Translations under genes and position numbers: made by a program
Notes under the pieces: generated by a model
What the model saw: only the letters and a program-made list of their open reading frames with translations
Told to the model about the DNA's origin: nothing
Databases searched by the model: none
Part shown: piece after piece, positions 1 through 37,183 of the stretch
Layout of the letters: each line of letters starts with the position of its first letter
How positions within the stretch are numbered: position 1 is the stretch's first letter
NCBI GenBank assembly: GCA_903832035.1
Contig: CAILAD010000020.1
Span: 1 to 37,183 of the forward strand
Source of the DNA: an uncultured bacterium
GTDB taxonomy: Bacteria > Patescibacteriota > Saccharimonadia > CAILAD01 > BJGX01
Direction: 5' to 3'
DNA length: 37,183 nucleotides

Positions 1-345
1 CGTATCGTCTATGAAAATAACTTAATCTTAGTATTCTGCCCGTACGCCAGCCTTTGGCCATTTGAACTCTGGATAATTCCTAAAAGACAGGTAAGTTCTT
101 TTGAAAATATAACCGATAGTGAGATAGACTCGATTGCGATGGCCCTAAAAAGATACCTGAAGAAACTTACTGGCCATAAGATAAGCTTCAATATGTACTT
201 AGAGAATGGCATCAGCCCACACCAGAGATTCTGTTTAAAAATTTGTGGTCGAAGCAACATATGGGGTGGTTTTGAGGTTGCTAGTGGAATAGTTATAAAT
301 ACCGTACCCCCAGAATCAGCAGCCTTATGGTACAAATCTAAATAA
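1..345 (+). CDS. galT: Galactose-1-phosphate uridylyltransferase-like protein (GalT/HIT superfamily), 3' part; 5' end lies outside the window
   Basis: Frame 1 is open from base 1 to TAA 343-345. It reads RIVYEN..FCPYASLWPFELWIIPKR...GGFEVASGIVINTVPPESAA, which matches the GalT C-terminal pattern. The ORF track shows only 139..345. Confidence 0.8.
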   Translation, partial: RIVYENNLILVFCPYASLWPFELWIIPKRQVSSFENITDSEIDSIAMALKRYLKKLTGHKISFNMYLENGISPHQRFCLKICGRSNIWGGFEVASGIVINTVPPESAALWYKSK

Positions 346-346
346 G

Positions 347-640
347 TTAATTTGTGAATAATTTGTAAATATTTGCCCAGGCACTAGTTTTATACAGAAC
401 TACGTAGATGACTAAAAATAATAATAAAACAATAGTAGTTAGAACGGCAGACTTTGAAAGATCGGCTTTTACGTATTTATCTCTCTGGCTCTCTGACTCC
501 GTGACCTGAACCACGTTAGTCTTATTACTAGGCTTGGGAGCTACAGCTTTGTCTGCCGTTCTAATATTTTTCTGAACTACCGGCTTATTGTTATTTAAAA
601 CCTTCTCTTTTCTGGTTTTGCGTTTCTTATTTTTAGACAT
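347..640 (-). CDS. Small membrane protein with basic N-terminus and one C-terminal TM helix
   Basis: 97-aa ORF with a K/R-rich start, hydrophobic segment AVLTTIVLLLFLVIYVVLY and an AAGGA SD upstream. Confidence 0.7.
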   Translation of the reverse strand: MSKNKKRKTRKEKVLNNNKPVVQKNIRTADKAVAPKPSNKTNVVQVTESESQRDKYVKADLSKSAVLTTIVLLLFLVIYVVLYKTSAWANIYKLFTN

Positions 641-735
641 TTAAGTTTCCTTTTAATAATTTTATTTTACAACTATTTTATAACAGTTGCTAATTACTAA
701 GTGCAATAGCTATAATAGAGTATTATTAGTCGCTT

Positions 736-1206
736 ATGAATCTACTTATTATACTATTTATTATTAGCTTAATCGCCCTTGGTTATACCCAGTGGAGCTT
801 ATTGAAACTGCAGAAGAAATATAGTGAATTTCTCGATGGAGCTGAAGCTAAGAAAATTGAAGATTTAATTAAAGATTACTCTCGAGATGTGAAGGAATGT
901 CTGAGTAAACTTGATCAACTAGCGGAGTTTACTGCTAGGATGCATAAGCAGGCTCAGTTCTCTATCTCGAAACAAGCCCTTATTCGCTTCAATCCCTTCG
1001 GTGATACTGGCGGTGACCAGAGTTTTGTTCTAGCACTCCTGGATAACCACAATAACGGTGTAATAATTTCAAGTGTTCACGCTAGGACTGGCACCAGGGT
1101 GTATGCAAAAGAAATTGCCCAAGGCCTTAGTAAGTACAACCTGTCCGACGAGGAGACCGTAGTCCTACAAAAAGCCCTTAACAGCAAGAAGAAACAAGAG
1201 GCCTAG
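736..1206 (+). CDS. DUF4446-family membrane-anchored protein
   Basis: N-terminal TM helix, a coiled coil, then the motif RFNPFGDTGGDQSFVLALLD..NGVIISS.H.R...RVYAK. Confidence 0.85.
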   Translation: MNLLIILFIISLIALGYTQWSLLKLQKKYSEFLDGAEAKKIEDLIKDYSRDVKECLSKLDQLAEFTARMHKQAQFSISKQALIRFNPFGDTGGDQSFVLALLDNHNNGVIISSVHARTGTRVYAKEIAQGLSKYNLSDEETVVLQKALNSKKKQEA

Positions 1207-1578
1207 ATGTTTAATCTTAAAATAAAGAGTAAAAATAATGTTACTCCCTTCAATAACTTTGCTGAATTCTACATTGGTTCAGAGGTATCTGTCGCAGGTA
1301 ATTGCAAGACTGATCAAGATGTCTTTATCGACGGAAAATTCAATGGTTCCATCAGGACAACAGGTCTAGTCGAATTATCCAAGAACTGCAAAGTTGAAGC
1401 AGATATTGATGCTCGCAGTGCGATACTTGAAGGAAGCTACAAGGGTGATATAAGCACATCAGATGAAACACACATAACGAGTTGTGCTAATGTCAGTGGA
1501 AGTATAACTTCTCGCGATATTGTTGTTGATAAAGGAGCGGTAATTAACGCAAATATAAGTATGGAGCAAGACAGCTAA
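1207..1578 (+). CDS. Bactofilin (polymer-forming cytoskeletal protein, CcmA family)
   Basis: Beta-helix repeats: YIGSEVSVAGN, VFIDGKFNGSI, VEADIDARSAILEG, VSGSITSRDIVVDKGA. Confidence 0.9.
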   Translation: MFNLKIKSKNNVTPFNNFAEFYIGSEVSVAGNCKTDQDVFIDGKFNGSIRTTGLVELSKNCKVEADIDARSAILEGSYKGDISTSDETHITSCANVSGSITSRDIVVDKGAVINANISMEQDS

Positions 1579-2390
1579 TGTATGCTTTCTTTCTAGATAA
1601 GAGTGCGCAAGATTCACAGACCTTACAGGACTACCTCCAGGATTGGAAACAGAAAAATAAGATCGCGGGCCAAGACTTTTTAATTGAAGATGTAGATCAA
1701 ATTACAACAATATGCACTAATAAAGGTCGTGAATTCTCTACTGTGGTCGCTGTTGGAGGTGAAGATACCTTTCAGGCTGTTGTAGGTGAGTCAAAAAACT
1801 TTGAAGATAAGACCGTTTTAGCCTATATTCCGACTTCTACTAGCGACCTAACAAAACGGATAGCCGTGCGAGACTACAAAGAGGCCTGTGAAGTTATCGC
1901 TCAAAGAAAGATTATAGAACTAACTGCACTATCTGTTAATAGCCAATATTTCTTGTTCAATTATGAAATTAACATCGTCCATGGAGAGGATGGTAGCACG
2001 CCCACTTCACATATCCACTTAGATAAAGCAATTCAGCTTGATCTACCAACTGATAACATAATTTTGCACAATCGGTACCAAGAATTACTACCCCACAACT
2101 CTCCTCTGATTATCGAAGGGTTTTCAAAAAATATAATATCTAGTGACAAAAGAAGCATATTCAAGCTCGCCAGTCATAGGATTGGTAAGATTGGAGAAAA
2201 CGAAAAAAGACTGCAGCTCAGGATGCCAGCTACAAGAATTAGGGTAGACTCAGAAGCTAGACTGGTTAGCGGTAGTGGTAAGGTACTGAAAAAGCCCTTA
2301 AATATCGGTCTAAACAAAAGACCGATTAGGCTAATTGTTAAGAGGGGTCAGGAAATGCAGGCAGTCCTCTCTCCAGGGTTGATTTCCTGA
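1578..2390 (+). CDS. Degenerate diacylglycerol-kinase catalytic-domain (DAGK/YegS-like) protein
   Basis: TVVAVGGEDTF and LAYIPT resemble the DAGK motifs VVAVGGDGT and LGIIP, but GGDGT is altered. Confidence 0.6.
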   Translation: MYAFFLDKSAQDSQTLQDYLQDWKQKNKIAGQDFLIEDVDQITTICTNKGREFSTVVAVGGEDTFQAVVGESKNFEDKTVLAYIPTSTSDLTKRIAVRDYKEACEVIAQRKIIELTALSVNSQYFLFNYEINIVHGEDGSTPTSHIHLDKAIQLDLPTDNIILHNRYQELLPHNSPLIIEGFSKNIISSDKRSIFKLASHRIGKIGENEKRLQLRMPATRIRVDSEARLVSGSGKVLKKPLNIGLNKRPIRLIVKRGQEMQAVLSPGLIS

Positions 2391-2432
2391 TAAACATATG
2401 ATATTATTGTCAGGAGCTTTAAGGAGATCGGA

Positions 2433-2984
2433 ATAAAAAAACAGCGTTTTAAGCTAAATCATGAAATAAAGGCCTCAACAGTAAGACTGCTGGGGGCTGA
2501 CGGTTCTCAGCTCGGAATAGTGAGCTTAAGCGATGCCATCAAGATGGCACATGAACAAGGATATGATTTAGCTGAAGTATCTCCAGCAGCACAACCACCG
2601 GTTTGCAAAATCTTGGATTGGGGTAAATACCAATACGAACAAGAGAAACAGCGTCAAAAAAGCCGTAAAAAGCAAAAAAGTATTGAGGTTAAGCAAATCA
2701 GGATGGGTCTTAAAATTGGTCAGCACGATATAAACGTAAAACAACGTGCTGCCATAAAATTCTTAACTGCCGGTAACAAGGTAAAACTTACAGCGCGGTT
2801 CAAGGGCCGAGAGATGACACACCCAGAAATTGGTAAATCAGTACTCGAAAAGTTCTTTGAAGGCCTGAACGAGTATGCCACTATTGAATCCCAGCCGAGC
2901 ATGGCAGGTCGAGATATGTCGATAATAGCAGTTCCTAAAAAAGAATTAACACCAGTTGATAACAAATCAGAAAAAGAAGCATAG
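2433..2984 (+). CDS. infC: Translation initiation factor IF-3 with non-canonical start (ATA 2433, alternatively ATC 2427)
   Basis: The IF3 N-terminus LNHEIKASTVRLLGADGSQLGIVS continues in frame upstream of the track's GTG 2520. No in-frame ATG is present. AAGGAG at 2421-2426. PPVCKILDWGKYQYEQ and FKGRE motifs. Confidence 0.95.
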   Translation: MKKQRFKLNHEIKASTVRLLGADGSQLGIVSLSDAIKMAHEQGYDLAEVSPAAQPPVCKILDWGKYQYEQEKQRQKSRKKQKSIEVKQIRMGLKIGQHDINVKQRAAIKFLTAGNKVKLTARFKGREMTHPEIGKSVLEKFFEGLNEYATIESQPSMAGRDMSIIAVPKKELTPVDNKSEKEA

Positions 2985-2992
2985 GATAAACA

Positions 2993-3190
2993 ATGCCAAA
3001 GCAAAAAACCAATAAAACCATGAGTAAGAGAATTAAGATTACCGCTACCGGTAAGGTTTTACGTAGAAAAGCCAGTAGAGCTCACAAGCTAACCCTAAAA
3101 TCGGGCGCTAGAAAACGTGGCTACACTCTTGAGCACGGCATGGCTAAAGGTGACGCTAAGAATGCTAAGAAGATGGTAGGAGCCAAATAA
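2993..3190 (+). CDS. rpmI: 50S ribosomal protein L35
   Basis: [18 protein letters not shown]; lies between infC and rplT. Confidence 0.95.
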
Positions 3191-3531
3191 TGAGAGTTAA
3201 AAGAGGTGTAACAACCCATAAAAGACATAAAAAAATTATCAAACTTACTAAAGGTTATAGTAAGTCCAGAAGAAGTAGCTACCGAAAAGCTCATGAAGCT
3301 GTACTAAAAGCTCTTAGTTATCAGTACCGTGACCGCAGAAACCTAAAAAGAGACATGCGAGCACTATGGATAACTAGAATAGGTGCTGCCGCAAGACTAA
3401 ACGGAACCACCTACTCGGCCCTGACTGCAGGTCTTAAAAAAGCCGATATCCAGTTAAACCGTAAGACCCTCGCAGAGCTAGCTGTAAATCAGCCTAAAGC
3501 CTTTGAAGCGGTAGTAAAAGCTGCCAAGTAA
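3190..3531 (+). CDS. rplT: 50S ribosomal protein L20
   Basis: [39 protein letters not shown]. Confidence 0.97.
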
Positions 3532-3542
3532 TACCAGCAAAT

Positions 3543-3580
3543 AAAAATGACCCACGCGAACTGTAGTGGGTCATTTTTTT
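3543..3580. terminator. Bidirectional intrinsic terminator
   Basis: AAAAATGACCCAC-loop-GTGGGTCATTTTTTT between convergent genes. Confidence 0.85.
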
Positions 3581-3591
3581 GTATTAATATT

Positions 3592-4833
3592 CTAGAGAGA
3601 TTTTAAGGCCTGTATAGGACGCTTTCTGGCGGCCTTTACGGCTGGGGCTACACCAAACACCACTCCGACGAACAAACTAACGCCTATGGCAAGTATAAGT
3701 GCTTTAACGCTAAATATAGGCGTGATACCTGCAACCTTTTTGATTACTAAGCCAGCTAAGTAGCTAAGTCCAAGTCCCAATAGACCTCCAGCTATAGACA
3801 GTATCACTGCTTCAATCAAGAATTGACTTAAAATATTTCCACTAGTGGCGCCTATAGCTTTACGTATACCTATTTCTCGGGTACGCTCACTAACCGTCAC
3901 AAGCATAATATTCATAATTCCAATTCCACCAACCAGCAGGCTTATAGAAGCTATAGCCACAACAAAGGTTGTGAGTAGGTCGAGGATTGTATTAAATGTG
4001 GTCAGCAGATCTTTTTGAGTAAGGACGCTAAAGTCTTCTTGGCCACCATGATTTTTCTTCAACTGGTCTTTTATAGCCTGCTGAGCTGAATCGATATCTT
4101 GTGGTTTATCTACCTGAGCCTGTATCCTAAATATCTGATTTGAGCCCGTCACGACGTTAGCAGTGTTGATTGGTATATAAACCACATCATCAGATCCGGG
4201 ACCAAAACCCGTGCCAGTGTCGGACTTTTTGGTCACACCTACAATGGTAAATAGTTGCCCTTTAATAGATATTTGTTTACCTATTGCATCGGTTGAGCCA
4301 AATAAATTCTGTTTAGTATCTGCCCCAATAATAGCAACCTTTCTTGACGAAGCATTGTCCTGGTTGGTAAAGAAGGCACCATTATCATACTTTAAATCCC
4401 TAATGCTACTATAGTTAGCTGTCGTTCCAAATATATATGGTGTATTGGTAGAAAGCTGATCATAAACAACTGCTGATGAAATAAGATTATACGGAGCTAC
4501 CTCAGTGACGTGATTAATTTTGTCGAGACTTGCAACATCGGCCTGAGTTAATGTAGATGCACCAACACTTCCGGCAAAGTTGAATCCGCCGGTAGTCTTC
4601 TGTTGTTGACCATTTTTAGCAGTACTACCACTGGTCTGGCCAGATAAGATAGTCAGGAGATTAGTTCCTAGGCCTGATACTTGGCCCGAAACCTGTGACT
4701 TAACGCCATCACCCACGGCAATCATGACAAGGACTGCAAAAACACCTATAATGATGCCCAGCATAGTAAGAAAGGACCTTAACTTAGCAGACTTAATACT
4801 TATTAAGGCCATTTTTATGTTTTGCAAAATCAT
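3592..4833 (-). CDS. MacB/FtsX-family ABC transporter permease
   Basis: LRSFLTMLGIIIGV, a large extracytoplasmic loop and ISLLVGGIGIMNIMLVTVSERTREIGIRKAIGA. Confidence 0.95.
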   Translation of the reverse strand: MILQNIKMALISIKSAKLRSFLTMLGIIIGVFAVLVMIAVGDGVKSQVSGQVSGLGTNLLTILSGQTSGSTAKNGQQQKTTGGFNFAGSVGASTLTQADVASLDKINHVTEVAPYNLISSAVVYDQLSTNTPYIFGTTANYSSIRDLKYDNGAFFTNQDNASSRKVAIIGADTKQNLFGSTDAIGKQISIKGQLFTIVGVTKKSDTGTGFGPGSDDVVYIPINTANVVTGSNQIFRIQAQVDKPQDIDSAQQAIKDQLKKNHGGQEDFSVLTQKDLLTTFNTILDLLTTFVVAIASISLLVGGIGIMNIMLVTVSERTREIGIRKAIGATSGNILSQFLIEAVILSIAGGLLGLGLSYLAGLVIKKVAGITPIFSVKALILAIGVSLFVGVVFGVAPAVKAARKRPIQALKSL

Positions 4834-5531
4834 TGTGCCAACCTCTTGTTATGCAGTAAGCCGTCCCTAACCCAAACTATCCTGTTAGCATACTCACCGA
4901 TTTCTGGATTATGAGTAACGACTACTATTGTTACGCCTTGTTTATTGAGGTCTTTGAGCAAATTCATTATTTCAGTACCTGTTTTAGTATCTAAGTTACC
5001 TGTTGGCTCATCAGCCAATATGAGGCTAGGGTCATTTGTTAGAGCCCTGGCTATAGCAACCCTCTGAACCTGACCTCCACTCATTCGATTTGATTTATGC
5101 TTTGCTTTATCCAGCAGACCAACTTTTCTTAACACTTCTTCGGTCTTTTTCTTTCTAAAAGACTTACTCTTTCTGGCATAGACCATTGGTAGCTCTACGT
5201 TCTGACTGACATTTAGTCGTGGCAGTAAATTAAAGCTCTGAAAAACAAAACCTATCTTATCCCTTCTTAACCCAGCAAGTTTTTTAGGGCTAAGTGTAGC
5301 AATATCTACATCATCTAGTAGAAATACGCCTGAAGTAGGTTTATCTAATAGACCTATAATATTCATAAGTGTAGACTTTCCCGAACCAGAGGGCCCCATG
5401 ATTGCCACGAAGTCACCTTCATTTATTTGAAGATCGACATCTTTTAGTGCATCAAGTACCCCGGCTTCATCGTCGTAACGTTTACCTAAGCTCTTCATAT
5501 ATATAACTGAGTTTTTATTATTTTTTTGCAT
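4830..5531 (-). CDS. ABC transporter ATP-binding protein (MacB/LolD type)
   Basis: Walker A GPSGSGKST, GFVFQSFNL, MSGGQVQRVAIARAL, LILADEPTGNLD. Confidence 0.95.
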   Translation of the reverse strand: MQKNNKNSVIYMKSLGKRYDDEAGVLDALKDVDLQINEGDFVAIMGPSGSGKSTLMNIIGLLDKPTSGVFLLDDVDIATLSPKKLAGLRRDKIGFVFQSFNLLPRLNVSQNVELPMVYARKSKSFRKKKTEEVLRKVGLLDKAKHKSNRMSGGQVQRVAIARALTNDPSLILADEPTGNLDTKTGTEIMNLLKDLNKQGVTIVVVTHNPEIGEYANRIVWVRDGLLHNKRLAQ

Positions 5532-6975
5532 AGATAAAACTTAATACTTGGTCAGAATTAACATTACCATTATATGACAGAATTGTATCTTTACCTAATA
5601 TCTGTCTGTCTAGAGGGGTGACGTTTGATGCGTCAAGCTGGTACCCTCCATTAGGTAGGGTTAGTGTATAGCTCAAATCATATGGCCAACCGCCTATTTG
5701 CTTTTGGATAAAGGTATTTATTGCTAACTTATCACCAAACAAGTACTTTGTGGGTAATTTATACCTCAAGGTTACGGTACTTTCAGACAGGGGTGTGATA
5801 TTTCTGTAATACCCAAGAACTAACTTATCCAGCTCTTGATGCTGTGAGATATTACCTATTCCAATAGATGAATTTAATAACTTGGCATCCTTAGGAAGTG
5901 CCATACTTACGTAGCTATGATCATCGCCTATAAGCCACCGCTTCTCGGTGGGGATATTTGGATCGATATAGGAAATTCTATATCCAGAGGTGTGCCTGGA
6001 GATTATTTTTAGATCTATAGTACTAGATCCGTCGGTCTCTACAAACTGATTCATGACTACGGAATTTTTTATGTAGGGTGAGCTTTTATTAGCTGCTATA
6101 TTGGCATCTGCCATCATGAAGTAATTATCGTCGGTTTGCTTTACTTCGCCCGCTGCACCAATACTCTTTATGATATCCTCGACCTGGGTGTTGCTACTGT
6201 AGATAACTATTTGTTTTTGGTCGATTAGTTGCTGGAATAATGTTGAGTACGACTTTAGTTCAATAATATTTTTAGACAATAACCTAGTAATTAGTTGATT
6301 TGAAAGCTCTCCAAGTATTCCAGATTTAGGGTCCTTACCCAATACTTTATCTCTACCTGTTTCAACCTCTAGCTGAACATTATCCCTAAAGTTATCCTTA
6401 GTTACCGTGATATTGTAGTCCTTTAAATTAACTGGTCCGAGCTTATCTAGTAGCGCAACTATGACTTCGGGTGTAAACTGCACAACGTTATTAACAGGTA
6501 CAGAGGTATACTGTTGATAATAATACATCGCTTCTTTAGCATTATCTGGGAAACTTAAGCTATTGCTGCTATCCCTTATTGAGGTGCACGGACCAATGCC
6601 CAACAAATAAGTAGGTGGCTGGTAAACCTTATTCAAACATCCGTCGCCAGTATCTATTGCATAGATACCGATTAGTTTATCTGGAACTATCTTGCCCTTA
6701 TTAGAACTAATCAAGCCTACTGTACCTATAAATCCACCGCCGGTTCGGATCTCGGCATTATTAGCTAGTAGTAACAGAGATTTTTGAGGCGTATTATACC
6801 CAGCCATAATCTTATAGAGCTGCTGATACTTAGATAAGTCTTTAGATTTTTGATCCACTGATTGCAAGTAGCTACCGACCTTAATAGACGCTACAAAGGC
6901 GCAGAATATTAAACAAGATATAGCCAGCACAACTGGCAACCTGGGTATACCTCTGTTTTTATTGGTCGAGGGCAT
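5518..6975 (-). CDS. DUF4012-domain membrane-anchored protein
   Basis: N-terminal TM helix; LLLANNAEIRTGGGFIG and DANIAANKS motifs. Confidence 0.8.
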   Translation of the reverse strand: MPSTNKNRGIPRLPVVLAISCLIFCAFVASIKVGSYLQSVDQKSKDLSKYQQLYKIMAGYNTPQKSLLLLANNAEIRTGGGFIGTVGLISSNKGKIVPDKLIGIYAIDTGDGCLNKVYQPPTYLLGIGPCTSIRDSSNSLSFPDNAKEAMYYYQQYTSVPVNNVVQFTPEVIVALLDKLGPVNLKDYNITVTKDNFRDNVQLEVETGRDKVLGKDPKSGILGELSNQLITRLLSKNIIELKSYSTLFQQLIDQKQIVIYSSNTQVEDIIKSIGAAGEVKQTDDNYFMMADANIAANKSSPYIKNSVVMNQFVETDGSSTIDLKIISRHTSGYRISYIDPNIPTEKRWLIGDDHSYVSMALPKDAKLLNSSIGIGNISQHQELDKLVLGYYRNITPLSESTVTLRYKLPTKYLFGDKLAINTFIQKQIGGWPYDLSYTLTLPNGGYQLDASNVTPLDRQILGKDTILSYNGNVNSDQVLSFIYAKK

Positions 6976-8066
6976 TATATGTGCTCTTTTATCGTATTGC
7001 GGATATTGGCCTTGAAGTTTTCTTTAGAAAATAATTTAGCCCTTTTGATAATTTTATCCCTATTAAAGACTTTGTCTTCGAGACTTATAATTGCTGCCAT
7101 CAGGCTCTGCATGGTCTGCTCTTTAAAAAATATTCCTGTCTCGCCATCGACTACGGTTTCTGCGGCGCCACCAAATCCGTAAGTGATCACTGGTTTACCA
7201 GCAGCCATAGCCTCCACAGGTGTAATGCCGAAGTCTTCATAGGCTGTAAAAATGAATGCCTTACAGCCCAAATATAGTTTGGTGATATGCTTATCGCTTA
7301 GAGCACCCTTAAAAACTACTGTATCACCGGCGATAGACTTAAGTTTTTTCAATTCTGGACCAACCCCAACAACAACTAACTTCTTACCGAGCTCCGTACA
7401 GGCTTTTACAGCCAGGTCTACTCTTTTATAAGGTATGAGCCGGCCTACCACCAAATAGTAATCACCATCTTTTGATTGTTGAGAAGCAAATCTATCGATA
7501 TCAACTGGCGGATTAATAACAGCTGACTTCCTCTTGTAGTATTGACTGATCCTCTTCTGGACGGTATTAGAGTTAGCTACTAGGAAGTCAGGTCTCTGAG
7601 CAGCCGCAAAATCCCAGCGTCGCATCTTCTTAACTAACCTTGGCAATATAAGCTTAGCAAGGGGGCTAAAAATCCCTAGTCCGGGCGACTCTAGGTAATC
7701 TTCATATCCGCTCCAGTAATACCTTGTAGGGGTATGTATGTAGCTAATATGGGTAGTTCCTGTTGGGGTTATGATTCCTTTTGACTCCGCACTGCTAGAC
7801 GATATCACTAAGTCATATTGACTAAAATCAAAACTCTCAAAAGCCAGGGTTCTAAGGGTTGGATAAAGTTGGTGCTTCTTGATTGCCATAGGCCATTTTT
7901 GCAGAAAAGAGGTTCTTATATCTGCATTAGTAAAAAGCTTAAGTCGATCCTTGTCATAAACACTAGTGTAGATTGGTGCCTCCGGAAACATTTCGTGTAA
8001 TGCCTCAACAACTCTCTCACCACCTCCTAGATTGGTTAGCCAATCATGAACGATAGCCACCCTCAC
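6975..8066 (-). CDS. Glycosyltransferase family 4 (GT-B)
   Basis: MRVAIVHDWL..GGGERV, GRLIPYKRVD, EDFGITPVEAMAAGKPVI. Confidence 0.95.
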   Translation of the reverse strand: MRVAIVHDWLTNLGGGERVVEALHEMFPEAPIYTSVYDKDRLKLFTNADIRTSFLQKWPMAIKKHQLYPTLRTLAFESFDFSQYDLVISSSSAESKGIITPTGTTHISYIHTPTRYYWSGYEDYLESPGLGIFSPLAKLILPRLVKKMRRWDFAAAQRPDFLVANSNTVQKRISQYYKRKSAVINPPVDIDRFASQQSKDGDYYLVVGRLIPYKRVDLAVKACTELGKKLVVVGVGPELKKLKSIAGDTVVFKGALSDKHITKLYLGCKAFIFTAYEDFGITPVEAMAAGKPVITYGFGGAAETVVDGETGIFFKEQTMQSLMAAIISLEDKVFNRDKIIKRAKLFSKENFKANIRNTIKEHI

Positions 8067-8068
8067 TG

Positions 8069-9487
8069 CTAGTACCCGCTTCTTCTAAGTAGTAGCGTTG
8101 GGATTGTGCGCAAGATAATAGCCACATCCATACCTACATTCCAATTCTCGATATAATAAATATCTAACTTCACTCTAGAGTCATAATCAATATCGTTCCT
8201 GCCTGAGACCTGCCACAAGCCAGTTAGCCCCGGTTTGATATGCAAGAATAATCCGGATTCATCACCATACCTTTTAAGTTCCTCTTCGGTAATTGGTCTT
8301 GGTCCAACAAAACTAATGTCATTTTTTAAAATATTAAAAAGCTGAGGCAGCTCGTCTAGACTAGTTTGTCTCAAAAACTTACCTAGCACATTAAGCCGCG
8401 GGTCATTTTTAACCTTCATGTCCCTCTCAAACTCTTCGACTAATGCTGGGTCGTTAAACGTCTTTAATACCTCTAGAGTGCTTTTGCCGCCATACTCACC
8501 ACCTGTACAATACTTTGATTTCATAGTCCTGAATTTTATAACCTTAATTTTTTTACCCGACCTAGTAAGTCTTTCGTGTTTGTAAAAAATAGGTCCCTTA
8601 TCTGTTAACTTAATCATTACGGCAATTATTAACATTAAGGGAAGAGCTATTATAAATATAATTATTAATAAAATTAAGTCCATAAATCGCTTAAGTATTC
8701 TACTCCAACCATCTAGGGGTGTAGGGACTATTTCTAAGACTGGCAAATTATTCAGTCTGCCCATGCGTGTTGGAGCATCATTTAGCTCCATTAGCGAGGG
8801 TAATATATGTAGCTGCAGCTGATTCTGACGACAAAAATTAACTAACTTAGAAATAGTTCCCTGGGGCACCTCCTCCTCAACGATAAAAATATCATCGAGT
8901 ATATACTTCTTATTAATTCTATCTAACTTACTAATATCTAAGCTACTATCTATTGCTAAGTTCTTAACTACTCGGTAGGCCGGGGATTCTTCAGGTATAA
9001 CACGGGCTAGGTTTATTCTAGCTGGACCTCTACCGACAACCAGGGTGTTGTGTACACCAACCCCATACCTAAACAGCATTCTCTGAATTGTATAGATCAC
9101 GACCCTAGCCAACCCTACAAAAATAATAGCAAAAACCAAACCGTAAACTGGTATCGACTTGGAGGGAAACAGTGGACTAGATCTGAAAAAGTCCATTATT
9201 ATTAGAAGCATCACACCAGCAGATGATGCAACAGCAACACGTGACAATTCATAGAGTCTAGACCTGGTTGAATTAAGCTTATACAGCCCAGCGAATGCAT
9301 ATATCACAATCCATACCAAGAGTACTGGCAGGATGACCTTTAGAAAGCTTCGGCCACTGACCAGGTAAGCAAGGGGTTTATTTTGATCATGCCTGACTAT
9401 AAATGCAGTCGCAAAGCCGGCCACAATCATAATATAATCTATCGGGATTAACACCACTCTGAAAAATAATTCACTACTCTTCTTCAT
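8069..9487 (-). CDS. Polyprenyl-phosphate glycosylphosphotransferase (WcaJ/WbaP-type initiating sugar transferase)
   Basis: KFRTM, NDPR, LRQTSLDELPQLFNIL..SFVGPRP, KPGLTGLWQVSGR. Start moved to ATG 9487 (MKKSSELFF) because the track's longer start lies inside rnpB. Confidence 0.92.
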   Translation of the reverse strand: MKKSSELFFRVVLIPIDYIMIVAGFATAFIVRHDQNKPLAYLVSGRSFLKVILPVLLVWIVIYAFAGLYKLNSTRSRLYELSRVAVASSAGVMLLIIMDFFRSSPLFPSKSIPVYGLVFAIIFVGLARVVIYTIQRMLFRYGVGVHNTLVVGRGPARINLARVIPEESPAYRVVKNLAIDSSLDISKLDRINKKYILDDIFIVEEEVPQGTISKLVNFCRQNQLQLHILPSLMELNDAPTRMGRLNNLPVLEIVPTPLDGWSRILKRFMDLILLIIIFIIALPLMLIIAVMIKLTDKGPIFYKHERLTRSGKKIKVIKFRTMKSKYCTGGEYGGKSTLEVLKTFNDPALVEEFERDMKVKNDPRLNVLGKFLRQTSLDELPQLFNILKNDISFVGPRPITEEELKRYGDESGLFLHIKPGLTGLWQVSGRNDIDYDSRVKLDIYYIENWNVGMDVAIILRTIPTLLLRRSGY

Positions 9488-9504
9488 AATCTTTTTTATT
9501 ATAC

Positions 9505-9535
9505 CAAAATACCCCCAAAAAATGGGGGTATTTTG
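9505..9535 (-). terminator. Hairpin just 3' of rnpB, probable terminator
   Basis: CAAAATACCCCCA-N5-TGGGGGTATTTTG, a perfect 13-bp inverted repeat. Confidence 0.7.
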
Positions 9536-9936
9536 TAAGTTAGCTATAAGCCGAATTTTGTTCATCTCGTAAGAGACTTGGTAATCATCTATCTCGTCTG
9601 GACAAAGTCCAGGGCGTCGTGTAAAACACAATCGTGCGATATACCCATAAAAAAGCGAGAAACTTCATCTATAAATAGATAGGGCCCATAATCTTGCAGC
9701 CAACAGGGTTTACCACCGCATATATGTCACCATACAGCGCTGTGAGCTTTTACCTCACTCTTTTCACCCTTACCCCTCACCATTACAATCAATAAATTGA
9801 TCAAAATGGTGAGGGGCGGTATTGTCTCTGCGGCACTTTCCCGAGGGTCACCCCTGGTTGCCGTTAGCAACTGTTGTACTCTGTGCTGTTCGGACTTTCC
9901 TCTCTGGTTAGACCAGAGCGATTACCCGCTAACTAC
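9535..9936 (-). ncRNA. rnpB: RNase P RNA (bacterial, type-A-like)
   Basis: The minus strand has GAGGAAAGTCCG near the 5' end, GAAAGTGCC, AGGGTGAAA, GGTAAACC, AGATAGATGAT and a 3' ACAAAATTCGGCTTAT. The termini pair (AGTTAGC/GCTAACT). TATAAT lies just upstream. Confidence 0.95.
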
Positions 9937-9967
9937 TGATTATTATACCTGAAAAGTGTTAATTTGT

Positions 9968-10381
9968 CTACTTCTGAGACTGCCTATCTAGGCAGATATT
10001 TACCTGCTCATCAGCCAGCTTATTATCTGATCGATAGACATGGGTAAATGATATATCCAAACCTACTATTTTATTTATTATCTCTCTATACAAGGGTGAG
10101 ATATTGGCGTTTTTAACCCTGTATTCACCGTTGAGTTGCTTCTCAACTAGCTGACTGTCTAGATAAAACTCTATCTTCATATCTTTGTACTCACTGATAT
10201 TGTCTAGGGCCAATAAGACAGCACTATACTCAGCATAGTTATTGGTCTGAATTCCAAGATATTTTGAATATTCAGCTACTACATTACTATCCGCATCTAT
10301 AAAAACAACGCCTGAAGCAGCAGGTCCTGGGTTTCCTCTAGATCCGCCGTCACAAAAAATCTTTATCGTCTGAGTAGCCAT
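9968..10381 (-). CDS. rnhA: Ribonuclease HI
   Basis: FCDGGSRGNPGPA, TNNYAEY, LDSQLV..QLNGEYRVK, HVYRSDNKLAD. Confidence 0.93.
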   Translation of the reverse strand: MATQTIKIFCDGGSRGNPGPAASGVVFIDADSNVVAEYSKYLGIQTNNYAEYSAVLLALDNISEYKDMKIEFYLDSQLVEKQLNGEYRVKNANISPLYREIINKIVGLDISFTHVYRSDNKLADEQVNICLDRQSQK

Positions 10382-11145
10382 ACACCAACAACCAATACAC
10401 CTACCACAATCCTATATACAACAAATGCCAACATCGAGTGCTTCTTGAGATATCCTAAAAACCACCTTATGACTACCATACTAGCAATAAAAGTAATTAT
10501 TATTCCGGTAAATAAATCAAAGTTAGTTAGAGTATGGTCAGGATGTTTCATTAGATCATAAACCTTATATAGTCCCGCACCGAGCGATATAGGGGTTGCA
10601 AGCAGGAAGCTAAATCTGGCCGCAGCTTCTCTATTAAAACCCAGCCATAATCCGGCAGTTATTGTAATACCAGATCTTGATGCACCAGGTATAAAGGCTA
10701 GAATCTGAGCAAGACCTACAAACATGCTCTGTTTTAATGTAATCTTCTCAACAGCTTCTTCTTTTTTACCAACTTTATCTACGTAATATAATAGACCACT
10801 AAAAAATATCATACCCAGACCTACTACTAGCGGTGCGTAGCTCGCTTCGTGCAAATACTTAGTTATCACTTTATCACCTAAAAACCCTAATACTGCAGCG
10901 GGGACTGATGCGGCGACAATGTACCACAGAAGCTTATCTTTAGTTTTAATCATCTCGACAAACTCTTTAGCAAAATAGACCAGCAAGGCTAGGGCTGTAC
11001 CAACATGGATTGCAGCATCAAAGGCGAGCCCAGGGTCGTTAAATTGGAATAGCCAGGGCACCAACATTAAATGGGCAGATGAACTGATTGGCAAAAACTC
11101 GGTAACGCTTTGTACCAGTGACAGCAATATGACTATAAATAACAT
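10363..11145 (-). CDS. uppP: Undecaprenyl-diphosphate phosphatase (BacA)
   Basis: QSVTEFLPISSSAH, PGASRSGITI, AARFSFLLATP. Confidence 0.95.
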   Translation of the reverse strand: MLFIVILLSLVQSVTEFLPISSSAHLMLVPWLFQFNDPGLAFDAAIHVGTALALLVYFAKEFVEMIKTKDKLLWYIVAASVPAAVLGFLGDKVITKYLHEASYAPLVVGLGMIFFSGLLYYVDKVGKKEEAVEKITLKQSMFVGLAQILAFIPGASRSGITITAGLWLGFNREAAARFSFLLATPISLGAGLYKVYDLMKHPDHTLTNFDLFTGIIITFIASMVVIRWFLGYLKKHSMLAFVVYRIVVGVLVVGVWLLRR

Positions 11146-11150
11146 TATTT

Positions 11151-11561
11151 TTAAAATCCTCCCTGGGCCAATATGGCACTTCTTAATTTATCTGCGACCG
11201 GCCTAAGCTCCGTTAGGTCTTTTCTAACAGCATTAGTGTGGTCTATATCTGATTCTTTTCTGATTGGAATTAAGTGAATATGGGTATGGGGCACCTGGAA
11301 GCCTACGATAGATAGCCCTATCTTAGGAGCGTTATAAATAGACTTGAGCAGCTTGGCCATCTTCTTTGCAATATCCAAGCAGTGGATATAGGTCTTATCA
11401 TCAAGCTCTTCCCAGTTATCCACCTGCTCTAGAGGAATTACCATACAGTGACCTTCGGCGTGTGGCGCAATAGTCAGCATTATAAAACAGGTCTCGTCAC
11501 GGTATAGAATTTCACCTTCGGCCTGCCCTTTAGCTATTTTTGTAAAAATTGAATCTGTCAT
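11151..11561 (-). CDS. HIT family protein
   Basis: SIFTKI, GH..VIP and the histidine triad VPHTHIHLIP. Confidence 0.93.
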   Translation of the reverse strand: MTDSIFTKIAKGQAEGEILYRDETCFIMLTIAPHAEGHCMVIPLEQVDNWEELDDKTYIHCLDIAKKMAKLLKSIYNAPKIGLSIVGFQVPHTHIHLIPIRKESDIDHTNAVRKDLTELRPVADKLRSAILAQGGF

Positions 11562-11722
11562 CTGTTGGTATTAGGGTTTTCGGTAGCTAACTGTTCTGCG
11601 TGGGAATAGATACTTGAAATACTATTTAGCTGTGAATTTATTGAATTCTGCATACTAGATAGATAGAACATATAGGTACCTAAGACACCCGCTAGAACTG
11701 TAAGTTTGATTATTGCCCCCAT
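11558..11722 (-). CDS. Small (54-aa) putative membrane-anchored or secreted protein, absent from the ORF track
   Basis: MGAIIKLTVLAGVLGTYMFYLSSMQNSINSQLNSISSIYSHAEQLATENPNTNR*. The stop overlaps the HIT start (ATGA). TTTACA-17-TATGCT lies 7 nt before the ATG. An alternative in-frame ATG is at 11734. Confidence 0.6.
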   Translation of the reverse strand: MGAIIKLTVLAGVLGTYMFYLSSMQNSINSQLNSISSIYSHAEQLATENPNTNR

Positions 11723-11777
11723 ACCATCTAGCATAAATCGCTAAACTAACAATGTAAAGTAAGATAATAACAAATCT

Positions 11778-11853
11778 TGGTCAGGGTGACAGGACTTGAA
11801 CCTGCGACCTCACGGCCCCCAGCCGTACGCGCTACCAACTGCGCCACACCCTG
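11778..11853 (-). tRNA. tRNA-Pro (GGG)
   Basis: Cloverleaf CAGGGTG...CT-GGG-GG...TTCAAGT...CACCCTG-A-CCA. Confidence 0.97.
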
Positions 11854-11952
11854 TCGCTTTATACATTATACCAGTTATAAAACAATTAAATAACCATAAC
11901 TATTTACATACCTATAGTGCTATGACACAATATAAATGTAAGAGTAATTTTA

Positions 11953-12495
11953 GTGCAGAAAATACCTAAATCAGCCCAACTACTAGCCGTGATAGCCAAG
12001 AGAGACCTTGTGCGTCACGGCAATATTATTAAAGATCAAGCTTTGCTGGAGATGTTTTCTGATGCCAGAACCACAACCCCCTCCAGGAGAATTGCTGATA
12101 CAGCTTCACTTCTAGCTAAACAGGGCTTTTTAAGTGTTGGTATCATAGATAGCCAGAAGGTCTACACCATAACTAAAAAAGGCCGAGAGAAAGTTAATCG
12201 GGCTGAGGCTATGAAAAGTGTTATTACGTCAGACCGCTGGGATGGTAGATACTACTTAGTCACCTTCGATATCCCAGAGAATAAAAAGGTAGTCAGAAAT
12301 CAAATCATTATCGACCTTAAGAGAGCCGGCTTTATAAACTACAGCAAGGGCATATGGTTGTCACCCTATAACCCTATAGGCTACATTGAATCTGTTCGAA
12401 AGAGATATGATCTAAAGAAGAATATAAAACTTATTGTCGCCAGCCATCTAGAAGATGAAGCAAAAATAAAAAGACACTTTAAATTAGTGTCTTAG
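11953..12495 (+). CDS. PaaX-like protein (wHTH plus Cas2-like ferredoxin-fold domain)
   Basis: wHTH wing VYTITKKG followed by WDGRYYLVTFDIPE..K..RN....L...GF....KGIWLSPY. Confidence 0.8.
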   Translation: MQKIPKSAQLLAVIAKRDLVRHGNIIKDQALLEMFSDARTTTPSRRIADTASLLAKQGFLSVGIIDSQKVYTITKKGREKVNRAEAMKSVITSDRWDGRYYLVTFDIPENKKVVRNQIIIDLKRAGFINYSKGIWLSPYNPIGYIESVRKRYDLKKNIKLIVASHLEDEAKIKRHFKLVS

Positions 12496-12511
12496 GTTAA
12501 GATATCAAAAA

Positions 12512-12666
12512 AGTCCGCTGTATCGAGAGTCATAAATAACCCTTCCCGCCAAAAGCTAGGTGGGTGCTCGCAGTCACCTGGATAGACCAGGCACAATCTA
12601 AAGCTCCCGGGAGTTATGTTTAATCAGAAAAAGTTATTAGACTTTAAAATTCGAATACAGCAGACT
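12512..12666 (-). ncRNA. ssrS: Probable 6S RNA
   Basis: Long rod with closing pairings GTCTGCTGTATTCGA/TCGATACAGCGGAC and AGTCTAATAAC/GTTATTTATGACT. It has a central unpaired region and the motifs GGGAGC and GCACCCACCT..GCGGG seen in Firmicutes-type 6S RNAs. Confidence 0.75.
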
Positions 12667-12675
12667 CAATCTACA

Positions 12676-13311
12676 TTATAGCATTATTTGGTGACCCAAT
12701 ATAAAGCTGGCAATAGATGAAACTGCCGAGGATATGAATGGTGACAAGAAACTGAAGGCAATAAAAATAAAGGCAAATACCAATAGCAGTCCGTACCGCT
12801 CCATCTGATCCATGACATCCCTAACCGAACCTGGAACTACCGCATAGAGGACCCGCGAGCCATCGAGTGGAGGAAAAGGTATCATGTTGAAAATAAAAAA
12901 GGCTAAGTTTATAAGCATAAACTCGAGCAAAAACTTCTCGTAAACCCCACTAATTGGTGCCAATCTTAAATACAGACCCACAAAAGTAGCCATTATTAGA
13001 TTACTAAATGGGCCTGCAACCGCCACCAACGCGGCTCCCCATCTGCCATATCTAACAGCATAGGGGTTGAAAGGTACCGGCTTAGCCGCACCAAAGACTA
13101 CTGGTGACCCAAAGAATATTAAAGCGATTGGCATAACTAGGGTTGTTAATGGATCGATATGGGCCGCAGGGTTTAAGGTAAGCCTGCCTTCTTGTTTGGC
13201 GGTAACGTCACCAAGCAGATGACCGGCCCAAGCATGACTAAACTCATGAATCGTCAGCGCAATCACTACAATTACAATATATAGAGCTATTCCAATTACT
13301 GTATTATCCAT
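12676..13311 (-). CDS. Site-2 protease (peptidase M50)
   Basis: HEFSH, GRLTLNP..HIDP, VAVAGP.SN, FNMIPFPPLDG. Start ATG 13311 preferred; the track gives 13320. Confidence 0.93.
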   Translation of the reverse strand: MDNTVIGIALYIVIVVIALTIHEFSHAWAGHLLGDVTAKQEGRLTLNPAAHIDPLTTLVMPIALIFFGSPVVFGAAKPVPFNPYAVRYGRWGAALVAVAGPFSNLIMATFVGLYLRLAPISGVYEKFLLEFMLINLAFFIFNMIPFPPLDGSRVLYAVVPGSVRDVMDQMERYGLLLVFAFIFIAFSFLSPFISSAVSSIASFILGHQIML

Positions 13312-13388
13312 ATAATGCATTTTACCATAGTATCTATTGCATAACCCCAGTCTATATGATAAGATATTTAGGTTAAATTTTAGATATT

Positions 13389-13619
13389 ATGTCATACAAA
13401 TGCGATATAACCGGTAAAGGTAAACAGTTTGGTAATAACCGCTCTCACTCACTTAGAGCGACTAAAAAAGCGTGGAAACCAAACCTACAAACAAAGACTT
13501 TGGTCATTGATGGCCAGAAGGTTCGCTTAAAGCTAGCCGCCTCTACCATTCGCACTCTTAAGAAGTATCAAAATCAGATAGAATCCAAAGAATTAGCAGC
13601 CAAAGAAGCTGTAAAATAA
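13389..13619 (+). CDS. rpmB: 50S ribosomal protein L28
   Basis: CDITGKGKQFGNNRSHS..ATKKAWKPNLQ. Confidence 0.96.
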   Translation: MSYKCDITGKGKQFGNNRSHSLRATKKAWKPNLQTKTLVIDGQKVRLKLAASTIRTLKKYQNQIESKELAAKEAVK

Positions 13620-13650
13620 CAACCTCTTACCGAAAAGAGGTTGTTTTTTT
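13618..13650 (+). terminator. Intrinsic terminator of rpmB
   Basis: AACAACCTCTT-loop-AAGAGGTTGTT followed by a T tract. Confidence 0.85.
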
Positions 13651-13733
13651 GTAGCCATAAATAACCTAACTAAGGTGTCGCTACTAGTATAGTTTGGTTA
13701 CATCTTGTAAACTAAGCATAACAAGTTAAATTT

Positions 13734-14426
13734 ATGCAAAATAAAAACAAGAATACTCTGTACTGCTTTAGTCCACCTGTTATGATTGCGACCATAATAA
13801 TAGAAATTGGTCTAGCCATCTATAGCCTGATTCGATTAAAATCTTCTAATATAAAAAATACTCTGGTTATAACGCTTCTTTTACTAGCAGCCTTTCAGTT
13901 TGCTGAATTCTTTGTTTGCGGCAACACTAGCGAATCAAGTATCAAAATCGCATCCCGAATAGGCTACGTAGCCATTACATTCCTGCCAGCCCTTGGAGTA
14001 CTACTGGCCAATCAGATTGCCGGGCGTAAACGCCATTGGAGTTCTTATGTAGCCCTTGGCCTCGCCGCCGTCTTTGCAACATATTTTGGACTAGCTCCAA
14101 ACTCAATCAATTCTGGTATATGTGCGGGTAATTACGTAATATTCAACCTGATAGCACCGGCCAGCATAATATATGAAGCATATTATTTCATAACAACGGC
14201 CTGGATTATCGGTCTTGGCATGACTTTACCTAGTAAGATTAAGGCCAAGAAACGTAAGCAAGCCTTACAATGGCTTGTTATTGCAGTACTATCCTTTATA
14301 GTGCCGACTGGAATTGTTTATATGATAAACCCTAGTACGGTTAGGGCTATACCCTCTATAATGTGTGGTTTCGCAATACTTTATGCGTTCATATTAACCA
14401 GTAAAGTAGTAACTAAGATCAGTTAA
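13734..14426 (+). CDS. Multi-pass (about 6-7 TM) membrane protein of unknown function
   Basis: 230 aa with repeated hydrophobic segments and several Cys (FQFAEFFVC, ICAGNY, SIMCGFA). Confidence 0.8.
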   Translation: MQNKNKNTLYCFSPPVMIATIIIEIGLAIYSLIRLKSSNIKNTLVITLLLLAAFQFAEFFVCGNTSESSIKIASRIGYVAITFLPALGVLLANQIAGRKRHWSSYVALGLAAVFATYFGLAPNSINSGICAGNYVIFNLIAPASIIYEAYYFITTAWIIGLGMTLPSKIKAKKRKQALQWLVIAVLSFIVPTGIVYMINPSTVRAIPSIMCGFAILYAFILTSKVVTKIS

Positions 14427-14446
14427 GTAGTTTATATCGTTATTTA

Positions 14447-14983
14447 TTAATTTAAAACTACTAATCGCTGTTGCTCGGTCTCAGATAGCTCTTTTTTAGA
14501 TATTTTAAATTTACTAACTGATTCGTAATCACTGCCAAATTCTGCAGCAAGTAGCTTAAGTTGCTCTTCTTTGTAGCTGTGAGGAATGATTATCTTAGGT
14601 TCAATCTGGTTTATAATCTTGGTAGTGATTTCGGCTTTCTCACCAATAACTGGGACAATTAAAATATCTACTGTAGAAAAGGCCTCAACCTGATCATCAC
14701 TAAGTACTTCTTTAACGTCTTCGGGCAGGTAGGCTGCTCTTACGCCTTCTGTAATTAAGCTAAAACCACATTTACCATCAATAACAGGTATGGCATCAAT
14801 CATACAACTTTTAACTTCGTATTCTCCCTGAGAATCAAATACTATTGAATCAGACTTGGGCGCATCTGGTTGTGGGGCTGAGTTTAAACTCACATCAGAC
14901 TTATCATCAGGTGAATCTATAGCCACATCGATAGCTTTTGAGCTAATAAGGAATCCGTTATTTTTAGTTTTTATTATTTCCAT
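14447..14983 (-). CDS. Degenerate MBL-fold metallo-hydrolase-like protein
   Basis: GEYEV, VDILIVPV, QIEPKIIIP motifs; no intact HxHxDH. Confidence 0.7.
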   Translation of the reverse strand: MEIIKTKNNGFLISSKAIDVAIDSPDDKSDVSLNSAPQPDAPKSDSIVFDSQGEYEVKSCMIDAIPVIDGKCGFSLITEGVRAAYLPEDVKEVLSDDQVEAFSTVDILIVPVIGEKAEITTKIINQIEPKIIIPHSYKEEQLKLLAAEFGSDYESVSKFKISKKELSETEQQRLVVLN

Positions 14984-15010
14984 GTGTCTATTATATCAAT
15001 AAAGTAAGCT

Positions 15011-16045
15011 TTATTTCTCTATTTTGTCGTAATAATTTTTATATAAACTACCAACCACGACCGAGGCAGCGGCAGTTACCGGAACTGCTATTAAAACACC
15101 AACAAAACCGAGTAAAGTTGCCCCTACCAAGGCGGCCAGTAATACTACCATAGGGTGTATACCAACTACCTTCCTCATTACATTTGGCACGATTAGGTTG
15201 CCTTCCAGTTGCTGGACTACCAAAAAGAATATACCTACTATTAAGGCTTTAAGAGGAGAGCCCGTAAGTAAGGCTACCAATACAGCCGGTATAGCACCTA
15301 AGTATGCTCCGACCATTGGTACGGCCTCCATAAGTCCAGCAAATAAAGCAAGGGTTAGTGCATATTCCACCCCAATAATGGTTAGGCCTAGATAAGCGGC
15401 CGTAAATATAATTAAGCACAATATTACTTGCCCCCTCAGCCAATTCCCAAGCCTATCTGATACTTCGTGAAGAATCTTAACAAACTGTTCTCGCCAAACC
15501 TTCTTTGGTAGTAGTCCAGATAAGATAACGGCAAATTTCCTGCCACTAGCAAGCATATATATTAAAAATATAAAGAAGGTTATAAAACTAAAAAAACCTC
15601 CAGCTATACCTACCGATATTGAAGTAGCATTTTCTGAAATTCTATTTGAATTTTTATTAAGCCACGCTGATGAATAGTCATAACCTGCCTTTGTTAGTGA
15701 GTGACTATATGAAAAATCCTTTATCTGTTGCTGGTAGCTCGGCCACTTATTGTTAAGGTTTTGAGCCTGAGATATGGTCGTAGGTATAACCTGAGATGTT
15801 ATAAGGCCAAATATCGCTACGATCGTCAATATGACGATAGCTACAGAAACACCTCGACGTAATTTAAACTTTCTCTCTAGGAGTGAAACGACCGGGTTTA
15901 GAGCTATGGCAAAGATCCCCGCTACAGCCACGGATATAATAATGCCTGAAATCTGAAATATTACCCAGACAAAGGCCAATGTAAGTAGTAAATAAATAAA
16001 TGTGAGTGGCGAAACTACTACTACGTGGCGCTTTGCGTCCTTCAT
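15011..16045 (-). CDS. AI-2E (PerM) family transporter
   Basis: ALNPVV..LE, WLRGQ, VPMVGA, QQLEGNLIVP.VM..VGIHP. Confidence 0.93.
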   Translation of the reverse strand: MKDAKRHVVVVSPLTFIYLLLTLAFVWVIFQISGIIISVAVAGIFAIALNPVVSLLERKFKLRRGVSVAIVILTIVAIFGLITSQVIPTTISQAQNLNNKWPSYQQQIKDFSYSHSLTKAGYDYSSAWLNKNSNRISENATSISVGIAGGFFSFITFFIFLIYMLASGRKFAVILSGLLPKKVWREQFVKILHEVSDRLGNWLRGQVILCLIIFTAAYLGLTIIGVEYALTLALFAGLMEAVPMVGAYLGAIPAVLVALLTGSPLKALIVGIFFLVVQQLEGNLIVPNVMRKVVGIHPMVVLLAALVGATLLGFVGVLIAVPVTAAASVVVGSLYKNYYDKIEK

Positions 16046-16734
16046 TTAATAGTAACCTCATCATCTGATACCACAGATATACGGGTAGTGTCTTCTAGGC
16101 CTGTATCATCTAAAGACCCTGAATTATCCTGCTCAGAACCAACCTTCTTAAATATCTTAAGGTCATCATACAAAACTACCTTCTTTGCATCGAGGATATC
16201 TGTAAGAAACCTGTCATTAAGGTTTCTGCGGTAATCAAAGTCCTCAAGACGCATACTGGTATAGTTGAGTTCTCGAGACATCTCTTTTTCCATGTCGGCA
16301 ATAATTTGCGCTAGCTTTGCTCTATTTAGGTCTCCGACGATGAATATATCTATTTGTTGATTACTACCCCTAACAAAAGCCCCAGTCAGAAATATTAATC
16401 TTACATTACCAGCCTTTTTAATTCTTTTTAGTATCTGGTCGTCTTCCTTTGTCTGCTTGATGGCTTTTGACTTAGCAGGAATCTTGGTAAATATTGACTG
16501 TAACTCGGCATGGAACTTATATTTTTGATCAACTTCATAATAAAGCCTATTGCCCTGACTCACTGAGCGAACGATACCGATGTTTAATAGGTTCTGTAAC
16601 TCACGACGTACTGAGTTTATTTGCTCATCAATTTTTCGGGTTATCTCACGGACATAGAATGGTCTTTCAGGATTATTATAAAACAAGCTAAGTAGCTTAA
16701 CCCTAGTCTTTGATCCAAACAATTGTTCAAACAT
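16042..16734 (-). CDS. Winged-HTH regulator fused to a nucleotidyltransferase-like domain
   Basis: LFGSKTRVKLL..F..YVREITR..EQINSVRREL.NL..IG at the N-terminus, LTGAFVRG....IDIFIVGD at the C-terminus, GAGGAG SD. Confidence 0.75.
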   Translation of the reverse strand: MFEQLFGSKTRVKLLSLFYNNPERPFYVREITRKIDEQINSVRRELQNLLNIGIVRSVSQGNRLYYEVDQKYKFHAELQSIFTKIPAKSKAIKQTKEDDQILKRIKKAGNVRLIFLTGAFVRGSNQQIDIFIVGDLNRAKLAQIIADMEKEMSRELNYTSMRLEDFDYRRNLNDRFLTDILDAKKVVLYDDLKIFKKVGSEQDNSGSLDDTGLEDTTRISVVSDDEVTIK

Positions 16735-16844
16735 ACCATCTCCTCGCCAGTAGTATTTTAGTGTTCAAGCTTGCATGCAACCTGAACTACTACCTAATAA
16801 ATCTGATTATACACTACATTGAATACATTTTTCAAACAACAATA

Positions 16845-17561
16845 TTAGTTAGTTAGATTTATAATACTTTGTAGAGTTTTATTCTCTAACGAATCATCGA
16901 GGTTCTTGAGTACAAAATTTGGCTCTATTTTATGTACTGCTTTTTCTATTAAGAAGTCGGCAACTTTTGGGTTTTTTGGCAGAAATGAACCGTGCATGTA
17001 CGTACCGATTGAATTACCCTGAATTATGCCCTCTCCAATTGACTGACTGGTATTCCCAAAACCCTTCAGCACTTTTCCGAGCGCTAAGCTACCATCTAGG
17101 AGTTCTGTCTCTCCGCTATGATTTTCAAAACCAACCATCTCTCCAAACACATCATTTTGCACCACTAGGTTGCCAATCATCCTTTGATCACTAGCCCTGG
17201 TTACCAAGTCAAATAGTCCTATTCCAGGTAACTTTTCACCTTCCGACGTTACAAAATACTTACCGAATAACTGATAGGCTCCACATATTGCCAGGATTGG
17301 GGTTCCTCTTCGGGCATGATCGTGGATTATGTCTGATTTAAGTAATAAGTCCTTAGCTACCAGCTGTTGCCCCCTGTCTTGACCGCCACCCATGAATATA
17401 ATGTCATATTCACCCTTTAAATCATCACCGATTGAGACAGGGTGGTAAGTACTTTTTATACCTCGCCACTCCATTCTTTTCTGTAAAGTAATAATGTTGC
17501 CAAAATCACCATATATATTCATCCTGTCAGGATATAAATGAAGTATTTTTATAGCCCTCAT
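16845..17561 (-). CDS. gatD: Lipid II isoglutaminyl synthase subunit GatD (CobQ-like glutamine amidotransferase)
   Basis: LYPDRMNIYGDFGN, GGGQD, LAICGAYQLFG, GFENHSG, TYMHG..LPKNP; coupled to murT. Confidence 0.92.
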   Translation of the reverse strand: MRAIKILHLYPDRMNIYGDFGNIITLQKRMEWRGIKSTYHPVSIGDDLKGEYDIIFMGGGQDRGQQLVAKDLLLKSDIIHDHARRGTPILAICGAYQLFGKYFVTSEGEKLPGIGLFDLVTRASDQRMIGNLVVQNDVFGEMVGFENHSGETELLDGSLALGKVLKGFGNTSQSIGEGIIQGNSIGTYMHGSFLPKNPKVADFLIEKAVHKIEPNFVLKNLDDSLENKTLQSIINLTN

Positions 17562-18943
17562 TTTGATATTCCTTTCAGCTTTACGGCACTAAATCTAGAT
17601 ATAGTCTGTCTCATTTCCAGCATGGCAGTGTAGGTATTGAGAGCATACACAATCCCCGACTCACTAGGGTCAGCTGCCGTAGCTAAATCTAGAGCTTGCT
17701 TGAGGGTGTTGGCAATTTTGATGTTGTCCATGTTAAAACCGGCGTATTTAAGCCTCAGGGCCATATCATAGCTTCTACTACCACTAACTACTATCTTGCC
17801 GGTGTAGGAACTAAGGTCTTCTAGTGCGCTGTCCCATAACCAAGACACATCCCTACCATCAGCGATATTGTCGTTTATCGATAATATTAAGGTATTAGAC
17901 TGTGGTTTCGGCTTCAGGTAGGTCTGAATAATCTGATTGAAGCCCGTTGGGTTCTTTATTAGAAGTAATTTAACACGCCGACCAGAGTATTCGATGCTCT
18001 CACCTCTGCCGAAGGCCGAGGAAGTCTTGGATAAGGATCTAATAGCCTCGTCTACACCTAGGCCCAATGCTTCGGTAGTCGCCAATGCTGCTAGGGAATT
18101 GTATATATTATATATACCGGGCAGTGAAATGTTTATTTTTTTCAATTGTGTAGATATTTTTACATCGAAATCAGATCCAACTTTGGTGAGTGAGCGCATT
18201 TTTATCAAATTAATATTGGGCTCTGGTCTTGTATATTTTTTATTCTTTGAGGTGTAAATACCTATATGTCCAAAATAACGTTGTAGATATTGCAACTTTT
18301 CTCCGCTCTCCTGCTCAAAGACGCTATCTGCTGTGTGGTCATTTATAATTTTATCGCCTTGGTAGTCAGATATGCCAAAGAATATTGGTTTATTTAGCGC
18401 CTTTATACCTATAGAAGCTACTAAGGGGTCATCAGCATTTAAAACTAGCTTGCTTTTAGTGCCAGCAAATGTCTTTTCAAAGCTTTTTGCAATACTATCC
18501 AGTTCACCGTATCTGTCCAGCTGGTCTCTAAATAGGTTTGTCACCACCACATACTTGGGCTTGATTGCGCTACAAACAGATGGGACGTAAGCTTCATCCA
18601 CCTCTAATACAGCCATTCTAGCCTTATTTCGGCCTCTTAAATTACTGTTTTGTATAAGAGTCGAGATAATTCCCCTACGCATGTTTGAGCCCGCAGTATT
18701 GCGAATGTGCACTACTCCGCTACCGTTGAGCATATCAGATATCATCTTACTAGTGGTCGTTTTGCCGTTCGTACCTGTAACTACGACTATTCCATCTGGG
18801 AAATTACCCTTAACTAGCTTTGACATTAGATTACCATCTACCTTTTCGGCCAGAAGGCCAGGCAAAGCTGTGCCGCTCTTACCAAGTATCCTACCTGTTG
18901 AGTAGGCTGACTTAGCTAGTATAATAGCAATCGTTTTCTTCAT
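17558..18943 (-). CDS. murT: Lipid II isoglutaminyl synthase subunit MurT (Mur ligase with DUF1727)
   Basis: GTALPG, VTGTNGKTTT, EVDE, NLFRDQLDRYGE, LIKNPTG, DGRDVSWLWD, YTAML. Confidence 0.93.
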   Translation of the reverse strand: MKKTIAIILAKSAYSTGRILGKSGTALPGLLAEKVDGNLMSKLVKGNFPDGIVVVTGTNGKTTTSKMISDMLNGSGVVHIRNTAGSNMRRGIISTLIQNSNLRGRNKARMAVLEVDEAYVPSVCSAIKPKYVVVTNLFRDQLDRYGELDSIAKSFEKTFAGTKSKLVLNADDPLVASIGIKALNKPIFFGISDYQGDKIINDHTADSVFEQESGEKLQYLQRYFGHIGIYTSKNKKYTRPEPNINLIKMRSLTKVGSDFDVKISTQLKKINISLPGIYNIYNSLAALATTEALGLGVDEAIRSLSKTSSAFGRGESIEYSGRRVKLLLIKNPTGFNQIIQTYLKPKPQSNTLILSINDNIADGRDVSWLWDSALEDLSSYTGKIVVSGSRSYDMALRLKYAGFNMDNIKIANTLKQALDLATAADPSESGIVYALNTYTAMLEMRQTISRFSAVKLKGISK

Positions 18944-18955
18944 AGCTATATTGTA

Positions 18956-19840
18956 TCAGCTGTTGTTGTAAGTCTCTAGATAGGCAGTAATCATTGTGCT
19001 GGCTTCTTTATAGTTGTGTACCCAGTGAATGGCATCATTTCGCTTGAACCAGGTTAACTGTTTTTTGACCAGCCTCCAAGTTGAGGAGTTGATAGCCTCC
19101 TCAAGTTTATCTAGGTCAATCTTTTGATCCAAATAATCTAATATTTCAGCATACCCCGTTGTGGTTTTTAGAATGTCACAGTCGCCATATTCTAGTCTTA
19201 GTTTTTCAACCTCTTGAATAAAGCCTTTATTCAACATTCTTTTTGTTCTAACCGCTATATTTTGCTTTAATACAGGCATTTCTACCCTTATACCAATAAC
19301 TAGTGAATTGACTTTGTTAACCTCTCTATCGCTATCTTTACTTGGTCCCTTGCTAATTAATTGCTCAACTCTACGTCGGTTTTTTACGTCAATCTCGGAA
19401 AATTTTTCAGGATATTTTTCTTTAGCAATACTCTGTAATTCAATCAATGACAGTCCTTCTAAAGCACTCTTCTCTGCTGCCGATATGTCGCTTCTAAAGC
19501 TGTAGTCATAGAGGACCGAATCTATGTACATACCACTACCACCTACCATAATGGGGATGTTACCTCTACTTCTAATATCTTCAATTGCCCCATAAGCCCT
19601 TTTTTTAAACTCGGCTGCGCTTATTAGCTCATCTGGATTCGCTATATCAAGCAGATGGTGGGTAACATCAGACTGTTCCTCGGGCGTTGGTTTGGCTGTA
19701 CCGATATTCATACCCCTATAAACTGTCCTAGAGTCAGCGCAGATTATCTCTCCGCCAAATTCATGAGCAGCCTTTATGCCCATGGCTGTTTTACCTGAGG
19801 CTGTAGGCCCCAGGATTGTTACAAGCTTTGCAGTCTCCAT
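18956..19840 (-). CDS. miaA: tRNA dimethylallyltransferase
   Basis: GPTASGKT, ICADSRTVYRGMNIGTAKP, VGGSGMY, KKQLTWF. Confidence 0.96.
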   Translation of the reverse strand: METAKLVTILGPTASGKTAMGIKAAHEFGGEIICADSRTVYRGMNIGTAKPTPEEQSDVTHHLLDIANPDELISAAEFKKRAYGAIEDIRSRGNIPIMVGGSGMYIDSVLYDYSFRSDISAAEKSALEGLSLIELQSIAKEKYPEKFSEIDVKNRRRVEQLISKGPSKDSDREVNKVNSLVIGIRVEMPVLKQNIAVRTKRMLNKGFIQEVEKLRLEYGDCDILKTTTGYAEILDYLDQKIDLDKLEEAINSSTWRLVKKQLTWFKRNDAIHWVHNYKEASTMITAYLETYNNS

Positions 19841-19841
19841 A

Positions 19842-21653
19842 CTATATTGATCTAGTACTTATGTCCTTAAGTATAGTAGACTTAAATTCGTCTAGAGGCA
19901 TCGAGCCCTGATCTCCCTTAGAGTACTTTCTAATAGCGACCGTACTTGATGCCTGTTCTTTCTCGCCAACTACCAGGGTATACGGAACCTTATACATTTC
20001 ACTGTCCCTGATTCGCTTCCCTAGAGACTCATTGTCATCATCTAGTACAACCCTAACACCTGATTTCTTAAGGTCCTGATAAACATTACGGGCATAATCT
20101 GTGAATTTTTCTGAAACCGGCAATATTCTAACTTGCTCAGGGGCTAACCACAAAGGAAAAGCTCCAGCAAAGTGCTCAATTAGGATCATTATAAATCTTT
20201 CAAATGAACCAAAGATAGCCCTATGAATCATAACGGGATGTTTCTCTTGGCCTTCAGAGTCCGTGTAGGCTAGGCTGAACCGCTTAGGCATGGCAAAGTC
20301 GAGCTGAAGTGAGGCGAGCTGTGTTTCGCGCCCCTGAGCATCTCTAAACATGAAGTCTAGCTTAGGACCGTATATTGCAGCTTCACCTTCCATGCGTTTA
20401 GCTTTGAGTCCCTTCTCTTCAGCGACTTCCTTTAATATTCTCTCTGATTCCGACCAATCTTTATCATCTCCGATATATCTATCCAGCTTTTCTTTGTCTC
20501 TCACAGACAGCGAAACCCAGTGATCACCCCAGAGACCAAGTGAACTATAAAAGCTGGTGATAATATCTACTATCATTTCTGCCTCATCTCTAATCTGATC
20601 AATTGTACAGAAGGTATGGCCGTCATCTACTGTAAAACCCCGAGTTCTTTGTAAACCACCTATTTCACCTGGCTTTTCATCTCGGTACTGCATAGTCTGC
20701 TCTACATAACGAATTGGTAGGTCCCTATAGCTCCTAGGTCTTGAGGCAAATATCTGGGTATGATGCGGACAATTAACCGGCTTAAGCACAAACTCTTGCT
20801 TGTGGTGGCTTTGTACAGTAAATAGCTCTTCCTCGAATTTTTCGGCATGTCCAGAGGTCAAATAAAGTTCCTTTTTTGCTAAATGAGGTATAGAAACTTG
20901 CTGCATATCGTACTTATGGCCCAATTCCTCGAGCGCGCGTTTAAGTTCCTGGATGATTACTGAGCCACGAGGTGTGTACATCGGCAAGCCTGGCCCAACT
21001 AAGTCAGAAAATACGAATAGATCAAGCTCTTTACCTAATTTGCGGTGGTCGCGTCTCTCCGCTTCAACCAACATTTCCTTATATTTTGCCAAATCAACTT
21101 CTGTTGTAAAAGCTACACCATATATTCTTTGCAACTGGGGGTTATTTTCATTTCCTCTCCAGTAGGCACCAGATACTTTTGTTAGATCAAAGGCTTTGGC
21201 ATTTATCTCAGAGGTGTTATTAACATGAGGTCCACGGCATAAATCAACAAAATCACCAGTTCTATAAACAGTAACGCTCTTAACCTCAGTACCACTTGCG
21301 ACCAGGTCATCATCTCCAGAATCCTTGACTGCAGTCGACCCTTTTTCTCTCAGGTCATTTAAAAGTTCAACCTTAAAATCTTGTCTTTTTTCTGTAAAAT
21401 ACTGTATTGCTTGGTCTATCGGCCATTCTTCAGTTACGAAATCAATCTTTTGTGATATCAATTTTTGCATCTCTTTGCGTATCTTACCGAGTTCACTTAT
21501 TTCAATGGGCTTATCTAGCTGCATATCATAATAAAACCCGTTGTCGATGACTGGGCCAACACCAAACTTTGCTTCTGGATGCATCTTCTGCACTACTGCG
21601 GCCATAATATGGGCGAGGCTGTGTCTTGTTTTGTGTAAATCATGATCATTCAT
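19842..21653 (-). CDS. thrS: Threonyl-tRNA synthetase (short form without N-terminal TGS domain)
   Basis: RHSLAH, DLCRGPH, RDHRKLG, KPVNCPHH, YGPKLD, HRAIFGSFERF. Confidence 0.97.
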   Translation of the reverse strand: MNDHDLHKTRHSLAHIMAAVVQKMHPEAKFGVGPVIDNGFYYDMQLDKPIEISELGKIRKEMQKLISQKIDFVTEEWPIDQAIQYFTEKRQDFKVELLNDLREKGSTAVKDSGDDDLVASGTEVKSVTVYRTGDFVDLCRGPHVNNTSEINAKAFDLTKVSGAYWRGNENNPQLQRIYGVAFTTEVDLAKYKEMLVEAERRDHRKLGKELDLFVFSDLVGPGLPMYTPRGSVIIQELKRALEELGHKYDMQQVSIPHLAKKELYLTSGHAEKFEEELFTVQSHHKQEFVLKPVNCPHHTQIFASRPRSYRDLPIRYVEQTMQYRDEKPGEIGGLQRTRGFTVDDGHTFCTIDQIRDEAEMIVDIITSFYSSLGLWGDHWVSLSVRDKEKLDRYIGDDKDWSESERILKEVAEEKGLKAKRMEGEAAIYGPKLDFMFRDAQGRETQLASLQLDFAMPKRFSLAYTDSEGQEKHPVMIHRAIFGSFERFIMILIEHFAGAFPLWLAPEQVRILPVSEKFTDYARNVYQDLKKSGVRVVLDDDNESLGKRIRDSEMYKVPYTLVVGEKEQASSTVAIRKYSKGDQGSMPLDEFKSTILKDISTRSI

Positions 21654-21675
21654 CAGTTATACCTTTCATTAAATA

Positions 21676-21824
21676 AATAAAAACCACCCTACAATGCTCG
21701 GCCCCATATTACTGGGGGGTTCCACCGAGCTTATCCAGGCGGATCTCTCTTTTGTGTATGTAACGCCCTACACTGCGAAGCCTTTGGGTAGTTGGTTAGT
21801 CTACTTACTTACTTTATTAAACTT
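21676..21824 (-). promoter_or_regulatory. T-box riboswitch leader of thrS (compact form)
   Basis: Antiterminator GCTCGG-[TGGAACC bulge]-CCCC-loop-GGGG-CCGAGC at 21696-21730. It is preceded by a Stem III-like ATCC-GCCT-GGAT, and ACC triplets lie further upstream. Confidence 0.8.
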
Positions 21825-21830
21825 AGTCGT

Positions 21831-21859
21831 AGTATAACAAATATACCCATATGTGACAA
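21831..21859 (-). promoter_or_regulatory. Sigma70-type promoter of thrS
   Basis: TTGTCA-17 nt-TATACT with a TGn extension. Confidence 0.7.
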
Positions 21860-21874
21860 TAAAGACCTTATTTA

Positions 21875-21903
21875 TTGACATATTCTAGATTAAGTAGTAT
21901 CAT
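21875..21903 (+). promoter_or_regulatory. Sigma70-type promoter of the zinc-finger repeat gene
   Basis: TTGACA-17 nt-TATCAT; AAGGAGG at 21941-21947. Confidence 0.75.
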
Positions 21904-21954
21904 ATTGGTCATATCAGATGTTCTGATAGTTCATTCCAATAAGGAGGTTGTGAC

Positions 21955-22533
21955 TTGGAAAAGTCTAACTGTGCTAACTGTAACAAGTCCACTCACAAGA
22001 TCGTATACAGCAAGTACGGCGATATCTGCAGCAGTTGCTACTGGAAGAAGCGTCGAGTTGACCCGAACTTCAGATACGAATGCAGCAGGTGCCAAAAAGT
22101 GAGGCCTCACGGCAAGTGGCTAGATAAGTCAGCCGGGGTAAGGATTTGTGACATTTGTGCAAATAAAGACCGGATGAAGAACGAATCAAGGCTCAAGGAA
22201 TGCAGCAGGTGCAGCAGGATAGCCATCCCAGCAAGGTCTAAGCCACATGTGCTCTGCCCATCCTGTGAATCACTCAGGTACTACAAAGACAATTCCAAGC
22301 ATGAAACCTGCAGGCTCTGCAAAGCCTCAAAGTCGGTACATGTCCGTAATGAAGCTGGCATGCCTATCTGTCAAGGATGCGACAGGCAGCTAAGTGTTAA
22401 GGACCCATCCACTCACAAGCCCTGTGGCGAGTGTGGTAATGTCAGGTTCGGTCACACTAGTAAGAAGACTGGTAAGCACACTTGCAGGTCTTGCTACTAC
22501 AAAGCCAAAAAGAAGTTGCAATCCAGCAACTAA
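21955..22533 (+). CDS. Orphan basic protein with five tandem C4 (CxxC-x14-18-CxxC) zinc-finger units
   Basis: 10 CxxC motifs in 192 aa; TTG start 7 nt after AAGGAGG; own promoter and terminator. Confidence 0.85.
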   Translation: MEKSNCANCNKSTHKIVYSKYGDICSSCYWKKRRVDPNFRYECSRCQKVRPHGKWLDKSAGVRICDICANKDRMKNESRLKECSRCSRIAIPARSKPHVLCPSCESLRYYKDNSKHETCRLCKASKSVHVRNEAGMPICQGCDRQLSVKDPSTHKPCGECGNVRFGHTSKKTGKHTCRSCYYKAKKKLQSSN

Positions 22534-22538
22534 CACCC

Positions 22539-22567
22539 AGCCCTCAGTTAAACTGAGGGCTTTTTTT
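22539..22567 (+). terminator. Intrinsic terminator
   Basis: AGCCCTCAGT-TAA-ACTGAGGGCT followed by a T tract. Confidence 0.9.
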
Positions 22568-22599
22568 ATCAAAAAAACACCACATAGTGATGCTTTTTT

Positions 22600-22676
<77 letters not shown>

Positions 22677-22797
22677 TCACACCGAGTAATTATACATCAG
22701 TAAGGCCATTATATCTACATCCAGACCGGTACACCACGAAATATGCATAATTTTAAATTATGATGTAGCTAGATCTACACTTTAGAAAGTCTTGACC

Positions 22798-24054
22798 TTA
22801 TAATGAGCCTGTTTCTTTTAACAAATCACCAGCGAAACCAACCCTATTTAGACTAATAGAGCTTTCAAAATAAGAAGCAGCGCTAGCCGATGTACCAGAG
22901 CCATAACGATTTCTTATCAAGTGAACAGCTCTAGCTGCTCTTTCTAATCTATCCGATTCAGTATTTTCGAATAGACCCACCTGCCATACAGCGGACAAGC
23001 CGTAAAGTGCTACACATATTTTTAATACTTCTTTAAAATACTTGTGTTTATTTAACAACATTATACAAACAGACTTAATTGAATTAGTATCTTGCATGTA
23101 TGCTGTATTTTCAATCTTAAAAGTAGCTCTTGTTCGGTCGCAAAAATACACAATAATTTCTAAACTATTTGAATTTAAAGATTTTTTTACCAGTCTACTT
23201 GATAGGTTTTCACAAATCTTGGTTACAAACGTTGTAATTTCTTTTAACGTACTTGGCTTATACAGACCCATAGTAACCTGATTACTGATAGATTTCTGCT
23301 GTTTATAACTGGGCATATCTACTTCATAACCCCTTAGGCGGAGGTACCACTTATGTCCATTAACTCCAAAATTAGTGCCTAAGTACTTCCAACTAGCGTT
23401 ATACAGGTCTGTTGGTGTGTATATTGCATGATTAGCAAACTGGCGGGCCATCCTATCACCAATACCGGTAAGACTAGTGAGCGTGAGGCCTTTGTAAAAA
23501 TTTGACACCTCGCCGCTCGTTAGACTGATAAACCCTTTCGGCTTACTATAGCTCGCCGCTTGTTTAGCTAGCCAAGAATTGCTAGCCACACCAATAGAAC
23601 AATCTATATGTTCGTTATATAAATTATATAAACTAGCTTTTATAGCCTTTACTAAAGCAAAAACTTCTCCTCTGTTTTGTGCATAGCTAGGTACTTTAAG
23701 GAACGCTTCATCGATACCTTTAGGAATTACTTTACAAAAAGTGTTGTGAAATATAGCCATAAATTCACGATGAACCTGCCTGTAGCGATCAGGGCTATCC
23801 TCTACGACCACTAAATTAGGGCATAGCTCCAGGGCTCTATATACTCTAGTACCAGTTTTTATACCTTTTGCCTTTGCATCATATGATGCAGCCACTATAC
23901 TTGAGCCCCTGCTATTACCTGTAGCTACGGCAACAGGCTTACCCCTTAGGCTTTTATCATAAAACTGCTCTACCGAAGCAAAGAATGAATCCATGTCTAT
24001 GTAGATAGTTGAATAATCGCAAACCTCTTGTCTAATAAAATTCTCAGCCTTCAT
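22798..24054 (-). CDS. dinB: Y-family DNA polymerase (DNA polymerase IV / DinB-like)
   Basis: IDMDSFFASVEQ, AASYDAK..GIKTG, GIDEAF, SIGVASN..LAK.A....KPKG, GIG. Confidence 0.9.
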   Translation of the reverse strand: MKAENFIRQEVCDYSTIYIDMDSFFASVEQFYDKSLRGKPVAVATGNSRGSSIVAASYDAKAKGIKTGTRVYRALELCPNLVVVEDSPDRYRQVHREFMAIFHNTFCKVIPKGIDEAFLKVPSYAQNRGEVFALVKAIKASLYNLYNEHIDCSIGVASNSWLAKQAASYSKPKGFISLTSGEVSNFYKGLTLTSLTGIGDRMARQFANHAIYTPTDLYNASWKYLGTNFGVNGHKWYLRLRGYEVDMPSYKQQKSISNQVTMGLYKPSTLKEITTFVTKICENLSSRLVKKSLNSNSLEIIVYFCDRTRATFKIENTAYMQDTNSIKSVCIMLLNKHKYFKEVLKICVALYGLSAVWQVGLFENTESDRLERAARAVHLIRNRYGSGTSASAASYFESSISLNRVGFAGDLLKETGSL

Positions 24055-24098
24055 TAGTCTATGCTAGCAAAAACTATCAGTAAATACAAACAAAATGC

Positions 24099-24110
24099 GA
24101 ACAAAAGTAC
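24099..24110. promoter_or_regulatory. Candidate LexA (SOS) box upstream of dinB
   Basis: GAAC-AAAA-GTAC, one mismatch from GAAC-N4-GTTC, just upstream of a TTGTAT-17-TAGCAT promoter. Confidence 0.45.
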
Positions 24111-24116
24111 CATTTT

Positions 24117-24140
24117 AAAAGGCGCTCTGTGGCGCCTTTT
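24117..24140 (-). terminator. Intrinsic terminator of rplY
   Basis: AAAAGGCGC-TCTGTG-GCGCCTTTT. Confidence 0.8.
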
Positions 24141-24146
24141 AAATTT

Positions 24147-24821
24147 TTACTCTTTTGATTTTTCTTCTTTGGCTGGGGCTTCACCCTCGGCTGGTGCTTC
24201 TGCACCTTCTTCGGCTGGAATTTCCTCAACTATTTCTTCGTTTAGAGCTTCTAACTCTTCTTCAGAACGTGGTGGCTCAACCTTACAGATTAACTCTTCT
24301 GGGTCGTCTAGAATAGTTACTCCTTCAGGAACAGATAAGTCTCTAATATGAATAGATTTCTCAAAGTCATCAAGACCTGTAATGTCTACTTCTATATTAG
24401 CGGGTAGCTTAGCTGGAAGGGTCTCTACTTCGACTTCTTCAATATTTGTTACCAGTGTACCTTCTTGCTGGTAAACAGCTGGAGCATCGCCAGTAAAGTG
24501 CAACGGTACAGCTGTTCGGATAGCTTGGCTCATATTTACTCTGTATAAGTCGGCATGGGTTATATCTCCCGTAACTGGGTCATGGGCTACGTCATGAATA
24601 AGAATATTAGAAGAAGCATCCTGACCAATTTTTAGATCAATAATAGTGTTGTAGCTTGCTTTAGCAAAAATACGGCTAAAATCATGGGCGTTTAGGAAAA
24701 TGGACTCATTATCCTTATCCTGGCCATAAACTACAGCTGGAAGCTGTCCAGACTTGCGTGATGCAGCTAGTTTTTTTCCGTATATATCACGGGGTGTTGC
24801 GCTTAAACTTGTTTTTTCCAT
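24147..24821 (-). CDS. rplY: 50S ribosomal protein L25 / general stress protein Ctc
   Basis: R..G.LPAVVYG, HDPVTGDITHADLY, VPLHFTG and an acidic tail. Confidence 0.95.
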   Translation of the reverse strand: MEKTSLSATPRDIYGKKLAASRKSGQLPAVVYGQDKDNESIFLNAHDFSRIFAKASYNTIIDLKIGQDASSNILIHDVAHDPVTGDITHADLYRVNMSQAIRTAVPLHFTGDAPAVYQQEGTLVTNIEEVEVETLPAKLPANIEVDITGLDDFEKSIHIRDLSVPEGVTILDDPEELICKVEPPRSEEELEALNEEIVEEIPAEEGAEAPAEGEAPAKEEKSKE

Positions 24822-24828
24822 AATTTTT

Positions 24829-25197
24829 TTAAAATAGAGACTGTATGTCTACTGAATTGTTATTTAGGTAGATGTGAAGATCTATAATCTCTTGAGAAGT
24901 GATTGGCTCTTTCTTATCGAAACGCTTTTTCTCTCCCCTTACTAGATCAGATCTACCAACCTTTGGCGTGTACCTTGCCTGTCGCTCTAACTTTGCCTGC
25001 TTTTCTAGGTTACTACCCAGTAAGACTGTGGCCAAAATTGGCAGTGAACACTCTACACAGGTCAGCTGCATAAAGCAGTGTTCGTCGACCCGACCCAAGA
25101 ATGTAATATCTTCATGCTGATAATTTGATCCGCATGAGGGACATTTATAAAAGACTTGTAGATTTTTTATTAATTCTTGTAGGTTCTTACCATTCAC
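24829..25197 (-). CDS. Hypothetical Zn-ribbon protein
   Basis: CPSC...CVEC and C-terminal PITSQEIIDLH. GTG start after GAGGT; TTGACA upstream. Confidence 0.75.
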   Translation of the reverse strand: MNGKNLQELIKNLQVFYKCPSCGSNYQHEDITFLGRVDEHCFMQLTCVECSLPILATVLLGSNLEKQAKLERQARYTPKVGRSDLVRGEKKRFDKKEPITSQEIIDLHIYLNNNSVDIQSLF

Positions 25198-25253
25198 GTT
25201 GTTTTTCTACCCTCTTGATATGAATCTTATCATATAAAGCTACTCCCTGTCAA

Positions 25254-26315
25254 TCAAGAAGACTGGGCTTTACGTCTTTTTGTAAGGGTTAGTACGGTCA
25301 GGAGTAAGATTATTATTATGACTAGTGCAAATATAGCCAATATCTTCTGGGTTGGTGAAGCAATTAAGGCTATAACACCAAAAACAATACATAGAGAATA
25401 AATTATTAAAGCCGTCTGCCTTTGAGTAAAGCCCACATCCAGTAGTAGGAAGTGCAAATGTCCCCTGTCGGCGGAGAATGGTGACCTGCCACTAAGAATT
25501 CTCCGAACTGCCGCCCAAATGGCGTCTAGGATTGGAACCCCCAAAACCAAGGCAGCCGTAGCTAATTTAGCTCCGGAAAATATTGCAATAATACCTAGAG
25601 ACATACCTAAAAAGTAGGCCCCTGAATCCCCGTTAAATATCTTGGCGGGATAAAAATTGTATACCAGATACCCAAGACAGCCCCCCAGTAAGGATATGGA
25701 TATAATCGCAGTTTGAGCCTGGTGAACTGTTGGGCTAAGGGACAAAAAGAACATAATAGCTGCAGCAATCGCTGCTATCCCCCCAGATAAGCCATCTATA
25801 CCATCGACGAAGTTCATGGTATTGGTCATGCCAACTAGCCATATGGTAGTGATTAGGAGCGCGATTATATTAATGCCAATCTGGTGGTTATATATTGAAA
25901 ATACTATATTAGGATCGACAAAGATAAAGCTTTGACCTATGGGATTGGTTACTGCCTCAATTTTAATCCCAAAAAAACTAAAGGCGCATAGTGCAGCAAA
26001 AACCTGTGCGGACAGCTTTATCCAGGGGTTAAGACTATTGATGTCATCAATAAAGCCAATGATTAGAACAATTGATGAGGCAAACAGTAACCCCCAGTAC
26101 TGTAAATTACGCTCTGGAACCAAAAAGAAGGTGACGATAACGAAGGCTGCAAATATGGCCAGCCCTCCACCTCTGGCCATTGTCTTTTTATGTATTTTAC
26201 GGCTATTCTTTTCGGGTCTGTCAATTGCCCCTACTGCAAATGATAACTTTTTTACCCAAGGGACAAGCAACACAGCAATTAAAAAACTCGCGACTAGGGC
26301 AAAGATATAGTTCAT
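25254..26315 (-). CDS. WecA/TagO (MraY-family) undecaprenyl-phosphate GlcNAc-1-P transferase
   Basis: RKIH...RGGG, GFIDD, NFVDGIDGL, YNFYPAKIFNGDSG, ADRGHLH. Confidence 0.93.
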   Translation of the reverse strand: MNYIFALVASFLIAVLLVPWVKKLSFAVGAIDRPEKNSRKIHKKTMARGGGLAIFAAFVIVTFFLVPERNLQYWGLLFASSIVLIIGFIDDINSLNPWIKLSAQVFAALCAFSFFGIKIEAVTNPIGQSFIFVDPNIVFSIYNHQIGINIIALLITTIWLVGMTNTMNFVDGIDGLSGGIAAIAAAIMFFLSLSPTVHQAQTAIISISLLGGCLGYLVYNFYPAKIFNGDSGAYFLGMSLGIIAIFSGAKLATAALVLGVPILDAIWAAVRRILSGRSPFSADRGHLHFLLLDVGFTQRQTALIIYSLCIVFGVIALIASPTQKILAIFALVIIIILLLTVLTLTKRRKAQSS

Positions 26316-27967
26316 TTCTTAACTGCTTTCTCGGTCACATAGAAGCCCAGATATCTACCAAACATCAGTCTAGTTTGAGCACTGATTGCCGCAAAGGCAC
26401 CAAAAACTATTGCAGTTATGGGTACCAGTACCCACTGGGCAAGCATAAAGAAAATCTTATACCACTTCTGGTGAGGTGGTCTTTTGGGCATCATTATAAA
26501 ACTAATCCATATTGTTGAAAAAAGGCCGATGGTGGCTAGAGTCAGAATATCTGAAGCCACTATCGGTAGTTGGTGGGCTACAGCATGCTTATTAAATGAC
26601 GAATTTAAGTATAGTGGCGCCCAGGCAGCAAAAGTCAAAATAAGCGGGGCTGTAGCCCAGCTGAGATGGCCTTCAAATAACCTTCCTATCTGCAGCAACT
26701 TATTACTCCAGGGAATATTATTATTTTTAACAGAATTTTTAACCAGATAAGGGAAGTCGCTGGCGCCATAGGCCCATCTCTGGAGCTGTTTGAATTGGGC
26801 TATATAAGTTCTGTGGTATTTACTAGTTAGTACCGCGTCTTGGTAAATCGGAATAAATAGTGGCTCAACCATGTAATCACCATCGAACGCAAAGTAACTC
26901 CTGTAAAACTGATGTCCATCTTCAACTGGACTTGTCAGTGACCAGAAGTCAGTCTCTACTAAAGCATCTAGGGGTTGGGCGTGAGAAGCGAAATTGCGTA
27001 ATCGGTACTGTCGAACACTTTCTACCATTACCCAGAAAGAGTTACCTGTAGCCAGTACTCGCATTGGTGCCGGAACATCCCATAGGTTGTTAAAAAACAG
27101 GGTAAGGGGCTGGAAGGAGCAATGTTTGCGGTTAGGATTGGTACAGTAGGCGTAAGTAAGTCTACTTAGGTACTGCTCGTGGACTCTATTATCGCAGTCC
27201 AGGGTTGTTACCACGACATTACTTTCTTTTATCTTATTTTCTCTAATAAATTCTAGTATTTTTCTACCAGCATACGTAATATTGGGGCCCTTACCTTTAA
27301 TTTCACCAGTAACGCCATCTGGGTGACAATAAGTTTTGTAAAAACCAAACTTATTACCAAATTCTTTTTCTAATGCAGCTGCAGTCTCATGAGCTAACTC
27401 ACCGCCCCGCTCCTCATAAGTTAAAACCATAATAATTTTATTAGTATCAAACTCTGAATCCAGTATTGCCTGGACTGAGGGTCTAACGATATCAATTGAT
27501 TCATTATATACAGGCATAATCATGCAGTGATAAACATCGCTGGTGTTTGTTAAGATGTTACGGTGCTTTGATAAAAGCTCTAATCGCTCTACATTCTTTC
27601 GTAAATTACGGATGTGTTCACCATGGGCACTGCGCTGCTTTGCTGAATTTAGTTGTTTTTCAGCATCCGCTAAAGCTTTTGGTAGGTCATTGATTTCATA
27701 CAGGCGGTCATTCCAGTCAATTCTTTCAGTTTCGCGAGTTTTCTTGTATCCAAGTACTAGCGCAAAGCTAGTCCTAATAGACTTAAGTAACCAATAGATA
27801 TCAAAGGCTATTATAAAATAAGCTACGGCCAGTGGCGCAAATAAGCTAAAAACAACTGGACCTAATATAAATAACCAAGCCGTTAGACCAGGTATTATTT
27901 CAAATATTCTATAAAACAGTCTACTGTCAGCAAACCTTATAGTCTTTTTTGTACTAGTTTGTGCCAT
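26312..27967 (-). CDS. Membrane-embedded family-2 glycosyltransferase, processive type
   Basis: MPVYNE, KG, LDCD, VED, QLQRW; TM helices at both ends. Confidence 0.88.
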   Translation of the reverse strand: MAQTSTKKTIRFADSRLFYRIFEIIPGLTAWLFILGPVVFSLFAPLAVAYFIIAFDIYWLLKSIRTSFALVLGYKKTRETERIDWNDRLYEINDLPKALADAEKQLNSAKQRSAHGEHIRNLRKNVERLELLSKHRNILTNTSDVYHCMIMPVYNESIDIVRPSVQAILDSEFDTNKIIMVLTYEERGGELAHETAAALEKEFGNKFGFYKTYCHPDGVTGEIKGKGPNITYAGRKILEFIRENKIKESNVVVTTLDCDNRVHEQYLSRLTYAYCTNPNRKHCSFQPLTLFFNNLWDVPAPMRVLATGNSFWVMVESVRQYRLRNFASHAQPLDALVETDFWSLTSPVEDGHQFYRSYFAFDGDYMVEPLFIPIYQDAVLTSKYHRTYIAQFKQLQRWAYGASDFPYLVKNSVKNNNIPWSNKLLQIGRLFEGHLSWATAPLILTFAAWAPLYLNSSFNKHAVAHQLPIVASDILTLATIGLFSTIWISFIMMPKRPPHQKWYKIFFMLAQWVLVPITAIVFGAFAAISAQTRLMFGRYLGFYVTEKAVKK

Positions 27968-28340
27968 ACTTTATCACCGTAAATCCTAATAGTATCGCAA
28001 TTGCTAAAATCACTACCATAATACTTGTTAGCAATAGAAATATACTTAAGATTCTATTTTTTGCATGCAACAAAACAGCAAGTAGTAGGTTTATTAAACT
28101 TACTACAATAGATATTTCAGCAATATCATATAGCCTAAACCATGAGCCTAGTTCATCGAAATTTGAAAGTGAAGTAAATCTCACCGGAAGATCTATAGAA
28201 GCTGCATGAATGTGGGTTAGGGACCAAAAAATAATAAATGCATTACCCACAGCCACGATAAATAATAGTCCCAAAAGCCAGCTGTCTTTAAAAAACTTCT
28301 GCCCTTTTAGCTCTTTATTAATTTTATCGATTACTTCCAT
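27954..28340 (-). CDS. Small membrane protein with 3 TM helices
   Basis: 128 aa with three hydrophobic segments; overlaps the GT2 start. Confidence 0.8.
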   Translation of the reverse strand: MEVIDKINKELKGQKFFKDSWLLGLLFIVAVGNAFIIFWSLTHIHAASIDLPVRFTSLSNFDELGSWFRLYDIAEISIVVSLINLLLAVLLHAKNRILSIFLLLTSIMVVILAIAILLGFTVIKYGTN

Positions 28341-28389
28341 AGAATAATTAGTTATATTATACGCTAGTTACATACTTCAAGTACACTTC

Positions 28390-28465
28390 TGGAGCCGATG
28401 AGCGGGATCGAACCGCTGACCTACGCTTTACGAAAGCGCCGCTCTACCAACTGAGCTACATCGGC
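28390..28465 (-). tRNA. tRNA-Thr (CGT)
   Basis: GCCGATG...TT-CGT-AA...TTCGATC...CATCGGC-T-CCA; discriminator U73. Confidence 0.97.
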
Positions 28466-28522
28466 AAATAAAAATGAGCCTATTGCAGCTCATATTTTAT
28501 CATATTTATACCTTATAAAGGC

Positions 28523-28768
28523 TTAGACTAAACGTTTCTTTAGTCTTCCAGAAAGCTTCTGCCAGGCCTCATACTCAGTTATCTTTCGCTCGTTTGGGCT
28601 CAAGAAGAAGCTACTTCCAAAACGACCCTTACCCTTTTGGCTAAGTGCACGTATATCAATAACATTTTCGCTACCTAAATAAGGCACCTGATGTTGTGCC
28701 TTGACCACCCTCACTTTAACCTTCCTTGGTCTAGTGACTTGATAATATGTAAGCATAGTTGTTGCCAT
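28523..28768 (-). CDS. Small basic hypothetical protein (81 aa)
   Basis: ATG preceded by AAGGA, upstream promoter at 28922-28950, downstream hairpin ATGAGC/GCTCAT. Confidence 0.65.
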   Translation of the reverse strand: MATTMLTYYQVTRPRKVKVRVVKAQHQVPYLGSENVIDIRALSQKGKGRFGSSFFLSPNERKITEYEAWQKLSGRLKKRLV

Positions 28769-28800
28769 TGTTTTTTCCTTTTTGTTTATATTTTTTGTTT

Positions 28801-28916
28801 TATCTTATTTTTTAAATAAAAAAGTATAAACACCCTCCAAAGCTCTTTAGAATTTGACATAAATGCCAAGTGTTTATATCTTTCTATAAAGGTTACTCCA
28901 CCTTATAAATAAGATA
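28801..28916 (-). other. Unidentified structured leader or small RNA
   Basis: Terminal 10-bp inverted repeat TATCTTATTT/AAATAAGATA. An inner 9-bp stem TATAAACAC/GTGTTTATA encloses two hairpins and is followed by a U6 tract. Confidence 0.5.
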
Positions 28917-28921
28917 GATAT

Positions 28922-28950
28922 ATTCTAGCAAAGAAAGCCCCTAAAGTCAA
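28922..28950 (-). promoter_or_regulatory. Sigma70-type promoter
   Basis: TTGACT-17 nt-TAGAAT with TGn. Confidence 0.7.
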
Positions 28951-29044
28951 TATTATTCTTGTGCTTTATTGGGTGTGCCAAATAGCTGAGTATTGAAAAT
29001 ATTAGCAAAACTTGGTACTATTGTCTGGTTACAACAAAAACTAT

Positions 29045-29120
29045 GGGCCCGTAGTGAAGTGGTTATCACGCCTCCCTGTCACGGAGGAGATCGCCGGTTC
29101 AAATCCGGTCGGGCCCGCCA
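29045..29120 (+). tRNA. tRNA-Asp (GTC)
   Basis: GGGCCCG...CT-GTC-AC...TTCAAAT...CGGGCCC-G-CCA. Confidence 0.97.
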
Positions 29121-29131
29121 GGAATAATATT

Positions 29132-29170
29132 TATTAAAAAAGACCTCCTATAAGGAGGCCTTTTTTAATA
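29132..29170. terminator. Bidirectional intrinsic terminator
   Basis: TATTAAAAAAGACCTCCT-ATA-AGGAGGCCTTTTTTAATA between tRNA-Asp and the convergent PPIase gene. Confidence 0.85.
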
Positions 29171-29185
29171 TTAATATACTGTGAG

Positions 29186-30247
29186 CTAAGGTCTGAAGTA
29201 CTGAACAATTTTAGCTGAATTTCTTTGATCTCTTAACCAGCTGTCAAAATCAGGTCCCTTTATAAGGATGTGTGAGGCTCTTACTTGGTCACCATTCTTG
29301 TCTGTAACCTTAATTATGTGGTATCCATACTGAGTCTTAACAACTCCACTGACTTGACCAACCTGGAGGGCGTAGGCAGCATTTTCAAATTCCGGAACTA
29401 GTTGGCCCTTACCGAAGAAGCCTAGGTCGCCTCCATTTGCCGCACTACCATCCGCACTGTACTGCTTAGCTAGGGTTGCAAAATCTGCACCTGCATTAAT
29501 TTGAGCTAATATATCTTGGGCTTGCTTGAGGGCTGGAGCATTTAGAGCGGGGTCGGCTAGCACCTTATCACTAAGTTTTTGTTGTACTAGCTGTTGCTTA
29601 ATTTTTGACTTAAAGTCTCCTGTTGACCAGCCATACAGTTTATCTAGGGTACGTTTTACCTGGTCTAGACCACCAGCGTCTTTTACTAGCTGATTAAATT
29701 TATCGTCAACTTCTTTTCCAGATACTTTTACTCCATACTTATTAGCTTGCTGGGCAATGATCTCGTTGTTTTCAAGTTGAACTACTAGGTCTTGTTTGAA
29801 TTGCTGAAACTGCTTTTTACCGTCAGCTGAAGTCGTATCTTGGCTCTGACTCTGGAAATACTTCTGAGCCGATGTAAGTTCGAATAAGTAATCATTGTAG
29901 CTAACTGTATTCCAAACAATATTACCGTTAACACTAGCTACTGGGTATGGAATTACCTTGCTGGCTATCTTGGCGGCCCTATTTGAGGCTTTGTACTTAT
30001 ATATAGCCACTCCAAAGACCGATACAGTTATTAAAAGTGCTACTAAAGCACCGATTCCAACATTACGGATAGTTTTTTTATTCTTATTGGGATCTACTCC
30101 AAGTTTTTGCAACTTATCCCTAAAAGAGGCTGTCTTCTTACTGAATGCAGCTTTAGTGCCTAGCTTCTTGGTCTTAGTGGTTTTTGTGGTCTTGCTGTCT
30201 ACTACTTTTGTCTTCTTTGTTGATTTAATATCCGGGTCTTTTGGCAT
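29186..30247 (-). CDS. PrsA/SurA-like parvulin peptidyl-prolyl isomerase, membrane anchored
   Basis: TM helix, SurA-N-like helical domain, [37 protein letters not shown]. Confidence 0.92.
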
Positions 30248-30303
30248 TGGTATGAAACTCCATTAATCTTAAATATTATAATACAACACTAGCGGTGTCA
30301 TTT

Positions 30304-30834
30304 CTAGCTCGTTCGGTGAACAACCTCAATAATAGCTTGCTGAAGCTTGGCTGGTTTGCGAGCTTTTTTTAGCCGGATTGGCTTTCCGCCAGATAGGGTT
30401 TCTACAATTACATCACCATATCCGAGTATCGAGGCTTGGGCTCCTTTTATTTTATAATTAACACTTTGGATATTATCTAGGGATATTTCATTAACTTCGC
30501 GACCAAAGAATCCCTCCTGATTAACGACCATTACTCTTGTAGATGAAATAACGTAAACACTATAATACCACCCCACCCAAGTACGAAACCAATAAAAAGT
30601 CAGGATCAAAATGCCGCCAAGTAAAAACCAGTTAGCGTAATTAATCCAGCTATAACTATTGGCCGTGGCAAACGCCCAGGGTAAAAGTGCGACTAGGATT
30701 ATAAGCATTCCGTACACTAGCTGCTTTCTCATAACTACGGGGTGTTTATGCTCGACAAGTATTATTACTTCTCCCTCTTTCTGGTCTTTCAGGGGTCTTT
30801 CTCGCGATTTTTTTTGTTTGGTTAGCTTAGACAT
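30304..30834 (-). CDS. Bacterial PH-domain membrane protein
   Basis: Two TM helices, then YVISSTRV...GFF.R...I.L.NIQSV...G..ILGYGDV.VET. Confidence 0.85.
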   Translation of the reverse strand: MSKLTKQKKSRERPLKDQKEGEVIILVEHKHPVVMRKQLVYGMLIILVALLPWAFATANSYSWINYANWFLLGGILILTFYWFRTWVGWYYSVYVISSTRVMVVNQEGFFGREVNEISLDNIQSVNYKIKGAQASILGYGDVIVETLSGGKPIRLKKARKPAKLQQAIIEVVHRTS

Positions 30835-30874
30835 AACTATATTCTACACTTTTAATAACACCTTTTCTACAAAT

Positions 30875-30911
30875 AAAAAAATCGTCATTACTTTAAAAAA
30901 ATAATGACGAT
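30875..30911 (-). terminator. Intrinsic terminator
   Basis: ATCGTCATTA/TAATGACGAT 10-bp stem, with a T tract on the minus strand. Confidence 0.75.
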
Positions 30912-30920
30912 AGTGTGATT

Positions 30921-31304
30921 TCAAGAAATCACTTTGATTACTTTCCGGCTCGATCCAGAACCCTGCCACTTGTGATAATCCTTGGTGGAATCATAGTTAA
31001 CAATCTGGGCAGAGATAAGATCGGCATTGTAGTGCCAGCCCTGCTGCACGTAGAGTCGCTTGGTCAAACCTTTAGCGTCTTTTTCGGATGCTGCCTTGCA
31101 AATGAACCTATACACTCTTACGGTTGAGCTGTCGCTGACTTCATAAAAGTTCATCTCGCGGGAAGCCTTCTTTTTGACTGCGCTTTTAGCGGGGATAGAA
31201 CTAGTAGGGTGTCGGCTTTGCGACCCCAATATTTCATCACAGTTCGGACAAGGTATGTCAGATACTCCAGACAACTCGAAATACTCGCAATTTCCACAGA
31301 GCAT
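30921..31304 (-). CDS. Orphan protein with N-terminal Zn ribbon (CGNC...CPNC)
   Basis: ATG 31304 follows AGGAG; the track's start at 31334 has no SD. Own promoter and terminator. Confidence 0.7.
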   Translation of the reverse strand: MLCGNCEYFELSGVSDIPCPNCDEILGSQSRHPTSSIPAKSAVKKKASREMNFYEVSDSSTVRVYRFICKAASEKDAKGLTKRLYVQQGWHYNADLISAQIVNYDSTKDYHKWQGSGSSRKVIKVIS

Positions 31305-31351
31305 TTTTCTCCTAAGGTTCGAGTCTGCATCCATTACAGACTATCTAAGAT

Positions 31352-31380
31352 AGTATACAATTTTATAACACTGTTGTCAA
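31352..31380 (-). promoter_or_regulatory. Near-consensus sigma70 promoter
   Basis: TTGACA-17 nt-TATACT, overlapped by the palindrome ACTATCT-A-AGATAGT (31340-31354). Confidence 0.75.
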
Positions 31381-31410
31381 TTATATACAACCGTGTATAA
31401 TATAGTGATT

Positions 31411-31486
31411 GCCCTGGTAGCTCAGTGGATAGAGCGTCTCCGTCCTAAGGAGAGCGTCGGGGGTTCGATTCCCTCCCAGGGTACCA
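31411..31486 (+). tRNA. tRNA-Arg (CCT)
   Basis: GCCCTGG...GT-CCT-AA...TTCGATT...CCAGGGT-A-CCA. Confidence 0.95.
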
Positions 31487-31494
31487 GTAATAAT

Positions 31495-31528
31495 AAAAAA
31501 TCCTCAAGACCCTCTAGAGGATTTTTTT
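31495..31528 (+). terminator. Intrinsic terminator of tRNA-Arg
   Basis: AAAAAATCCTC...GAGGATTTTTTT. Confidence 0.8.
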
Positions 31529-31593
31529 TATAACCATTCTTCTAATTCAGATCTCTGGGTATAGAATCTAGTTGGGCCAGAGTATTCAATGAT

Positions 31594-31622
31594 TTGCAAT
31601 GTAAATAAGTTTTATGTATATT
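31594..31622 (+). promoter_or_regulatory. Sigma70-type promoter
   Basis: TTGCAA-17 nt-TATATT. Confidence 0.55.
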
Positions 31623-31671
31623 AGTTTCACTGAAGTAGAGTTCCTACCAGACCACAGGGGGTCAATGGAAA

Positions 31672-31860
31672 TTGTCAGTCGTACATAGTCCACAAAAAGT
31701 TCATTACTCACGAAAAATTAAGTCGAGGCGCAAGCATCGAGAGCATATCGCTAGAAGCAGGTGGAGCAACAGTACCTTTCGGCGAATCGTTTGCTACCGG
31801 GAACCGGACTTTGAGATCCTTCCGTCTGGGGATGTAATAAATTACTCGATTATCTTCTGA
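31672..31860 (+). CDS. Small basic hypothetical protein (62 aa, start uncertain)
   Basis: ORF sits between a promoter, an AGGGGG SD-like motif and a terminator; R/K/H-rich. Confidence 0.45.
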   Translation: MSVVHSPQKVHYSRKIKSRRKHREHIARSRWSNSTFRRIVCYREPDFEILPSGDVINYSIIF

Positions 31861-31900
31861 GAACTTTTTTAGGACGAAAGACAAATCTAAATCAATTTAC

Positions 31901-31928
31901 GCCGCTAAATAATTAGCGGCCTTTTTTT
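31901..31928 (+). terminator. Intrinsic terminator
   Basis: GCCGCTAA-ATAA-TTAGCGGC followed by C and a T tract on the + strand. Confidence 0.8.
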
Positions 31929-31931
31929 ACA

Positions 31932-32387
31932 CTAGTTTCCGTAAATATGCTTACTATCTGTCTTTTCATACTCGAAAAGCTCATCAGAATTGAAAAATCT
32001 AGCTATTTCAGATGCACCGTTCTCTACACTATCTGAAGCATGGACAATATTGTTTGCACCAGACAAGCCAAAGTCACCGCGGATAGTACCAGCTGGAGCC
32101 TCCTGACCTTTCGTGGGGCCTACAAGAGTTCTGATCGCCAACACACTACCCTGACCTCCAACTAAAGCTAACACCACGACAGGGGAGCTCTTCATAAAGT
32201 CTTTTATCTCACCAAAAAAGGGCTTATCGGCTAAGTGGTAATAATGCTCTTCGAGTACGGCATCATCCAGACTTACCATCTTCACACCGATTAATTTAAG
32301 GCCTTTTTTTTCAAACCTAGATATTATTTCTCCAACTAGACCCCTTTGCAAGCTATCTGGCTTAATTAGTATAAGTGACTTCTCCAT
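31932..32387 (-). CDS. ndk: Nucleoside diphosphate kinase
   Basis: IKPD..QRGLVGEII.RFE.KG, GTIRGDFG, NIVHASDS. Confidence 0.97.
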   Translation of the reverse strand: MEKSLILIKPDSLQRGLVGEIISRFEKKGLKLIGVKMVSLDDAVLEEHYYHLADKPFFGEIKDFMKSSPVVVLALVGGQGSVLAIRTLVGPTKGQEAPAGTIRGDFGLSGANNIVHASDSVENGASEIARFFNSDELFEYEKTDSKHIYGN

Positions 32388-33664
32388 TATTTTTCCTCCA
32401 TTATTTTTTCAAATTGATGTATTCGATCTTCGCCGTAAGGGCCAATCATAGCTAGCCGTACTAAATCTTTATTCAAGTACTTCTTAGCACAAGCCAGAAT
32501 ATCATCAGAATTAACTTTATCAACTTTGGCCAAAATTTCTTGGAGAGTCCAGGCTCGGCCGGAGAGAATCATTTCCGTACCTTGCATATCCGCCACTGAC
32601 GCATTACCTTCTAGCCCCATAATGTAGCGGCCCCTGACCTGCTCTTTGGCCTTATTCAATTCTTTGTCAGACACAGGGAGTTGTTGTATTTTAAGCAACT
32701 CATCGTGAATGGCGCGGATCGCATCATAGACTTTATCATTATTTACTCCAGCGTAAATCTCATATTTACCGCTATCTACAAAGCTAGTAAAACTCATATA
32801 CACAGTATAGGCTAGGCCTTTATTTTCTCGAACATTTAAGAAGAGTCTAGAGCTCATACCGGAACCTAATATAGTAGATAGGACTTTCATGGCAGCTTCG
32901 TCACTCGCATCAATTTGTGGTGCTCTACCAACCATTAGCATATGTGTTTGGTTGGTATCGCTGTTTAAGACACTAACTCTACTAGGGGATATGTCGCCCT
33001 GTACTGGATGCCATATACGTTGAACTTTAGATTGTACATTCGACAACAGTTCAGTAGCCATATCTACTACTTTTTTGTGACTAACATTACCCGCTACTGA
33101 CAAAACCATATTGTCCATGGTGTATAACTGGTTAAAGTAGTTAACAATAGTCTCTCTACTCATTGTACTAATAATGTGCTCGTTACCAATTACGTTTGTG
33201 CGCAATGTATCATTTGGCCAAAGTAGGTCTCCGACTAAATCGTAGACGTAGCGGGCTGGGTCATCTTTATAAACTTTCATTTCTTCTAGTATCACATTCC
33301 GCTCTCTGTCTATCTCTTTTTGCTCAAATAGTGGATCGGTCACAATATCGGCTAGTATGTTTAAGGCTAGCCCGAAATAGTTCTTGGGTAGTTTAATGTG
33401 GTAGCTAGTGTGGTCTTCGGCTGTATAGGCGTTCATATACCCACCCACAGAGTCTATTTCTTCAGATATGATCTTGGCTGAAGGTCTCTTATGGGTTCCT
33501 TTAAACAGCAGGTGTTCAAGAAAATGAGCTGCACCGTACTCAGTATTCATATCTTCATACCTACCACCGGCACCGACAAATATATTAACAGTAACGCTCT
33601 CAGTTTCGGCCATATGTCTAGTAATAATCTTTAAGCCATTGGGTAATTGGGTTATTTCGTGCAT
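32387..33664 (-). CDS. M16 (pitrilysin-like) zinc protease
   Basis: Inverted zincin AHFLEHLLFKGT, NAYT, ERNVILEE, GMSSRLF..VRE.KGLAY. Confidence 0.95.
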   Translation of the reverse strand: MHEITQLPNGLKIITRHMAETESVTVNIFVGAGGRYEDMNTEYGAAHFLEHLLFKGTHKRPSAKIISEEIDSVGGYMNAYTAEDHTSYHIKLPKNYFGLALNILADIVTDPLFEQKEIDRERNVILEEMKVYKDDPARYVYDLVGDLLWPNDTLRTNVIGNEHIISTMSRETIVNYFNQLYTMDNMVLSVAGNVSHKKVVDMATELLSNVQSKVQRIWHPVQGDISPSRVSVLNSDTNQTHMLMVGRAPQIDASDEAAMKVLSTILGSGMSSRLFLNVRENKGLAYTVYMSFTSFVDSGKYEIYAGVNNDKVYDAIRAIHDELLKIQQLPVSDKELNKAKEQVRGRYIMGLEGNASVADMQGTEMILSGRAWTLQEILAKVDKVNSDDILACAKKYLNKDLVRLAMIGPYGEDRIHQFEKIMEEK

Positions 33665-33668
33665 ATTT

Positions 33669-34277
33669 TTAGGTAATTTTCCTTTTCTTTTTTAGTATGT
33701 AGCGCATAACTAGGACTATAACTAGAGCTATGACTAGGTAGTCTACATAATGTAGGTAACTATAGAACTTTTTCCAGCTATCTCCAAGTACATAACCAAT
33801 ATAGGTAAATAACACCGTCCATATTAGTGACCCTATAAAGCTATCTCGGACAAACAACCAGCGGTTCATTTTAAATGTTCCTGCAACAAACCCGGCGAAA
33901 GTCCTTACAACTGGAGTGAACCTGGAAAGTAGTATCGCCCCCTCGCCTCTTTTAGCAAACCAAGCTTCAGCTTTATCGTAATCATGGGAGCTAATAAGCA
34001 GGTACTTTCCATATTTTTTTACGAGTGGCGTGCCGCCATACTCACCTATGAGATAAGCTAGGTAGGTACCAACAGTCTGAGCTAATGTCCCGATTATAAT
34101 CACAATAAAAATATTGAACTCGCCTGAACGGGAAAGATTACCAGCCAGGGCTAATGTGGCCTCAGATGGTATTGGTATTCCGGCATTGTCTACAATCAGA
34201 ATTAAGATTAACCCCAAGTAGCCAATTTTATCTATTAAGTTTAGGGCGTATTCGAGTAATGCTGCGGTAATTCCCAA
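33669..34277 (-). CDS. DedA family membrane protein
   Basis: IPIPSE, YLIG.YGG, SRFTPVVRTF; TTG start after AAGGA. Confidence 0.92.
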   Translation of the reverse strand: MGITAALLEYALNLIDKIGYLGLILILIVDNAGIPIPSEATLALAGNLSRSGEFNIFIVIIIGTLAQTVGTYLAYLIGEYGGTPLVKKYGKYLLISSHDYDKAEAWFAKRGEGAILLSRFTPVVRTFAGFVAGTFKMNRWLFVRDSFIGSLIWTVLFTYIGYVLGDSWKKFYSYLHYVDYLVIALVIVLVMRYILKKKRKIT

Positions 34278-34322
34278 GTTTATTCCTTATAAATTAATAA
34301 ATATTATATATATTGTACTGGT

Positions 34323-36176
34323 TTAGCGACCACTTCGCAAAGCCTGGGCATGAATAAGAATTAGGCTTAAGTCAGCTGGGGTAATGCCTTGCACCAGAGA
34401 AGCCTGAGCCAGTGACTGAGGTTTTATTTCGGCAAGTCTCATCTTAGCCTCGTTGCGTAACCCGGTTATATTTTGGTAATCTATCTGATCTGGCAATTTA
34501 TGATGTTGTTTATCTTTAAGCTTTCTGGCATCCCTAGCCTGACGCTCAAAATAGCCTGAATACTTAGCTAGTATCTCGACATTATATTCGACTTCTTTAT
34601 TTAAAGACACGCCAAAGACTTCATTAAGACCTTGGGAATTATTATCTGGGCGCTTAATCCAGTCTGAGGCGGCAATCGTATCTTCACCCACTCTGGCTTT
34701 GGTGCTGCTTAGTAGCTTAAGCTGAGAATCAATAAGGGCTATTTTACGATTCACTCTATCTAGCGCCTCTTTACTCTGTAATCCAATATCATAACCGCGC
34801 TTGGTCAGACGAGTGTCAGCATTATCATTTCTAAGTAGCAGTCGGTACTCGGCTCGGCTAGTAAACATTCGGTAGGGTTCAACATGTGTCTTAGTTACTA
34901 AGTCCTCAATTAACACACCGATATAGGCTTCGGTGCGATCTACTATAAAAGGCTGGCTGCCTTTAGAGTTTAAAGCAGCATTAATACCCGAAATCAGGCC
35001 TTGAGCAGCGGCTTCTTCATAGCCAGTCGTGCCATTCATCTGACCGGCCATATATAGACCCTTTACTAGTTTAGTTTCGAGGGTAGTCTTGAGTTGGTGC
35101 GGCAAAAAGTAATCATAACGAACCGCATAGCCATACTCCATAAACTCAACATTCTCCAAACCAGGTATGGTTTTGAATATTTTTTCTTGAAGTTCAGGAG
35201 AGAAGGCCGTGCTACAGCCCTGTAAGTACATTCTTTCTCCGTCCAGGCCGTCGACCCTACCAACTGGTTCAATAAATATTGGGTGACGGTTTTTTTCAGG
35301 AAAGTTTTTTACTTTCAAGTCTAGACTGGGGCAGCTTCTGGGACCAGTTTCTGTTATTAGACCAGATATATTACCAGATTCATTATAGTTTTCTAGAATT
35401 AATTTATGAGTTTCTTCAGTAGTATAAGTTAGCCAACAGAGCTCTTGGTCTTGGATTGGAATAAGTTCTCTATCCGGATGCGAAAAGCTTATCTTGCCGG
35501 CCGTACCTGGTGCCACTTCAAGCTTATCGTAGTTGATACTACTCCTTCTTACTCTTGGCGGAGTTCCAGTCTTGAGCCGACCCCTTTTTAAGCCCAATTT
35601 TGTTAGTGACTCAGACAAACCATGACTAGCTTTTTCATCAATTCTACCGCCCTTTTTTACAACCTCTGATCCAATTACTATTTCTCCATTTAGAAATGTT
35701 CCGGAACAAACAATTGCTGATTTGGTATTAATTAAGCCATGCTGTTTAGTTTCAACTGCAGTAATACTATCTTCTCGAGACTGCACGCCAATAGCTTCGT
35801 CTTCTAGAAAATCTAAATTAAGGGTATTTTTTAACTCAGCGATCATAGCCTTGTTGTATAAGTCTCTATCGAGCTGAGCCCGGTAAGTCCGTACAGCAGG
35901 GCCCTTACTGGTATTTAATAGCTTCATCTGGATAGCTGAGGCGTCAGCAACTCTAGCCATAGTACCACCAAGTGCATCGATTTCACGCACCAAGTGGCCC
36001 TTTCCAGGACCACCCACTGATGGGTTACATGGTAAAGCCGCTACCTTTTCAAGATTAGCCGTAATAAGTAGTGTTTTGGCGCCAATTTTTGCGCTCGCAA
36101 TCGCTGCTTCGCAACCGGCATGACCTGCCCCAATAACTACAACATCATATTTATTTAGTAATTTTTTTGTCTGCAT
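34323..36176 (-). CDS. mnmG: tRNA uridine-5-carboxymethylaminomethyl(34) synthesis enzyme MnmG/GidA
   Basis: [59 protein letters not shown]. Confidence 0.96.
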
Positions 36177-36260
36177 TTCTCGGGTAATTATACCCTGAAA
36201 TGCTTATTTTTTCAATTACCTAATTTGCAGATTGTGCGACACCCTAGCTATAATACTGTT

Positions 36261-37175
36261 ATGTTTTCCGAATACATGAGTGATTTTTTAGAATACCTTG
36301 AAGTCGAGAAGGGTCGTAGCCTTAAGACAATTGAAAACTATAGTCTATACCTAAATAGATTTATTGAATTCACAGACGACATTCAAGTTAGTAAAATAGA
36401 CCTAAGCTTAATGAGTAAATGGCGACAGTGGCTGAATCGCTACAAAGGAGCTGATGGGCGAACTATTGGAAAAGCTACCCAAAATTATCATCTAATTGCT
36501 ATGCGTAGTTTTCTAAAATATTTAGCCAGGCGGGATATTAACTCACTGGCACCAGAAAAAATTGAATTAGCTAGCTCTACTCGACCTCAAGTTAGCTTTC
36601 TAAATCAAGAGGAAGTTATTAGGCTCTTTGAAGCCATCCCGACAGACAATATTATTGGCCTGCGAGACCGCTCGATAGTTGAGCTACTATTCTCTACTGG
36701 GCTTAGGGTGTCTGAGCTGGCTAATTTAAATATTAAAGACCTAAACTTTAAGACTGGTGAATTTTCGGTCCGGGGTAAGGGCCAAAAAGATAGGCCGGTC
36801 TACCTGAGTGAGTCAGCCGCCTACGTTTTAAGTAAGTACTTAGAGGCTCGTCAGGATGACTTCACGCCACTTTTCGTGCATTACCGCGGTATCCAGTCAG
36901 ATTTTAACGGTGGTGAATACACGCGGCTTACAGTGCGCTCTATTCAACGCATAGTGGAGCGCTACGCCAAAAAGGCTGGAATTGCTAAACATGTCACCCC
37001 CCACACCTTAAGGCATAGCTTCGCGACTGACTTACTTACCAATGGTGCCGACTTAAGGAGCGTGCAGAGTCTGCTTGGACACAGCAACATCGTAACCACT
37101 CAAGTTTACACCCATGTTACCGATCCCCAGCTTAAAAAAGCCCATAAAGAATTTCACTCTGGGAATAAACAGTGA
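36261..37175 (+). CDS. XerC/XerD-family tyrosine recombinase
   Basis: YLEVEKGRS..T..NY, TGLRVSEL, GKG.KDR, TPHTLRHSFAT.LL.NGADLRSVQ.LLGH....TTQVYTH. Start moved to ATG 36261, 6 nt after TATAAT. Confidence 0.93.
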   Translation: MFSEYMSDFLEYLEVEKGRSLKTIENYSLYLNRFIEFTDDIQVSKIDLSLMSKWRQWLNRYKGADGRTIGKATQNYHLIAMRSFLKYLARRDINSLAPEKIELASSTRPQVSFLNQEEVIRLFEAIPTDNIIGLRDRSIVELLFSTGLRVSELANLNIKDLNFKTGEFSVRGKGQKDRPVYLSESAAYVLSKYLEARQDDFTPLFVHYRGIQSDFNGGEYTRLTVRSIQRIVERYAKKAGIAKHVTPHTLRHSFATDLLTNGADLRSVQSLLGHSNIVTTQVYTHVTDPQLKKAHKEFHSGNKQ

Positions 37176-37183
37176 TTAGCTAA

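Follow-up and report, generated by a model that had tools for sequence, protein, structure and literature searches.

A stand-alone array of five Cys4 zinc fingers in an accessory cassette, and its relatives fused to tyrosine recombinases

The array gene and its cassette

The window, that is, the whole stretch of 37,183 nucleotides that was analysed (contig CAILAD010000020.1 of the uncultured bacterium assembly GCA_903832035.1), carries a single well-formed gene for a zinc-finger array, flanked by thrS, a tRNA-Val gene and a gene for a DinB-type polymerase. The TTG codon at 21955 is the first possible start of its ORF because an in-frame TAA stop lies at 21940. The gene has its own promoter-like, Shine-Dalgarno and terminator signals (Table 1), and the tRNA is the sole match in an Rfam scan of the stretch. 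As to transcription, an RNA library yielded a 192-nt contig that maps within the ORF (22332-22523), a weak hint when taken alone, and RNA run X21 leaves the stretch without cover, which is not evidence of absence.

Table 1. Features at the array gene, with positions in the window
Feature	Positions	Strand	Basis or remark
Accessory cassette (promoter, gene and terminator), ~752 bp	21847..22598	+	BLAST against same-genus genomes, junction reading
Sigma-70-like promoter, TTGACA-17-TATCAT, 11/12	21875..21903	+	Consensus scan, pattern match alone
Shine-Dalgarno AGGAGG, 7 nt 5' of the TTG start	21942..21947	+	Read from sequence
Gene, 192-aa five-finger Cys4 zinc-finger array protein	21955..22533	+	ORF, repeat count, unit HMM
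Finger 1, residues 6-28, loop 15	21970..22038	+	12.1 bits, weakest family-unit match
Finger 2, residues 43-68, loop 18	22081..22158	+	19.2 bits; low model confidence
Finger 3, residues 83-104, loop 14	22201..22266	+	20.9 bits
Finger 4, residues 119-142, loop 16	22309..22380	+	39.1 bits, best family-unit match
Finger 5, residues 157-180, loop 16	22423..22494	+	29.2 bits; then basic C-terminal helix
Intrinsic terminator, perfect hairpin with 11-nt arms, then T-run	22539..22568	+	Sequence scan
tRNA-Val(GAC), 3' end adjoins cassette; neighbour, outside the gene	22600..22676	-	Rfam

Gene and signals form an accessory cassette at the thrS/tRNA-Val junction, as established by BLAST of positions 19842-24054 against three genomes of the same genus (G004-G006) and by reading of the junctions. 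In G004 the cassette is absent and the thrS upstream sequence ...GTATAACAAATA... meets the tRNA-Val 3' end within a few bases, while in G005 a galU-like gene occupies the slot. The array gene is missing from all three of these genomes, and no convincing copy was found in 31 further genomes of the same family; across the phylum, matches to the repeat family at E<=1e-3 are patchy (17 of 401 sampled genomes). The G+C content of the ORF is about 0.50 against about 0.40 in its surroundings. No att-like direct repeats were found at the cassette edges in a repeat search, no integrase or repeat ends flank the gene, and no paralogue was found in its own genome with the repeat-unit HMM introduced below (six frames; next-best E 0.12).

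A patchily distributed cassette of deviating G+C content, lying beside a tRNA 3' end, could be imagined to be a functionless relic, either an orphaned fragment of a mobile-element recombinase or a selfish element with no current cellular role. We regard this as highly improbable, given the gene's own expression signals and the lack of a flanking integrase or of repeat ends. Moreover, near-identical population variants (n=16) are present in many assemblies; the 15 that are listed keep all cysteines in the part covered, 14 of them are full-length, and a change of a cysteine is seen in none. Stand-alone arrays also recur across many lineages, with a syntenic site in two Falkowbacteria MAGs.

A family of Cys4 repeat arrays

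The protein contains exactly ten CxxC motifs, counted by script at residues 6, 25, 43, 65, 83, 101, 119, 139, 157 and 177. The original prediction that these make up five fingers of the form CxxC-x(15,18,14,16,16)-CxxC, separated by four linkers of exactly 14 aa each, was confirmed, including the linker sequences that it quoted; a tail of 12 aa follows finger 5. The protein is indeed very basic, as had been claimed (K+R 43 against D+E 16, pI 9.6), and its 20 cysteines make up 10.4% of the residues. The K-D/N-x-S pattern ascribed to the linkers is seen in three of the four (KNES, KDNS and KDPS) but not in the first, which has VDPN; directly after finger 4 comes the near-consensus linker ...KDPSTHKP. 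Likewise, both DNA repeats that had been noted are at their places (GAATGCAGCAGGTGC at 22078 and 22198, TCCACTCACAAG at 21988 and 22408), but they are weak evidence of a recent duplication, because the five units share just 22-31% protein identity and shuffling its synonymous codons also produces a 15-nt exact repeat in 3 of 300 cases. The internal duplication appears to be ancient, not recent.

A word-indexed homologue search with the window protein alone returned its own cluster and nothing else. Exhaustive HMMER with the same single-sequence query against 1.84 billion representatives gave 66 matches at E<=1e-3, 13 of them at E<=1e-10. Three of the 66 were judged false (P0052 and P0062, which have no CxxC, and the DnaJ-like P0057) and were removed before every count; three others with long N-terminal extensions (P0025, P0036 and P0050) were omitted from alignment A4 and from the counts made on it. 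A unit HMM was then available from 288 fingers of 73 other proteins, the window protein and its cluster representative being excluded. The true relatives are tandem arrays of the same unit, and their finger number varies from 1 to 11, which is the variation that the original prediction had proposed to look for with such an HMM. On the window protein the HMM scores 95.9 bits in five domains (12.1-39.1 bits each), while the best of 200 Cys-fixed shuffles reaches 15.3 bits; the finger pattern is therefore more than chance.

The loop within a finger is dominantly 16 aa long (209 of the 288 family fingers; range 13-19), and the linkers fall into classes of 14 aa (126 of 288), 10 aa (73) and 8 aa (35), in steps of about one helical turn. 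Thus, what had been described as a fixed pitch holds good as a modular array with quantised spacing, but the invariant 14 aa of the window protein is one of three family classes. Apart from the cysteines, the conserved unit residues are G5, K/R8 (75%), V10 (76%), R13 (62%), G17 (73%), P19, I20, Y25, K/R27 (63%) and R/K29 (60%), followed by a D-P-S-T-H-E linker. In the family profile, highly variable positions are interleaved with these conserved ones, as one would expect of a binding scaffold. The window protein has both the spacing and the conserved residues of the family, fingers 4 and 5 fitting best and finger 1 worst. Many but not all members end in a short last finger (CxxC-x11-CxxCYQRQRRA) and a C-terminal '-PA' tail, a subfamily marker; the window protein has neither and ends in ...CRSCYYKAKKKLQSSN after finger 5. 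Its sequence places it, as a diverged and free-standing member, in an existing, unnamed repeat family; it is not a one-off.

The family occurs in two forms: as free arrays in small genomes of the Patescibacteria type and as the N-terminal region of Tn554-like recombinases. The free arrays are sporadic in these small genomes, according to a taxonomic census that rests on A3-type relatives (four close members) and is biased toward the A3 subfamily. Across the loci of 19 relatives (7 loci and 12 stand-alone loci) no conserved neighbour or partner gene and no conserved target site was found, and the relatives do not keep the thrS/tRNA-Val setting. The undescribed 'system' of the original prediction comes down to one stand-alone gene with no partner common to these loci. 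Viral contigs gave 4 weak loci only, three of them with 1-2 fingers at E<=1e-3 by the unit HMM. Some candidates were rejected: the viral locus L065 has no fingers at that threshold, the Methanoregulaceae loci L051, L052 and L054 are unconfirmed by it, and locus L036 (genome G053) encodes a different CxxC-x17-CxxC protein.

In Actinomycetota and Bacillota, long tyrosine recombinases have an N-terminal portion made of the family repeats, so that the actinobacterial integrase link remembered in the original prediction proved to be a real one. A 775-aa protein from a Mycobacterium sp. MAG (L049) has 8 unit domains (95.2 bits with the unit HMM), and a 970-aa protein from Wukongibacter (L050) has 13 (164.5 bits), together with Pfam Phage_integrase (2.4e-7) and GIY-YIG; other integrase genes adjoin both. 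The proteins P0067-P0073 score 45-95 bits, and a tblastn search with P0067, a long form, hit 297 plasmid records, most of them from Streptomyces and Rhodococcus. Actinobacterial Tn554-related recombinases of 611-828 aa have been called 'abnormally long', with an N-terminal extension of more than 400 aa that is reported to contain no recognisable domain (Van Houdt et al. 2012, PMC3414803). The reading of this extension as a putative zinc-finger array comes from the present analysis.

Candidate functions of the array

The window protein stays below the cut-off of every Pfam, NCBIfam, PHROGs and PADLOC model; all PHROGs values are at E>=0.015, and none of the 5027 PADLOC-DB models matches any of 74 family members at E<=1e-3. 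A match to a characterised family, the outcome named beforehand as contrary to the original prediction, was looked for and at curated cut-offs there is none. Pfam LIM, DnaJ_CXXCXGXG, DZR_2, DUF7685 and Zn_ribbon_Top1 are not listed for the window protein. The GATA model PF00320 is unlisted for it even at E<=10 and is absent from the 25 families shown of the 27 for 64 members.

The best PDB matches of the window protein alone (phmmer) are small zinc-finger or Zn-ribbon proteins from archaea (E 0.006, 0.087 and 0.21), namely HVO_2753-like ones and a 'Zn-ribbon RNA-binding protein involved in translation', the match at E 0.006 spanning residues 127-184 only; NCBIfam PRK14890, a 'putative Zn-ribbon RNA-binding protein', has E 0.041. 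Proteins of this kind have two fingers in about 60 aa. By analogy with the archaeal two-finger micro-proteins and the many C4 ribosomal proteins, the array might be an RNA- or ribosome-binding zinc-ribbon protein that docks on rRNA or another structured RNA. Its strong basicity and its translation-related neighbours, thrS and tRNA-Val, would suit such a role. We nevertheless hold it to be unlikely, since the matches lie far below cut-offs (13.9 bits against 61 for PRK14890), that genomic setting is not kept by the relatives, and the fusion partners are DNA recombinases. Moreover, the absence of the gene from the three genomes of the same genus, and the lack of a convincing copy in the 31 others of the family, is unlike a ribosome component.

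As regards structure, single-sequence AF2 was useless (pLDDT 40), and the model used was built on 74 sequences (pLDDT 80.8, pTM 0.61). Most of residues 61-192 exceed 90, with ten-residue block means of 78-98 over this part, and fingers 1-2 are poorly modelled. The predicted secondary structure fits a treble clef, with a CxxC knuckle, a hairpin, the second CxxC at the N-terminus of a helix, and a basic tail. The treble-clef, GATA-like layout of the original prediction receives some weak backing: superposition of one modelled finger and the GATA finger of AreA gives 1.7-1.8 A for 34 residues (29% identity; Z 2.2-2.5, weak), and the family profile matches GATA-3 at E 5.9e-5, the DNA-binding fingers of GATA-3, GATA-1 and GATA-4 spanning 5.9e-5 to 4.9e-4, which is marginal. 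Taken together, these likenesses are too weak to establish homology with GATA fingers. Foldseek against the PDB gave nothing at E<=1e-3, its top rows being C2H2 arrays (E 5.6e-3, TM 0.2); VIA structure searches reached a best Z of 2.7 (wide) and 3.4 (re-look); and ESM Atlas returned unnamed clusters only, at 0.86-0.87, below the useful range. Neither Foldseek nor VIA found a solved multi-finger counterpart of the AF2 model, a result that does not by itself make the fold new.

The GATA profile match is driven in part by the cysteine pattern, and it is no better than the match to protein-binding LIM domains: the same profile hits those of PINCH at E 1.1e-4 and 1.4e-3, at the level of single fingers. 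It could be imagined that the fingers are rigid modules of a protein adaptor or a chaperone-like scaffold, comparable with LIM domains or the zinc domain of DnaJ, and act on proteins and not on nucleic acids. LIM pairs of LMO2 rank with the best multi-finger rows of the structural comparison (Z 2.9-3.1, although the rmsd is 11 A), many members have a first knuckle of the CxxCG form known from DnaJ, and one false-positive match was DnaJ-like. Such a role seems quite unlikely in view of the linkers of 14, 10 or 8 aa where LIM has a spacer of 2, the missing Pfam LIM and DnaJ models, the lack of a conserved partner gene, and a positive charge that fits nucleic acid better. Still less probable, in our estimation, is a metallothionein-like zinc buffer, store or redox sensor, in which the 20 thiols would hold and release Zn or sense oxidants. 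The cysteine content speaks for it, as does the GATA-like finger contained in the bacterial metallothionein SmtA. Against this, the cysteines come strictly four per site within a conserved scaffold of non-Cys and basic residues, not as metal-thiolate cluster motifs; the AF2 secondary structure likewise speaks for separate fingers; no metal-homeostasis genes were seen near the window gene or at relatives' loci; and fusion to a recombinase makes no sense for storage.

We incline, by a modest measure, to the view that the protein is a modular nucleic-acid-binding array of GATA-like Cys4 zinc fingers, and probably a DNA-binding one. DNA is the most likely ligand because the same fingers front some mobile-element recombinases. 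Each finger would be a treble clef, in which a beta-hairpin loop lies between a CxxC knuckle and a second CxxC at the start of a helix, and would bind one Zn through its four cysteines; in the window protein, rigid helical linkers of 14 residues would join the fingers. Basic residues at unit positions 8 and 13 (hairpin) and 27 and 29 (helix) may contact backbone phosphates, bases may be read by the variable positions in between, and the array would lie along the nucleic acid, most likely double-stranded DNA, with the finger number setting the length of the site. In the host it may act as a DNA-binding regulator or a nucleoid-type protein, and it might descend from a mobile element's targeting module or interfere with one. 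Several considerations weigh against this reading. The domain fused to recombinases could mediate protein-protein or synapsis contacts without binding DNA; the best single-sequence matches are archaeal Zn proteins deposited as RNA-binding or translation-linked; the GATA match is marginal and equalled by that to LIM domains; the relatives' loci showed neither a conserved neighbour nor a target site; the structural similarity, measured on a model, reaches only Z<=3.4; and the window protein is without the usual short last finger and '-PA' tail and is poorly modelled in fingers 1-2.

A bolder form of the DNA-binding reading, which we think rather unlikely, makes the family a recognition system of poly-zinc fingers in prokaryotes. 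The variable hairpin and helix positions of each GATA-like finger would recognise a few base pairs, and linkers of the DPSTHE type would keep a fixed register in the way TGEKP does for C2H2 arrays. The number of fingers would again translate into site length. Tn554-like recombinases would use the arrays to choose their integration targets, while ultra-small Patescibacteria would employ free, rapidly expanding and contracting arrays as bespoke DNA-binding regulators.

A literature search found the family not described. To our knowledge, long tandem arrays of zinc fingers joined by conserved linkers count as a eukaryotic trait, and the bacterial cases that we know of are single fingers (Ros/MucR type) or ribbons appended to enzymes. 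If modular DNA binding holds true, the 400-aa front end of widespread recombinases on actinobacterial plasmids and chromosomes would be a device that recognises targets or ends. Patescibacteria, which have very few regulators, would possess a new class of them, and a compact scaffold of about 38 aa per unit would be at hand for engineered DNA recognition. If the arrays bind nothing, the finding is that of an unnamed Cys-rich repeat family only.

Comparison with known zinc-finger systems

The only Pfam models reached by some family members are DZR_2 (PF18912) and DUF7685 (PF24734). The 27-bit cut-off of DZR_2 is exceeded by 5 of the 31 members scanned (28.2-33.2 bits), the window protein being unmatched, and the model matches 24 of 64 members at E<=0.01; P0006 scores 27.5 bits on DUF7685. 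Both are generic models to which no function is assigned, and neither models the unit together with its linker. The LIM domain consists of two fingers with a 2-residue spacer and C2HC plus C4/C3D ligands, whereas the window protein has 14-aa linkers and cysteine as every ligand.

The Zn_ribbon_Top1 repeats of bacterial type IA topoisomerases resemble the array in consisting of several tandem C4 zinc modules. These C-terminal ribbons bind single-stranded DNA; they are, as far as we know, the one well-known bacterial case of tandem C4 DNA binding and are always appended to a topoisomerase core. A TopA that adjoins the relative L044 carries its own PF01396 repeats, distinct from those of the window family. 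Among the closest known systems are the Tn554-related long recombinases and the Wukongibacter fusion, which have the unit in common with the window protein (45-165 bits, 5-13 domains per protein), as well as the knuckle spacing and the short quantised linkers. They differ in being 684-970 aa long, in having a helical region at the N-terminus and a recombinase domain at the C-terminus, and in lying beside a second integrase; the window protein consists of nothing but the array and has neither a recombinase domain nor a recombinase nearby.

Eukaryotic C2H2 poly-zinc-finger arrays such as CTCF and ZFP568 are likewise tandem, vary in finger number and have a conserved linker, TGEKP between their fingers as against ...D-P-S-T-H-E-x-C here. 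Ligands (C4 versus C2H2), fold and unit length (about 38-40 versus 28 aa) differ, and there is no real structural match to them (TM<=0.31). Finally, the GATA finger has in common with the present unit the Cys4 ligands in a CxxC-x16-18-CxxC layout, the pattern 'CxxCG...R...G..[ILV]C..C' in the HMM alignment and basic residues after the second knuckle. GATA factors have one or two fingers; the window family, by contrast, is bacterial and builds arrays of up to 11 fingers with conserved linkers.

The gene and its five fingers

The zinc-finger array is encoded by a real, expressed-looking accessory gene with five regular Cys4 fingers. All 20 cysteines lie within 10 CxxC knuckles (script count), with finger loops of 15, 18, 14, 16 and 16 residues and four linkers of exactly 14 residues each, and the protein is very basic (K+R 43 versus D+E 16; pI 9.6). 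As these counts agree with it, the original prediction described the protein correctly, except for the linker motif K-[DN]-x-S, which is present in three of the four linkers and absent from the other. The gene has its own putative expression signals, and an in-frame stop upstream makes a longer ORF impossible.

Gene and putative signals of the zinc-finger array
Feature	Position	Strand	Basis
In-frame stop TAA	21940	+	read from sequence
Promoter-like site TTGACA-17-TATCAT	21875-21903	+	pattern match
AGGAGG	7 nt upstream of TTG start	+	read from sequence
ORF, 192 codons, TTG start	21955-22533	+	ORF reading
Perfect hairpin, 11-nt arms and T-run, 3' of stop	22539-22568	+	sequence scan

Sixteen sequences, drawn from several public sources, make up the 90%-identity cluster of the protein. 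Of the 15 listed, 14 have 192 residues, and the other was called short at its N-terminus; in total, 15 positions depart from the window protein, none of them a cysteine, and several (47, 87, 88, 121, 124, 125) lie in or just past first knuckles. The gene stretch is present in lake and freshwater metagenome assemblies. A 192-nt contig from a metatranscriptome library (22332-22523), wholly within the ORF, is only a hint of transcription, since such libraries can carry contaminating DNA. That this gene is a functionless relic seems highly improbable.

Both short DNA repeats noticed originally are present where they had been placed. The internal duplication that they had suggested does not hold as a recent event: the five units share only 22-31% protein identity, and an exact 15-nt repeat also appears in 3 of 300 synonymous-codon shuffles of the protein, so that any duplication within the gene is old. 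Over 20 nt at its start (21848-21867, CATATGTGACAATAAAGACC), the cassette is 85% identical to 22152-22171 within the ORF, which encodes the ...CANKD... of finger 2; this likeness may be due to chance or be left over from an array that was once longer.

A repeat family of varying finger number and three linker classes

Against Pfam, NCBIfam and PHROGs the window protein gave nothing near any cut-off, and a word-indexed search retrieved only its own cluster. Searched exhaustively with HMMER, 1.84 billion representatives yielded 66 proteins at E<=1e-3, 13 of them at E<=1e-10. P0052 and P0062, which have no CxxC, and the DnaJ-like P0057 were rejected; the other matches, of 81-490 residues, repeat the finger unit of the window protein in tandem. 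A profile of single units scores the window protein at 95.9 bits over five domains, while the best of 200 shuffles with fixed cysteines reached 15.3. The window protein thus belongs to a repeat family, for which there is no specific Pfam or NCBIfam model; a few members reach the generic DZR_2 and DUF7685 models only, and marginally.

Unit statistics were drawn from 288 fingers cut from 73 relatives other than the window protein and its representative. Loops have 16 residues in 209 cases, 15 in 42 and 17 in 20; linkers have 14 in 126, 10 in 73 and 8 in 35. The supposedly invariant 14-residue linker is therefore the commonest of three discrete classes, which are about one helical turn apart. Repeat number, whose variation was to be sought with a repeat-unit HMM, does vary, with 1 to 11 fingers per protein (mode 4). 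In the unit consensus, C-S-x-C-G-[KE]-h-[KR]-x-V-x-x-R-x-x-x-G-K-P-I-C-x-x-C-Y-x-[KR]-x-[RK]-Y-x-D-P-S-T-H-E-x, very variable positions alternate with strongly conserved scaffold and basic ones. Repeat number changes quickly, since some relatives (P0006 and those of loci L045 and L046) contain exact tandem unit copies, and two loci of Falkowbacteria MAGs that share their flanking genes, L037 and L040, encode seven and three fingers, respectively.

Many relatives have a shorter last finger (CxxC-x11-CxxCYQRQRRA) and a C-terminal -PA, both absent from the window protein. This last finger (…IQALGLCYACYQRQRRA…) with the C-terminus -[HRDNSC]-P-A forms a conserved tail of many stand-alone arrays, as in P0005, P0012, P0013, P0020, P0023, P0032, P0034, P0036 and P0066 and at loci L030, L037, L040 and L042.

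Genomic setting and recombinase relatives

The array gene is a species-level accessory gene. The window's genome (632 kb, 49 contigs, 96% complete) has one copy; the protein found no match in the three other same-genus genomes, and in 31 other same-family genomes a single weak one (E 0.0056) with three stop codons within. The gene is flanked by thrS and tRNA-Val. Comparison of 21847-22598 with two same-genus genomes (G004:C33 and G005:C17; loci L055 and L057) shows that this slot varies within the genus, being empty in G004, occupied by a galU-like (UTP-glucose-1-phosphate uridylyltransferase-like) gene in G005 and by the zinc-finger cassette in the window. In G004 the DNA upstream of thrS meets the tRNA-Val 3' end directly, so that the two genomes differ by an insertion or deletion of about 752 bp (roughly 21847-22598). 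The G+C content of the ORF (about 0.50, around it about 0.40) is the highest of the neighbourhood, and no att-like repeat or integrase was found flanking the cassette in the window. Elsewhere in the window, a 180-aa ORF beside tRNA-Pro (11953-12495) matches solely the PaaX central Cas2-like domain (2.1e-15), and 9968-10381 holds a small RNase H/RVT_3-like ORF.

Of 401 evenly sampled same-phylum genomes, 17 matched the family profile at E<=1e-3, the window's own genome among them. Seven of eight other loci read are true arrays; that of G053 was rejected as a different CxxC-x17-CxxC protein. Four close members, used as seeds for a search of named genomes, gave 18 loci, 14 of them confident: by their labels eight Candidatus Saccharibacteria, two Falkowbacteria, one 'Patescibacteria group', one Gammaproteobacteria MAG, one Mycobacterium sp. 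MAG and the Wukongibacter sp. M2B1 chromosome. The stand-alone arrays (7 + 12 annotated loci) lie alone amid housekeeping genes, with no common partner gene among them.

In a Patescibacteria group MAG (L047), a 493-aa ORF combining a LexA DNA-binding domain, S24 peptidase and N6/N4 DNA methylase (3554-5035) is followed by an HNH endonuclease gene and a two-finger relative. In G109:C2 (L034), a SufB gene split by a LAGLIDADG-bearing intein (1721-4375) lies a few kb from the array gene. IMG/VR phage contigs (L064 1000-1590; L066 and L067, ~4700-5560) encode proteins with one or two short-type fingers, which in L066 and L067 precede a C-terminal region that we take to resemble a homing-endonuclease DNA-binding module.

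The family module is also present in DNA recombinases. At the Wukongibacter locus (L050 5353-8265), the gene for a 970-aa protein lies downstream of two integrase genes and one HTH gene; this protein has about 15 fingers, matches Pfam Phage_integrase (2.4e-7) and carries a GIY-YIG domain. In Mycobacterium, a 775-aa protein consists of a helical N-terminus, about nine family fingers and a C-terminal region, and a Phage_integrase protein gene lies directly upstream. A profile search yielded further long forms (684-839 aa) that are laid out alike and whose integrase match is weak or absent (best 0.0041); the unit HMM finds 5-13 domains (45-165 bits) in all long forms. With one of them, tblastn matched 297 plasmid records, foremost Streptomyces (118) and Rhodococcus (60), annotated there as 'hypothetical protein' or 'XRE family transcriptional regulator'; in one record inspected, a 'site-specific integrase' adjoins the match. 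In Van Houdt et al. 2012 (PMC3414803), actinobacterial Tn554-related elements are described with an 'abnormally long' tyrosine recombinase (611-828 aa) next to a normal-sized one, and the long finger proteins seem to be this class. These proteins bear out the original statement that similar repeats occur in actinobacterial integrase-linked proteins.

Fold and probable function

An AF2 model from a 74-sequence alignment (pLDDT 80.8, pTM 0.61) is mostly above 90 over residues 61-192 (ten-residue block means 78-98), with fingers 1-2 poorly defined. In the model, each unit comprises a knuckle, short strands and a second knuckle opening a helix of about ten residues, and is connected to the next finger by a short turn followed by a strand. 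Foldseek gave no match at E<=1e-3, its top rows being C2H2 arrays and LIM/RBR proteins (TM<=0.31); in VIA-align, Z never exceeded 2.7 against 48,161 representatives or 3.4 for the Foldseek candidates. Generic treble-clef modules can be superposed on single fingers; for the AreA GATA finger, 34 of 41-42 residues fit at 1.7-1.8 A (29% identity). The best PDB matches of the family profile are GATA-3 (5.9e-5), PINCH LIM (1.1e-4), GATA-1 (1.6e-4) and GATA-4 (4.9e-4). The predicted GATA-like treble clef is, given this superposition and the GATA matches, a fair description of one unit, not demonstrated family membership. A LIM- or DnaJ-like protein scaffold, to which the PINCH match and LIM rows could point, is decidedly unlikely. 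Alone, the window protein weakly matches (0.006-0.21) archaeal small zinc-finger/Zn-ribbon proteins deposited as RNA-binding; RNA or ribosome binding is conceivable but unlikely.

On the basis of its charge, the conserved-basic and variable pattern of its units, the fusion partners and the GATA resemblance, we favour, with modest confidence, a zinc-finger array laid along nucleic acid, most likely dsDNA. Each finger would hold one Zn, and the array would be extended and fairly rigid; conserved K/R residues may grip the backbone, variable unit positions may confer specificity, and finger number may set the length of the site. Zinc buffering or redox sensing, which would call on the cysteines themselves, is very unlikely.

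Zinc fingers and tandem zinc ribbons are already known kinds. In the largely non-subscription literature, we found no description of free bacterial poly-finger arrays with conserved linkers that are shared with tyrosine recombinases. If its binding is modular, this family would be more than a curiosity; should it be only one more Cys-rich repeat, it would be nothing unusual.
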